Assembly: GCA_049852185.1 (NCBI GenBank)
Contig: CP187540.1
DNA: 64,000 nt
Reading direction: 5' to 3' (one strand)
Source of the DNA: Methanocaldococcus sp. 28A
GTDB lineage: Archaea > AGJL01 > Methanococci > Methanococcales > Methanocaldococcaceae
The notes beneath the pieces were generated by a model. It made no database searches, was not told where the DNA came from, and worked only from the letters and a program-made list of their open reading frames with translations. Both the position numbers and the translations under genes were made by a program. This document shows positions 1-64,000 of the stretch, in pieces. Position 1 is the first letter of the stretch. The number at the start of each line of letters is the position of its first letter.

Positions 1-1
1 T

Positions 2-205
2 AAGATGTGTCCATACAACGCTATAAAATATGTAGAGAAAGATGGACACTTAGTAGCTCAAGTCAATGATGTAGCTTGTAAGGGATGTGGTTCATGTGCA
101 GGAGCATGTCCAAGTGGTGCAATGCAGTTGAGATACTATAGAGATGAGCAAATAATTTCATTCATTGATGGAGTGTTAGAAGCTCACCAAAAGTTAGAAG
201 GATAA
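2..205 (+). CDS. hdrA: Heterodisulfide reductase subunit A, C-terminal fragment (5' partial)
   Basis: CPYNAI...CKGCGSCAGACPSGAM ferredoxin-like HdrA C-terminus; directly upstream of vhuD; frame open to window edge. Confidence 0.9.
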   Translation, partial: KMCPYNAIKYVEKDGHLVAQVNDVACKGCGSCAGACPSGAMQLRYYRDEQIISFIDGVLEAHQKLEG

Positions 206-272
206 AAACTTTGGGATAATGCACAGGCCCCATATCTAAAAATGAGCGCTTAACCATTGGAAAAAGATAAAT

Positions 273-317
273 CAGATGAGGCACTACCCTAAGGTATTTA
301 TTAGGGTAGTGCTGATG
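273..317 (+). promoter_or_regulatory. SECIS-like hairpin of hdrA (degenerate GAA) with K-turn-like base
   Basis: GCACTACCCTAA (281-292) perfectly complements TTAGGGTAGTGC (301-312); SECIS geometry but TAA in place of GAA; flanked by CA-GAT-GAG and T-GA-TG. Confidence 0.6.
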
Positions 318-434
318 TAGACACGTCTTTCTAACTTATTAAAAAATTTTAATTTTATTAAAAAATTTAATTTTCATTATTACTCCTCAAATTGCATCAA
401 ATTTGAATAAAATTAATACTTTGAGGGATTAGTT

Positions 435-839
435 ATGGAACCTGTAATAATTGCTTTCTGTTGCTATCAATGAGGTTATGGGGCTGCTGATTTAGCAGGG
501 ACAAGTAGAATGCAATACCCTGCAACCGTAAGAATCGTCAGGCTCCCTTGCACCGGTAAATTTGATATTACATATGCTTTAAGAGCTTTCCAAAAGGGAG
601 CCGACGGAGTTATGGTTGTAGGGTGAAAGAAAGGAGAGTGTGCTTACGAAGCAGGTAATTTAAAAGCTGAGGAGAGGGTTAGGTTTGTTAAAGAATTATT
701 GGATGAATTAGGAATTGGCGGAGACAGGATTGGAATATACTTCATGTCAGCTGCTGAGGCTGACAAATTTGTCTCCGCCGTTAATGAAATGACTAAAAAA
801 ATCCAAAAACTCGGACCTAACCCTCTCAAAGCTCAATAA
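435..839 (+). CDS. vhuD: F420-non-reducing hydrogenase iron-sulfur subunit D, selenoprotein with two Sec
   Basis: Manual translation MEPVIIAFCCYQ-U-GYGAADLAG...CTGK...VMVVG-U-KKGEC...GPNPLKAQ*; in-frame TGA at 471-473 and 624-626 at MvhD Cys positions; SECIS downstream; absent from ORF track. Confidence 0.95.
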
Positions 840-860
840 AGCCGGAGATTAAAGGGATGA

Positions 861-894
861 GTTCTCTCGGGAACCCATAAGGGACCGAGAGAAC
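861..894 (+). promoter_or_regulatory. Archaeal SECIS element (vhuD)
   Basis: GTTCTCTCGG-GAA-CCC-ATAA-GGG-A-CCGAGAGAAC: 10-bp stem, GAA/A internal loop, 3 G-C pairs. Confidence 0.95.
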
Positions 895-963
895 AACCGC
901 CCCTATGTGAGGGGTTCTCCGGCTTTTACAAAATTTAATTTAAACTTTCTTAGGGTGATTACC

Positions 964-1821
964 TTGGCAGTAAAGGTGGGGATGATTCAATTATGCGGAT
1001 GTTCAGGCTGTCATATTTCTTTGTTAGATTTACACGATAAATTGTTAGAAATTTTACCAAATTTAGAGATTGTATATGCTCCAATAGTTGCAGACCCTAA
1101 GGAGATTCCAGAGGGTATAGATGTGTTTTTAGTTGAGGGAGGAATTAGGAACGAGCATGATGAACATTTAATTGAAGAAATTAGAGAGAAATCAAAGATT
1201 GTTATTGCATGGGGAACCTGCGCTGCTTATGGAGGTATTCCAGGTTTAGCTAACTTATATACAAAAGAAGAACTGTTAAATACAGTATATACTACTGATT
1301 CAACGGATAATAAAGGGGAAATTCCTTCAGAAGAAATTCCTGCTTTAGAAGAATATGTTAAGCCAATAAGCGATTTTGTAAAAGTTGATTACATTATTCC
1401 TGGATGCCCACCAACACCAAAAATGATTGCCGATGCAATTGTTGCATTGTTAAATGGAGAAGAGCCAAAATTACCAACAAAAATTGTCTGTGATGAATGT
1501 CCAAGAAAGAAAGAAAATGTATTCCCAGAGAAGTTTAAGAGAACCTATGAAGGAAAACCAGACTCAGAAAGATGTTTATTTGAGCAAGGTTACACATGTT
1601 TAGGATTTGCTACAAGAGCTGGATGTGGAGCAAAGTGTCCTAAGGCTGGAGTTCCATGCAGAGGTTGCTTTGGAAAAACTGATAAGTCTTTAGACTTAGG
1701 AGCTAACGCAGCTAACGTATTCGCTAATGCCGGAGAAGCTGCTTTAGCAATTCCAGACAAAGTAGCTTTATTAAATAGATTCACATTGCCAGATGCTTTA
1801 ATTAATAGAAAGGTAAAGTAA
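964..1821 (+). CDS. vhuG: F420-non-reducing [NiFeSe] hydrogenase small subunit
   Basis: CSGC, GTCAAYGG, PGCPP, CRGC motifs; TTG start at 964 after GGTGA RBS. Confidence 0.93.
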   Translation: MAVKVGMIQLCGCSGCHISLLDLHDKLLEILPNLEIVYAPIVADPKEIPEGIDVFLVEGGIRNEHDEHLIEEIREKSKIVIAWGTCAAYGGIPGLANLYTKEELLNTVYTTDSTDNKGEIPSEEIPALEEYVKPISDFVKVDYIIPGCPPTPKMIADAIVALLNGEEPKLPTKIVCDECPRKKENVFPEKFKRTYEGKPDSERCLFEQGYTCLGFATRAGCGAKCPKAGVPCRGCFGKTDKSLDLGANAANVFANAGEAALAIPDKVALLNRFTLPDALINRKVK

Positions 1822-1862
1822 TTACAAAAAATTAAAAATAATAATAAAATAAGGGTGAATTT

Positions 1863-3119
1863 ATGGGGAAGATAGTGATTGAACCCCTATCAAGATTGGA
1901 AGGGCATGGTAAGGTAACTATTACCTTAGATGAAAATGGAAAGCCTAAAGATGTTAAATTGCATATAACTGCATTAAGAGGATTTGAGCAGTTTGTTGTT
2001 GGAAGACCTGCTGAGGAAGTTCCAAGAATAGTTCCAAGAATTTGTGGTATTTGCCAAACAGCACACCACTTAGCGAGTGTTAAAGCACTTGATGCTGCTT
2101 GGAATGTAGAGATTCCAGAGCCAGCAAAAAAATTAAGAGAATTAATGCTTATAGGAAACATAATCCACAGCCATGCTCTACACTTTTATTTCTTAGCAGC
2201 TCCTGACTTCATTCTTGGAGTTGATGCAAACCCGGCAATAAGAAATGTTGTTGGAGTTATAGACAAAGCTCCTGAAGTTGCTAAGCAAGCAATTGCGTTA
2301 AGAAAGTTTGGACAAAAAATTGTTGAGGCAATAGGGGGAAAGGCAATCCACCCAGTTACTGGAATTCCAGGAGGGCAAACAAAGAGATTAACTGAAGAAG
2401 AAAGAGATGAGTTGTTGAAGGATACTGACCAGATGATAGAATACGCTAAAAATGGAATTGAGTTAATAAAACGAATAAATGAACAGTATATTGAACAAAT
2501 AAAGACATTGGGAGTTATTGATACTTGGTATTTGGGTTTAGTTAAAGATGAAAAGCACAACTTCTACGATGGAACTTTAAGATTCCTCTCACCAGATGGA
2601 AAAGAGAAAGTAGATTTTAAACCAGCTGAATATTTAGATTACATAGGAGAGTATGTAGTTCCTCACAGCTATGTCAAATATCCATACTACAAGAAAGCAG
2701 GATATCCTGAAGGGATTTATAGAGTAGGGCCTTTACCAATGTTAAACGTCTGTGAGGAAATGGAAACTCCTTTAGCAGAGGAATATAGAAAAGAATTCTT
2801 TGATATCTTTGGGTTTCCAGCAAATCAATCATTAGCTTATCATCATGCAAGATTAATAGAATTAGTTAAAGCGTGTGAAAAAGCAAAGATATTATTAGAA
2901 GATAACGATATTACATCAGATGATATTAAAGCAGAAGTTGAGCCAAAAGCTGGAAATGGTGTTGGAGTAGTTTATGCTCCAAGAGGAGTTTTAATCCACA
3001 ACTACGAAACTGATGAAAATGGAATTGTTGTTAAAGCAAATATGATTGTTGCTACAACTCACAACGTTCCAACAATGGAAAAAGCTATTCAACAGGCAGC
3101 TCAAGAAATCTTTAAATAA
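1863..3119 (+). CDS. vhuA: F420-non-reducing hydrogenase large subunit (split; C-terminal ligands on VhuU)
   Basis: RLEGH and RICGIC motifs; lacks C-terminal DPCxxC. Confidence 0.95.
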   Translation: MGKIVIEPLSRLEGHGKVTITLDENGKPKDVKLHITALRGFEQFVVGRPAEEVPRIVPRICGICQTAHHLASVKALDAAWNVEIPEPAKKLRELMLIGNIIHSHALHFYFLAAPDFILGVDANPAIRNVVGVIDKAPEVAKQAIALRKFGQKIVEAIGGKAIHPVTGIPGGQTKRLTEEERDELLKDTDQMIEYAKNGIELIKRINEQYIEQIKTLGVIDTWYLGLVKDEKHNFYDGTLRFLSPDGKEKVDFKPAEYLDYIGEYVVPHSYVKYPYYKKAGYPEGIYRVGPLPMLNVCEEMETPLAEEYRKEFFDIFGFPANQSLAYHHARLIELVKACEKAKILLEDNDITSDDIKAEVEPKAGNGVGVVYAPRGVLIHNYETDENGIVVKANMIVATTHNVPTMEKAIQQAAQEIFK

Positions 3120-3204
3120 AGATATCTTTAGATAAGTATTATTAGCCGTTTCTTTCACTTTCTCTATTATGATTATCTAATCACTAACCATTATGGTGAT
3201 GAGT

Positions 3205-3357
3205 ATGGCTGAAAAAAGCACAGTCAAAGTTGATGAGGTAAAGTTAAACTTAATTGAGGTAGTTTTGAGGGCTTACGACCCTTGATATTCATGTGCTGCG
3301 CATATAATAGTTAAAGATGAGAAAGGAAATAAAATTATTGAGATTATTAAAGAATAA
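3205..3357 (+). CDS. vhuU: VhuU selenopeptide supplying the Ni-ligating DP-U-xxC motif
   Basis: [50 protein letters not shown]; TGA at 3283-3285; GGTGA RBS; SECIS immediately after the stop. Confidence 0.95.
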
Positions 3358-3391
3358 GCTCACAACCGAACCCATTTGGGAGGTTGTGGGC
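3358..3391 (+). promoter_or_regulatory. Archaeal SECIS element (vhuU)
   Basis: GCTCACAACC-GAA-CCC-ATTT-GGG-A-GGTTGTGGGC. Confidence 0.95.
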
Positions 3392-3394
3392 TCT

Positions 3395-3444
3395 TTCCCC
3401 TTATGCAAGGGGAATTCGCTAAAATCCTTTTGTGGATTTTAGCG
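3395..3444 (+). other. Two tandem hairpins in the vhuU-vhuB spacer
   Basis: TTCCCCTT-atgc-AAGGGGAA (3395-3414) and CGCTAAAATCC-ttttgt-GGATTTTAGCG (3417-3444). Confidence 0.75.
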
Positions 3445-3469
3445 CAAAATTTTTAGGAGGATGGGATTG

Positions 3470-4639
3470 ATGAGCATAACAATCCAGAGAGAAGCGTGTT
3501 TAGTGTGCTATGCTTGCCAAGCAGAATGTCCGACAAAGGCAATAGATATAGACAATTTTAAGGTGTGTAATTTATGCATGCAGTGCGTCAATGTATGCCC
3601 AACTGGGGCGTTAGTAGAGGAAGAGATAAAAATCAATGGAAAAACAGCAAAAAGAGTTAATTACTTAGCTCACAAGTGTGAGAAGTGTGGAGCCTGTGCG
3701 GAAGTATGTCCAGTAGGGATTAAGAAGGTTGATAATGAATTTCCATATTCAAAAGGACATTGCGTTTTATGTCAAAAATGTATAGAAGTTTGTCCAATTG
3801 AAATTATCTCTCTACCAGGGATTATAGACAAACCTAAAAAAGAAGTTAAAGCTCCAAAAGAACCTATAGCGGTTACAGACGCTTGTGTTGGTTGCGGAAT
3901 CTGTGTTCCAGAGTGTCCTGTAGGTGCAATAACCTTAGAAGATAATAAGGCAGTTATTGATAAAAGCAAGTGTATTTACTGCAGTATATGTGCTCAAACA
4001 TGTCCATGGAATGCTATCTTTGTAGCAGGTAAGATACCTAAGAAGAGAAGAAAAGAAGTTAAGAAATTTGATGTTGATGCAGAAAAATGTATTTACTGCT
4101 TAAAATGTGTTGAAATCTGTCCAGGAGATATGATTAAGGTCGATAAGGAAAATATGATTGTTGTTCCACCAAAATCATGTCCTGCTTGTAAGCTATGTGT
4201 AAATATCTGTCCAGTCGATGCTTTAGAATTGGATGTTAAATTAGCCTCTCCACATCCTATAACTGATGAAGGTTTAGTTATTGTAGAAGAGGATTTCGAT
4301 GTATTGAAGAAATGTGCTTCTGTCTGTCCAACTGAAGCTATTGTTGTAGATGAGAAGAAAAAAGAAGTTAGAATGTGTATTGTCTGTGGAGCTTGTACTG
4401 TAGCTTGCCCAACTGGTGCCTTAAAGTTAGGTAAGATAGAGCATAATGGTAAGGAATACAACAGAATTGAATTCAGCCCATACTTGTGTGATAAATGCGG
4501 AAAATGTGTCGAAGTCTGCCCAATGAAAACTTTAAGATTATCAAGAGGCAAATTGCCTCTAAAAGGTTATTGCGTAATGTGCCTCCTCTGTCTCTCCTGC
4601 GCTGAGGCTGAAAAAAAGAAAGTTTTAGAATTAAGATAA
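3470..4639 (+). CDS. vhuB: Polyferredoxin VhuB/MvhB
   Basis: Many CxxCxxCxxxCP motifs; operon position. Confidence 0.9.
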
Positions 4640-4664
4640 GATAACTAAAAGGGGTGAATCCCTT

Positions 4665-5972
4665 ATGGTAAAGGTTATTAGAAACGTTGTTTGTCCTTTC
4701 TGTGCGACACTATGTGATGACTTAGAGATTTTAGTTGAAGACAACCACATAGTTGGAACAAGACATGCTTGTAGAATTGGAAACGCAAAGTTTATGCATT
4801 TTGAAGGGGCGGTAAGATATACAGAACCATTAATGAGAGAAAATAAAAAAGATGAGTTCAAAAAGGTTGATTATGAAACTGCAATTGAAGAAACTGCAAG
4901 ATTATTAACTGAAGCGGCTCTACCATTAATCTACGGATGGAGTGCTACTGAATGTCACGCACACATGTATGGAGTTGAATTAGCTGAGTTAGTTGGAGCA
5001 GTTGTTGATAACACTGCAAGTGTTTGACACGGACCTTCCCTCTTAGCTGTACAGGACGTAGGATACCCCGTTTGTACATTAGGAGAAGTTAAAAATAGAG
5101 CGGATGTAATTATCTTTTGGGGTTCAAACCCAATGCACGCCCACCCAAGACATATGAGTAGATATTCAGTATTTGCAAGAGGATTTTTCAGAGAAAGAGG
5201 GAGAGAGGATAGAACAGTTATTGTTGTAGACCCAAGAGAGACAGATACTGCTAAGTTAGCAGATATACACTTACAGGTTGAGCAGCATAAGGATTATGAG
5301 TTAATAAGTGCTATGAGGGCAGTATTGAAAGGATTTGAATTACGAGTAGATAGAGTTGCAGGAGTTCCAGCAGATTTAATCTATGATGCAGTAGAAATAT
5401 GTAAAAATGCTCAGTTTGGAGAATTGTTCTTCGCAATGGGAGTAACAATGACAAAAGGTAAGCATAGAAATATCGATAACGCTATACAATTAGTTATTGA
5501 TTTAAACGCTTATACAAAATTTGGACTAATGCCAATGAGAGGTCACTACAACGTAAATGGTTTCAACCAAGTTTTAACATGGGTTACTGGTTTTCCATTT
5601 GGAGTTGATTTTTCAAGAGGATATCCAAGATACAACCCAGGAGAAACTACAGCTAATGACTTATTACAAAGAGGAGAAACTGACATGATGTTAAACATTG
5701 CTTCAGACCCAGGAGCACACTTCCCACAAAAAGCAGTTCAACACATGGCAAAGATACCATTAGTTTGTATCGACCCACACGAAACACCAACAACCCAATT
5801 AGCAAATATTATAATTCCACCAGCAATTGCTGGAGTTGAAGTTGAGGGGACTGCTTATAGGATGGATGGGGTGCCAATTCAGTTGAGGAAGGTTATTGAC
5901 CCACCAGAAGGTGTTTTACCAGATAGAGAAATATTGAAGATGCTCATTAAGAAAGTTAAAGAGATGCTTTAA
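4665..5972 (+). CDS. fwdB: Formylmethanofuran dehydrogenase subunit B, selenocysteine form
   Basis: ORFs 4665-5027 and 5133-5972 are in one frame, joined by TGA 5025-5027 in NTASV-U-HGPS; N-terminal CPFCxxxCDD; SECIS downstream. Confidence 0.95.
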
Positions 5973-6083
5973 AAATTTTAATAAGAAAAATATAAATATT
6001 GGGTTTATATTTAGTTAAATAGTGGGGTGGGCGTGCAACGTTAACCATCTTTGGGGTATCCTACATCCTACGTTACACGTCGT

Positions 6084-6119
6084 ATGTTGGAGGGGAACCC
6101 GTAAGGGACCCTCCAACAT
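6084..6119 (+). promoter_or_regulatory. Archaeal SECIS element (fwdB)
   Basis: ATGTTGGAGGG-GAA-CCC-GTAA-GGG-A-CCCTCCAACAT. Confidence 0.95.
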
Positions 6120-6207
6120 TTTATTATTTTAGACACTTAAATCAATTAATTTAAATATATATTATAAAGTATTCTTATGCAAAAATATATAAATATATAA
6201 TCTATGT

Positions 6208-6609
6208 TTATACCATTCCAAAAACTTCAAAATATTTTTTCTGCCTAACAACCATTACTGGAATGTTGTTTTCCATTAATTTTTCTTTGAGTTCTTTATC
6301 ATTTGTTGCTACAATGACATTCTCGTTTTCTTTTGCATAATTTAATATTGCTTCATCTGCATAACCTTCATAGTTGATTAATTTATAGTTTTTTATTTTT
6401 GCAAGAGCTAAATTAATTGCTAATTTTTCCTTACCTTTTAAATCTCTGCTTCTTAATAACTTCTCCAATTCTTCCTTTACAGGAGAGAGAATAACAATTT
6501 CAAATTTTGAATTTATAGCCCTCTCTATTTCATAATCAAAGTTTATCTTATGCTTAAAAACATAAATTAAAAAGTTAGTATCAGGAACTATTTTGTATAT
6601 GGCTATCAC
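6208..6609 (-). CDS. PIN-domain ribonuclease (Fcf1/Utp23-like)
   Basis: DTNFL, ADEAI and VATNDKEL PIN acidic motifs. Confidence 0.85.
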   Translation of the reverse strand: MIAIYKIVPDTNFLIYVFKHKINFDYEIERAINSKFEIVILSPVKEELEKLLRSRDLKGKEKLAINLALAKIKNYKLINYEGYADEAILNYAKENENVIVATNDKELKEKLMENNIPVMVVRQKKYFEVFGMV

Positions 6610-6625
6610 CCGAAATAATTATTCT

Positions 6626-6718
6626 AATAGAACTTTTGCAGGAAATATTTTTTGATTGAATATAGACCTTTAGGTGTCAAAGCTCCTTATTTAATATATA
6701 AACTGCGAAAGTCCTATT
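6626..6718. repeat. Palindromic MITE-like repeat, family A
   Basis: TIRs AATAGAACTTTTGCAG / CTGCGAAAGTCCTATT (14/16); homologous copies at 11804, 12300, 15860. Confidence 0.8.
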
Positions 6719-6727
6719 CTAAGAATT

Positions 6728-9700
6728 TTAGGATTCATTAACTTTAACTTTTGAAATTCCACTTTCTTTTGTTATATTTATTATACAGTCAGCAACATCT
6801 TCAAGTTCTCTATGGTGGGTTATAATTATCATCTGTGGAATGCTTTTAACTTTTCTAAATATTTCAGCTAACTTAGCTCTTCTATTTTCATCTAAATATA
6901 CTGTTGGTTCATCTAAGATAATACAGTCAATTTTACTCCCAATTAAAGCGTTAGCTATAGCCAATCTTAAAGAGAGAGCAACAGCTATCTGTTCTCCTCC
7001 ACTTAAATTGTCTATAGTTAAAATGCCATTTGGTGAATGAACCTTTATCTCAAAATCTTCAGTAAGTTCTACAAAGCTATATGGTAAATCAAACTCGTTA
7101 AATGCTTCATTTAAATATTTCTGGATTAATGGAACATATTTCTTCCTAAGATACTTTTGAAATCCATCTCTACTAAACACACTTCTAACTTTATTTAAAT
7201 AGTCAATAAACTTTATTAATTTCTCTTTTTCTTTTTCCAACTCATGCAATTCCCTTAATTTTTTGTTTATATTTTCAATATCGTCTTTTAAATATTTTAT
7301 TTGAGATTCTATTTTTCCAAATTCTATTTCAGCATTTTTAAGTTCATTCTGCTTTTTCTCAAACTCCCTCTCTATCTCTATAAATTTCTTATCAGAATAG
7401 TTTATCTCATTGAGTTTTTGATTTATATAGTTAATTCTTTCTTCTATCTCTTTAATTTTTTCATTAACTTCTAAAATTTTATTGTTTAAGTAATTTTCAA
7501 TATCTTCTTTTCTATATCTTTTTTTGATGTTGTTTAAAGTAATTTCTGCTGAATTACATCTCTTATATATATCTTCAAGCTCATACACTCTCTTTTTATA
7601 GTTCTCTAATTTTTCATTTAGTGATAGATATTCCTTATACATTCCTAACTTTGATAACATTCTATTTTCAATTTCTTTAAATTCATTTTCTTTCTTCTTA
7701 AGTTCTATAATTTTATCTTTTAAATAGGACACTTCTTTTTCTTCTTCTCTGAGTTTTTTTAGTTCTTCTCTGCATTTTTCTTTATTCCATCCTTTAACGC
7801 TCTCTCTAATGTATCCAATTCTCTCTTTAAGCTTTTCTTCATTAACACTATTTAAATATTTTATTGCAGACACATACTCGTTATATTTATCTTTAATTTC
7901 ATTTAATTGGGACTTAGCTTCTTCTAACAATTCATTTACAGGTTTTCCATTAATAATATAATTAAACAACTGATTTTCAACATCTTTTAGCTCTTTTTCA
8001 AGCTCATCCAATTTTAACTTTAAACTTTCTAAATTCTTCTGTTTTTCGTAGTATTTAGTTTCAAGTTCTCTAAGCTTTTTCTCTTTACCAATTTCATTAT
8101 TTATTTTATTTGTTTTATTCTCAATTTCAATAATTTTTCTTTTTAATGTTTCTAATTCATTGTATTTATTATTTAATTGAGTTTTATGAAAATCTATTAA
8201 ATCTTGCTTTTTATTCTCATCTATTGGTGTTTTACACAATGGACATTTTCCTTCAACATCTTTAAGCTCTTTTAGGACTTTACTTATATTTTTAATTTCA
8301 TTATTAATTTCACCAATTTTTTGTTTCAACTCTTCTTTTTGTTTCTGTAATTGAACAAGTTCATCTTTCTTTTTCTCAATCTCTTCCAATGATTTTTTTA
8401 TTTCGTCAATATTTATATTATTTAACTCAATCTTAATTTTTTCAATTTCATAGGAAATATTTTTTATGTTGTCTTCTAATGATTTTTTCTTTTGCAGTAA
8501 TTTTGTGTATTCTAAGTTTAATTTGCTATATTCGTCTATTTTTTTCTCCAATTCTAAGTATTTCTCATAGTATTTTTTATATTCATTAGCAACTTTTTTA
8601 TATTTCTCAATCTCATCAAGCTTTTCATTTAAATTTTCAAGCTCTCCAAGTAGTTCTATAATATTCTCAATCTCCTCAATATTTCCTTTAATATTCTCTA
8701 AAATCTCATCTAATTTATCAATCTTATCTTTATATTTACTTTTGTTAATAATTTCTTTTAAGTTAGTAACATCTTCTTCAATAGCCTCCAATCTTTTAGA
8801 TAGTCTTATGTATTCTTCATAATAAGGTTTTAATTCATTTAATCTACTCTCAATTGTCCTAATTCCATCAATTAAAGATTTGTATTCTTCGTATTCATTT
8901 TTATACGCTTTTAAGATATCTTTTACTTTTAAGACTTCATTTAAATCATATTTTAAGTTTTCAAGTTCATTAGTGGCGAGTTCTAAAGCTTTGTTTCTCT
9001 CTTCAAGTTTAGTTATTAATTTTTCATACAAGGATTTTTTATTTTTCCAATCTTCAAAATTCTTTTTAGCAGTTTCAAATTCATCTCTAAGTTTATCTAT
9101 CTTACTTTTGATTATTTCAAGCTCTTTTTCTTTTTCAGATAGCTCATTTTCTTTATCTTTTAATTCTTTCTCATAATTTTTTTTCTGATTTAGATTACCT
9201 TCAATTTCTCTTAACTGTTTTTCATACTCACTAATAACCTCTCTCATTTTTTGGTAGCATTTTTCTAAATCATCAATTCCCAAAAGCTTTCCAATAACTT
9301 CCATTCTTTCAGATGGTTGTAAATTTAAAAGTTTAGCAATTTCTCCCTGCTTAATATATATAGAATTTAGAAATATGTCCTTATCTATTCCCAAAATATC
9401 AGAAATTGCTTTATTAACCTCACTAACTGTTCTTGCATATAAAGTTCCGTTTTTATATAATTTAGCTGAACCTCTTCCGTCGTATTCTCTAATAATTTTA
9501 TATATATTCCCATTAACTTTAAAATCAAGTTCAACTGTCATTGCTTTTTTACCTTTGGTTATAACTGCATCATAACTTAATCCCATTCTCCTTAAAGCAT
9601 CAGCCCCAAATAAAGCAAAAAACATAGCCTCAAATATTGATGACTTTCCACTACCATTTTCTCCAATAATGGCAATAATTCCTTCACTAAAATCAATTTT

Positions 9701-9751
9701 TGTATTAACATGGCTTTTAAAGTTGTTCATTTTTATACTATTTATTATCAT
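6728..9751 (-). CDS. rad50: DNA double-strand break repair ATPase Rad50
   Basis: Walker A GENGSGKSS, coiled coils, CPLC zinc hook, LSGGE signature, LDEPT. Confidence 0.97.
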   Translation of the reverse strand: MIINSIKMNNFKSHVNTKIDFSEGIIAIIGENGSGKSSIFEAMFFALFGADALRRMGLSYDAVITKGKKAMTVELDFKVNGNIYKIIREYDGRGSAKLYKNGTLYARTVSEVNKAISDILGIDKDIFLNSIYIKQGEIAKLLNLQPSERMEVIGKLLGIDDLEKCYQKMREVISEYEKQLREIEGNLNQKKNYEKELKDKENELSEKEKELEIIKSKIDKLRDEFETAKKNFEDWKNKKSLYEKLITKLEERNKALELATNELENLKYDLNEVLKVKDILKAYKNEYEEYKSLIDGIRTIESRLNELKPYYEEYIRLSKRLEAIEEDVTNLKEIINKSKYKDKIDKLDEILENIKGNIEEIENIIELLGELENLNEKLDEIEKYKKVANEYKKYYEKYLELEKKIDEYSKLNLEYTKLLQKKKSLEDNIKNISYEIEKIKIELNNINIDEIKKSLEEIEKKKDELVQLQKQKEELKQKIGEINNEIKNISKVLKELKDVEGKCPLCKTPIDENKKQDLIDFHKTQLNNKYNELETLKRKIIEIENKTNKINNEIGKEKKLRELETKYYEKQKNLESLKLKLDELEKELKDVENQLFNYIINGKPVNELLEEAKSQLNEIKDKYNEYVSAIKYLNSVNEEKLKERIGYIRESVKGWNKEKCREELKKLREEEKEVSYLKDKIIELKKKENEFKEIENRMLSKLGMYKEYLSLNEKLENYKKRVYELEDIYKRCNSAEITLNNIKKRYRKEDIENYLNNKILEVNEKIKEIEERINYINQKLNEINYSDKKFIEIEREFEKKQNELKNAEIEFGKIESQIKYLKDDIENINKKLRELHELEKEKEKLIKFIDYLNKVRSVFSRDGFQKYLRKKYVPLIQKYLNEAFNEFDLPYSFVELTEDFEIKVHSPNGILTIDNLSGGEQIAVALSLRLAIANALIGSKIDCIILDEPTVYLDENRRAKLAEIFRKVKSIPQMIIITHHRELEDVADCIINITKESGISKVKVNES

Positions 9752-9766
9752 AAACATCCCCTAAAT

Positions 9767-10876
9767 TTAGAGTTTATTTGCATAAAAAAATTTTTTGTAA
9801 TAGTTATCTAATAGTTCTTTCCAATCTTCATTATTAACAAGAGACTTATACAAATTTAAAACCAAATCTCCATCAAGATTTTGTTTATTAGCATAATCCA
9901 ACAGAAGTTCTTTAATATTTATAGATTCAATATCAATATCACCTGAAATGTCAATTAGTTCATCATCCACAACTACAACTTTACTAATTAAGATTTTATC
10001 TTTTATTGACTCAAACCATGGTATAAATTCTTTTTTAATTTTTCCAAAAACAATTGGCTTATTTTTGCATTTATTTATCTTTTCTTTAGCATCATTAAGC
10101 GTTTTTTTGTCTTTAACATTCACTTCTACAAATTCTCTACACTCAATATTAATTTTGTCAATATCATTAATGTCCAAAGAATTTTTACTAAAATCAACTA
10201 AATAAAAACCTTTTCCATTCTTTTTGTAATCTTCATACTCATTTCTATAAATAATGTCTGTTGAACCACTATAAGCTAAAATACCATCATTAAATATCTC
10301 TAAAACTCTATTATGTATATGCCCAAACGCATAGTAAGAAAATTTTGGTAAATCAAAATGTTCTAATTCATAATCAAATGGAATATATGGATTAATTCCT
10401 TGATGAAGCATCAATATCTTCTTTTTATAATTGTTAGATTCAACTTCAAATTTTTTTAATTTCTTTACTAATTCTTCTCTTTTGCTCTTTGTGTGATAAT
10501 AAGTTCCACAAATAAATATCTCTTCTCCATTTACTTTTATAACATCACATCCATCTAAGATTTTAACATAGTCCTTTAATAAAGCTAATGGTGATTCTCT
10601 TCCAAATCTTTTAGGCATTTCATGGTTTCCTCCAATAATATAAACTTTTATATTTTTCTCGTGCAATTTTTTAAATGCCTGCATGGCTATTCTTAAAGCC
10701 TTTATTGGAGGTCTTAAATCATTAAATAAATCCCCACTATGCAAAACAAAATCTGGCTTTATTTCTAAAATCTCTTTTATACATGAAATAAATGATTTGT
10801 ATATGTCTTCCTCTCTTTCATCTAAATTATACTGCCTATAACCTAAGTGATTATCAGCTATATGGACAAACTGCAT
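9767..10876 (-). CDS. mre11: DNA double-strand break repair nuclease Mre11
   Basis: DNHLG, GDLF, GNHE, GHIH phosphoesterase motifs; adjacent to rad50. Confidence 0.97.
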   Translation of the reverse strand: MQFVHIADNHLGYRQYNLDEREEDIYKSFISCIKEILEIKPDFVLHSGDLFNDLRPPIKALRIAMQAFKKLHEKNIKVYIIGGNHEMPKRFGRESPLALLKDYVKILDGCDVIKVNGEEIFICGTYYHTKSKREELVKKLKKFEVESNNYKKKILMLHQGINPYIPFDYELEHFDLPKFSYYAFGHIHNRVLEIFNDGILAYSGSTDIIYRNEYEDYKKNGKGFYLVDFSKNSLDINDIDKINIECREFVEVNVKDKKTLNDAKEKINKCKNKPIVFGKIKKEFIPWFESIKDKILISKVVVVDDELIDISGDIDIESINIKELLLDYANKQNLDGDLVLNLYKSLVNNEDWKELLDNYYKKFFYANKL

Positions 10877-10904
10877 TTTTTCACCTAAATTTCACATTTG
10901 TATT

Positions 10905-11012
10905 TATAGTTGTGTGCAAAATAAAATAAACTTTTATAATGGCATTTTGAATGCCTTCTCTAAGGAAGACATTCACTAATAATTATTTAAGATAGTTTTG
11001 CACACAACTATA
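10905..11012. repeat. Palindromic MITE-like repeat, family B
   Basis: Perfect 17-bp TIR TATAGTTGTGTGCAAAA / TTTTGCACACAACTATA; internal hairpin GAATGCCTTC...GAAGACATTC. Confidence 0.85.
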
Positions 11013-11106
11013 GAAAGAATAGTAACTTAAAAATATTAACAAATATATAAAATATTATATGATAGTGAATATATTCCATAAATAAATTTTTTACGTGGTA
11101 GAGAAT

Positions 11107-11823
11107 ATGAGAGTTATAGGTGTTATAGGCTATAAGGATTCTGGTAAAACTACACTAATTGAAGAAATTTTAAAACATTCTGATAAAAAAATAGCTGTTA
11201 TTAAACATTCAGGAAAAGATGTAGAAGTAGATAGTGAAAAAACTGACACTTACAGACTATCAAATGCAGGGGCTAAAGTAACTGTTTTATCAACTGACAG
11301 CAAAACAGTATTCTTTACTGGTAGAAGGGATTTAGAAAATATTTTGGCAGAGTTATCTAATTATGATATAGATTTTGTTATCATAGAAGGTTTTAAAGAA
11401 GCTTTAAAGAGATTAAATATTCCTAAGATAGTTATGCTTAAAGATAAAGAGGGTAGTGAGCTAATTGATGAACATACAGCAATGGTAATTGAAGATTACA
11501 ACTACAACATTGATGATGTTCTAAAGATTATTTATGAAAAAGCTACAATCCCAACAATGAATTTAAACTGCAAACATTGTGGATACAATTGTAAAACATT
11601 TGTTAAGGCAGTTGTTAAAGGAGAGGCTAAGTGGGATGATTGTGTATTAGCAAAAGGTATAAAAATAATTGTTGATGGTAAAATAATCCCAGCTGTTCCT
11701 TTTGTATCTAAGATTGTTGGTAACACAATTAAAGCAATGGTTGGGTCATTAAAGGGTGTTGATAATCCAAAGAATATTAAGATTGAGATTGACATTTCTA
11801 AGATAGGACTTTCGGAGGAATAA
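11107..11823 (+). CDS. mobB: Molybdopterin-guanine dinucleotide biosynthesis protein B with Fe-S domain
   Basis: GYKDSGKTT P-loop, VIKH, IEGFK; C-terminal NCKHCGYNC. Confidence 0.88.
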   Translation: MRVIGVIGYKDSGKTTLIEEILKHSDKKIAVIKHSGKDVEVDSEKTDTYRLSNAGAKVTVLSTDSKTVFFTGRRDLENILAELSNYDIDFVIIEGFKEALKRLNIPKIVMLKDKEGSELIDEHTAMVIEDYNYNIDDVLKIIYEKATIPTMNLNCKHCGYNCKTFVKAVVKGEAKWDDCVLAKGIKIIVDGKIIPAVPFVSKIVGNTIKAMVGSLKGVDNPKNIKIEIDISKIGLSEE

Positions 11824-11884
11824 ATAATTTATTGAACATGGACACCTTAAACTCCAAACTAATACATAAAGTGCGAAAGTCTTA
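11804..11884. repeat. Family A repeat overlapping the mobB 3' end
   Basis: TAGGACTTTCG ... GTGCGAAAGTCTTA. Confidence 0.75.
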
Positions 11885-12029
11885 CCAAAACCAAAATATT
11901 TAAATAATAGTAGTGTATTATAGTAAAGTTGGCTACAATTTAAACATCAATATGAAGGAATATAAATTCCGATACAGATATAAATATTTTTATAAATATA
12001 GATGTAATAAAAATTAAGTGAGGGATAGT

Positions 12030-12299
12030 ATGGAAAAATATGAAAAAGCGGCGGAAATATTTAAGGCATTTGGAGACCCAACAAGATTAATGATTTTAAA
12101 GCTATTAGCTGAGAATGGAAGCATGTGTGTTTGTAAGATAATAGATGAATTAAAAAAGCCACAACCAACAATCTCACACCATTTGAACATTTTAAAGAAA
12201 GCTGGAATTGTTAAAGCAAGAAAAGAAGGAACATGGAACTTTTACTACATAGTTGATGATAGAGTTAAGGAAATTATTAAATTAGTTGATGAATTATAA
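12030..12299 (+). CDS. ArsR/SmtB family transcriptional regulator
   Basis: FKAFGDPTRL...CVC...QPTISHHL HTH. Confidence 0.9.
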   Translation: MEKYEKAAEIFKAFGDPTRLMILKLLAENGSMCVCKIIDELKKPQPTISHHLNILKKAGIVKARKEGTWNFYYIVDDRVKEIIKLVDEL

Positions 12300-12377
12300 T
12301 AAGACTTTCGTTATTGAACATGGAACACTTTAAAGATATCTAAATTCCAAATTAGTATATAAAGTGCGAAAGTTCTA
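12300..12377. repeat. Family A repeat
   Basis: TAAGACTTTCG ... GTGCGAAAGTTCTA; interior similar to the 11804 copy. Confidence 0.75.
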
Positions 12378-12581
12378 TTACAAATTTCTCTTTTAAAATT
12401 TAAATTGTAAGTGTTTTATTTTTTCTTTTTTAACTTTAAAAAATATTTATATCTTTTTTAGATTAATATTATAAGCTCTTAGAAGCTTATATTGTAATTC
12501 TAATTAATGATATCAATCGCAATAATATTTAAATTTTATTTTAAATTTATAATTAATTATTTTCATAACTAAGGTGGAATT

Positions 12582-13685
12582 ATGGGAATTGAAGAGGAAA
12601 TTAGAAGAATAGAAGAGGAGTTAAAAAAAACACCCTACAACAAAGCTACACAGAAACACATTGGTAGGTTGAAAGCTAAGTTGGCTAAATTGAGAGAGCA
12701 AGCACAAAGTAGAGGGGGAGGTGGAGGAGGTAAGGGATATGCGGTAAAGAAGAGTGGAGATGCTACTGCAGCTTTCGTAGGATTTCCATCTGTTGGAAAA
12801 TCAACTCTGCTAAATAAATTAACAAATGCTAAATCAGAAGTCGGAGCTTATGCATTCACAACACTAACAATTGTTCCAGGAGTTTTAGAACATAAAGGTG
12901 CTAAAATTCAGCTTTTAGATGCTCCGGGCATTATTGTTGGGGCCTCATCAGGAAAAGGTAGAGGGACTGAGGTTTTATCTGCAGTAAGAAGTGCTGATTT
13001 AATTCTATTGACGGTTGATATTTATACCTTAGAACATCTTCCAGTTATTGAAAAAGAACTTTACAATGTAGGAATTAGATTAGACCAAAGACCTCCAGAT
13101 GTTAAAATTAAAGTTAAAGATAGAGGAGGGATTAATGTTAGCTCAACAGTTCCATTAACCCATATAGATGAAGATACAATTGAAGCTATCTTAAATGAAT
13201 ATAGAATACACAACGCAGATGTTGTTATAAGGGAGGATATTACATTAGAACAATTTATTGATGTTGTAGCAGGGAATAGAGTTTATATCCCCTCTTTAGT
13301 AGTTGTAAATAAGATAGACTTAGCTGATGAAGAATATCTAAAGTATATAAAACAAAAATTAGAAGAGTTTGGTAAAGAGTATGTTTTAGTTTCTGGAAAT
13401 AAAAATATTAATTTAGATTTATTGAAAGATAAAATCTATGAAAAATTAGGATTTATAAAGATTTATTTAAAACCACAAGGAAAAAAACCAGATTTCGATG
13501 AGCCACTAATTATGAGAAGGGGAGCTACTGTAAAGGATGTTTGTGAGAAGTTACATAAAGACTTTGTTAGGAATTTTAGATATGCTCAAGTTTGGGGCAA
13601 GTCTGCAAAACATCCTGGGCAGAGAGTTGGATTAGACCATAAATTAGAGGACGAAGATATTTTAACAATTGTCATAAAGAGATAA
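12582..13685 (+). CDS. DRG/Obg-family GTP-binding protein with TGS domain
   Basis: GFPSVGKST, AYAFTTL, DAPG, NKID; C-terminal TGS. Confidence 0.93.
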   Translation: MGIEEEIRRIEEELKKTPYNKATQKHIGRLKAKLAKLREQAQSRGGGGGGKGYAVKKSGDATAAFVGFPSVGKSTLLNKLTNAKSEVGAYAFTTLTIVPGVLEHKGAKIQLLDAPGIIVGASSGKGRGTEVLSAVRSADLILLTVDIYTLEHLPVIEKELYNVGIRLDQRPPDVKIKVKDRGGINVSSTVPLTHIDEDTIEAILNEYRIHNADVVIREDITLEQFIDVVAGNRVYIPSLVVVNKIDLADEEYLKYIKQKLEEFGKEYVLVSGNKNINLDLLKDKIYEKLGFIKIYLKPQGKKPDFDEPLIMRRGATVKDVCEKLHKDFVRNFRYAQVWGKSAKHPGQRVGLDHKLEDEDILTIVIKR

Positions 13686-13748
13686 GATTAAGAAATAAAA
13701 TTAAAAAAAATAGATAAAATTTAATAATAGTATAATAGAGATGAAATT

Positions 13749-14633
13749 ATGGAGATTGAAGGCTATGAAAAAATTATAGAGGCTGGAAAAATAGCTTCCA
13801 AGGTTAGAGAAGAGGCAATAAAATTAATAAAACCAGGAGTTAAGTTATTAGAAGTTGCTGAATTTGTTGAAAATAGAATTAGAGAGTTAGGAGGAGAGCC
13901 AGCTTTTCCCTGCAACATATCAATTAATGAGATAGCTGCCCATTATACACCAAAATTGAATGATAACTTAGAGTTTAAAGAGGAAGATGTAGTTAAATTG
14001 GATTTAGGTGTTCATGTAGATGGATATATTGCAGATACAGCAATAACAGTAGATTTATCAAACTCTTATAAAGATTTGGTAAAAGCTTCTGAAGATGCAT
14101 TAAACACAGTTATTAAAGAGATAAATCCACCAATGAACATTGGAGAGATGGGAAGAATTATTCAAGAGGTTATTGAAAGTTATGGCTATAAACCAATTTC
14201 CAATCTCTCTGGACATGTAATGTATAGATATGAGTTGCATACAGGAATAAGCATACCAAACGTTTATGAAAGAACAAATCAATATATTGAGGTTGGAGAT
14301 TTAGTAGCTATAGAACCATTTGCAACAGATGGATTTGGTATGGTTAAAGATGGAAATCTTGGGAATATTTATAAGTTCTTAGCTAAGAGACCAATTAGAT
14401 TGCCACAAGCTCGAAAGCTTTTAGATGTTATATCAAAAAACTATGCCTATTTACCATTTGCTGAGAGATGGGTTTTAAAAAGTGAGAGTGATAGGTTAGC
14501 TTTAAACTCTTTAATGAGAGCATCTTGCATATATGGGTATCCAATATTGAAAGAAAGAGAAAATGGTATAGTTAGCCAAGCTGAGCACACAATATTAATA
14601 ACTGAAAACGGCATTGAGATAACAACAAAATAA
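13749..14633 (+). CDS. map: Type II methionine aminopeptidase
   Basis: AAHYTP, DLGVHVDGYIAD, EPF, QAEHT. Confidence 0.95.
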   Translation: MEIEGYEKIIEAGKIASKVREEAIKLIKPGVKLLEVAEFVENRIRELGGEPAFPCNISINEIAAHYTPKLNDNLEFKEEDVVKLDLGVHVDGYIADTAITVDLSNSYKDLVKASEDALNTVIKEINPPMNIGEMGRIIQEVIESYGYKPISNLSGHVMYRYELHTGISIPNVYERTNQYIEVGDLVAIEPFATDGFGMVKDGNLGNIYKFLAKRPIRLPQARKLLDVISKNYAYLPFAERWVLKSESDRLALNSLMRASCIYGYPILKERENGIVSQAEHTILITENGIEITTK

Positions 14634-14648
14634 ATTTTGGTGAACAAA

Positions 14649-15215
14649 ATGATTGTTATCTTAGACAATGGAGGGCAGTATGTTCATAGAATACACAGAA
14701 GTTTGAAATATATTGGAGTTAGCTCAAAGATTATTCCAAATACAACACCATTAGAAGAAATTGAAAGTTATGAAGAAGTTAAAGGAATAATACTAAGTGG
14801 AGGTCCAGATATAGAAAAAGCAAAGAGCTGTATAGATGTTGCTTTAAATGCAAAACTTCCTATTTTAGGGATTTGTTTAGGGCATCAGTTAATTGCATTA
14901 GCATATGGTGGAGAAGTTGGAAGGGCTGAAGCTGAAGAATATGCATTAACAAAAGTTTATGTTGATAAGGAAAATGATTTGTTCAAAAATGTTCCAAAGG
15001 AGTTTAATGCATGGGCTTCACATAAGGATGAAGTTAAAAAAATCCCAGAAGGTTTTGAAATTTTAGCTCATTCAGATATATGTAATGTTGAGGCAATGAA
15101 GCATAAAACAAAACCAATTTATGGTGTTCAATTCCATCCTGAAGTGGCACATACAGAATACGGAAGTGAAATTTTGAAAAACTTTTGTAAGGTTTGCGGT
15201 TATAATTTTGAATAA
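14649..15215 (+). CDS. guaAA: GMP synthase glutamine amidotransferase subunit A
   Basis: [20 protein letters not shown]. Confidence 0.93.
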
Positions 15216-15282
15216 TAACAAAATTTATATATGCTGATAACAACATATATCTAAATAATTCAAATCTTTTTTGGTGGGATTA

Positions 15283-15849
15283 ATGCCATTATTACTAATT
15301 GTTGTTGGTTTAATCATTACATTGATTGTTTTAGGTATTGTAATTTATATTATCTCAATATACAACAGATTCCAGACGTTAAAAAATGGGGCTGAAGCAA
15401 CATTAGGACAGATAAGAGTAGCTTTAAAAAAGAGATTGGATATGATTAATCAGCTTGTTGAAGCCGTAAAAAGTTACGCAAGTTTTGAAAAAGAGACATT
15501 AACAAAAATAACTGAGCTAAGAAGTAGTGTTTTAAAGGCAAACACAACAGAAGAAATTCAAAATATTGAGAGAAAATCAAGAAATATTTTGGGAAATATT
15601 TTAGTTGCTGTTGAAAACTATCCAGAGTTAAAAACATCTGAGACAGTTAAAGAACTAATGAAAGCTATAAGAGAGATAGAGGACGAGATTGCAAGACATA
15701 GGTACACATACAACAATATAGTTCAGGAATTTAACACAAAAATTGATGTTTTTCCTTCAAATATTGTAGCAAATATATTTGGATTTAAAAAGATGGATTA
15801 CTTACAATTTGAAGAAGAAATCTATGAAAGACCTAAAATTAACTTTTAA
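15283..15849 (+). CDS. lemA: LemA family membrane protein
   Basis: N-terminal TM helix, ENYPELK, RYTYN...FPSNIVA. Confidence 0.9.
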
Positions 15850-15859
15850 ATTTTTTAAT

Positions 15860-15954
15860 TTAGGACTTTCACAGTTTATAATATTTTTTAAGGAATTAAG
15901 ATGCCTTTAAGCATCAAAAGTTCATTGTTATATTTATTCCTGCGAAAGTCCTAA
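15860..15954. repeat. Family A repeat (opposite orientation)
   Basis: TTAGGACTTTCACAG ... CTGCGAAAGTCCTAA; internal GATGC...GCATC hairpin. Confidence 0.8.
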
Positions 15955-15971
15955 GATTTTGAGGGATTTTT

Positions 15972-17807
15972 ATGAAAGAAGAAAAGAAAATAATTATTTT
16001 TTGCAGTGTTGTTTTTATTGTTGGGGTTTTAGGAGTATTTTTTGTTAATTCAAATATAATGGAACTTTCTAATATTTATGTTAAGAATTATGAAGCAAAT
16101 TTATATATTGGCAAAAATTTAACCTTAGAAGAAAAATATACTTATGTAATTTTGGTAGATGGTAGATATAGAATGCTATATAGAGATTGGAAAGTTCCAT
16201 TAACTTACAATGAGAGCTTAGAAATTCCTTATATAAGAGTTTTAAATCTTTCAGCATCGTCAAAAAATATGGTTGGATATGTTGTGGATTATAAAGGAGA
16301 TATTTTTGTTTTTGGAAATGTTGATAGGTGGATAATATCTAACCTATATAACCTTGTATATGAATATTATATTAGAAATGAAGTTGGATTTTATAATCCC
16401 CATTATTATAATGCTGGAATTTATACAACAAACTACAAATTTTACATATATCCTCCAATTGAAACTGATAATAAAGTTTATCATATAAATTTACTACTCG
16501 CAGATGAGCATTTACCGTATAAAACTGTCAAAATAAATATAATTGATAAAAATAACAGCATATTAAATTTATTTGTTTATCCATCAACATATAAAGTTTA
16601 TAAAACAAGTTTTGGGTATACAATTGAGGGTAGTAGCCCAAAAGATGAACCGATTGAAATAGAAATGCTATTAAAACCAAATTCTGTTAATGGATTCTTA
16701 AATTATATGGACAAAGTTGAAGAGAAAACATTATCAGCCTATAACAAATACATTTTAATAAATAACATTATAATGGCTGTAAAATACCTTTTAATAGTTG
16801 TAATATTAACCTTTCCTTTAATTGCTTACTTTATATATCTAAGATATGGAAAAGAGAAATCTTATGTAGTTCCTGAATATTTAAGCTATGTTCCAAACAA
16901 AAATAGAAAGCCATGGGTTGTTAATCTTATATTTAATGGTGAGGTGGGAAATTTTGATAAAAATGGATTTTATGCTACATTATTAGATTTACATAATAGA
17001 GGCTACATAAAGATAATTAGGGATAACGGAAATATAAAAATAAAAATTTTAAAGAAAGCTGAAGAATTAAATGATTTAGATTTATATGAGAAAGAAGTGA
17101 TGGACTTTTTAATTAGATATTCTAAAAATGATGAGTTCAATCCAAAAGACATTGAAAACTCTATTAAAAATATAGGAGATGAATATAAAATTAAAAGGTT
17201 GTGGAATGAGATTAATAGCGTTATGAAATATCCTCCATTTTCATCAACATTAACAAAGATGTTCTTAGAAACAAAAGGTAGAGATATATTATGGATATCT
17301 TTGGCTGTCTCTATAGGATTGGCGTTAATTTTATTTGGAATCTCAATGAATTACTCTAAATACTACCCAACACTTAAAGATATTCCATATCTCTCAATTA
17401 TCTTAGTTATACAGAACATAATATTGATATTAACTCCAAAATCTCTATTTGGAAGATGGAAAAACGGCTACTATAAAGAAAAACTTGAATGGGATGCATT
17501 TAAAAAATTTCTATCTGACCTTGCAATGATTAAAAAATATTCTCCAGAAGATATTTCAATTTGGAGAGATTGGTTAATATATGGAACTGCTTTAGGAGTA
17601 GGAGATAAAGTTGTAGAGGCGATGAAATCATTAAATATAAATATTCCTGAAGCAGATATAGCTCCAGCAGTTTATATTGCATATGGTTCAATGTATTCTT
17701 CCATAAATAATGCTTATAGCTCTACTGTCGCAAGTTCTTCTTCAAGTTCTATTGGTGGCTTTGGAGCTGGAGGAGGATTTGGTGGTGGTGGGGGAGGAGC
17801 AAGATAA
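15972..17807 (+). CDS. DUF2207 family membrane protein
   Basis: TM segments, [16 protein letters not shown], Ser/Gly-rich tail; typical LemA neighbour. Confidence 0.85.
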
Positions 17808-17820
17808 ATTGAGGGAAATT

Positions 17821-18585
17821 ATGGAAAAAAAGGTTATAATAGTTGGAGCAGGTCCAGGAGACCCAGAGTTGATAACAATCAAAGGTAAAAAAGCTATAGA
17901 AGAGGCAGATGTTATTATTTATGCTGGCTCGTTAGTTAATGAAAAGATTTTAGAATATAACAAAAAAAATGCTGAAATTTACAATAGTGCAAATATGGAT
18001 TTAGAGGAAATTGTTAATGTAATGGTTAAAGCAGTTGAACAAGGAAAAAAAGTTGTTAGATTGCACACAGGAGACCCATCTATTTATGGAGCTATAAAGG
18101 AGCAGATTGATGAATTAGCAAAATATGGAATAGACGTTGAAATAATTCCAGGAGTTAGTTCTTTATTTGCAGCAACTGCATCATTGAAGGTTGAACTAAC
18201 TCTTCCAGAAGTCTCTCAGACAGTTATTATTACAAGACCTGAAGGAAGAACCCCAATGCCAGAAAAAGAAAAGCTTAGAGATTTGGCTAAGCACCAATCA
18301 ACAATGGCTATTTTTTTAGGAGTTTCAATGATTGATAAAGTTGTTAAAGAACTAATTGAAGGAGGTTATAAAGAAGAAACTCCAGTAGCTGTAGTATATC
18401 ACGCATCATGGGATGATGAGAAAATAGTTAAAGGAACTTTAAAGGATATAGCTGAAAAGGTTAAAAAAGAGGGGATTAAAAAAACCGCCTTAATAATTGT
18501 TGGAGAAGTTTTAAATCCAAAGCATTATGCATATTCAAAACTTTATGATAAAGAATTCGAACATGGATACAGAAAGAAAAAATAA
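17821..18585 (+). CDS. cbiF: Cobalt-precorrin-4 C11-methyltransferase
   Basis: GAGPGDPELIT, YAGSLV, RLHTGDPSIYGA; likely start ATG 17821. Confidence 0.93.
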   Translation: MEKKVIIVGAGPGDPELITIKGKKAIEEADVIIYAGSLVNEKILEYNKKNAEIYNSANMDLEEIVNVMVKAVEQGKKVVRLHTGDPSIYGAIKEQIDELAKYGIDVEIIPGVSSLFAATASLKVELTLPEVSQTVIITRPEGRTPMPEKEKLRDLAKHQSTMAIFLGVSMIDKVVKELIEGGYKEETPVAVVYHASWDDEKIVKGTLKDIAEKVKKEGIKKTALIIVGEVLNPKHYAYSKLYDKEFEHGYRKKK

Positions 18586-18732
18586 TTTTGATGAAACTTT
18601 TTCTAAAAGCATAGAGGGAAACCACGTCCATTATGTTACCCTAAAAGAGGCAATTAATGTCCATAATTGTGAGGCATTGCTTTCTTTAGGAAGCAATGTA
18701 TCCGTTTTGATGAAACTTTTTTTAAAAGTTTC
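18586..18732. repeat. Direct-repeat-bounded palindromic intergenic element
   Basis: 24-bp direct repeat TTTTGATGAAACTTTTT(C/T)TAAAAG at 18586 and 18705; internal CATTGCTT..AAGCAATG hairpin. Confidence 0.7.
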
Positions 18733-18751
18733 CTATAGAAAGGAAAAACAA

Positions 18752-18964
18752 TTACTTATTTTTTCTCTCTTCTATTTTTTCAAGCAATATTTTTAAATCA
18801 GTTTTTTTAGTTATATCAGTTTCTGTTTCTAAGAGCTCTTTAACTTTTTGTTCAAGCTCTTCTAAGCTTTCAGCACTTTCTAAAAGCTCTTTAATAAACT
18901 CCATATTTGCCATATAAGGCAAAGCTTCAAGCATTAACAATTTAATCTCTTCTCTTTGGCTCAT
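18752..18964 (-). CDS. Small hypothetical protein
   Basis: 70-aa acidic helical ORF coupled to the upstream gene. Confidence 0.7.
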   Translation of the reverse strand: MSQREEIKLLMLEALPYMANMEFIKELLESAESLEELEQKVKELLETETDITKKTDLKILLEKIEERKNK

Positions 18965-19286
18965 ATCTATCCCTTATAGCAATTTCTCTAACTATATATG
19001 TTATCTGTCTCTCTAAATTATCTATTTTAGCATACAACCTATAAATTAGGTAAAATAGAACTACAATTGATATATACATGAGAGCATCTACTCCTCTTCC
19101 AACTCCTAAAATATCAGCCACATACCCAAAAAATTCTGGAAATATTAAGAATACTATAACAGAACTCCAAACAAAAATCCAGAATAACCCTTCAGTTATC
19201 CTCATACTTCTCTTTTTTAACTGCAATATAACCCTTGACAATGCAAATAATGCAAATGCAACTCCTACTATCTGAATCAGTCCCAT
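18942..19286 (-). CDS. DUF2304 family membrane protein
   Basis: Three TM helices, LGVGRGVD, ITYIVREIAI. Confidence 0.85.
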   Translation of the reverse strand: MGLIQIVGVAFALFALSRVILQLKKRSMRITEGLFWIFVWSSVIVFLIFPEFFGYVADILGVGRGVDALMYISIVVLFYLIYRLYAKIDNLERQITYIVREIAIRDRYEPKRRD

Positions 19287-19358
19287 AATCTTTCCTCCAA
19301 AATTTTTATAAACTTCTTACTTTAATTAATCTTTTACTAAGGTCATATATATTTTTAG

Positions 19359-21355
<1,997 letters not shown>

Positions 21356-21399
21356 TTTATCCCCCATTAAAATTATTTAATTTTTATTTAGGTGGTTCT

Positions 21400-22140
21400 A
21401 TGATTTATGTTGATGCCCACTGCCATATAGAGGATAAAGCATTTAATAAAAATAGAGACGAAGTAATTGAGAGGGCTAAAAAAGATAATGTTATAATAGT
21501 AACTAGTGGAGCAAGCTTAGGAGGATGTTTGAGAGCCTTAGAATATAAAAAGAGATATAATATTTATTTAACTTTAGGTTATCATCCTTCAAGAGTAAAA
21601 GCTGATGATAAAGTTGTAGAGAAGGTTTATAATTTAATTAAAAATAATGAGAATGAGATTTTAGCTGTTGGAGAAATTGGAATGGATATTAAAGATGAAA
21701 ACTATGAAAGGCAAGAAGTAATATTTAAAAAATTTTTATCATTAGCCATTGAGTTGGATAAACCAATTGTAGTTCATGCAAGAGGTTTTGAGAGGAAGAT
21801 ATTTGATATAGCTAAAGATAAAGTTGATATTATGTTTCACTGCTACAGTGGAGATTTAGAGTTAGCTAAGGAAATAATTAAGGAGGAGCATTTAATATCA
21901 ATCTCAACATTGGTTTGCTTTTCAGAACATCACAAAAAACTTGTTGAGAGCTTAGATTTGGATTATCTAACAACAGAAACTGACAGCCCTTATTTATCTC
22001 CAATTAAAGGAGCTAAAAATGAACCAAAAAATGTTAAATTGGTTGTTGAAGAGATAGCTAAAATTAAAGAGATGGATGTTGAAGAAGTGAAAAATACTAT
22101 ATATAAAAATACTTGCAAATTTTTTAAGAGGAGATTATAA
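21400..22140 (+). CDS. TatD family hydrolase
   Basis: DAHCH, GYHP, GEIG, ETDSPY. Confidence 0.9.
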   Translation: MIYVDAHCHIEDKAFNKNRDEVIERAKKDNVIIVTSGASLGGCLRALEYKKRYNIYLTLGYHPSRVKADDKVVEKVYNLIKNNENEILAVGEIGMDIKDENYERQEVIFKKFLSLAIELDKPIVVHARGFERKIFDIAKDKVDIMFHCYSGDLELAKEIIKEEHLISISTLVCFSEHHKKLVESLDLDYLTTETDSPYLSPIKGAKNEPKNVKLVVEEIAKIKEMDVEEVKNTIYKNTCKFFKRRL

Positions 22141-22517
22141 TGTTTTACTTAAAACCTATTGGAATTGTAGGGCAGAATGAGAATTATACTATTTTAGAGA
22201 TATTTGATGAATATATAGATGGATTAGAGGGTTTAAAAGAAGGAAATTATATTATTATTCTTCTTTGGTTTCACAAAAGTGATGATGAGGAAAAAAGAAA
22301 AATTTTAAAGGTTCGTCCAAAAGGGAATATAAAAAATCCATTAAAGGGTGTGTTTGCTACTCGCTCTCCATATAGACCAAATCCAATTGGAAAATACACA
22401 GTAAAAATCCGCAAAATTAATAAAAATAAAATTTTTATTGATAAAATTGATGCTTATGATAAGACACCAATTATTGATATAAAAATATTTTCAGAAGAGT
22501 TGGATTGTCCAAAATAA
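22140..22517 (+). CDS. trmO: tRNA (t6A37) N6-methyltransferase TrmO/TsaA family
   Basis: GVFATRSPYRPNPIG, TPIIDIK. Confidence 0.85.
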   Translation: MFYLKPIGIVGQNENYTILEIFDEYIDGLEGLKEGNYIIILLWFHKSDDEEKRKILKVRPKGNIKNPLKGVFATRSPYRPNPIGKYTVKIRKINKNKIFIDKIDAYDKTPIIDIKIFSEELDCPK

Positions 22518-23438
22518 TTATTTTTTATCTCCATAATATATCTTTACAGCCTCTTCCAAACTCTTTCCTTCAATAGTTATTGCATATATTGCGTTGCACA
22601 TCCTTATAGCATCATCTAATGGTTTTTGATGGATATTTCTTCCTGTTGCATTACCTCTTGCTCCACTAATATTTATCTGCTCCCAAATCTGCTTTAAGAA
22701 TTTTTCTGGTTCAATACTTTTTCCTCCAGCACATAAAACTCCAGTTCTCCCTGCAGCTAAAACTGCCTCTTTAAATCTCTCTGCTGGATTGTCACACTTT
22801 GGATAATTAACTTTAACAAAATCAGCACCTAAGCATGCTGCAACTCCTGCAGCTCCAGCAATTAAATGAGGGTCTTTTTCATCTTTAACATTTTTACCTC
22901 TTGGATAACTCCAAATTATTGCAATTAATCCATGCTTATGAGCATCTAATATAACTTTAGATGCCTCTTCAAACATAATATGTTCATATTCACTTCCAGG
23001 ATATATAGTGTAACCAACTCCTAATATATTTAGCCCAGTGTTTTCTTTAAACTCAACAACATCTCTAACCGTTACTAACGCTCTGCTTATAGGGTCTCTA
23101 CTTTTTACTAAATGTGTCTTTGAATTAATCTTTACAATATAAGGAATCTTTTTATAATCCATTCCATATCTCGCTATTAAACCAAGTTGGGTGGCAAAAG
23201 CACAAATCTTTCCTTTGCTTGCTATATTAAATAAATGCTCGGGAGATGCATCTTCTTTAGCAATATTTTCTCCAAAGAAGTCATCATTTAAATGCTCCAT
23301 CTTTTGGTCTCCAGCAAATAACATAACATTTCCTGTCTTTTTTGTAAGTTCTAAATAGTTGCTAATATACTCTTTTTTAACGGTTTCTGGAACAGTTAAT
23401 GGAATTTTCACATCTCTCTTTCTAAGTTTTTTTACCAT
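22518..23438 (-). CDS. DhnA-type class I aldolase (MJ1585-like FBP aldolase / DKFP synthase)
   Basis: WSYPRG, LGADFVKVNYP, GRNIHQ. Confidence 0.85.
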   Translation of the reverse strand: MVKKLRKRDVKIPLTVPETVKKEYISNYLELTKKTGNVMLFAGDQKMEHLNDDFFGENIAKEDASPEHLFNIASKGKICAFATQLGLIARYGMDYKKIPYIVKINSKTHLVKSRDPISRALVTVRDVVEFKENTGLNILGVGYTIYPGSEYEHIMFEEASKVILDAHKHGLIAIIWSYPRGKNVKDEKDPHLIAGAAGVAACLGADFVKVNYPKCDNPAERFKEAVLAAGRTGVLCAGGKSIEPEKFLKQIWEQINISGARGNATGRNIHQKPLDDAIRMCNAIYAITIEGKSLEEAVKIYYGDKK

Positions 23439-23527
23439 AAAAACCCCCACAATTAATATATTTATTATTACCAAACATATTATATTATTAACATCATCAT
23501 ATTAATAAATTCCTGTTGAGGGAAAGT

Positions 23528-24964
23528 ATGGAACTATTTGAGACATTAAAGAAAAAAATTCCTAAAAAAGAAGTTATAACTCCTGAAGAAATGGCAATTA
23601 TTGATGATAATGCAGAATATTTAGGAATTCCAAAAATATTGCTAATGGAAAATGCTGGAAAGGCTGTTTATGAAGAAATTAAAGATATTGACGCTGAGGA
23701 GTATGTTATATTCTGTGGAACTGGAAATAACGGGGGAGATGGGTTTGTTGTGGCAAGGCATTTGGGAAGAGGGGAAGTTATATTAATAGGAAAAGAATCT
23801 GAGATAAAAACTTATGAGGCAAGAGAAAACTTTAAAATACTAAAAAATTTGGCAGAGTTTGGAAATATAAAGATTAGAGAAATTAGAAGGGCTGAGGAAG
23901 TTGAAGATATATTTGAAAGATTAAAAAGCAAAAAAGCTGTTATTGTAGATGCAATGATTGGAACTGGAGTTAAAGGAGAGCTGAGAGAGCCATTTAAAAC
24001 AATTGTTGATAAAATTAACGAATTAAAGAAAATAAACAAAGATATTTTTGTTGTTAGTGTGGATGTTGAAACTGGAAACTTAAAGAGCGATTTAACCATA
24101 ACTTTCCACAAAAGAAAGACGATAAATAAAGATAATGCCATTGTAAAAGAGATTGGTATCCCAAAAGAGGCTGAGTATATAGTTGGCTGGGGAGATTTAA
24201 AAGCTTTAAAAAGAAGAAATAAAGATAGTCATAAAGGGCAAAATGGAAAAGTTTTGATTATTGGAGGTAGCAGAGATTTCTTTGGAGCTCCAATATTGGC
24301 CGGCTTAACAGCATTAAAAATTGCTGATTTGGTTGGAATTTTATCAGTTGATAAAGTTATAGACAAGCTAAATCATCCAGAGTTTATTTTATATAGAGTT
24401 GAAGGAGATTATTTAAGCTCTCAACATGTTGATTATGCTTTAAATATAGCTAACAAGTATGATGTTGTTGTTTTAGGTAATGGTTTATCAGCTAATAACA
24501 GAACTAAAGCATTTGTAAATGAATTCCTATCAAAATATGATAAAAAGGTTGTAATTGATGCTGACGCAATTAAAGTTATTGATTACAGCAACTTTGTATT
24601 TAAGGAGAATTATATCTTTACTCCACACAAAAAAGAGTTTGAATACATGAATATTGACTTAGATAATATTGAAGAGATAAAATCAACAATTGTATTAAAG
24701 GGAAGGTATGATGTAATATTTAACGCCGATAATTTAAAAATAAATAAAACTGGAAATGCTGGTTTAACAAAGGGGGGAACTGGAGATGTCTTAGCTGGTT
24801 TAATTGGGGCGTTGTTTGCTGTTAATGAACCATTTATTTCAGCATGCTGTGGGGCTTTTATTAATGGCTATGCTGGAGATTTGTTATTGAAAGAGAAAGG
24901 TTATTACTATACTCCACTTGATTTAATTGAGAAAATCCCTAATGTCTTAAAAATCTTTAAATAG
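23528..24964 (+). CDS. nnr: Bifunctional NAD(P)HX epimerase/dehydratase
   Basis: LMENAG, GNNGGDG, HKGQNG, DADA, GGTGDVLAG. Confidence 0.93.
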   Translation: MELFETLKKKIPKKEVITPEEMAIIDDNAEYLGIPKILLMENAGKAVYEEIKDIDAEEYVIFCGTGNNGGDGFVVARHLGRGEVILIGKESEIKTYEARENFKILKNLAEFGNIKIREIRRAEEVEDIFERLKSKKAVIVDAMIGTGVKGELREPFKTIVDKINELKKINKDIFVVSVDVETGNLKSDLTITFHKRKTINKDNAIVKEIGIPKEAEYIVGWGDLKALKRRNKDSHKGQNGKVLIIGGSRDFFGAPILAGLTALKIADLVGILSVDKVIDKLNHPEFILYRVEGDYLSSQHVDYALNIANKYDVVVLGNGLSANNRTKAFVNEFLSKYDKKVVIDADAIKVIDYSNFVFKENYIFTPHKKEFEYMNIDLDNIEEIKSTIVLKGRYDVIFNADNLKINKTGNAGLTKGGTGDVLAGLIGALFAVNEPFISACCGAFINGYAGDLLLKEKGYYYTPLDLIEKIPNVLKIFK

Positions 24965-24972
24965 GAGAGATT

Positions 24973-25842
24973 ATGAAAGCAGATTTGCATATACACACAA
25001 AATATTCAGGAATTGGTAGATTTTGGAAACTTAAATTTCCTGACTCTGTTGAAGAGCCGAGAAATATATTAAAAGTTGCTAAGAAAAAAGGTATTGATAT
25101 TATAGCAATAACAGACCACAATACAATTAGGGGAGGGGTAGAAACAAAAAAATTAGAGAAAGAGTTTGGAGTAGAGGTTATTATAGGAAGCGAAATTATG
25201 ACTACTGAAGGAGAAATTATAGGGTTATTTTTAAATGAGGATATACCAAAATATTTAACTCCTGAAGAGACAATAGAAAGAATTAAAGAACAAGGAGGTT
25301 TAGCTATAGCTCCACATCCATATAGCCCAATATGTAAAGCCCTTGGAGATAGAATATTTGATTTAGAGTTGGATGGAGTTGAGGTTTTTAACGCCTATCA
25401 TAGGGATGGAATTGTAAATAATATAGCTTTAAATAAGGTTATAAAAAATTATTACAAAAAGCCATTTGCATTTATTGGTAGTAGTGATGCCCATATAGCA
25501 AGAATGGTTGGTAATGCTCACACTCTATTTGAAGGTAATTCAGCAGATGATTTATATAAAGCAATAATTAAAAAAAGAACAACTTTTGGAGGAAAACCTA
25601 CTCCTTTATATCAAGCCATATTATGGAGTTATGATATTGTTTATGAGTCAGAGAAAATGTTAATAAAATCTTTAATATTTAAGATAGATGATGACACTAT
25701 AGATTCAATAAAATTTCATAAAAAGATTTTAGGAGTTTTTGGAGGATTTATCTATATGTTTACACCTCTTCCAATAGTTTCTGGATTTTTAGGGAATTAT
25801 TATCTTAAAAAGAAAGCAAAAGAAAAGATGAAAGAAATATAA
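24973..25842 (+). CDS. PHP-domain metal-dependent phosphoesterase
   Basis: DLHIHT, TDHN, PHP, SSDAH. Confidence 0.88.
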   Translation: MKADLHIHTKYSGIGRFWKLKFPDSVEEPRNILKVAKKKGIDIIAITDHNTIRGGVETKKLEKEFGVEVIIGSEIMTTEGEIIGLFLNEDIPKYLTPEETIERIKEQGGLAIAPHPYSPICKALGDRIFDLELDGVEVFNAYHRDGIVNNIALNKVIKNYYKKPFAFIGSSDAHIARMVGNAHTLFEGNSADDLYKAIIKKRTTFGGKPTPLYQAILWSYDIVYESEKMLIKSLIFKIDDDTIDSIKFHKKILGVFGGFIYMFTPLPIVSGFLGNYYLKKKAKEKMKEI

Positions 25843-25852
25843 AATGTAATAT

Positions 25853-25947
25853 TATAATTTTGTGCAAAATAGACCAAACATTATAAGGAAAATTGAATGT
25901 TTCCTAAAGGAAGACATTTATTACTACCTCTTATATAAAAAACTATA
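25853..25947. repeat. Family B repeat, degenerate right end
   Basis: TATAATTTTGTGCAAAATAG...GAATGTTTCCTAAAGGAAGACATT...AACTATA. Confidence 0.65.
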
Positions 25948-25957
25948 GCTTGAGAAC

Positions 25958-26051
25958 ATGATGATGGGTCATTATAAATATGGATAAATATAGCTCTTAT
26001 TAATCCATTTATCTATAAATTCCTATATGAAAATTAAACTGTTTCAAACGG
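25958..26051 (-). mobile_element. Miniature ends-only copy of the IS607-like element at 29096
   Basis: 26029-26051 GAAAATTAAACTGTTTCAAACGG matches the reverse complement of 29096-29118 at 21/23; ATGGATAAATATAG at 25980 matches the other end motif. Confidence 0.55.
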
Positions 26052-26096
26052 TAATATTAACTCAAAGATTTAACTATATCCATGTTTTGTGGGAGT

Positions 26097-26567
26097 ATGA
26101 AAGGAAAAAAGATAGCTATTGTATCTCACTGTATATTAAATCAAAATAGTGTTGTTAATGGTTTAGAGAGAGCCGAAGGGGCTTTTAATGAGGTTGTTGA
26201 AATTCTTTTAAAGAATAATTATGCTATAATTCAATTACCTTGTCCAGAGATAATTTATTTAGGATATGAAAGGGAAGGAAAAACAAAAGAGGAATATGAT
26301 ACAGAAGAATATAGAACACTATGTAGAGAACTTTTAAAGCCAATAATTAAATATTTGCAAGAATATATGAAAGATAACTTTAAATTTATTTTAATTGGGA
26401 TAGAAAACTCTCCAACATGTGATATTTCTAAAAATAGAGGAATTTTAATGGAAGAACTTTTAAAAGAGATTGAAAATTTAAATATTAACATTAAGGTAAT
26501 AGAATATCCAAAAAATAAAGAAGATTATAAAAAATTTATAAAAACTTTAAAGGAGATGATAGAATGA
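26097..26567 (+). CDS. TudS/DUF523-related putative Fe-S desulfidase (MJ0003-like)
   Basis: SHCILNQNS, QLPCPE, SPTC. Confidence 0.7.
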   Translation: MKGKKIAIVSHCILNQNSVVNGLERAEGAFNEVVEILLKNNYAIIQLPCPEIIYLGYEREGKTKEEYDTEEYRTLCRELLKPIIKYLQEYMKDNFKFILIGIENSPTCDISKNRGILMEELLKEIENLNINIKVIEYPKNKEDYKKFIKTLKEMIE

Positions 26568-27295
26568 TTTTGGGAATAGATGTTGGCTCTACAACTACAA
26601 AAATGGTCCTAATGGAAGATGAGAAAATAGTTTGGTATAAAATAGAGGATATTGGAGTAGTTATTGAAGAGGATATTTTATTAAAAATGGTTAAAGAGAT
26701 TGAGCAAAAATATTCAATAGATAAAATTATAGCAACTGGATATGGAAGACATAAAATTAGTTTTGCAGATAAAGTAGTTCCAGAAGTTATTGCTTTAGGA
26801 AAAGGAGCTAATTATTTCTTTAATGATGTGGATGGAGTTGTAGATATTGGAGGACAGGATACAAAGGTTTTAAAGATTAATAAAGATGGGAAAGTCATTG
26901 ATTTTATCCTATCAGATAAATGTGCAGCTGGAACTGGAAAATTCTTAGAAAAAGCTTTAGATATTTTAAAAATTAATAAAAATGAAGTAGATAAATATAA
27001 ATCAGAAAATGTTGCCAAAATATCATCAATGTGTGCAGTTTTTGCTGAAAGTGAAATAATAAGCTTACTGTCTAAAAAAATTCCAAAAGAAGAGATTTTA
27101 ATGGGAGTTTATGACAGTATAATAAATAGAGTTATTCCAATGATAAACAAGCTTAAAATACAAAATATAGTATTTAGTGGTGGAGTTGCTAAAAATAAAG
27201 TTTTTGTTGATATGTTTGAAAGAAAGTTAAATAAAAAGCTTTTAATTCCAGAAGAACCGCAGATTGTTTGCTGTGTTGGAGCCATATTAGTATAA
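26564..27295 (+). CDS. Acyl-CoA dehydratase activase (HgdC/ASKHA ATPase)
   Basis: GIDVGSTTTK, TGYGR, DIGGQDTK, DKCAAGTG, SMCAVFAESE. Confidence 0.92.
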   Translation: MILGIDVGSTTTKMVLMEDEKIVWYKIEDIGVVIEEDILLKMVKEIEQKYSIDKIIATGYGRHKISFADKVVPEVIALGKGANYFFNDVDGVVDIGGQDTKVLKINKDGKVIDFILSDKCAAGTGKFLEKALDILKINKNEVDKYKSENVAKISSMCAVFAESEIISLLSKKIPKEEILMGVYDSIINRVIPMINKLKIQNIVFSGGVAKNKVFVDMFERKLNKKLLIPEEPQIVCCVGAILV

Positions 27296-27311
27296 ATTTT
27301 ATTATTACTTA

Positions 27312-28451
27312 TTACTTTTCACTTATAAACAATGGTGGCAAGCTATCATCAACACCAGGAACATAACCAAAGGTATCTCTAATCTTCAACTGCATTCTGT
27401 GGAATATATATGCAAGTGGAATATCCATTGGGCAGACATCTTCGCATTGCCCACAATTTATACAGCTTTGAGATATATGGCTCAATCTAATCCCCTGGAA
27501 CATTAAAGGATTTGGCGGGATTTTTCCTTTTTCATTAATATAATCTTTCTCTAATCTACATTCAACACAGAAGCAGAGTGGGCAGTTATCTCTACAACCA
27601 TAACACTTTATACACCTATTCCAATATTTCTGCCACTCTTTAAGGTTTGGATATTCATCTTCCAAATGTATTTTTTGGAATTTTTTAGCCAACTTTATCA
27701 TGACATTCTCTATTTTCTCCCTAATTTGAATTGCCTTTTCTGAAGGTTCTTTAATTTTGATATAGCCTTCTTTTTCAGCGTCCTCAACTAATTTTTTTCC
27801 TTTTTCTGAACAGATTTCAACAAACGTCCAGCCCTTTTCAGCTCCCCAATTTCCACAAGCTAAATCAGCCATTCTTGGAACCATAACTTCACATCTTTGG
27901 CAGTTTTTCCTTCTACCAAAACCTTTTTCTTCTAACTCATCTATTTTAACAGCTTTATGTTCTCCATTTTTTAATTCAATAATAAACTTCCCTTTATCTA
28001 TTTCTTCCTTAACAACATCTAATGGATTAACTTCATAAAACAACTCAATCATTTTCATAGCAGTTATTGGATTTATTGTCCCTCCACAATTCAAACCAAG
28101 CATATAGATGTTATCTAAGTTTACCTGGTTTAACTTTGCCAACTCTTTAATAGCCATAGCATCACATGGTTTAGTAGAGACGGCAATTTTTTTATCATTC
28201 AAATATTTACTAATTATCTTTCCAAAATTTGTTGGTGCACAGTGCAAAGAGCCTGCGGTTTCTACCAATTCATCAGAATTTGTTATAAATGCTGGAATTC
28301 CATCGTATATATCTTCTCCTCTCTTTAAAGCTAAAACTCCATCAACAAGCTTGTTATCTAATAAGTATTTGAATAATGCAGTTACTGCCCCACCACATTC
28401 TGCTTTCTTTAAAATTTCATTATCCGTAGCTTGGATTAATGCATATTTCAT
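27312..28451 (-). CDS. fdhB: F420-dependent formate dehydrogenase beta subunit family protein
   Basis: [49 protein letters not shown]. Confidence 0.9.
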
Positions 28452-29094
28452 AATACCACCTTAGTTATTTCTTTTTGAATGTCTTCTAATGAATTGAACC
28501 CTAAATCAATTCCAAGCTTTTCAGCTAAGCTTTTTATTATAAGATAATCATCCATAGCTTCTCCAGGAGGGTTTACAGCTTTGTTTATTTTTTGAATTCT
28601 TTTATCAGTGTTTGTAAAGGTTCCCTCTTTCTCAGCCCAACAAGTTGAGGGTAGAACTACATCAGCTAATTCAGCTGTTTCACTCATTATAATATCTTGG
28701 ACAACTAAAAATTCAGTATTTTTTAGTGCATCTTTATCAATTAAAGCAGGATTCTCTCCCATTATGTATAAGCACTTTGAATTTTTTAATAATTCAAGAT
28801 ATTTATCTTTATTTAGAGCAGGAATGCCAATAAGTGTGGCACCAACAGTGTTGCAGTGCTTAGCAACTGGCAAAACTTTAGCAATTTTAGGCATTTTATC
28901 AACATCTATTGGTGCATTGATTATAATAATAGTGTTTTCATCAACATTACCTAAATCAATATCCTCATAGCTATCAACCTTTACGAACTTGTCGGCATTT
29001 AATTTTAGGATATCTTTCTCCTCTATATTGAAAATTGTTACCTTAGCCCCTTTATCTTTTGCTTTAATAACTTTTCTTCCAATCAATGCATGTT
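28448..29094 (-). pseudogene. 5'-truncated molybdopterin oxidoreductase (FdhA-like, MJ0006-like)
   Basis: Has [28 protein letters not shown] but no N-terminal CxxCxxxC Fe-S domain; first ~14 residues of the 229-aa ORF come from the adjacent element. Confidence 0.75.
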
Positions 29095-29153
29095 GCCGTT
29101 TGGAACTGTTTAATTTTCCATAGACAAATATAGACATTTATAGATTTTCATTA

Positions 29154-29169
29154 CCGAAAGATTTATATG
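29154..29169 (+). promoter_or_regulatory. Archaeal BRE-TATA promoter
   Basis: CCGAAAG-ATTTATATG; predicted start at G ~29190, where a 13-bp stem begins. Confidence 0.65.
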
Positions 29170-29189
29170 TGGGTATATATAAGAAATAA

Positions 29190-29456
29190 GGATTATAACT
29201 GCCCCAGATGCGGGAGTAAAATGGAGTCCCAAGAGTGGCAGTTATTATCGAATATTAATTGATGGGAGGAGCTGGGGTTCTCTCGGAGCGAAGCGACGAG
29301 AACTTAAAAACCTTACGGTTTTTATGTCCATGACAGGGGTGGAGACCAATGATATGCTCCCGATGAACCCAGAGAGAGATGAGGCTGATGACGCCCAAGT
29401 CCAATATGGACGTTTGTCTATATTTGTCCATATTGGACAGACCCCTTCTTAATGGT
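29190..29456 (+). ncRNA. Putative structured GC-rich ncRNA (omegaRNA/HgcC-like)
   Basis: GC-rich island in an AT-rich genome; stems 29191-203/29237-249, 29277-82/29298-303, 29305-324, 29399-411/29426-438; several GATGA/CTGA motifs. Confidence 0.55.
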
Positions 29457-29497
29457 AAGAGAGAACAAAAACAAATATAGATTTAGATATAAATTAA

Positions 29498-30535
29498 TTA
29501 TTTGTTACTAATTTCCATAATTTTCTTTTTCATTGGAGGGGTTATAATTGGCTTTTCAGGGATTAAACCAGATGGCTTATAGTAAAGAATGAGAAGCATT
29601 AAAACTCCAAATAGCATATAGGATAGCCAAACCGGCTCAAATGGAATATTTAAGGTATATTTTAAATCATATTTATAAACATCTAATAATACTTTAACTA
29701 TAACATAACATAAAACCCCTAAAGCGACTCCTTTATTATTTCCTTTCCCTCCCAATAGAACCATTAAGAATGGGAAAAACGTCCATTCAACCCTTGTAAA
29801 TGCATTAGCAACTATATTTACTGTATATAAGGAATACAAAGCTCCTGCAATAGCACCAATTGCAGAACCAATTGCCATTGTTTTTATCCTCAACTTCATT
29901 ATGTCTCTACCAAATGCCTTAACAGTGTTTTCATTTTCTCTCATTGCTTTCAATATTCTCCCAAATGGAGTATTTAACAATCTTTCAAAGAATAAATAAA
30001 CTAAAAAGGCAATAAATAACACTATTCCTGTAAATACCCAACCTCTGTACTCCCCAGAGACAAACGCTAAGATATCTGGTGTTGATATTCCATAATAGCC
30101 ACCAATTATATTTAGATTATAAGTACAAACTAAAAGCACAGCTTCGCTTATAGCCAATAATGTAACCCCTAAATAATCCTCTTTTAACTTAGCACTTGGT
30201 AAAATAAAGATAGCTCCAACAATAAATCCTAAAATTGAGGCTAATACTATAGCTAATATTAAAATTCCTATCCCAACTAATGGATTTGAAGCAATTAAAT
30301 TATTTATCATAGATGTTGCATAAGTAGAGCCCTCAATCAACCCTCCTCCAACACCAAAATAAAGCATTAACAACCTATCTAAAATTCCTCCAACTGCAAT
30401 TGCCCCAACTAAAACAGACAAAGCTTTACCAAAGTTTGGGATTCCAGCATAACCAAATTCCATATTTAAGGATAATGATACTATATAATAGATACCAAAC
30501 CACAATAAGATTAAAGATATAAGCTCAACAATCAT
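29498..30535 (-). CDS. livM: Branched-chain amino acid ABC transporter permease
   Basis: SLNMEFGYAGIPNFG, PFGRILKAMRENE. Confidence 0.9.
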   Translation of the reverse strand: MIVELISLILLWFGIYYIVSLSLNMEFGYAGIPNFGKALSVLVGAIAVGGILDRLLMLYFGVGGGLIEGSTYATSMINNLIASNPLVGIGILILAIVLASILGFIVGAIFILPSAKLKEDYLGVTLLAISEAVLLVCTYNLNIIGGYYGISTPDILAFVSGEYRGWVFTGIVLFIAFLVYLFFERLLNTPFGRILKAMRENENTVKAFGRDIMKLRIKTMAIGSAIGAIAGALYSLYTVNIVANAFTRVEWTFFPFLMVLLGGKGNNKGVALGVLCYVIVKVLLDVYKYDLKYTLNIPFEPVWLSYMLFGVLMLLILYYKPSGLIPEKPIITPPMKKKIMEISNK

Positions 30536-30576
30536 TCTTTCACCTCATAAAAATATTAAAAATCAATTTACAAAAT

Positions 30577-31488
30577 CTAAGATGATAATAATTTAGCTTT
30601 AACTTTTTTCCAATCAACTCCTGTAATTCCATAAGGAGCAACTAATAGTGTTATTATCATTATAATTAAAGAGATAACCTTTCCATAAACTAAGAATCCA
30701 GTTCCAAATACTGATGCCAAGTAATAGGTTATTAAACTTTCAGATATTCCAATTATGTAACCTCCAATTAAAGCTCCACTTATATGTCTCAATCCTCCAA
30801 CAATACTCGCTGCAAAGATTGAAATAATTATTAAATCCCCAGTAGCTGGAACAATTTCTTGCATGAAAGGTAAAAGTCCTCCAGCAACTCCAGCTAAAGC
30901 TCCAGATAGAATCCAAGAGAATAATCTTGTTTTTTCTACATCAATCCCCATTGTTTGAGCAAGGGAAGGATTTTCCATTGATGCTCTTAAAGCAATACCA
31001 AACTTTGTTTTATATAATAAAAGATAAAGCCCAATTAATAGTAAAATAATAACAAACGTTGAAACGAACAAAATTCCTTTAAATCCAAACAAAGTGAAGT
31101 CTAAGTTTGCAAAAACGAATTTTGCCTGAGTAGAACCAACAATTGCACTTAATATTTCAGAATAAGCCCCAATAACCCCTAACAATATCAAATCAATTGC
31201 CAATGTAGCAATCATTAAAATCTCAACTGAAGCTCCTCTTTTTATCAATGGCTTTAAAGCTAAGTAAGTTATTAAACCAACAACTGCTCCAACAACAAAT
31301 AATACTGGTAGAGAAAGATAAGGACTTAGATTAAACAACTCTAACATGGTTAAGGCTACATAACTCCCCACTATTGCATAACTTCCTTGGGCAAAATTTG
31401 GAACGTTTGTTGTTATATAAGTTAGAGTTAATCCTAAAGCCAATAAAACTAAGAGGTTAGAATAAATAATTGCCCCCTCTAAAATCAT
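30577..31488 (-). CDS. livH: Branched-chain amino acid ABC transporter permease
   Basis: LALGLTL...PNFAQG, TKFGIALRA, MGIDV. Confidence 0.9.
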   Translation of the reverse strand: MILEGAIIYSNLLVLLALGLTLTYITTNVPNFAQGSYAIVGSYVALTMLELFNLSPYLSLPVLFVVGAVVGLITYLALKPLIKRGASVEILMIATLAIDLILLGVIGAYSEILSAIVGSTQAKFVFANLDFTLFGFKGILFVSTFVIILLLIGLYLLLYKTKFGIALRASMENPSLAQTMGIDVEKTRLFSWILSGALAGVAGGLLPFMQEIVPATGDLIIISIFAASIVGGLRHISGALIGGYIIGISESLITYYLASVFGTGFLVYGKVISLIIMIITLLVAPYGITGVDWKKVKAKLLSS

Positions 31489-31498
31489 TATTTTCACC

Positions 31499-32212
31499 TT
31501 AAATAGCGGTTATTCCTAATGAATATTCTTTAAACTTCTCATGATTCAATAATTCCTCAGCAGTTCCTTCAAATGCTACTCTTCCACTAACAAACATATA
31601 TCCGTTATCACTAATCTCTAAAGCTCTCTTTGCATTTTGCTCAACTAATAAAATTGTTAATCCAAAGTTATCCCTCATCTCAATAATCTTTTCAAAAATC
31701 ACCTCTGCAAGTTTTGGAGATAGTTGGGCCGTTGGCTCATCTAACATTAAAACTTCAGCATCTCTAACCAATGCCATTCCCATTGCTAAAAATTGTCTTT
31801 GTCCTCCACTTAGTGTTCCTGCTTTTCTCTTTAAAATATCTTTAAGCTCTGGAAATACATTTAAAGCAATTTCAATCCTCTCTTTAACTTTATCTTTATC
31901 TAATACATAACCAGCAATCTTTAGGTTTTCTTCAACAGTTAAATTAGCAAATACGTTGTTTGTTTGTGGTAAATAAGCTATTTTCATTCTTGCTTTTTGA
32001 TGTGGTGGAATTTTTGCTATATCCTTATCTTTAAATATAATCTCTCCAGAATATATCTTTGTTAAACCAAACAAAGTTTTTAAAAATGTAGATTTTCCAC
32101 TTCCATTAGGGCCTACAACAGTTGTAATCTTTCCTTTTTCTATTTTTGCATTCACATCAAATAATATCTGTAATTTTCCATATCCAGCATTTAGGTTTTT
32201 TACCTTTATCAT
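31499..32212 (-). CDS. livF: Branched-chain amino acid ABC transporter ATPase
   Basis: [25 protein letters not shown]. Confidence 0.92.
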
Positions 32213-32227
32213 ATTTATCACCAAATA

Positions 32228-32989
32228 TTATTCTCCAATATATATTTCTACAACTTTTGGGTCTGATAAAACCTTCTTAATCTCTTCTTTTCCTCTACCT
32301 TCAGCAATAATCTGCCCATTGAACATAACGTATATATGGTCTATATATTTCAAAACAATATCCAACCTGTGTTCAATAATTAGAAAAGTAATTCCCTTCT
32401 CTTTCAATTTAAGGACATGATTAAATATATCATGAGCTAAACCTGGAGCTACTCCAGCTATTGGCTCATCCATAACAATCATTTTTGGATTTGTCATCAA
32501 AGCTCTTCCAATTTCAACAAGTTTCAGTTGCCCTCCACTCAACTCTCCAGCCTTTCTATCATATAAGTGAGATAATTTCAAAAATTCTAATATTTTGAAA
32601 GCCTTTTCAACCATCTCTTCCTCTTTTGGAATCCATTTTTTATAAAACAGGGCTTTTAATGGACTTTCTCCAGGGTTAATCTCTCCTATTAACAAATTTT
32701 CAAGAACTGTCATTTCTTTTAAAGGTTGTGGAGTTTGGAAAGTTCTAACGATTCCATAATGATAGAGTTCAGCTGGTTCTTTGTTTGTTATATCCTTATT
32801 TTCAAAATAAACCTTCCCATCATCTGCCTTTAGAAACCCAGTAATAACATTTATTAATGTAGATTTTCCACTACCATTGGGTCCTATGATTAAAGTAACA
32901 TCTCCTTTATTTACACTTATAGATACTCTATTTAAAGCTATAAACTCCCCAAAACATTTTATAATATTTTCTGTTCTCAAAATTTCCAT
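32228..32989 (-). CDS. livG: Branched-chain amino acid ABC transporter ATPase (MJ1267-like)
   Basis: [25 protein letters not shown]. Confidence 0.92.
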   Translation of the reverse strand: MEILRTENIIKCFGEFIALNRVSISVNKGDVTLIIGPNGSGKSTLINVITGFLKADDGKVYFENKDITNKEPAELYHYGIVRTFQTPQPLKEMTVLENLLIGEINPGESPLKALFYKKWIPKEEEMVEKAFKILEFLKLSHLYDRKAGELSGGQLKLVEIGRALMTNPKMIVMDEPIAGVAPGLAHDIFNHVLKLKEKGITFLIIEHRLDIVLKYIDHIYVMFNGQIIAEGRGKEEIKKVLSDPKVVEIYIGE

Positions 32990-33071
32990 TTTCTCCCCTT
33001 AATAAAATAATATTAGAGCAAAAAAATTTATCATTAACTTTATAAATGTAATACTTTATTTAAAGCTTTAA

Positions 33072-33329
33072 TGTTGTATCCTGAAATTATTTCGCACCTA
33101 TAATTCATGAAATCTCCTCAATATTATTAACGGTATTTTCGAAATAAACCTCATAAGGAGTCCTATAATCTAAAGAACGATGTGGTTTTATTTTATTATT
33201 CCAATCGGAGCGTAGCGGAGAGTTATGAAATCACATTAGTGATTTCATTCAAAGTATGAATTCTTCTAAACTAAATCTATCTAATCGATATTCAACCTCT
33301 TATTTATTCCGTTCAACTTTTCCTATGGC
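33072..33329 (-). mobile_element. IS481-family transposase remnant with terminal repeat
   Basis: Minus strand reads IGKVERNK*EVEYRLDRFSLEEFIL / WNNKIKPHRSLDYRTPYEVYF (integrase-core C-terminus); TGTTGTATCCTGAAATTATTTCGCAC end at 33072. Confidence 0.75.
33205..33248. repeat. ~45-bp miniature palindromic insert
   Basis: TCGGAGCGTAGCGGAGAG + hairpin ATGAAATCAC-atta-GTGATTTCAT; similar unit at 29283-29325. Confidence 0.6.
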
Positions 33330-33390
33330 AAGACTTTCACAGAAGTAAATATTGTAATGGATTTTTGATGTTTTTGGCATTATTTACACA
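33330..33390. repeat. Partial family A repeat
   Basis: AAGACTTTCACAG left end, GATG...GCAT interior, no right TIR. Confidence 0.5.
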
Positions 33391-33946
33391 ATATTAAATA
33401 GTCTGACAGTGTGAATTAACGAAAAGAATCTTAAAAGCAAAAAACAGAAATAGGATGAGGTTAAATAGTTTATTAAAAAAAGGTGATACCTATATGTTAG
33501 CAGCATTTAATGATATACTGGTTGATTCTATAAATAGTTTAGGGATATGTTCTTCGTATGGGGTGGTGAGGACATTAACGCCGATAAAGACGATTAAAGG
33601 GATGTCATAGTTAGAGATTGATAAAACTACATTTATTAAAAATCTACAAAAACCAGAAGATGAGTATTGCTTATATAATTCAGGTATCTAACCTTTCTGA
33701 TATTTTAGATAACGATAAATAAAAATTTATTGCGATAGTTGATTCAATGTGAGTAATTATCTAACCTCAAAAAGCAATATCGGTTTTGTTAAATTTGTAG
33801 CGATTATTCACAATTGTATTTTACAATAAATACAACACTTTCTATAAAGTAATTAAAAAGTGTAGTAGTGTTATAAAGAACTAATAAAGAATGAACTATC
33901 GTAATCACACCGTCAGTATTTTAATATAATTTTTAATGGTGAAATT

Positions 33947-34234
33947 ATGAAATTAGCAGTAGATGCTGTTTTTTATGTAAAAGAAGGGTTTAATTTTGAA
34001 AAAGCATTTAAAGAGGTTTTAAAAATTTTAGGAGATGATGTGAAAATCTTATCTGTTGAATATCCTGAGTTAGCTTTAATTTCAGAGAACGGATATTATT
34101 ATAGATGTGGATTTATGCTCGATAAAGAGTTAAAAGAAGAATTAGACAGAGATGAGATTAATAAAATTAAAGAAAAAATTAAAAAGCTGTTTGAAGATGA
34201 GATAATCTATACATTAACATGTGAGATATTATGA
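33947..34234 (+). CDS. Hypothetical protein
   Basis: 95-aa ORF with GGTGA RBS, overlapping the next gene. Confidence 0.75.
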   Translation: MKLAVDAVFYVKEGFNFEKAFKEVLKILGDDVKILSVEYPELALISENGYYYRCGFMLDKELKEELDRDEINKIKEKIKKLFEDEIIYTLTCEIL

Positions 34235-34908
34235 AAGAAGTTAAAAATTTTTATGATAAATGGGAACCAGGGGTTTTTCCAAACTATATAAAACTTCTTA
34301 TGAATTTTGCTGATGAGCTGATTTTTGAAGAAATATATTTATTGTTAAAAAAATTTGAAAATAAAAAAGATTTTTTAGTTTTAGATTGCGGATGTGGATT
34401 TGGAGCTTTTTATAATTTAACAAAAGACTTTAATACAATATATTTGGACATTTCATTAAATTTGCTCAAAAAATTTAACATCAAAGAGCGAAAAATTTGT
34501 GGTAACATATTAAATTTACCTTTTAAAGATAACACGTTTGATTTAGTTTTGTGTATAAATGTGTTAGAACATGTAGATTATTTAAAAGCGTTAAATGAAA
34601 TAAAGAGGGTTTTAAAAAACAATGGAAAGTTAATAGTTGTAGTTATAAATAGAGATAGCTTAATTAAAGAGGAAATATTTAATGATTTTGAGATTTTCCA
34701 TAATCCCTTATCTATTGAAAATTTTAATGTAAATGGATTTAAAATTGTTTATTCAAACTCAGTATATTTTTTACCTTCAATTTTTAAGATATTTCCATCA
34801 ATAATTTTATCAAAAATCATAAAATATTGGAAGCCAATAGATAAAAAATTTTCAAAAATTTTAAAAAATAAAGGGCAGTTTTTAATTGTTGAAATGGTGA
34901 AAGAATGA
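34231..34908 (+). CDS. Class I SAM-dependent methyltransferase
   Basis: VLDCGCGFG, LPFKDNTFD, VLEHV. Confidence 0.88.
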   Translation: MKEVKNFYDKWEPGVFPNYIKLLMNFADELIFEEIYLLLKKFENKKDFLVLDCGCGFGAFYNLTKDFNTIYLDISLNLLKKFNIKERKICGNILNLPFKDNTFDLVLCINVLEHVDYLKALNEIKRVLKNNGKLIVVVINRDSLIKEEIFNDFEIFHNPLSIENFNVNGFKIVYSNSVYFLPSIFKIFPSIILSKIIKYWKPIDKKFSKILKNKGQFLIVEMVKE

Positions 34909-35729
34909 GTAAAGCAGTTATTTACACATTACCAAAAGGGACGTACAGTGAAATAGCTACAAAGAAATTTTTAGATTACATTGATGGAAATTATAAAATA
35001 GATTATTGCAATTCCATATATGATGTGTTTGAAAAATTAGATAACAATGGCTTAGGAGTAGTTCCAATAGAGAACTCTATTGAAGGTTCTGTATCTTTAA
35101 CACAGGATTTATTGTTGCAATTTAAAAATATTAAAATATTAGGAGAGTTAGCTATAGATATACATCACAATTTAATAGGTTATGATAAAAATAAAATAAG
35201 AATTGTTATTTCTCATCCACAGGCATTGGCTCAATGCAGAAATTATATAAAAAAACATAACTGGGAAGTTAAGGCAGTAGAAAGCACAGCTAAAGCTGTA
35301 AAAATAGTTGCTGAAAGTAAAGATGAAACTTTAGGAGCTATCGGTTCAAAAGAATCAGCGGAATATTATAACTTAAAAATATTGGATGAAAATATTGAAG
35401 ATTATAAAAATAATATGACGAGATTTATTTTAATTGGCAAAAATGTGAAATTTAAAACACTTCCAAAAAAATACAAAGTTTCAATTGTTTTTGAATTAAA
35501 AGAAGATAAACCAGGAGCTTTATATCATATTTTAAAAGAATTTGCTGAAAGAAATATAAATTTAACGAGGATTGAGTCAAGACCTTCAAAAAAGAGATTA
35601 GGAACTTATATATTTTACATTGACTTTGAAGATGTTGGAGAAATGAAATTAAAAGAAATTTTAAAAAGCTTAGAAAAACACACATCATTTATAACATTTT
35701 TAGGAAGATATCCTGTTTTTGAGAAATGA
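34905..35729 (+). CDS. pheA: Prephenate dehydratase
   Basis: PIENSIEG, SHPQALAQC, TRF, ACT domain IESRP. Confidence 0.95.
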   Translation: MSKAVIYTLPKGTYSEIATKKFLDYIDGNYKIDYCNSIYDVFEKLDNNGLGVVPIENSIEGSVSLTQDLLLQFKNIKILGELAIDIHHNLIGYDKNKIRIVISHPQALAQCRNYIKKHNWEVKAVESTAKAVKIVAESKDETLGAIGSKESAEYYNLKILDENIEDYKNNMTRFILIGKNVKFKTLPKKYKVSIVFELKEDKPGALYHILKEFAERNINLTRIESRPSKKRLGTYIFYIDFEDVGEMKLKEILKSLEKHTSFITFLGRYPVFEK

Positions 35730-36908
35730 TTATTCAAATTCTTTTCTAAACTCTTTATAGAAAATGTCTGTTGAAGGATGGATTTCCATAAAGTCATTAT
35801 ATATATCAATTCCTCTAATTAGCTGAGTGAAGTAGGGGAGAATTTCAGCACAAGGAGTCATAATTATAGCTCCCACGACCTTTCCATTTTCATAATAGAT
35901 TTTGTTTATACCCACACCACTTAAAACTTTAAAGAAGTTACCTTTCCCTACACAGCTTCTTATTGTCTTATATTCATTTGTTTGCTTTCCTACATAAGAA
36001 ATAGTTAAAGATAATCTAATAGTTTTTGGAATTAATTCATAATTTGGTTTTATTAAGGGTTTATTGTTTATTTCGTTAATTATATTTTGAGCAACTACTC
36101 TTCCTTCCATTCTTGAAATTGGAGTGTTTCCTCCTCCATTTATTAAGCAATCTCCACAAGCGTAAGTTTTCTTTTTATTTATTACTCTTAAATAATCATC
36201 AGTTTCAAAAACTCCCTTTCCTCCAATAGCTAAGATTTTTGTATAGTTTTCATCTTTTAAAAGTTTTTCAAGCTCTTCTTTGTCATTAATTATCTTAAAG
36301 TTTATAACTTTTTTCATTAAATAATCTCTAATCTCCTCATCTCTAATATCTTTCAAAATCTTAGACCTTGCATATAAAACAACATTACAGCCAAAGTCGG
36401 AAAATATTGAAGCGTATTCTGTTGCTACTGTTCCACCACCAATAATTAAGATATTTTCAGGAAGCTCTCTTAAATTTGGTATATCCTTGTGAGTTAAAAT
36501 CTCATATCCATTATAAGAAGTTAGATAATTTCTTCCAGTAGCATAAACTATATAGTCATAATTTTCTTCATATTTTTCTTTAAATTCTTTGTATTTTATA
36601 TTAACTCCCAAATTTTTTGTCTCATTCTCTAATTTATTTCTAATCTTATCTTGAATTTTATTTATTTTTTCTTGTAACTCCTTAAATGAAATTATTTCCT
36701 CTAAATAAACTTTTTTTCCTTTTAAAATGCTTAAATTATTTAATATATCTGCCATTTCTCTAAGTCCGGTTATATATGTGCATCCATAATTTAAACACGT
36801 CCCTCCTATTTTATCCTTTTCAAATAAATCAACATCAAAACCATTTTTTGCTAAAAACATAGCAGATGTTCTTCCAGCAGGCCCTGCTCCAACAACAGCT
36901 ATTTTCAT
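35730..36908 (-). CDS. Pyridine nucleotide-disulfide oxidoreductase (dihydrolipoamide dehydrogenase-like)
   Basis: GAGPAG, GGTCLNYGC, C-terminal HPS. Confidence 0.85.
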   Translation of the reverse strand: MKIAVVGAGPAGRTSAMFLAKNGFDVDLFEKDKIGGTCLNYGCTYITGLREMADILNNLSILKGKKVYLEEIISFKELQEKINKIQDKIRNKLENETKNLGVNIKYKEFKEKYEENYDYIVYATGRNYLTSYNGYEILTHKDIPNLRELPENILIIGGGTVATEYASIFSDFGCNVVLYARSKILKDIRDEEIRDYLMKKVINFKIINDKEELEKLLKDENYTKILAIGGKGVFETDDYLRVINKKKTYACGDCLINGGGNTPISRMEGRVVAQNIINEINNKPLIKPNYELIPKTIRLSLTISYVGKQTNEYKTIRSCVGKGNFFKVLSGVGINKIYYENGKVVGAIIMTPCAEILPYFTQLIRGIDIYNDFMEIHPSTDIFYKEFRKEFE

Positions 36909-36920
36909 TAATCCCACCAA

Positions 36921-38780
36921 TTAATAGTAATACCATATAGTTCTATACTCTTCAATATTTTCTCCAATATTCTTTAAGCTATCTAAGTATTCTTTAATTG
37001 GAACATCCTCATAGGTGTAGAGTTTGGTTGGATATATTCCCTTCTCCCATGGATGCATCAAATAAACTCTACTTCCATTTGGTTTTATTGCTATTAACTC
37101 TCTATCCTGCCAGGCTCTTAAATGGTTTTTTCCCATTCTTGGAACGTTAAATATTGGTTCATCAGTTCTAAATGAACCTGGCAATAATCTTGCTTCTTCT
37201 TTAATCTCTTGAACCAATCTTGCTATTGGAACTAAATAATCTTTATGCTCCATCTTTCCTTTTGGATAGAATGTATAATATGGAATAATTCCTACCTTCT
37301 TTAATGCAATTCTTAAAGCTACGTTTTCAAATCTTCTGCTAACATATCTATGGAATACGTGCTGATTATATACGCAGATATTATTTGTTCTCAATTTTTT
37401 AACAGCCTCTTTAACTTCTGGAGTAATTTCATAACAGCTCTCTACATGAGTTGATATCATTAAACTCTTTTCAAAGCTTCCTAATAACTCAGCCAATTCA
37501 TCTGTTATTCTCATAGGAGCTGTTACTATTGTTCTTGTTCCAAATCTAACTCCTATAACATGGTTCATCTCAGATATTCTATTCAATATTCTTTCAATTG
37601 CTTTATCATTTAAACTGAATGGGTCTCCTCCTGTGATAAGAATTTCAATCATTGAATCATGTTCAGCAAACCAATCTAATGCTTTCTCAACTTTTTCCCA
37701 GCCTTTAAAGGCTTTAGCATCAAAATCCTGAACCATCCAATTTCTTTGACAATAAACACAAATCTGTGGGCAGGATTCATAAGGTTTTATAATAGCTATT
37801 GTAACATATCTTCTTGTTATTAAATCATGTGGTGAAGTGTCGTGCTCTCCCATAAAATCAAAGGCAATGTTTCTATCTTCTTTGTGCTCAATCATCTTTT
37901 CAACATACCACTCTGGTGGAATAACCTGCCTTCTAACAGCTAAATCTTCAACGTAAGGGTTTTCAAAGTCAAATAAATGTAAGTAATATGGTGTTATTCC
38001 AAATGGTATGCCGTTTTTTACAGCTTTTTCAATAATTTCTAAATCCTCATCGGATATCTTAAAGTTTGTTTCTTCTTTAAGTTCTCTTAATATTTCAACT
38101 CCTTTTAAACCTCTTAATACATTTTTAAATTGCCATTTGTAATTATACCACTCTTCATCAGTAATTCCAAAGAATTCTTCTAAAACATCTTTATTCTTTT
38201 TTCTTTTAAATATAATTCTTTTATCTAATCCACTTGGATATCTGCTAACATATTCTCTCATGATTTCATAAACCTTATCTAAAAAATTAGACCTTGCTAT
38301 CCCAGCTTCTCTACCTTTTATTTTACTAAAATCAATAAATTTAACACCCTCTTCCAACAATCTCTCTCCTAAGAATCCTAATGAATAATTAGCTTTTCCA
38401 GACATTGCTAAGAATAAGTGTTTAAATTCTTCAACAAACCCCTCACTAATTTCTTTTAAAGCATCTTCGTCTCCTTTATATGCTTTCCATAAATATTCTA
38501 ATGTGCTGAAACCTGCTAATCTTTCATTATCTTTTGATATTATGTTTAAAAATATCTCAATTGCCTTTAAAGCCAACCATCTATCAACTTCGTTATCAAA
38601 TCTCTTTTTCATTCTAACTTCCCATTCTAATTCTTTACAAAATTCAAATAACTTTTCTCTTGCTTCTTCTACACTCTCACTTTCCTCTAAAATCTTTCTA
38701 ATCTCTGGGATTATATTAAAAATGTCTAAAAATGTTTTGTGATTGAGTGTTTCATATTCAGCCATAGATTTTGTTGCCAT
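36921..38780 (-). CDS. KamA-family radical SAM/PLP aminomutase with N-terminal extension
   Basis: CPQICVYCQR, LITGGDP, RFGTR, NVPRMGK (PLP Lys). Confidence 0.9.
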   Translation of the reverse strand: MATKSMAEYETLNHKTFLDIFNIIPEIRKILEESESVEEAREKLFEFCKELEWEVRMKKRFDNEVDRWLALKAIEIFLNIISKDNERLAGFSTLEYLWKAYKGDEDALKEISEGFVEEFKHLFLAMSGKANYSLGFLGERLLEEGVKFIDFSKIKGREAGIARSNFLDKVYEIMREYVSRYPSGLDKRIIFKRKKNKDVLEEFFGITDEEWYNYKWQFKNVLRGLKGVEILRELKEETNFKISDEDLEIIEKAVKNGIPFGITPYYLHLFDFENPYVEDLAVRRQVIPPEWYVEKMIEHKEDRNIAFDFMGEHDTSPHDLITRRYVTIAIIKPYESCPQICVYCQRNWMVQDFDAKAFKGWEKVEKALDWFAEHDSMIEILITGGDPFSLNDKAIERILNRISEMNHVIGVRFGTRTIVTAPMRITDELAELLGSFEKSLMISTHVESCYEITPEVKEAVKKLRTNNICVYNQHVFHRYVSRRFENVALRIALKKVGIIPYYTFYPKGKMEHKDYLVPIARLVQEIKEEARLLPGSFRTDEPIFNVPRMGKNHLRAWQDRELIAIKPNGSRVYLMHPWEKGIYPTKLYTYEDVPIKEYLDSLKNIGENIEEYRTIWYYY

Positions 38781-39171
38781 ATTTTCACCCCTTATAGTAT
38801 TTCATTTAAATACATATCCTAAGGTTATTTTATTAATCATAGGACTTTTGCACGTAATATTATATTTAAAAATCTTTTAAACCTAAAAATAGATCATTAC
38901 CTTAATATGAGACACACCTATAAGGACAAAAAATAACAAATTTAATAACTTAATATATAAACTAAACTTATTTAACTAAAAATTTAGACTTTTCAAAAAT
39001 TAGCAATTACTCACATACTAACAATGTTGTTAATCATATAAAAAATTTTTTATTATTTGAGATTGTTAATAAAACTATTTCTTATGTTTATATTGCATTA
39101 GAAAAAGATTATATGAGAAATTATGAAAAAAAGAAATGAAATATTTTGAAGATAAAAATTTTATTTTAAAT

Positions 39172-41997
39172 TTATTCAAGATAGATTGCTGGTTTAAATG
39201 GAATAGCCACTCTCTTTTTATTAGCCTTATCTTCACCATTAATTATAATTTCTTCAACACCAAACTCTCTCTTTAAGAATTCTTTGGCATTTTCTAAAAC
39301 TTCAACCTCATTAATAATTTCTGCATTGAGTTTTATTAGTTGATTAACTAATTTTGGAATCTCTTTACCATACTTTCTAAACTCTGGATTTTTCATAATA
39401 ATTGGCATCAATTCTTTAACTGTTTTTCCTTCATTTTCTTTAATAATCTTCAATATCTCATACTTCCAATCGTCAGCTGTATATAGGTAGATTCTCTTTG
39501 GCTGAACCTTAGCAACATTTATAATCTCTTTAATATCCTCCATAACTGATTTTAAATACTCTTCTCCTTTTTCAATTTTATCATCTATATACTCCTCCTT
39601 AACTTCTGGGAATTTAGCTAATGAAACAAATCCTTCTTTTCCTAAAATCTCCCACATCTCTTCACATAAATGTGGAGTGAAAGGAGACATCAATTTTATT
39701 ATAACTTCTAAGAACTCCTCTAAAACTCTTATATTATTTCCTCCTCTTCTTCTATACCATTTTAAGTCATCCAATAACTGATAGAGTAAAATTCCAGCTT
39801 TTCTTAGCTCAAAGTTTTCCATATATTCATCATACTGCTTAACTGCCTTATACAATCTACTTAATAACCATTTATCTATATAGCTAATCTCACTGCCTTT
39901 TTCTTCTTTTCTTTCAGCAACTTCCTTTGCAAATAAATACAGTTTTTCTAAAACCTTTTTTGTATTTTCCAATTCTTTAAACTTAATATCTGCATCTTGA
40001 GGCAATTCAGCACAGGTTGTTATATAGAATCTTCCAACATCAGCCCCAAATTTCTCAGCAACTTCTAAGACTGGTAATACTGGACCTTTTGACTTAGATA
40101 ACTTTTTCCCTTCAATTGTGACATAACCATTAACTACAATACCTTTTGGCCAGAACTCTTCTGGGAATATTGCTACGTGATTGAAGATATAGAACGTTAA
40201 ATGGTTTGGAATCAAATCTTTAGCTGAACATCTCCAATCTACTGGATAGTAATAAACAAATTCTTTCCTCATACTTTCAATAATATCCTTTGAAATGCCA
40301 GTATATTCAGCAATTTTATCTACATCACCTTTACCTAAAAAGATGTAATCAAATAACTCTAAAGTTAATTGTTCTGGCTTTATGTTATATTGGTTGATAT
40401 ACTTTGCAATTGTGTAATATGCAGGATAAATTGTTGAATCTGATAGAGATTCAATAACCCATCCCTCTTCAAATGGAAACTTTGTTCCTAAACCTCTTCT
40501 TCTAACACATGCCTTATCCTTCATCCAATCGATTTTTTCATGGAACACTTGTCTTAAATTCTCAGGAATGAATTTCATCTTATCTACACATTTATGAGCC
40601 AATTCTTTCCATTTTTCGTCAGAATATTTGATAAACCACTGTCCTTTAACCATTTTAACTATACATGGAGTTCCACATCTACAAATAACCTTTTCTTCAC
40701 TAAATTCATACATAACCTCAGCAAGTCCTTTGTCTATTAAATCCTTTGTTAATTTGTCTTTAATCTCCCTAACAGGAATTCCCTCATACTCTAAACAGTT
40801 TTCATTTAAAATTCCTTTGTGGAACTCATCCTTGTAGATTTTTTTAGTAGCCTCCTCTAATTTATCCTCTTCTTCTTGATTTTTAAGGCCCATTTTTTCA
40901 ACAATCTCCTTTGCAGGATATTTTCCATAACCAGGAACTTTAATTAATGGAATTAATCCAATTTCATCAACTAAACCTAAATCTCTTAATGCTATATAAT
41001 CATAAGGTGCATGTGCTGGAACTGACATAACGCAACCAGTTCCAATATTTGTTTTTACAAACTTAGCTGGTAATATTGGGACCTCTTTCCCAGTTACTGG
41101 GTTTTTTACCTTTTTGTTTATAAGTTGTTCTCCTTTAAATTCTTCAATAATCTCTATCTTTCTATTTTGGTGTTTTAATTTCTCAGCACATTCCTTTGCC
41201 ATTATCCATATACCATTATCAATTAATTCAATTCCTTCCTCATTTTCTTTCTCTAAGTAAACTTTTGCCTTAACATAAGTTGCTTCAGGATTAACCCAAA
41301 CGTTTGTTACTCCAAAGACGGTTTCAGGTCTTAAAGTAGCCATTGGCATTATACAGCCATCTTCTGTTGTGAATTTTATTAAGATATATTCAACTAAAGT
41401 AGCATTTTCTCCTTCCAATAAGTCATGGTCTTCTACGGGGTTGTCACATCCTGGACAGTATCTAACAGGATGAGAACCTTTAATAATCAATCCTTTCTCT
41501 TTTAATTTGTGGAATTGCCATTCTATAAATTTATTGAAAACTTTATCATCCGTCTTAAAGTTTCTTCTCCAATCTAAGCTAAATCCCATTCTTTTAAATG
41601 CCTCTTCAGCTTTTTTTGAGAAATATTCAACAATTTTTTCTGGTGTTGTTAGCTCTAAAAGCTCTTCTTTTGGAATGCCATGCAACTCAGTATATGCCCA
41701 TATTGTTTTCTCGTCTCTATTTTTTATCAACTCAGCTAAACCTAAGATTGGAGTTCCTGTAACATGATAACCAAAAGTCCATAAAACATTCTTATTTTTC
41801 ATTCTTTGGAATCTTGCAACAACTTCTGGAATTGTAAAGGTTCTAAGATGCCCAGCATGTAAGACCCCATTTAAATATGGAAACGCCGCAGTTATAAAGA
41901 ATTTCTCTCTATCATCTGGATTAGCTTCAAATATTCTCTCTTTTTCCCATCTTTTTTGCCATTTTTTTTCTATCTCTTTAAAGTTAATCATAACCAT
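39172..41997 (-). CDS. leuS: Leucine--tRNA ligase
   Basis: HAGH, KLSKS, TLRPET, GTGCVMSVPAHAP. Confidence 0.97.
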   Translation of the reverse strand: MVMINFKEIEKKWQKRWEKERIFEANPDDREKFFITAAFPYLNGVLHAGHLRTFTIPEVVARFQRMKNKNVLWTFGYHVTGTPILGLAELIKNRDEKTIWAYTELHGIPKEELLELTTPEKIVEYFSKKAEEAFKRMGFSLDWRRNFKTDDKVFNKFIEWQFHKLKEKGLIIKGSHPVRYCPGCDNPVEDHDLLEGENATLVEYILIKFTTEDGCIMPMATLRPETVFGVTNVWVNPEATYVKAKVYLEKENEEGIELIDNGIWIMAKECAEKLKHQNRKIEIIEEFKGEQLINKKVKNPVTGKEVPILPAKFVKTNIGTGCVMSVPAHAPYDYIALRDLGLVDEIGLIPLIKVPGYGKYPAKEIVEKMGLKNQEEEDKLEEATKKIYKDEFHKGILNENCLEYEGIPVREIKDKLTKDLIDKGLAEVMYEFSEEKVICRCGTPCIVKMVKGQWFIKYSDEKWKELAHKCVDKMKFIPENLRQVFHEKIDWMKDKACVRRRGLGTKFPFEEGWVIESLSDSTIYPAYYTIAKYINQYNIKPEQLTLELFDYIFLGKGDVDKIAEYTGISKDIIESMRKEFVYYYPVDWRCSAKDLIPNHLTFYIFNHVAIFPEEFWPKGIVVNGYVTIEGKKLSKSKGPVLPVLEVAEKFGADVGRFYITTCAELPQDADIKFKELENTKKVLEKLYLFAKEVAERKEEKGSEISYIDKWLLSRLYKAVKQYDEYMENFELRKAGILLYQLLDDLKWYRRRGGNNIRVLEEFLEVIIKLMSPFTPHLCEEMWEILGKEGFVSLAKFPEVKEEYIDDKIEKGEEYLKSVMEDIKEIINVAKVQPKRIYLYTADDWKYEILKIIKENEGKTVKELMPIIMKNPEFRKYGKEIPKLVNQLIKLNAEIINEVEVLENAKEFLKREFGVEEIIINGEDKANKKRVAIPFKPAIYLE

Positions 41998-42026
41998 CAC
42001 ATCCTTATTTTATTTGTTTTAATTAT

Positions 42027-42542
42027 TTATTCTGTTAATTTTAGCTCTTTTATAATCTCAATAATTATGTGAGCTAATTTATTTCCAGCTAATTTAACCT
42101 CTTCAGACATTGGGCAGAAATCTATTATTTTTGGCTGAATTCCTAAAATTATTATTTCACTATTTATAAATTTTTTTAAATATTTGACTATTATAGATAA
42201 AGGCAATGTATGAGTTGAGAAACTGTAATTTATTATTTCATCCTCTTTTATAATCTTAACTTCTCCAACATCTTTATCCATTAACGCACAATCAATTATT
42301 AAAATGTGGGTAGGATTTATTTCTTTTAGAACATCAGTAAAAAAGTCAGGAACAGTTCCAGCATTTATTAAATAGAGATTTTTAATATTTACAATCTCTT
42401 TCTCTTTATCTATTTTAAGGTATTCCATTAATTTTTTGATTACATATATTCCAACAGCATCATCTCCTTTTAACTCATTTCCAATACCCATAATAACCAA
42501 TTTTTTACAACCTTTTAATTTATTTAATAATATTTTCTTCAT
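42027..42542 (-). CDS. hycI: Hydrogenase maturation protease
   Basis: GIGNELKGDDAVG, AGTVP, STHTLP. Confidence 0.88.
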   Translation of the reverse strand: MKKILLNKLKGCKKLVIMGIGNELKGDDAVGIYVIKKLMEYLKIDKEKEIVNIKNLYLINAGTVPDFFTDVLKEINPTHILIIDCALMDKDVGEVKIIKEDEIINYSFSTHTLPLSIIVKYLKKFINSEIIILGIQPKIIDFCPMSEEVKLAGNKLAHIIIEIIKELKLTE

Positions 42543-42552
42543 TGTTATCATC

Positions 42553-43449
42553 TTATTTCTGCAAAATTCCTATTATAAAACCAACTATTAAAGCAATTAT
42601 AGGAGCTAACATCCACCAAAAAATTATTTTTTTTAAAACATTCAATCTTACAGTTTTTATCCCCTTAGTTAAACCTACCCCTAAAATCCCCCCAACTATT
42701 GCTTGAGTTGTTGAAACTGGCATTCCTAAGGCGGTGAATATTGTAACCGCCAAACCCCCAGAGAGCTGAGCTATAAATGCAGAGGTTACACTTAAATTTG
42801 TTATCATAGATAATGTCTCTGAAACTCTGTTTCCATATAAGTAAGCTCCCAAACATAAAAAAATAGCTCCAATAACATAAATTATTTGAGATGTAGTAAA
42901 TGTCCCTAAAACAGTAGGTAAGTCATTACTTCCTAAATTAAATGCAACTACACCAGCACTTATTAATAAGAGACATTTAATCATAGTTATCTTTTTGAGT
43001 ATTGGAATTTCTATCTTTTCATAAGCTAAATACATCACATATGCAATTATAACTGCTATAATTGGGGATAGTATCCAACTTAGTAATATTTCACCAAATA
43101 CAGTCAAATTTGATGAACTAAAACTTAATCCAATCAGAGAGCAGATAATAACTGTATGTAGTGATATTGGCACTTTTTTGTATGTTGAGAGTGTCATAAC
43201 TAACGCTGAAATTATTAGAGCCATTAAAGCATCAGAAGATATACTATTTACAGTATTTCCAACATTTTTAGCAAATAATGAGCCAATTATAACACAGACA
43301 CTAAATAAAATTAATAAATTCCTATATGTTGTAGCTCTTGAGGCATAAGCAGTGCCAATAGCATTAGCAACATTATTAGCTCCAAGAATAAATAACAAAT
43401 AAAAACTTATAATTAACTCTAAATCTATGGAAATTTCTATGTCAATCAC
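42553..43449 (-). CDS. PiT family inorganic phosphate transporter
   Basis: GANNVANAIG, GSND, PVSTT. Confidence 0.88.
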   Translation of the reverse strand: MIDIEISIDLELIISFYLLFILGANNVANAIGTAYASRATTYRNLLILFSVCVIIGSLFAKNVGNTVNSISSDALMALIISALVMTLSTYKKVPISLHTVIICSLIGLSFSSSNLTVFGEILLSWILSPIIAVIIAYVMYLAYEKIEIPILKKITMIKCLLLISAGVVAFNLGSNDLPTVLGTFTTSQIIYVIGAIFLCLGAYLYGNRVSETLSMITNLSVTSAFIAQLSGGLAVTIFTALGMPVSTTQAIVGGILGVGLTKGIKTVRLNVLKKIIFWWMLAPIIALIVGFIIGILQK

Positions 43450-43464
43450 CTATTATAATAGAAC

Positions 43465-44109
43465 TTATTTTATGTGTAAATAAAGAATATGTAATTCATC
43501 AGCTACATCCTCTATGTAGTCGCTGATATTTACAATGTATTCAATAAAGTCACACAATATTTTTCCTTCCCAAAATGATACGACTTCCAAATTAATTAAA
43601 TACTTATAAATCTTATTTTGGTAGATGTCATCAATAAATTTTTCTTTATCTTTAATCTCTTTAATAAGAGGGTCTAAATCCCCACCTTTTTCAATAACAT
43701 CTAAAACTCTTTCTAAATATTTAAACATATCCACAGTAATCATTAAAACCAAATCAATTTCATCTTTTAAATACTCATCAAGCTCTTCCTTTAATAACTC
43801 ATACAACATAGCAGCATGCTTTAAGCTGTCTAATGTTTCATCTAAAAGTTCTGCAGAACTTGACAACTCTCTTCTCATATTTGGTAAAAAAGCTTTTTCT
43901 AAGTTTATCCTTATATTTTTTGTAGTCTCATCCCCTTCTTCCTCTATTTTTATTATTTCTTTCAATATTTTTTCATCTTTGGAGTTCATATACTCTTTCA
44001 ATAACTCAATACTTTTTAGAGACATGCGAATTAGCAACCTAAGGTTTTCTAAAACTATTTTCTCATTATTTCTTTCAAATAAAAAAATAGACATAGTAAT
44101 CACATCCAT
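43465..44109 (-). CDS. DUF47 (PhoU-like) phosphate transport regulator
   Basis: EEEGD, EKFID, SDYIEDVAD; adjacent to PiT. Confidence 0.85.
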   Translation of the reverse strand: MDVITMSIFLFERNNEKIVLENLRLLIRMSLKSIELLKEYMNSKDEKILKEIIKIEEEGDETTKNIRINLEKAFLPNMRRELSSSAELLDETLDSLKHAAMLYELLKEELDEYLKDEIDLVLMITVDMFKYLERVLDVIEKGGDLDPLIKEIKDKEKFIDDIYQNKIYKYLINLEVVSFWEGKILCDFIEYIVNISDYIEDVADELHILYLHIK

Positions 44110-44135
44110 TTTATAAAAATTTTTAATAAAAACGT

Positions 44136-44747
44136 TTAGGATTTATTTTTAGTAGCTATTTTTATTCCATTTTTATCAATAATAGCAACAGCACATGCAA
44201 CTGGATGTTCAAATTCCTCATAATTTAATATATAATCAGCTATTTCTTCAGCAGTTTCTCCTTCAATATCTAAAATTTGGTTTTCATCTATTTTACAAGC
44301 ATTATAAACTCCTAAATAATAACCTTTCCTTTCTTTTAACTCAACCTTTTTAACTCTAATATCATCATGAGCAACATAACCCATATAACATTCATTTTTA
44401 TCTAAAACAGCTGCAATCCTTGGGGTTTTATAATCATCTTTCTCATAGTCCATAACTGATAGCACATAAATTAACGCATCTCTTTTCCCAAAGTGTAATT
44501 TTTCAGCTATAAAATCAGTATGTGAGCCGTTAGATGCAACAACAACATTATCAACAACTTTTATACAATTATAGGTTATATAAGGATTTTTAAAGATTTC
44601 ATTTAGGTCTTTTGGAATTATAGCTACTGTATTGTTATTTATTTTTCTTGCTTCTCTATTTGGAAAGCTTCTACTTGAAACTCTATATGCAACAAATGAC
44701 TTTCCGTCTTTTGTTTTCCCTGCAACTAAAAATCTTCCAATATACAT
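44136..44747 (-). CDS. purO: Archaeal IMP cyclohydrolase
   Basis: [37 protein letters not shown]; likely start 44747. Confidence 0.93.
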
Positions 44748-44772
44748 TTGAGTCCCTCCTTTCTCTTTAATT

Positions 44773-44934
44773 TTATTCAATTTTAATTGCATTAATCGGG
44801 CAATATCTTGCACAAATTCCACAGTTTGAGCATTTGTTCTTATCAATTATAGCAACTCCATATGTTTTTATTGCCTTTTTTGGGCAGAATACAACACAAT
44901 TTCCACATCCAACACATTTCTCCAAGATTTTCAT
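44773..44934 (-). CDS. 2[4Fe-4S] ferredoxin (53 aa)
   Basis: Manual translation [53 protein letters not shown]; not in ORF track. Confidence 0.9.
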
Positions 44935-44967
44935 ATTCTCACTAAAAAACGTATTATAATATATATT

Positions 44968-45444
44968 CTAGTCTATTGGAATTAACTTAGCCTCTAACTT
45001 GTCTTCAATATTTAGCTTCATAATTGATTTTAGAGGACATCTTGGGACTGTTGGCGAACCTGGATTTAATAATATAATATCTCCACAATCATCTATAAAT
45101 GGTGTGTGGGTATGTCCAGATATTAAAACATTAACTCCCATCTCCTTACCTAACAGCTTTAATTTTAATCTATCTCCTCTTGGATAAACTACATCTCCAT
45201 GAATCACTCCTATTTTTATACCATTTATATCTAAAATTTCTCTTTTTGGTAAATCAAGATAATCCATATTTCCCTTAACAGCTACAACCCTTGCTAAATC
45301 TTTTAATATATTTAAAATCTCTTCATCAGTCACATCTCCACAGTGAATAATTAAATCCACATTAGAAAATTCATCAAAAACAGTTTTTGGCAACTCAAAA
45401 GCTCTATCATAGAGATGAGTATCAGAAATAACACCAATAAGCAT
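44968..45444 (-). CDS. YfcE/Vps29-like metallophosphoesterase
   Basis: SDTH, HCGD, GNMD, GHTH, NPGS. Confidence 0.9.
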   Translation of the reverse strand: MLIGVISDTHLYDRAFELPKTVFDEFSNVDLIIHCGDVTDEEILNILKDLARVVAVKGNMDYLDLPKREILDINGIKIGVIHGDVVYPRGDRLKLKLLGKEMGVNVLISGHTHTPFIDDCGDIILLNPGSPTVPRCPLKSIMKLNIEDKLEAKLIPID

Positions 45445-45499
45445 AATCTCCCCTTATAAAATTAAGGATAAAAAATAAAAAAAGAACTCAAAAAATGGT

Positions 45500-45823
45500 G
45501 GTGTGCATGGCTTCCTTGGGGTGGGCATGTCCTCCAACCCTCTCTCGCCCCCAGACTCCTTCTCAGCCCCGCTTACCCGTGAGCGCCGACGTCCTGCCTA
45601 CCGTTGCTCCCTTCCGGGCCTGGCGGGGTTCGGCAGACAAAGGGGGTTACATCTCCCTTACAGGAGATGCTCCCCCACCGCCGAGCCCCACGGGACGAGG
45701 CATCATCGAGGAGTCTGGGAAGAGAGGGTTAGAGAACATGCCGCCCCCAAGTTTTCGGCCCCCGCATAAGGGCGATTTCGGGTTACAGGGGACGCCCAAC
45801 CCCCCGGCCTAGCCATGCACACC
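45500..45823 (-). ncRNA. ffs: Signal recognition particle (7S) RNA
   Basis: GC-rich; terminal helix GGTGTGCATGGCT/AGCCATGCACACC; helix 8 GCCAGGCCCGGAAGGGAGCAAC; TATA upstream, T-run downstream. Confidence 0.95.
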
Positions 45824-46065
45824 AATAAATAATATATTACAACTCTTTATATATAGTTTGTGGTAGTGCGTTAGAAGCACATTACCATAATTTTTAAGGT
45901 TAAATATATATAATTGGAAAAAATATAGTGTAAATTTGTTATGGTTATTTCAACTACCATCTAATAGTTATTGGCTTATTCTTAATTTTTAGATTGTAAG
46001 GTTATTGTGTGTAATTTAAATGTAAAATAGAAAAATCTTAATAAATCAATATAAGGATGATAATT

Positions 46066-47166
46066 ATGAAACTCGTAAAAGATGCCTTATCAAGAAGTGA
46101 CACAACTAAATACTTAAAAGATGAATTTGGTGAAGCAAGAATAGTAGTAGTTGGATGTGGTGGAGCAGGTAATAACACAATTAACAGACTAATGGAAATT
46201 GGTATTCAAGGAGCAGAAACAATAGCTATAAACACAGATAAACAACATTTAGAAATAATACAAGCTGATAAGAAAATTTTAATTGGGGCTACGTTAACAA
46301 GAGGTTTAGGTGCTGGAGGGTATCCAGAGATTGGGAGAAAGGCAGCAGAAATGGCTAAAAATATATTGGAGGAGCAGTTAAAAGGAGCTGATTTAGTTTT
46401 TGTCACTGCAGGAATGGGTGGAGGAACTGGAACAGGTTCAGCTCCAGTTGTGGCTGAAGTAGCTAAAGAAAACGGAGCTATAGTTGTTGGAGTTGTAACA
46501 TACCCATTTAAAATTGAGAGAGCAAGAATGAAAAAGGCAGATGAAGGAATTGCAAGAATGTCTGAGGTTTGTGATACTGTAATTATTATAGATAATAATA
46601 AGCTTTTGGATTTAGTTCCAAACTTGCCTATAAATGATGCATTTAAAGTGGCTGATGAAATTATAGCTCAAGCTGTTAAGGGGATAACTGAAACTATAGC
46701 TGTTCCAAGCTTAATAAATATTGACTTTGCAGATGTTAAGGCAATTATGGGCGGTGGAGGAGTGGCAATGATTGGAGTTGGTGAAGTAGATAGTAGTGAT
46801 AGAGGAGATAGAGTTCAAAATATAGTGAGAGAAACTTTAAGCTGCCCATTATTGGATGTTGATTATAAAGGAGCTAAAGGAGCATTAATTCATATAACTG
46901 GAGGTCCTGATTTGACATTAAAAGAAGCTAATGATATTGGAGAAGGGATTACAAGCCAACTTGACCCTGATGCAAATGTTATATGGGGAGCAAGAATAGA
47001 CCCAGAGATGGAAGGATGTATTAGAGTTATGGCAATAATTACTGGAGTTAAGTCACCAAATATTGTAGGAAAAGATTCAAAACCAATAAGATTAATACCA
47101 AAAGTTTCAAAAGAGCAAAATCAGAGAAGAGAACGAAGAAAATGTAACATTGACTTTATAGTATAA
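46066..47166 (+). CDS. ftsZ: Cell division protein FtsZ (FtsZ2 type)
   Basis: GGAGNN, GGGTGTG, NIDFAD. Confidence 0.96.
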
Positions 47167-47221
47167 ATTTTTAAAAATTTCTAATTTTAATTTTTTAATT
47201 TTAATTATTTAGGGGTTGTTT

Positions 47222-47740
47222 ATGAAAGCCTGCGAAAGATTGTTATTAAAAATTGAATCACCAGAAAAATTTATTGAAGAATTTAAAAGAATTTTACTTG
47301 AGTTGGGATTAACTTTAAAAGAATTTTCTGAAATTTCCGGAATTCCATATAGCACACTATATAAAGTTGTTCAAGGGAAAGATTTTAGGGTTTCAACACT
47401 TATAAAAATTTTAAAGACAATAAGGTCTTTTGAAAAAGATGAGGATATTGAGACTATAGCAATTATAGCTGCAAGACCTGCTTTAAATAAAATTACAAGA
47501 AGAAAAATAGAAATTAATGGAAAAAGTTATTTAATAAAGGAGTATCCTGCGGGTTCTTTAGAAGAGTGTATTGTTGCCGCGGTTAGAGCTGAAAGAGAAG
47601 GAGTTAAGGGCATTGTTTGCGCTCCTATTGTTAGTGCAACTATTGAAAAAATTGTTAATGTTCCTGTAGCTGTTATTATTCCAGAGAAAGATGCGTTTAT
47701 GAAAGCATTAGAGATAATTGCAAAGAAAATAAATGGATAA
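47222..47740 (+). CDS. Predicted transcriptional regulator (Cro/XRE HTH)
   Basis: LTLKEFSEISGIPYSTLYK HTH. Confidence 0.8.
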   Translation: MKACERLLLKIESPEKFIEEFKRILLELGLTLKEFSEISGIPYSTLYKVVQGKDFRVSTLIKILKTIRSFEKDEDIETIAIIAARPALNKITRRKIEINGKSYLIKEYPAGSLEECIVAAVRAEREGVKGIVCAPIVSATIEKIVNVPVAVIIPEKDAFMKALEIIAKKING

Positions 47741-47749
47741 AGTTAGTTT

Positions 47750-48625
47750 TTATTTTTTAACATGCTGAATTATTTTCTCTAAAAGCTTATCAGCAATATT
47801 AACTTTAGATACTTTAGATAGTCCAATCCAAGAGGGTGTTGAATTAACCTCCAAAATTTTTAAACCATCTTCTGACTCAATTAAATCAACCCCTGCATAA
47901 AATAAACCAATAGCATTTTTTGCTTTTAGAGCCAATTTTTCAATTTCATCAGTTATTTCACATTCTTCTATTTTAGCTCCCTGAGAAACATTGTTTTTCC
48001 AATTTTCGCCTCCAATTCTATACATTGCTGCAACAACTTCATCATCAACTACAAAAGCTCTAATATCTCTATGTTCATTATCTAATGGTTTTATAAATTC
48101 TTGAATGTAGAATGTTTTATATTTCTCTTTAAATTCATCTAAAGTATTTAATTTAGTAGAAATTGGAGACTCTCTTGTAATTTTAATAATTCCCTCCCCT
48201 CCACATCCAAATATTGGTTTTAAAACAGCTTCACCAAATGAATCTATCCAAACTATGGCTTCATTTATACTCTCTGTAACAACAGTTTTTGGCTGTGGGA
48301 GGTTGTTTAATTCAAGAAATATTGAAGTTAAAAACTTATTTGAAGCTATATCTATAGCCTCTGGAGGATTTATAACAATAACATATTGATTTAAATATTT
48401 TAACACATCAAATCTAAAAAAACTATCCCAACCAAGATTTCTAACAAAACAGCAATCTAATTCATTTAAGAATGATTTATAATATTTCAATTTAAAATCT
48501 AAATTAAACCCTGCTACAATTTTTGTAGGGTTGATAATTTTGTAATCAACTTCAAACTTTTTGCAAGATTTTATTAAATCATTAATAACCTCATCTCTAT
48601 CTATGGTAATTATACCAAGCTTCAT
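47750..48625 (-). CDS. mptN: RimK-family ATP-grasp ligase (tetrahydromethanopterin:glutamate ligase)
   Basis: KPIFGCGGEG, QEFI, DIRAFV, EVNSTP; MJ0620-like. Confidence 0.75.
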   Translation of the reverse strand: MKLGIITIDRDEVINDLIKSCKKFEVDYKIINPTKIVAGFNLDFKLKYYKSFLNELDCCFVRNLGWDSFFRFDVLKYLNQYVIVINPPEAIDIASNKFLTSIFLELNNLPQPKTVVTESINEAIVWIDSFGEAVLKPIFGCGGEGIIKITRESPISTKLNTLDEFKEKYKTFYIQEFIKPLDNEHRDIRAFVVDDEVVAAMYRIGGENWKNNVSQGAKIEECEITDEIEKLALKAKNAIGLFYAGVDLIESEDGLKILEVNSTPSWIGLSKVSKVNIADKLLEKIIQHVKK

Positions 48626-48750
48626 AATATCACAATTTTAAATTTTTATAAATATTAGCAATTATTAAGTATTAGTTATTAGAACCTTTCTATTAAACAA
48701 ACTATAATTATGGTTATGAAAGAATAATATTAAATTATTATGGTGATGAT

Positions 48751-50256
48751 ATGGAGAAAAAAACATTATCACTTTGCCCCATATGTTTAAAAAGAATTCC
48801 TGCAACAATTTTAGAGGAAGATGGAAAAATTGTTATCAAAAAAACTTGTCCAGAGCATGGGGAGTTTAAAGATATATATTGGGGAGATTCAAAATTATAT
48901 AAAAAATTTGATGACTATGGATTTATTGGAAAAGTTGAAATAACAAATACAAATGTAAAAAATGGCTGTCCATTTGATTGTGGTCTTTGCCCAAATCATA
49001 AATCTACAACTATACTGGCTAATATAGATGTGACAAATAGATGTAATTTAAACTGCCCTATATGTTTTGCCAATGCTAATAAATCAGGAAAGGTTTATGA
49101 GCCATCTTTTGAAGATATAAAGAGGATGATGGAAAATTTAAGAAGAGAAGTTCCACCAACGCCTGCTATTCAGTTCGCAGGAGGAGAACCAACTGTAAGA
49201 CCTGATTTACCTGAATTAATAAGACTGGCAAAAGATATGGGATTCTTGCACGTGCAGTTAGCAACAAATGGTATAAAATTAAAGAACATAAATTATCTTA
49301 AAAAGTTAAAAGAGGCTGGATTATCAACAATCTATTTACAGTTTGATGGAATCTCTGAAAAACCCTATATAATTGCAAGAGGAAAAAATCTCCTTCCTAT
49401 AAAACAGAAAGTTATTGAAAATTGTAGAGAGGTTAATTTTGATAGTGTTGTTTTGGTTCCTACATTAGTTAGAGGAGTTAATGATAACGAAATAGGAGGA
49501 ATTATAAGATATGCTGCTGAGAATATAGATGTTGTTAGAGGAATTAATTTCCAACCAGTTTCATTTGCTGGAAGAGTTGATGAAAGAACAAGATTAGAAG
49601 GAAGAATAACAATCCCTGACTTTATAAAATTAGTGGAAGAGCAAACAGATGGGGAGATTTGTGAAGATGACTTTTACCCTGTTCCATCAGTAGCTCCAAT
49701 CTCTGTGTTGGTTGAAAAATTAACCAATGATAGAAAGCCAATATTAAGTTCTCATCAGCATTGTGGAGCATCAACTTATGTTTTTGTTGATGAAGATGGA
49801 AAATTAATCCCATTACCAAGATTTATAGACATTGAAGGGTTCTTTGAAATGGTTAAAGAAAAGATAGATGAAATTGGAAAATCAAAAATAAAGGATGTTA
49901 AAGTTTTAGGAGAAATTGCTCTAAAATTACCATCTCTAATTGATTTAGATAAAGCTCCAAAATCAGTAAATATAAAAACAATAATTGATTTAATTATTGG
50001 AGTTTTAAAGAGCGACTATAAAGCTTTAGCTGAACTACACTACCACATGTTGATGATTAGCTGTATGCACTTTATGGATGCATACAACTTTGATGTTAGG
50101 AGAGTAGAGAGATGTTGCATCCATTACGCAACCCCTGATAACAGAATAATTCCATTTTGTACATATAACACAATATATAGACCGGAAGTTGAAAAAAAAT
50201 TTTCAATACCGTTAGAAGAATGGAGAAAACTGCATAAAATGGGAGAAAATGATTGA
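48751..50256 (+). CDS. tes: Radical SAM tetraether/macrocyclic archaeol synthase (Tes / GDGT-MAS)
   Basis: N-terminal CPIC/CPEHG, CPFDCGLC, CNLNCPIC, C-terminal CCIHY..PFC; MJ0619-like. Confidence 0.85.
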   Translation: MEKKTLSLCPICLKRIPATILEEDGKIVIKKTCPEHGEFKDIYWGDSKLYKKFDDYGFIGKVEITNTNVKNGCPFDCGLCPNHKSTTILANIDVTNRCNLNCPICFANANKSGKVYEPSFEDIKRMMENLRREVPPTPAIQFAGGEPTVRPDLPELIRLAKDMGFLHVQLATNGIKLKNINYLKKLKEAGLSTIYLQFDGISEKPYIIARGKNLLPIKQKVIENCREVNFDSVVLVPTLVRGVNDNEIGGIIRYAAENIDVVRGINFQPVSFAGRVDERTRLEGRITIPDFIKLVEEQTDGEICEDDFYPVPSVAPISVLVEKLTNDRKPILSSHQHCGASTYVFVDEDGKLIPLPRFIDIEGFFEMVKEKIDEIGKSKIKDVKVLGEIALKLPSLIDLDKAPKSVNIKTIIDLIIGVLKSDYKALAELHYHMLMISCMHFMDAYNFDVRRVERCCIHYATPDNRIIPFCTYNTIYRPEVEKKFSIPLEEWRKLHKMGEND

Positions 50257-50545
50257 AAAAATAGTTAAAGAAAGTAAAGATGGAGTTTTAATTGATATCG
50301 ATGTCCAAGCTGGAGCTAAAAAGAATGAGATTACAGGAATAAATGAGTGGAGAAAGAGATTAGCTATAAAAATAAAAGCTCCTGCAACAGAAGGAAAGGC
50401 TAACAAGGAGATAATTAAATTTTTTAAGGATATTTTCAAAAAAGATGTTGAAATAGTTACTGGGAAGTTAAATCCACAAAAAACTATATTAATAAAAGGT
50501 ATAAAAAAAGATGACGTTGTTGAAATATTAAAAAAATTATTTTAA
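50249..50545 (+). CDS. DUF167/UPF0235 protein
   Basis: APATEGKANKE motif. Confidence 0.85.
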   Translation: MIEKIVKESKDGVLIDIDVQAGAKKNEITGINEWRKRLAIKIKAPATEGKANKEIIKFFKDIFKKDVEIVTGKLNPQKTILIKGIKKDDVVEILKKLF

Positions 50546-51130
50546 CAGCTCTTTTAGTTTTTCATAAACTCTCTTTTCAACATTCTCATATATACTATTT
50601 CCATGGCTGTCCATTGCTACAATTAATGGACCAAAATTATTAACTTCCAATTCCCAAACAGCTTCTGGCATTCCTAACTCTTCTAAGAAATATACATTAT
50701 TAACTTTTTTTACTGAATTAGCTAATAAAGCAGCACAACCTCCGGGAGCTGCTAAATATACTGTTCCAAAATCTTCAAAAGTTTTTAATAACTCTTTTTT
50801 CATCCCTCCCTTTCCAACAATTGCAGAGATATTTGTCAATTTTATAAATTCACCTTCTAAATCATTCATTCTTGCAGATGTCGTTGGACCTATAGAAACA
50901 CAAACCCACTCTTCATTTACTTTTTTCATTATAGGGCCGGCATGGTAAATGATAGCTTCATTTAAATTAAAAGGTAGTTTTTCATTGTTTTTTATCATCT
51001 CTATGATTTTTAGATGAGCTTCATCTCTTGCCGTGTATATCTTACCGTTTAAATAAACTATATCTCCAACTTTTAACTTTCTGACATCCTTTTTTGTTAG
51101 TCCATTAAACACATACTCCAAAATTTCCAC
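50537..51130 (-). CDS. Fe-S hydro-lyase (fumarate/tartrate) beta subunit
   Basis: TARDEAH, GPTTSARM, LGMPEAVW, MDSHG. Confidence 0.9.
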   Translation of the reverse strand: MEILEYVFNGLTKKDVRKLKVGDIVYLNGKIYTARDEAHLKIIEMIKNNEKLPFNLNEAIIYHAGPIMKKVNEEWVCVSIGPTTSARMNDLEGEFIKLTNISAIVGKGGMKKELLKTFEDFGTVYLAAPGGCAALLANSVKKVNNVYFLEELGMPEAVWELEVNNFGPLIVAMDSHGNSIYENVEKRVYEKLKELLK

Positions 51131-51236
51131 CTCTCTACATGACTTATTTTTATAATTTTGACCATAATTTATTTATAATTAATATTATTGAAAAACTAAA
51201 TTAAACATTTAGACAAACTCTTTTTTGGTGGTAGCA

Positions 51237-51710
51237 ATGATATGTATAATAATGGGTAGTGAGAGTGATTTAAAAATAGCTGAAAAGGCTGTTAATGTTT
51301 TAAAAGAGTTTGGTGTAGAGTTTGAGGTTAGAGTAGCCTCTGCTCATAGAACTCCAGAGTTGGTTGAAGAGATTGTTAAAAATTCAAAAGCAGATGTTTT
51401 CATAGCAATAGCTGGATTAGCCGCTCATTTACCAGGAGTTATAGCAAGTTTAACAACAAAGCCAGTTATTGCTGTCCCAGTTGATGCAAAGTTAGATGGT
51501 TTAGATGCTTTATTAAGTATAGTTCAAATGCCTCCTGGAATTCCTGTTGCAGGTGTAGGAATTGATAGAGGAGAAAACGCTGCTATATTAGCTTTAGAGA
51601 TTTTAGCTCTAAAAGATGAAAATATTTCAAAAAAATTAGCTGAATATAGAGAAAAGATGAAGAAAAAAGTTTATGAATCAGATGAAAAGGTTAGAGAAAT
51701 GTTTAAATAA
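51237..51710 (+). CDS. purE: N5-CAIR mutase / AIR carboxylase
   Basis: [25 protein letters not shown]. Confidence 0.95.
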
Positions 51711-51779
51711 CTATAACCATTAAATTTTTATGTTATAATGTTGCTAATAATCAATTGACAGAGATAGAGAGGGATTTAC

Positions 51780-52430
51780 ATGCAGAGAGTGAATCCAACA
51801 AGAATGGAATTATTAAAATTAAAAAATAAAATTAAATTGGCTGAAAAAGGTCATAAACTGCTTAAGCAGAAAAGAGATGCTTTAATTATGGAATTCTTCC
51901 AAATCATAGAGCAAGCTTCAGATTTGAGAGAAAAAGTTGAGACAAAGTTAGCTGAAGCTTACAAAGATTTAATAATGGCTCAAACAGTTATGGGAACTTT
52001 GGCAGTTAAAGAAGCTTCCTTAGCTGCAAAGAATGATAAGTTAGAGGTTGATATGGATACAAAGAATATTATGGGTGTCACTGTTCCTACTTTTGAGATA
52101 TACAACGTTAGAAGAAAAGTTGGGGAGAGAGGTTATTCTCCTTACGGTGTTAGCTCAAAATTAGATGAGGCTGCTAAGAAATTTGAAGAAGCTTTAGAAT
52201 TAATAACAGAATTAGCCGAAATAGAGACATCAATTAAACTCTTAGCTGAAGAGATTATTACAACAAAGAGAAGAGTTAATGCCTTAGAGTATGTTATAAT
52301 TCCAAGATTAAAAGCTCTCAAGAAATACATTTCTATGAGATTGGATGAAATGGAAAGAGAGAACTTCTTCAGATTGAAGTTGATTAAATCAAGAATTGAA
52401 AAAAGAGAATCTGAAGGTGAGACTGTATAA
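51780..52430 (+). CDS. atpD: A/V-type ATP synthase subunit D
   Basis: [31 protein letters not shown]. Confidence 0.95.
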
Positions 52431-52480
52431 ATGAATTAAAATAAAAGCCAATAATAATTTTCTTATTTTTGGTGATGTTT

Positions 52481-52867
52481 ATGGTATTTAGAATACTTGG
52501 AAGGATGAGCGAAATAGAGAAGGAAATTAGAGAGGAAGAATTAAAATATGATTTAAAAATTAAAAATGAAGCAAAAATTAAACCAATAGTTGCAGATGAA
52601 GACAAAGAATTTAAGCAAGGAGACATAAAACCAATAAGAGTTAAAAAGATTAAAATACCACCAATGTCAGTTCTTTTAATCTGTCCTTATGGAAGGCATA
52701 GAGTAGGGCATGTTATAGCTGTTGGGGAAGAAGTTCCAATGCCTATAGAAGCTGAAAGAGAGGTAGATATGGCTACTTTTGCTTGTGGATTTGATGGTGA
52801 GGTAAAGAAAGGAGATTTAATTGGAATGTTACTTATAGTTGCAGCTGAAAAGAGAGAATGTAAATAA
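52481..52867 (+). CDS. DUF22 family protein
   Basis: Methanogen-type small beta protein; CPYGRH, DGEVKKGDLIG. Confidence 0.65.
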   Translation: MVFRILGRMSEIEKEIREEELKYDLKIKNEAKIKPIVADEDKEFKQGDIKPIRVKKIKIPPMSVLLICPYGRHRVGHVIAVGEEVPMPIEAEREVDMATFACGFDGEVKKGDLIGMLLIVAAEKRECK

Positions 52868-52982
52868 TTCTTAAAACAAATCTTTTTTAATGTAGGGATT
52901 TTTGATTGAATAAATTTTTAAATGTCTTAATTTATTTTTACTTTTTAATAATTAATTTTATAATGTTTATTTTGGGATGCGT

Positions 52983-54017
52983 ATGGAAATGATTGACATA
53001 CTGTTAAAAAAGCTCAATAAAAATGCCGTTGTTACAGAGATTGCCAAAGACAGAGACCCTTTTAAAGTTTTAATTTCAACAATAATAAGCGCAAGAACAA
53101 AGGATGAAATTACTGAAGAGGTTTCTAAGAAATTGTTTAAAGAAGTTAGGGATGTTGAGGATTTGCTAAATATTGATGAAGAAAAATTAGCTAATTTAAT
53201 ATATCCTGCTGGATTTTATAAAACCAAAGCAAAAAATTTAAAGAAATTGGCTAAGATTTTAAAAGAAAATTATAATGGTAGAGTTCCAGATTCTTTGGAA
53301 GAGTTATTAAAGCTTCCAGGTGTTGGAAGGAAAACTGCTAATTTGGTTATAACCTTAGCTTTCAACAAAGATGGAATTTGCGTAGATACTCATGTCCATA
53401 GAATATGTAATAGATGGGAAATAGTTGATACTGAAACTCCTGAAGAGACAGAATTTGAATTAAGAAAGAATCTTCCTAAAAAATATTGGAAGGTAATAAA
53501 TAACTTATTAGTGGTTTTTGGAAGAGAGATTTGTTCTCCAAAACCAAAATGTAACAAATGCTTTGAAGAAATAAAAGATAAATGCCCTTACTATGAAAAA
53601 ATTAAACATTTTGAAAGTATTATAAAAAAATTCAATTTTAGAAAGGTATCAAAAAATAATATTCCTAATGAAAAGGGAACTTATATCCTAAAAATTAGAT
53701 TGAAAGATGGTAAAAAAATAAAATTTGGAAATAAAGAAAAATTTTTTAAGAAAGGATATTATTTCTATGTAGGCTCTGCCTTTGGAAATTCAATAAATTT
53801 AAAAAATAGGATAGAGAGGCATTTAAAAGAGTATAAAAAGATGCACTGGCATATAGATTATTTATTAAAATTTAGTAAAATTGATGATATTTTTGTTACT
53901 AATGAAAGAGTTGAATGTGAAGTTGCTAATGAATTTATAAAAAAATTTAATTTTATTGAGGGATTTGGATGCACTGACTGTAAATGTAAAAGCCATTTAT
54001 TCTATTTAAAACCATAG
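52983..54017 (+). CDS. nth: Endonuclease III with C-terminal DUF123/GIY-YIG domain
   Basis: Hh[18 protein letters not shown], Fe-S Cys cluster; [28 protein letters not shown]. Confidence 0.9.
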
Positions 54018-54028
54018 AAATTTAACAA

Positions 54029-54122
54029 ATAGTTTTTTGCAAAAGTAGTTAAATAAGGAAAGGTTGAACGTCTTCTTTTAAGTAAGGGCTTATATTATTC
54101 CAAAATGTTTTGAAAAACCTTA
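54029..54122. repeat. Family B repeat, highly degenerate
   Basis: ATAGTTTTTTGCAAAA...GAACGTCTTC...GTTTTGAAAAAC. Confidence 0.45.
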
Positions 54123-54127
54123 ATTGT

Positions 54128-54520
54128 TTATTCTTTAACTGCTTTCTTTTTAAACTTCTCAAATAATTCAATAATTTTTTCATCTTTTTTAACTTTTTTC
54201 TTTGGTTTTTTAGCTAAATACTTTTTCCAACCCTCCCTTGGTCTAAATAAAGTTATAACATGCCCCACTACACTAACAACCTCTGCATCACATGCCTTAG
54301 ATAGCTTTTCAGCAATTTCTTGTTTATCTTCATATAACAATGCAGCTTTTCTAACCTTAACCTTTATCAAACCTCTATCTTTTAACTGTCTATCTACTTC
54401 TTTAATAACCTTCTCACTACCTTCTTTTCCAACCCATACAACAGGTTCTAAATGATGAGCCTTAGCTCTAAGCATTCTTTTCATTTTTCCTGTAAGTTTT
54501 CTTTTTTGTTCATCTGTCAT
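54128..54520 (-). CDS. yhbY: YhbY/CRM RNA-binding protein
   Basis: LRAKAHHLEPVVWVGKEG, LIKVKV, VGHVITLFR. Confidence 0.9.
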   Translation of the reverse strand: MTDEQKRKLTGKMKRMLRAKAHHLEPVVWVGKEGSEKVIKEVDRQLKDRGLIKVKVRKAALLYEDKQEIAEKLSKACDAEVVSVVGHVITLFRPREGWKKYLAKKPKKKVKKDEKIIELFEKFKKKAVKE

Positions 54521-54571
54521 AAATCTCACCAACAAAATAGTTTTAATAATTTAATATATTTTTTTATTTTT

Positions 54572-57109
54572 TTATTTCTTTCCTTTCTCTTTCATTGAAA
54601 TGAATTCCATAACTTTCTTATGCAACTCTACTATCATTTTCTTCTTATCATCCATAAACACTATATCTGATGAAGCTGAAACAACCAAATTAAATGCAAA
54701 TGGCGAAGGTGAAGGCAACTCTAAATAATAAATTTTTCTTTTTTTATTTTTAATTTTTTTAAAATAATCTAAAGCATTGGCTATATCTAAGCTATCCTCT
54801 AAAATTTCTCTCAAAGTTTCTCTATATAAAGGGTGATTAACCTCTTTGCAGTATTTTAAAAGTATTTCTGCATTAAATTGCTGTCTATCAACGCTAATTT
54901 TTCTATTCATATATTTTCTCAAAATCATAAAGCCCCTTGTAGCAACATGCCTAAACCTTCTCTTTAAAATTTCACTCCTCTCTATACTTTCTTTTACATT
55001 TTTAACAATATCTAAATTGAAGAGTTCAGTTAGTTCACTTCTTTTTATCTTTCTGTTTTTGGGCAGTATTAAGGCAAATCCATAATCATTTATTGAAATT
55101 CTAACATTACATTTCTTTATTTTTGATATATAATTAGCGAAAGCTCTTGCTAATGCTTCATTAGCCTTCCTCCCAGCTACAAAGTGGAATATATAATATC
55201 TTCTCTTTTCCTCATCAAAACTCTCTATTAGCATTTTCTCATCATCAGGCACTATTGCAAAGCTATTCTGCTCCTCTATATAATTTTTAATAGCCTTAGC
55301 TGTTTTTTCATCTATGTCATATTTTTTCATAATATGCTCAATATCCGCATCTAAAACTTCTTTCCTAAATTTTTCTATATCCAATGCCAAATCATAAGCT
55401 AATGGCAACTGCTCAGAAAACCACGCTGGAATAGTAGGTTTTTCATCAAAAACTTCCTTAACTCTTATTTTATTCCCCTTACCTCCTAAATATTTATATG
55501 TTTTTCCTCCTAAGACGAAGATATCTCCTTTCATCAACTTTTCAGCAAACTCCTCTTCAACCTCTCCAATATATCTATTATTTTCATATACTGCCACTGA
55601 TGTTTCATCAGGAATAGTTCCAACGTTCATATAGTATATAGCTCTAACTGATTTCCCTCTCTTTCCAAATTTGTTATCTTTAAGCCAAATCTTTGCATAG
55701 ACATTTTTCTCCTCTATACCTCCAGCTAAGTAATTTAAAACATCTAAGAAATCTTCTTTACTTAAATCTTTATATGGATAGGCTTTTTTAATTAAATTAT
55801 ACGCCTCCTCAATATCCCAAACTTTCTCTAATGCCATTCCAACCAAATGTTGAGCTAAAACATCCAAACAGTTTTTTGGAATATGAACTCTATCAATTCT
55901 TCCAGTTTTTGCGTTATAAGCTAAAACAACATTCTCTATCAAATCATCCCTATCAAATGGAATTATAATTCCTTTACTTTTCTCATGCAATCTATGCCCA
56001 CTTCTACCAATTCTTTGTAAAGCTCTTGAAACACTTTTAGGTGAGCCTAACAAAATAACCAAGTCAATACTTCCAATATCAATACCTAATTCTAATGATG
56101 TTGAGCTAATAACACATTTCAGTTCTCCTTTTTTTAATTTCTCCTCAACTTCTAACCTATGCTCTCTACTTAAAGATGAGTGATGAGTCTCAACTTTTTT
56201 AACTCCTAACTGCTTTAAATGAAATGCAACTCTCTCAGTAGCACTTCTTGTGTTTGTAAATATTAAGGTTGTTTTATGCTCTTCTATGAGTTTTTTTAAT
56301 AAGCTATAGAGCTTTTTACTAATCTCCTCTGAAGGTGTGTAGATAAAATCATCAACAGGAGAAATAACCTTTATTCCAATCTCTTTTTTATAACTAACAT
56401 CTACAATATAGCAATCCCTATCATTACCTACTAAAAATTTGGCAACTTCAGTTAATGGATGAATAGTTGCTGATAAACCAATTCTTATAAAATTGGCAAT
56501 TCTATTCAACCTTTCTAAAGAAAGTGAGAGATGAACTCCTCTTTTATTTGTTAAAGCATGGATTTCATCAACTATTACATATTTAATTCCTTCTAACAAT
56601 TTTGAGAATTTTGGTGAGTTTAGAGCTATAGCCAAGGATTCTGGAGTAGTTATTAAAATGTGGGGTGGTTTTTTTAGCATTTTTTGCTTTTGTGAGCTTG
56701 TTGTATCACTTGTCCTTACAGCCACCCTAATCTCATCCAACTCTATATTTAGCTCTTTAGCAACTTCATAAATTTCTTTTAATGGCTCTTTTAGGTTTCT
56801 TTCAATATCATTATTTAGTGCCCTTAATGGTGAGACATATAAAATATATATCCTATCTTCCAATTTATTTTCCATTGATAATTTTATCAACTCATTTATT
56901 CCTGCTAAAAAAGCTGATAATGTCTTTCCACTCCCAGTTGGTGAGCAAATTAAAACATTCTTCCCTTCATGAATTTCTTTAATAGCATATCTTTGTGGTG
57001 GTGTAAAGGTTTTATACTTTTTTTTAAACCATTCTTTTACAGGTTCTTCTAAGATTTTATAAATTTCTTCATCAGAATACTCTTTTTTTAAGTATTCTAC
57101 TCTTCCCAT
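54572..57109 (-). CDS. lhr: Lhr-family ATP-dependent helicase
   Basis: SPTGSGKT, TTPESL, DEIH, SAT, QRIGRSGH. Confidence 0.9.
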   Translation of the reverse strand: MGRVEYLKKEYSDEEIYKILEEPVKEWFKKKYKTFTPPQRYAIKEIHEGKNVLICSPTGSGKTLSAFLAGINELIKLSMENKLEDRIYILYVSPLRALNNDIERNLKEPLKEIYEVAKELNIELDEIRVAVRTSDTTSSQKQKMLKKPPHILITTPESLAIALNSPKFSKLLEGIKYVIVDEIHALTNKRGVHLSLSLERLNRIANFIRIGLSATIHPLTEVAKFLVGNDRDCYIVDVSYKKEIGIKVISPVDDFIYTPSEEISKKLYSLLKKLIEEHKTTLIFTNTRSATERVAFHLKQLGVKKVETHHSSLSREHRLEVEEKLKKGELKCVISSTSLELGIDIGSIDLVILLGSPKSVSRALQRIGRSGHRLHEKSKGIIIPFDRDDLIENVVLAYNAKTGRIDRVHIPKNCLDVLAQHLVGMALEKVWDIEEAYNLIKKAYPYKDLSKEDFLDVLNYLAGGIEEKNVYAKIWLKDNKFGKRGKSVRAIYYMNVGTIPDETSVAVYENNRYIGEVEEEFAEKLMKGDIFVLGGKTYKYLGGKGNKIRVKEVFDEKPTIPAWFSEQLPLAYDLALDIEKFRKEVLDADIEHIMKKYDIDEKTAKAIKNYIEEQNSFAIVPDDEKMLIESFDEEKRRYYIFHFVAGRKANEALARAFANYISKIKKCNVRISINDYGFALILPKNRKIKRSELTELFNLDIVKNVKESIERSEILKRRFRHVATRGFMILRKYMNRKISVDRQQFNAEILLKYCKEVNHPLYRETLREILEDSLDIANALDYFKKIKNKKRKIYYLELPSPSPFAFNLVVSASSDIVFMDDKKKMIVELHKKVMEFISMKEKGKK

Positions 57110-57120
57110 TATCTCCCAGT

Positions 57121-57218
57121 ATATGTTGTGTGCAAAACTATTTTAAATAAAATTAAAGAAATAAGAAGGTATTCAAATTGTCCTTATAAAAGATTATTTT
57201 ATTTTACACAAAACTATA
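57121..57218. repeat. Family B repeat (opposite orientation, internally deleted)
   Basis: GTTGTGTGCAAAACTAT ... TTTTACACAAAACTATA. Confidence 0.65.
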
Positions 57219-57238
57219 AATAATCTGAGGTGAAATTT

Positions 57239-57802
57239 ATGATAAAACTTCTATATGAAGGAATTTTAATCAGAGAAAATGGGATAATTAAGAAAGCTTC
57301 ATCTTCATCAACGTTAATTATTACAGACTACAACAATATAATTGTTGATACTTCAACAAAAGATATGGAAAATATTATTATTAAAGGTTTATCTGAACTG
57401 AATCTATCTCCAAATGATATAGATGTAGTTATAAATACACATCTCCATTATGACCACATAGAAAACAATTCAATATTTAAAAACGCTACATTTTATGCCT
57501 CACCAAAAGAGTTTGGATTTAATGATAATTTTGAAGATTTTAAAAAATTTAGAGATAAAGAAATTGAGATTATTGAAACTCCTGGACATACTTATGGTAG
57601 TATTTCAGTAATTTATAAAGATTATATTATTGTTGGAGATGCTGCCCCTCTAAAAAATAATATTCTAAAAATGATTCCTCCAAGGTTAAATGTAGATGAA
57701 AAATTAGCTTTAGAGAGTTTAAAAAAGATTAGAGAGCTTAGAAAAAATGTAATTACAGGACATGAAGGAATTGTTTATAAAGAAGAGCTTATTTTATATT
57801 AA
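57239..57802 (+). CDS. MBL-fold metallo-hydrolase
   Basis: THLHYDH, TPGHT, GD, GH. Confidence 0.88.
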   Translation: MIKLLYEGILIRENGIIKKASSSSTLIITDYNNIIVDTSTKDMENIIIKGLSELNLSPNDIDVVINTHLHYDHIENNSIFKNATFYASPKEFGFNDNFEDFKKFRDKEIEIIETPGHTYGSISVIYKDYIIVGDAAPLKNNILKMIPPRLNVDEKLALESLKKIRELRKNVITGHEGIVYKEELILY

Positions 57803-57817
57803 TTGTTTTTTCTGTAA

Positions 57818-58978
57818 TTATTCTACATCTCCTCTATCTTTTCTTGTGATTCCTCCTTCTTCTATCAACTCTAAACCTTCTAAAGGAATAAATCTATCTT
57901 CCAATGCTTCTAAGACCTTTGGAACTGTTGTGTATTCCATCATTGTTGCAGGTAATCTGTGTGGTTGGAATGGTCCCATTCTTCTTATAATGTCTGCCAT
58001 CTCTAAAGCTTTCTCTCTTGCTTTATCAAAGCCCTTATCTGCAAATAAGTCATTTGGTCCAATTAACATTCCATCACAAACTTGGAATCCAAGAGCAATA
58101 ATTCTTGCTGGCCCATCAAATCTTGTAGGAGTTGCATCTTCTTCTCCAACTGGCATTAACGGCCCCCAATGGCTACCTCTCATCCATCCTGGAACAAAAT
58201 GTGGGTTAGCAAATGGCTCTAAAACTTCTCCAACAGCTGGGAATCCACTCTGAGCTCTAACAATAGCTACTGGGTCATCTTTACCAACATACTCTCCAGC
58301 TATGTAGTTTAATTTTTCAGTGCTAACCACAGCAGCTATTTCATTATCTCTTCTTCTATAAACTCTTTTAATTGCATACTTCTCATAATCTCCAATTAAA
58401 GCTAAGAGCATATACATCTCTTCTGGTGTATCTAAAAAGACCTTTTTATGTCCAACAACATCATGAACTTCAAATCTAAATCCTGAAATCATTGAAGGGT
58501 CGAAAACTAAACCAGCTGTGTTGAATGGGTCTGCAAACATCTTAAATAATGGATAGTTAAAAGCTGTTGGGTCTGTTTTATCGCAACAGAATACAACTAT
58601 TGGCTCACTTTTCCTCTCAACAAATTCTATCTCTGCACATCCTGGACCCATTCCTCTAACGTTTCCTGAAAAGCTATCAGATAATAAATCTTGCCCTGCT
58701 CCATATAATTTTAACTCTTTAGCTATTTTTGTTGCTTCTTCAAAAGCTTTCCACGCCAAACCATGAACTTTTTCATTATCACAACCTAATTTATGGCTCA
58801 TAATTAAATCAATGTCATCCCCACATCTTGTAACGTAATAATCTAATATTATCTCATCAACTGCTTCCTCTAAAACCGCCTCACATGCCTCTAATAACTC
58901 GTCTGGAGCTAATGTATGCCCACACAATCCTCCAACATCTGCCTTTATAACACTGATTGTTATTTTATTATTTTCCAT
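57818..58978 (-). CDS. fbp: Fructose-1,6-bisphosphate aldolase/phosphatase (class V)
   Basis: KADVGG, GDD, YGAGQD, DPFNTAG, YVGKDDP, GWMRGSH, MEYT. Confidence 0.95.
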   Translation of the reverse strand: MENNKITISVIKADVGGLCGHTLAPDELLEACEAVLEEAVDEIILDYYVTRCGDDIDLIMSHKLGCDNEKVHGLAWKAFEEATKIAKELKLYGAGQDLLSDSFSGNVRGMGPGCAEIEFVERKSEPIVVFCCDKTDPTAFNYPLFKMFADPFNTAGLVFDPSMISGFRFEVHDVVGHKKVFLDTPEEMYMLLALIGDYEKYAIKRVYRRRDNEIAAVVSTEKLNYIAGEYVGKDDPVAIVRAQSGFPAVGEVLEPFANPHFVPGWMRGSHWGPLMPVGEEDATPTRFDGPARIIALGFQVCDGMLIGPNDLFADKGFDKAREKALEMADIIRRMGPFQPHRLPATMMEYTTVPKVLEALEDRFIPLEGLELIEEGGITRKDRGDVE

Positions 58979-59146
58979 CCAAATCACCACAGAATTTTAT
59001 CATTAATATTCCTAATATTTAGATAATTAGTATATAAACTTAACTTTATTTATCTTGACAGTCTCTCTCTTCGATATTTGCACATTAACTTTATATATAG
59101 GAATTATTAGTTATTCTAATAGGGATTAAATAACATAGGTGATAAT

Positions 59147-60037
59147 ATGGACCCAAAAATAAGCTACTTTCAAACATTCATAGTTGCAAGTAAAACAAAA
59201 AGTTTTTCTAAAGCAGCTAAAAGATTAGGAATAACTCAAGGAACTGTTAGCAACCACATATCAGCACTTGAAAAATATTTTGATGCTCAGCTTTTTTTAA
59301 GGACTCCAGAAGGTGTAGATTTAACACCAGAAGGAAAGATATTTTATAAGAGGGCTGAAAAGATTTTAGATTTGTTGAATGAGGCAAAATTGTTGATGAA
59401 AGCTATACACGAAAATCCTGAAGGGATTATTAGAATCTATGCGTCTACAACCCCTGGGGAACACATTCTACCTTCAATTATTAAAGAATATAAAAGCTCA
59501 TATAAAAATGTGGATTTTGAGATTACAATAACTGACTCTGAGAGATGTTTTAAGGCATTAGATGAGGGATTAGCAGATATAGCAGCTGTTGGCTATCTAA
59601 AAAATAAGAATTATGAATATACAATTATAGGTAAGGATAGATTAGTTTTAATTGTCCCACCAAATCATCCACTTGCAGAGAAAGGTTATGCTAAGCTTGA
59701 AGATATACTTAAAGAGGACTACATAGATAGAGAAGAAGGTTCTGGAACAAGAGAGTCGTTTATTAAAGCATTAAATGAGAAAGGATATTCAATAATGGAT
59801 TTAAATGTTGTAATGAGATTAGGTAGTCATTCAGCAGTTATCACTGCGGTTTCAGAAGGTTATGGAGTTAGCGTTGTTTCCGAAATCCCAGCTAAAAAGG
59901 CAGAAGATGCTGGTTTAGTTAAAATAGTTCCAGTTGTAGATTTGGATGTTGTAAGATACCTATATTTAGTTAAAAGTAGAAGACCTAAAAATCCAAGTGC
60001 AGTTAAATCATTTTGGGAGTTTGTTACAAAAATCTAA
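59147..60037 (+). CDS. LysR-family transcriptional regulator
   Basis: SFSKAA...TQGTVS..ISALE; REEGSGTR. Confidence 0.92.
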   Translation: MDPKISYFQTFIVASKTKSFSKAAKRLGITQGTVSNHISALEKYFDAQLFLRTPEGVDLTPEGKIFYKRAEKILDLLNEAKLLMKAIHENPEGIIRIYASTTPGEHILPSIIKEYKSSYKNVDFEITITDSERCFKALDEGLADIAAVGYLKNKNYEYTIIGKDRLVLIVPPNHPLAEKGYAKLEDILKEDYIDREEGSGTRESFIKALNEKGYSIMDLNVVMRLGSHSAVITAVSEGYGVSVVSEIPAKKAEDAGLVKIVPVVDLDVVRYLYLVKSRRPKNPSAVKSFWEFVTKI

Positions 60038-60109
60038 TTTTTTATTTTATTTTAAAAAAATTTTAAAAAATTTATTTAATCTATTAGAGTAACTAAAAAA
60101 ATAGAACAA

Positions 60110-60397
60110 TTACTTTTTTCTTCTCTCAAATTCTTTCAACAATTCCTCAAACTCTATCTCTTTGTAAGCTAATAACACCATTGTATGGAATATCAAATCA
60201 GCTGCTTCATAAATAATCTCATCTTCTTTGTTATCTTTAGCTGCTAAAATCAATTCTGTAGCTTCCTCTCCAATTTTCTCACAGATTTTATTTATTGCAG
60301 GTTTTTTATCATCAGTTGTTAGCTTTGCTACATAAGAATTTTCTGGCTTTTCCTTAATTCTTTGTTTTATGGTTTCATAAACTTCTTCTAAAATCAT
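60110..60397 (-). CDS. hisE: Phosphoribosyl-ATP pyrophosphatase
   Basis: [16 protein letters not shown]. Confidence 0.93.
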
Positions 60398-60407
60398 AGG
60401 CATCCCT

Positions 60408-60824
60408 TTATTCTTCTAACGCTTTCAATCTCTTAACCATTTTAACAGCTGCTTCAACAGCCCTCTTACCATAATCTACTCTTTCTTGAGCTTGTAATCT
60501 TGTCATCCCTGGTCCTGAAATTCCGAGAGTTACTGGCTTATCATATTGTAGAGCTAAATCTGCTATTTTTCTCGCTGCATTGTGAACAACTATTTCGTCA
60601 TGCTCTGTCTCTCCTTCAATAACACATCCAATTGTTACAACTGCATCAACATCATCTTTCTCTAACAATTTTTTTACAGCTAATGGTATGTCAAAAACTC
60701 CAGGAACAACGATTTTATATTTTACAGTAGCTCCTAAAAATTCAGCATGTTCTTCAGCAACTTTTTCCATCATATATGTTATATCTCTATTAAATTCAGC
60801 AATTACAAATCCAAGATTTACCAT
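60408..60824 (-). CDS. ribH: 6,7-dimethyl-8-ribityllumazine synthase
   Basis: [19 protein letters not shown]; likely start 60824. Confidence 0.93.
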
Positions 60825-60903
60825 ACTCCTCACCTTATACAATTTGATATCCACTTATTCATTTGAATTTAAATTATTTAAATTTTTATGCTTTTGTAGA
60901 TTG

Positions 60904-61374
60904 TTATAGCATTGCTTCAGATAATTTAACATATCTCAATGCATTTTCTTTTATACCTTTAATTTCTTCATCTGTAAGTTCTCTAACCACTCTACCAGGA
61001 ACTCCCAAAACTAAGCTATTTGGTGGAATCTCCTTATTTTGAGTGACTAATGCGTTAGCACCAATTATACAATTTTCTCCAATTTTTGTTCCATTTAATA
61101 TGGTAGCGTTCATTCCTACTAAGACATTATTCTCAATTTTACAACCATGAATAACAGCTCCATGACCTATTGACACATAATCTCCAATTATAGTAGGATA
61201 TCCTTTAGAGCAATGAACAACACAACAATCTTGAACATTTGAGTAGTTTCCAATTATTATTTTATCAACATCTCCCCTAATTACAGCATTATACCACACA
61301 GATGTATAATCTCCAATACTTACATCTCCAACAATTACAGCCCCTTTAGCTATTCTTGCATTTTTTGAAATCAT
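60904..61374 (-). CDS. Gamma carbonic anhydrase family protein
   Basis: Hexapeptide repeats, RGD, NVQD..VH, GHGAVIHG. Confidence 0.9.
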   Translation of the reverse strand: MISKNARIAKGAVIVGDVSIGDYTSVWYNAVIRGDVDKIIIGNYSNVQDCCVVHCSKGYPTIIGDYVSIGHGAVIHGCKIENNVLVGMNATILNGTKIGENCIIGANALVTQNKEIPPNSLVLGVPGRVVRELTDEEIKGIKENALRYVKLSEAML

Positions 61375-61412
61375 TATTCCACCACCAGAAGTTTTAAAAA
61401 TAATGGACTTTA

Positions 61413-61523
61413 TATAGTATTGTGCAAAATAGACTAACTTTATAAAGAATATTTAAATGGCCTCCAAAAGGAAGTCCTTCATTAATGCCTTATTTATTAT
61501 ACTCACTTTTGCACAATACTATA
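61413..61523. repeat. Family B repeat
   Basis: Perfect 17-bp TIR TATAGTATTGTGCAAAA / TTTTGCACAATACTATA. Confidence 0.85.
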
Positions 61524-61554
61524 ATTTATTAAAAATTATTATCTGATGATATTT

Positions 61555-62736
61555 ATGGATATTGTTAATGCATTCAATAAATTAATAAAAATAATAACAT
61601 GGATTAGCATTGCATCATTAATAGGTATTGTTGGGGGTTTAAGTTCAGTAATCATGGCTATAATTATAGAGTATTTTCCAGAAAAACATAACATTTTTTT
61701 AATTCCACTTGTATTTTTTATTGCTGGGTTATTTGTTGATTATTTTTATGAATTAAAGGGTTCTGGGATTGATAGAGTTTTAAAAGCTTTAAATATTAAT
61801 GAAAGATTAACTTGGGTAAAAGGGCTTTTAAAGATTTTGTTAGCTGGAGCTATTATTGCTGTAGGTGGTAGTGCTGGAAAAGAGGGACCTTGCGTGCAGT
61901 CGAGCGCATCTTTTGCTGATGAGCTATACAGATTATTAAGACTAAAAAATAGAGAGTTAGTTATTATAACAGGAATTGCTGGAGGACTTGGAGGAGCATT
62001 TGCTGCTCCTTTAGGAACAGCCATATTATCATGTGAGATTATTGAGCATGAGAATTTTAATTATATCAACTTACTTCCCCCAATCATTGCAAGTGTTGTT
62101 GGCTATATAATCTTCTATCTAATTACTGGAAAAAAACATCTTTTTGATGTTTATTTGCCTTATTCAGTGCATCCATTTGATTTTATTCTATTTATTGTAG
62201 CATCATTTTTCTGTTCGGCTATATCATATTGTTATATAAAAACCTACAGAAAAATAGCAACAACTTTTGATAATTTTAAAGTTCCTTATTGCATTAAAAC
62301 ATTAATTGGTGGAATTTTAGTGGCTACAATTGGATATTTTGTTCCAGAAGTTTTAGGTATGGGTTTAGAACTTACAAAAGATTTATTTTTCATGAAATTT
62401 TCCTTAGAGTTATTAATATTAATATTAATTGGAAAGATATTAGCAACATCATTTACTGTTGGTTCTGGAGTGCCAGGAGGGCTAATGATTCCATCTATGT
62501 GCATTGGGGCAATTTCTGGGTTGATATTTAGCTATATAATAGGGGTTAATCCAATCCCATTTATTGTCTTAGGGATAGCCACTTCTTTATCAGCTTCTAC
62601 TAACGCTCCATTGGGTGGAGCTGTATTATGCATAGAGATTTTTGGCTTTGATTTTGCAGTTCCGGCTTCTATAGGAGCAGTTATTGGATATCAAATGACA
62701 AAATTTGAAACAATATTTAAGTATGTAAGATTCTAA
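61555..62736 (+). CDS. CLC family chloride channel/transporter
   Basis: GSGI, GKEGP, GGLMIP motifs. Confidence 0.9.
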   Translation: MDIVNAFNKLIKIITWISIASLIGIVGGLSSVIMAIIIEYFPEKHNIFLIPLVFFIAGLFVDYFYELKGSGIDRVLKALNINERLTWVKGLLKILLAGAIIAVGGSAGKEGPCVQSSASFADELYRLLRLKNRELVIITGIAGGLGGAFAAPLGTAILSCEIIEHENFNYINLLPPIIASVVGYIIFYLITGKKHLFDVYLPYSVHPFDFILFIVASFFCSAISYCYIKTYRKIATTFDNFKVPYCIKTLIGGILVATIGYFVPEVLGMGLELTKDLFFMKFSLELLILILIGKILATSFTVGSGVPGGLMIPSMCIGAISGLIFSYIIGVNPIPFIVLGIATSLSASTNAPLGGAVLCIEIFGFDFAVPASIGAVIGYQMTKFETIFKYVRF

Positions 62737-62768
62737 ATTCAAAAATAGAATAAAAAAGAAAAAAAGGT

Positions 62769-62954
62769 TTAATTCAAATTTAGAATTTTCTTTAACTTTT
62801 CACAGTTTGGGATTTCAATTTCATCTATGGGATATTCTTCTTTTAATAATTCTAATATTGTCATTATGTCTTTTCCAATACATACTTCACATTTTATACA
62901 GAGCTCATTATCATTTGTAAAATTATCATCTTTGCAAATTACTTTTAGTTTCAT
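62769..62954 (-). CDS. Small hypothetical protein
   Basis: ~61-aa ORF co-oriented with trx, contains CxxC. Confidence 0.55.
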   Translation of the reverse strand: MKLKVICKDDNFTNDNELCIKCEVCIGKDIMTILELLKEEYPIDEIEIPNCEKLKKILNLN

Positions 62955-63047
62955 ACATTTCACTTTTAAAAATTTTAAAAATAAAAGTTTAATACTCTAA
63001 TGAGAGTATTATATATTCCATATCTCCACAGAACAAAATAAATTAAC

Positions 63048-63305
63048 TTATAATCTTTTTTTAATTGCTTCAACTAATGCCTCTTTTGTAGGAGCTCCAA
63101 TAAACTCAACTTCCCCATTTATTACAATGGTAGGTACTGCCATTATTCCATATTCCATAGCTTTTTGTGGATTTTCCATAACATTTATATACTCTACTTC
63201 AACAGTGTCAGGCATTTCGTTAGCTACTTCTTCAACAACTCTTTTAGCTGCAGGACAGTGAGGACACATTGGTGATGTAAAGAGTTCAATTTTTACTTTT
63301 GACAT
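63048..63305 (-). CDS. trx: Thioredoxin (MJ0307-like)
   Basis: CPHC active site, VPT. Confidence 0.92.
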   Translation of the reverse strand: MSKVKIELFTSPMCPHCPAAKRVVEEVANEMPDTVEVEYINVMENPQKAMEYGIMAVPTIVINGEVEFIGAPTKEALVEAIKKRL

Positions 63306-63423
63306 ATTTAATCCCCAAATTTTACTAATTAATCACATAGATTATTTTTGCTAAAATTTTTATAAATAGTTTTTCCTTAAAAAATTAGAAAGTATTAGAA
63401 ATTTAAGAACTTATTTATTTAAT

Positions 63424-63999
63424 TTAGTGGCTATCACATGTCCATACTTGTCTGAAGTGTTCAATTGCTTCGACAATATCTTTCAATTTTTCTGGTGGGA
63501 AAGCTACAACGACTTCTCCTGGCTTTATTCCAGCGTATTTTCTTGAACCGTTACAACCTAATGTCATGTTAGGTGCTTTTCTTGTATAAACTGCTGCAAC
63601 GGCATCAGCACATAATGACTGGATTCCTGAGAAATCAGCTTGGAATCTTCCACCTTTGTGGTAGAGCATTGCCTGAACTAATCTTAACGCATACAATGGC
63701 TCTCCTATAAATACTATTGAATCTGGAATAAAATCTGTTTCATCTAATGGGGCATAAACAGATGCATAAATCTCATCTTCAACTTTTGGTATGGCTTCAA
63801 CGGTTTTTTTAGCAGCTTCTTCATCCTTAAAGTTTCCTAATTTAACATATAATTTTCCTGTTGCCAATGGCTCTGGTGGGTTTCTAAAGACACCAATTGC
63901 ATAAGCCCCTCCCTTACAGAGATGTTTATCTAATGTCGCATATATTTTCTTTCTCTCTAATCTTGCAAGTTGAATCATTTCACAGTGTCTTTTTTCTTC
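63424..63999 (-). CDS. DUF169 family protein (5' partial)
   Basis: HCEM, CKGGAYAIG, QSLCAD, LGCNGSR; frame continues off the window. Confidence 0.8.
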   Translation of the reverse strand, partial: EEKRHCEMIQLARLERKKIYATLDKHLCKGGAYAIGVFRNPPEPLATGKLYVKLGNFKDEEAAKKTVEAIPKVEDEIYASVYAPLDETDFIPDSIVFIGEPLYALRLVQAMLYHKGGRFQADFSGIQSLCADAVAAVYTRKAPNMTLGCNGSRKYAGIKPGEVVVAFPPEKLKDIVEAIEHFRQVWTCDSH

Positions 64000-64000
64000 T

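Follow-up and report, generated by a model that had tools for sequence, protein, structure and literature searches.

The guide RNAs of TnpB have been located in the 3′ region of the tnpB gene, for TnpB in general (PMC8612924; PMC10055086). Gene-less elements known as PATEs, as described by Meers et al. in Geobacillus stearothermophilus, "often encode omegaRNAs" and need TnpB in trans (PMC10055086). IS607 transposition takes place at a fixed dinucleotide core, produces no duplication and involves short subterminal repeats, according to published accounts of this family and of the Clostridium CboIStron (PMC6188088; bioRxiv 10.1101/2023.11.20.567912). In Archaea, Gomes-Filho et al. (PMC4615843) report the sotRNAs, the PATE-derived VNG_R0052 of Halobacterium salinarum and HgcC (RF00062) as non-coding RNAs, detected as GC-rich or structured transcripts, which either overlap an IS1341-type tnpB gene at its 3′ end or originate from fused, gene-less ends.

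We analysed a short structured locus of Methanocaldococcus sp. 28A, located in a stretch of 64,000 nucleotides (hereafter the window). Judging from its sequence, this locus is almost certainly a non-autonomous miniature derivative (MITE) of an insertion sequence of the IS607 family in which the guide-RNA scaffold has been retained. The PATE-like IS200/IS605 elements of PMC10055086 and this MITE resemble each other in being gene-less and in having kept both ends and a guide-RNA scaffold; in both cases TnpB and the transposase would come from other copies, and the guide from the flank past the right end. Unlike PATE-like elements, the MITE has an IS607-type parent that uses a serine recombinase, not a hairpin-guided Y1 transposase, and that has double-stranded DNA chemistry and a CC core; it resides in an archaeal host and carries its own tRNA-type BRE/TATA promoter instead of the deleted genes. 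Membership of the PATE (IS200/IS605) group was considered and rejected, the parents carrying a serine recombinase and not a Y1 (HUH) TnpA. With the CboIStron (bioRxiv 10.1101/2023.11.20.567912) and IS607 (PMC6188088), as these are described, the MITE shares a fixed dinucleotide present in both end and target, the lack of duplication, short repeated motifs at both ends and an omegaRNA that ends at the right end. The target-adjacent motif (TAM) includes the core dinucleotide in both systems, as TGGG in the Clostridium CboIStron (bioRxiv 10.1101/2023.11.20.567912) and as a candidate TGCC in the MITE. However, the CboIStron and IS607 are reported as full-length elements with tnpA and tnpB, the Clostridium one also containing a group I intron, whereas the MITE has neither gene, and their core is given as GG whereas that of the MITE reads CC on the RNA strand. 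The sotRNAs, VNG_R0052 and HgcC are archaeal, like the putative MITE RNA, but they originate from elements described as IS200/IS605-type (PMC4615843) and show no match in sequence or structure with the MITE; in particular, HgcC has no match on the MITE or on its parents. Among the titles and abstracts of the literature searched, none describes an IS607-derived omegaRNA MITE in Methanocaldococcus.

The element and its flanks comprise the following features. C1 is the main contig of the host genome (1.546 Mb), and A2 is an alignment of 19 rows (copies) from seven genomes.

27316–29097, minus strand: duplicate of 1782 bp containing fdhB and the 3′ part of fdhA, 99.94% identical to C1:1092142-1093923.
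29094–29097, plus strand: TGCC, derived from the target, candidate TAM; the recombination core is its CC, also found as the terminal CC of the right end.
29098–29445, plus strand: non-autonomous IS607-derived element (MITE), GTTTGGAAC...GGACAGACCCC, from the alignment of genome copies and from empty sites.
29098–29146, plus strand: left end with three ATAGAY motifs, candidate serine-transposase binding repeats, from the sequence.
29154–29169, plus strand: BRE/TATA promoter CCGAAA GA TTTATATG, with the BRE-like CCGAAA at 29154–29159 and TTTATATG at 29162–29169.
29439–29445, plus strand: 3′ tail AGACCCC, with which both scaffold and element end; GAC(C/T/A)CC in 16 of the 19 rows of A2.
29446–29465, plus strand: predicted guide TTCTTAATGGTAAGAGAGAA from flanking DNA, placed from the element boundary and assumed to be about 16–20 nt long.

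The host is an AT-rich archaeon (about 30% G+C), and the GC-rich region pointed out in the initial annotation is readily apparent, with a G+C content of 0.47–0.51 over 29200–29450 against about 0.3 in the surroundings. Alignment of the copies delimits a repeated unit, ...(T/A)GCC|GTTTGRAAC ... TTGGACAGACCCC|, corresponding to 29098–29445 in the window. The MITE is thus 348 nt long, its exact frame being ambiguous by the 2-nt CC core, and differs from the unit of 29096–29480 first proposed; the TGCC on its left (29094–29097) derives from the target. A search of the genome returned seven further matches spanning at least 190 nt of the query. One of them, at C1:1226542-1226895, is 99% identical to the window MITE, which implies recent copying, and the other six show 72–83% identity. 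Many short fragments, solo left ends among them, are scattered elsewhere, and several copies are truncated or have no promoter. We built a covariance model (R1, 114 positions) from the 3′ half of 14 MITE copies. After removal of the reverse-strand hits produced by the palindromic stem, R1 identified 13 distinct loci in the host genome, and it found matches in 12 of the 17 genomes of the genus. The MITE has no transposase gene and is dispersed in multiple copies, in unrelated contexts and orientations. Its longest internal ORF encodes 58 amino acids, in agreement with the earlier statement that no protein gene remains, and no reading frame can be conserved since indels of 47 and 8–9 nt separate the copies.

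The left end harbours the repeats ATAGAC, ATAGAC and ATAGAT at positions 29120, 29130 and 29140, with a spacing of exactly 10 bp, and the loop of the right-end hairpin contains two inverted motifs, ATGGAC and ATAGAC, with the same 10-bp spacing. Short repeated subterminal motifs are therefore present in both ends, as in IS607-type elements, and the left end shares 81–92% identity with its counterparts in tnpB or tnpA-tnpB elements. The longer motif GACAAATATAGACA (29123–29136) and its inverse TGTCTATATTTGTC (29415–29428) were recovered where the initial annotation had located them, and so were the BRE-TATA (29154–29169), the 12/13 stem, the perfect 13-bp stem (29399–29438) and the relic CPRCGSKM and MGGAGV codons. 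The partial motif ACAAATATAGA, which had been counted among the element-like ends, does exist at 29471–29481, but it lies in the flank and is not common to other copies. The complementarity between the loop motif and the left-end motif had been taken as a possible means of self-recognition by the RNA; the loop motif is better read as a putative inverted transposase-binding repeat, typical of IS607 ends.

The sequence (T/A)GCC precedes 17 of the 19 aligned copies. An empty site, TTATT(A/G)-TGCC-AATC.., was found in 5/5 relatives examined for the copy at C1:1197678-1197967. The corresponding filled site reads ...TTATTA-TGCC, followed by the element (GTTTGAAA...GACAGACCCC, ending in ...GACCCC) and then by AATCTTC... 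For the window copy, the left flank has an intact paralogue, fdhA, with the sequence ATGTTGCC|CAAAAAC. TGCC can be assigned to the target DNA because of the five empty sites and the intact fdhA paralogue. In the compared junctions the insertion point follows TGCC and lies at a CC dinucleotide common to the element terminus, without target-site duplication, as in IS607 transposition. The empty-site search gave no readable junction for the copy at C1:1265341-1265666, relatives matching the distal part of the flank only, and no usable empty site for the copy at C1:1226542-1226895, the left flank of which is itself a high-copy 115-nt repeat. The reciprocal recombination product (the right end followed by CAAAAACATC) was not found among 26 right-end-like sites.

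F420-type formate dehydrogenase genes adjoin the window MITE: the duplicate on its left, in which FrhB_FdhB and Molybdopterin domains (Pfam) were recognised, stops precisely at the junction between TGCC and the left end, and the intact fdhA runs on at the other locus and in relatives. On the right side, the two closest relatives are syntenic with the window only from 29488 onwards, and the gene that is neighbouring in the relatives is found about 90 kb away in the host genome. Because the duplicate ends at the left end and synteny breaks on the right, the window copy is, from these comparisons, located at a rearrangement junction, and its present right flank is not the original landing sequence. 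A permease gene occupies 29498–30535, and an outward MITE promoter would yield an RNA antisense to this gene.

Full-length relatives, composed of a left end, a serine-recombinase tnpA, tnpB and a right end, are present in related genomes of the genus, so that the search for copies and for a tnpA-tnpB parent was successful on both counts. Their first protein (208–214 amino acids) contains MerR-HTH and Resolvase domains (PF00239, 2.3e-24), and their TnpB (441–458 amino acids) contains PF07282 and PF01385. The left end of the MITE matches the full-length left ends and its RNA part matches their 3′ region module by module; the left end, zinc-finger region, C-terminal region and right end all align to tnpA(PF00239)-tnpB elements (L047, L048 and L050). 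The frame starting at 29200 spells C P R C G S K M E S Q E W Q, and further downstream ..V A V I I E Y * L M G G A G V. In tnpB genes of both the host genome and the full-length relatives, the aligned counterparts of CPRCGSKM and MGGAGV are the zinc-finger and the C-terminal codons, respectively. In full-length elements R1 aligns at the 3′ end over its entire length of 114 positions (77–85 bits), and the one difference is that their right-end hairpin has additional loop sequence, in which tnpB terminates. The derivation from an IS607/TnpB element proposed at the outset is thus borne out by left-end homology, by the alignment of tnpB codons and by R1. The alignments show that an internal deletion took out tnpA and most of tnpB. 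What was kept is shown to be the two ends and the 3′ portion of tnpB, with a tRNA-type BRE/TATA promoter about 30 nt before the first helix. The MITE RNA region derives from the tnpB 3′ end and reaches the right-end boundary, as is the case for omegaRNAs, and the retained portion is shown to be the site of the omegaRNA scaffold of the family in full-length elements.

A second TATA-like run is present at 29173–29183, near the BRE/TATA promoter. We found 12 instances of CGAAA-N2-3-TTTATAT in C1; two belong to the near-identical MITE copies, and 4 of the 10 others are located 47–51 nt before tRNA genes. The promoter noted earlier as a strong BRE-TATA is, by this match, of a rare tRNA-type of the host genome. 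The module is found at a fixed offset in 14 of the 19 copies, in seven genomes, the distance from the start of the TATA element to the core of helix 1 being about 38 nt, or 46–49 nt in a subfamily with a short insertion. A transcription start at about 29190–29192, at the foot of helix 1, is predicted from an archaeal promoter geometry that we presume to apply here. In the alignment, full-length elements have no promoter module at the corresponding place, and the module appears to be an acquisition of the MITE lineage. An origin of the promoter stretch inside tnpB (80% match over 26 nt) was also considered and dropped, as multiple alignments did not support it.

The predicted RNA contains the following elements.

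29191–29249, plus strand: helix 1, a 12/13 stem of GATTATAACTGCC (29191–29203) with GGCAGTTATTATC (29237–29249).
29212–29215 with 29227–29230, plus strand: inner hairpin of helix 1, GGGA/TCCC.
29266–29284, plus strand: helix 2, GAGG with TCTC, corresponding to the relic tnpB C-terminal codons "GGAGV".
29285–29331, plus strand: optional expansion of 47 nt, with the hairpin AAAAACC/GGTTTTT (29306–29312 with 29317–29323).
29336–29396, plus strand: helix 3, GGGG/GCCC and GACC/GGCT around the inner hairpin CTCCC/GAGAG (29357–29361 with 29374–29378).
29399–29438, plus strand: right-end hairpin, a perfect 13-bp stem (29399–29411 with 29426–29438) whose loop includes TGTCTATATTTGTC.

The plus-strand RNA 29188–29446 folds at -85 kcal/mol (z = -3.6), and none of 200 shuffled sequences folds as well. 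The minus strand likewise does better than all of the shuffles (z = -4.8), and the strand can therefore not be deduced from folding energy alone. RNAalifold run on 14 copies predicted 33 pairs, 11 of which show compensatory changes. On the same alignment we counted the pairs of an eight-helix structure written by hand: it contains 53 pairs, and 89.9% of the cells are paired, as compared to 34–50% when the partners are slid. Double-sided changes affect 12 of the 53 pairs, against 6.1±1.6 in shuffles (12 being reached in 0 of 500) and 2–5 when slid; these covariation statistics are optimistic, the copies being related and the structure having been derived from them. The structured RNA claimed initially thus shows covariation, and a conserved secondary structure, as expected for an omegaRNA, is present by a standard that is lenient given the relatedness of the copies. 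The plus strand is favoured because G-U cells (49) outnumber A·C cells (21). A long-range pairing of CUGGGG with the 3′-terminal CCCC, seen in the single-sequence fold, has no covariation support in the alignment and was left out.

Individual helices allow inherited and retained pairings to be followed. Helix 1 is made of relic tnpB zinc-finger codons (29200–29241) and covaries synonymously between full-length subfamilies, TGC CCC...GGG CAG in one against TGT CCT...GGA CAG in the other. In MITE lineages, compensatory changes convert CUGCC/GGCAG to AUGCC/GGCAU in helix 1 and GGGA/UCCC to AGGU/ACCU in its inner hairpin, and in the MITE subfamilies with helix 1 compensatory changes the former zinc-finger frame now contains a stop. 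In helix 2, A-U is replaced by C-G in two distinct rows, G-U is found in six rows, and C-to-U changes retain pairing with G. The 47-nt expansion is optional in MITE copies and full-length elements alike (present in 8 of the 19 rows of A2 and in F632, absent from F1519). The GATGA/CTGA motifs, initially described as K-turn-like, lie within the helix 3 region; they are conserved, but in the parents they also match codons of the TnpB C-terminus that are themselves conserved. One subfamily has lost the inner hairpin of helix 3 on both arms at once, and in the window copy A29375 creates a C·A mismatch in helix 3 where the 99% identical copy has a G. The right-end hairpin shows double changes at three pairs and several G-U pairs; the same stem encloses about 40–70 more nucleotides in full-length elements, including the end of tnpB. 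The fold appears to be selected in the MITE itself, because stop-bearing lineages compensate, the hairpin arms are lost jointly and the C-to-U changes of helix 2 keep pairing.

Since the element ends at ...GACCCC (29445), its guide is predicted to start at 29446 (TTCTTAATGG...), directly after the tail and 11 nt before the start first suggested (29457, after TAATGG). For the copy at C1:1197678-1197967, the right flank AATCTTC... follows TGCC in relatives, which is the arrangement expected in silico of an omegaRNA guide beside its TAM. The window copy has lost its original joint, and its guide has six other genome matches at two mismatches or fewer (the best having two mismatches), none of them preceded by GCC.

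We then considered which proteins are available to such an RNA. A domain search for serine recombinase (PF00239) gave no hit in the host genome, where a 26-amino-acid tnpA remnant (C1:1012421-1012498) is all that is left; the one Y1 TnpA present is located beside an unrelated tnpB at C1:829-831 kb. The tnpB closest by its RNA module (C1:352 kb, 77 bits with R1) is a fragment of 240 amino acids. Two tnpB genes are intact (C1:632 kb and C1:1519 kb), with open frames of 419 and 447 amino acids, stop to stop; they are 59–64% identical to the cognate subfamily. R1 gave no match at E≤0.001 for the 3′ modules of these two genes; a sister remnant scores 42 bits. All TnpBs of the parent family carry [N/D]RQ instead of the DRD of ISDra2 TnpB, a glutamine thus occupying the position of the catalytic D361, and the RuvC-I aspartate and RuvC-II glutamate are kept. 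DNA cleavage by TnpB of the parent family is consequently not assured. Conserved catalytic substitutions have been described in archaeal TnpB branches linked to serine recombinases, and are read there as rearranged, still active sites (PMC10691335).

These observations can be assembled into the following model. The promoter would yield a scaffold RNA of roughly 255 nt starting near 29190, which would read through the right end into the flank and so gain a guide from 29446 onwards. TnpB from an autonomous relative would bind this RNA, and the complex would recognise TGCC plus the guide-matching sequence, that is, the empty donor joint left after excision by the serine transposase. Recognition would lead to repair from a filled copy and to retention of the MITE, which would then be a guide-RNA-only parasite of the IS607 machinery. 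We regard the full mechanism, from transcription of the RNA to its use by TnpB in trans for retention, as reasonably probable for the family and as less so for the window copy in its present host. The latter is probably inactive or idle in this genome, because tnpA is missing, the closest tnpB is broken and the right flank is rearranged. A bolder version, in which the element is a self-expressing hyperparasite of IS607 that traded its genes for a stable-RNA promoter and borrows TnpA and TnpB from autonomous copies (some of these on extrachromosomal contigs), its fold being still selected in genomes without the lost transposase, seems to us unlikely.

The main competitor of this guide-RNA model is an inert transposon fossil, a dead deletion derivative whose stems and promoter were inherited or arose by chance in an AT-rich genome and which makes no functional RNA. 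The state of the host genome, with no tnpA and a broken cognate tnpB, the divergence of most copies (72–83% identity), the truncation or lack of a promoter in several of them and the rearranged flank of the window copy are what a fossil would look like. A fossil would hardly be expected, however, to show compensatory changes within non-coding lineages, to lose both arms of a hairpin symmetrically, to retain, at one and the same offset in 14 of the 19 copies (seven genomes), a promoter type with only 12 instances in C1, or to include two copies 99% identical to each other. We consider this explanation possible but rather improbable. A different fate, still less probable and indeed quite unlikely, would be domestication as a guide RNA for a non-cutting, TldR-like TnpB directed to host DNA beside TGCC, where it would repress or mark genes. 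The glutamine at the RuvC-III aspartate position, the altered catalytic sites described for archaeal serine-recombinase-linked branches in PMC10691335 and the persistence of structurally intact MITE copies in genomes where the tnpA search found none are consistent with such a role. On the other hand, the RuvC-I aspartate and RuvC-II glutamate are kept, the same substitution occurs in mobile, tnpA-linked copies, and PMC10691335 itself reads conserved substitutions of this kind as rearranged but still active. Guides moreover differ at every copy and are not conserved between genomes, because insertion sites differ, and no second genomic target with a GCC motif was found. Assignment to a TldR-like nuclease-dead system was accordingly rejected, only the RuvC-III aspartate being replaced by glutamine, with guides not conserved and without a second target.

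It is also conceivable that the transposon ancestry is incidental and that the locus is another archaeal small RNA (C/D-box, H/ACA or HgcC-type) or a portable promoter for a neighbouring gene. The GATGA/CTGA motifs, a weak alignment to sR58 and the antisense RNA that an outward promoter would give against the permease gene at 29498–30535 could be invoked in its favour, but the sR58 score (14.4 bits, E = 2.7) is far under the gathering score of 55, and the copies, set in unrelated contexts and orientations, conserve the whole scaffold up to the element end, as expected of an omegaRNA. The initial annotation had thought of known Rfam classes, HgcC included, and no family matched: Rfam at E≤10 on 28900–29700 gave four chance-level matches only (Phe_leader, sR58, MIR8643 and ZNRD1-AS1), and on 11 related loci tRNAs and weak chance-level matches only. 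A genome-wide search with HgcC (RF00062) returned three hits, all outside the MITEs and under the threshold of 50, with at most 24.8 bits. We regard this last reading as highly improbable. The sole Rfam match at gathering thresholds in the whole window is the archaeal SRP RNA, at 45504–45819.

Should the RNA not be used, the locus would be an ordinary decaying transposon relic. If it is made and used, as in the guide-RNA model that we favour for the family, it would be a natural and compact example, from a hyperthermophilic archaeon, of an IS607 system in which guide and nuclease are separated. The locus offers a defined promoter, a scaffold of about 205–255 nt, a candidate TAM (TGCC) and natural scaffold variants, among which the optional 47-nt insertion and the hairpin deletion mark dispensable parts of the scaffold. 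It may serve as a test bed to ask whether a TnpB remains able to cut with a glutamine at the RuvC-III position, and how gene-less elements persist in genomes without transposase. Were the hyperparasite version true, it would imply either a continuing supply of protein in trans or a second, host-level role with the glutamine-bearing TnpB, based on binding and not on cutting.

The TGCC/left-end junction of the mini-element (the gene-less, IS607-derived MITE) is the exact end point of a duplicated fdhB-fdhA' segment, and a truncated fdhA' ORF (28448-29091) is left as a consequence of the duplicate ending there. The duplicate and a variable module within the element are as follows:

Window 27316-29097: duplicated 1782-bp segment holding the whole of fdhB and the 3' part of fdhA, 99.94% identical to C1:1092142-1093923 on the main contig of the source genome.
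Window 29285-29331: 47-nt module of two hairpins, one carrying GCGAAGC.

On the other side of the mini-element, comparison with the two closest relatives showed that synteny is broken at window 29446-29488. In both relatives, the permease gene (window 29498-30535) is followed by a gene beginning ATGATTATTAAAGG.., possibly leuD-like, and the counterpart of this gene in the source genome lies about 90 kb away, at C1:1046559-1048014.

The 47-nt module is present or absent in mini-elements and full-length elements alike, across several subfamilies, which suggests that copies recombine with one another or that the module is a tolerated expansion segment.

There are dozens of copies of a roughly 115-nt palindromic repeat in the source genome, and many in one close relative (72 matches, both strands counted). 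It adjoins or replaces the left end of two mini-element copies:

L002:1858-1972 (C1:1226899-1227010): palindromic repeat directly beside the 99% twin copy, at its left end.
C1:1513106-1513218: palindromic repeat standing where the copy at C1:1512830-1513107 would have its left end.

Several further dispersed repeat families occupy window 33060-33920 (approximately 33072-33337, 33403-33750 and 33665-33918), each with 5-15 copies elsewhere on C1 at 83-97% identity.

A single Rfam match reached the gathering threshold within the window:

Window 45504-45819, minus strand: archaeal SRP RNA (261 bits).

Elsewhere, at C1:695539-695620, there is a GC-rich sequence (..GCGGGTGGGACAGTAGTGAGCCCCCACC..) about 40 nt downstream of a further instance of the tRNA-type promoter motif; it is no tRNA and may be another stable RNA gene.

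In RuvC-III, every TnpB of this IS607 family (L013:1369-2625, L014:1258-2598, L050:1259-2581 and their relatives) reads (N/D)RQ rather than DRD, and the residue matching ISDra2 D361 is glutamine; the RuvC-I aspartate and RuvC-II glutamate are kept. One relative carries an intact tnpA-tnpB-omegaRNA element on its small second contig (G007:C2:9736-11703); if extrachromosomal, this contig could be a route by which the TnpA and TnpB proteins are supplied in trans.
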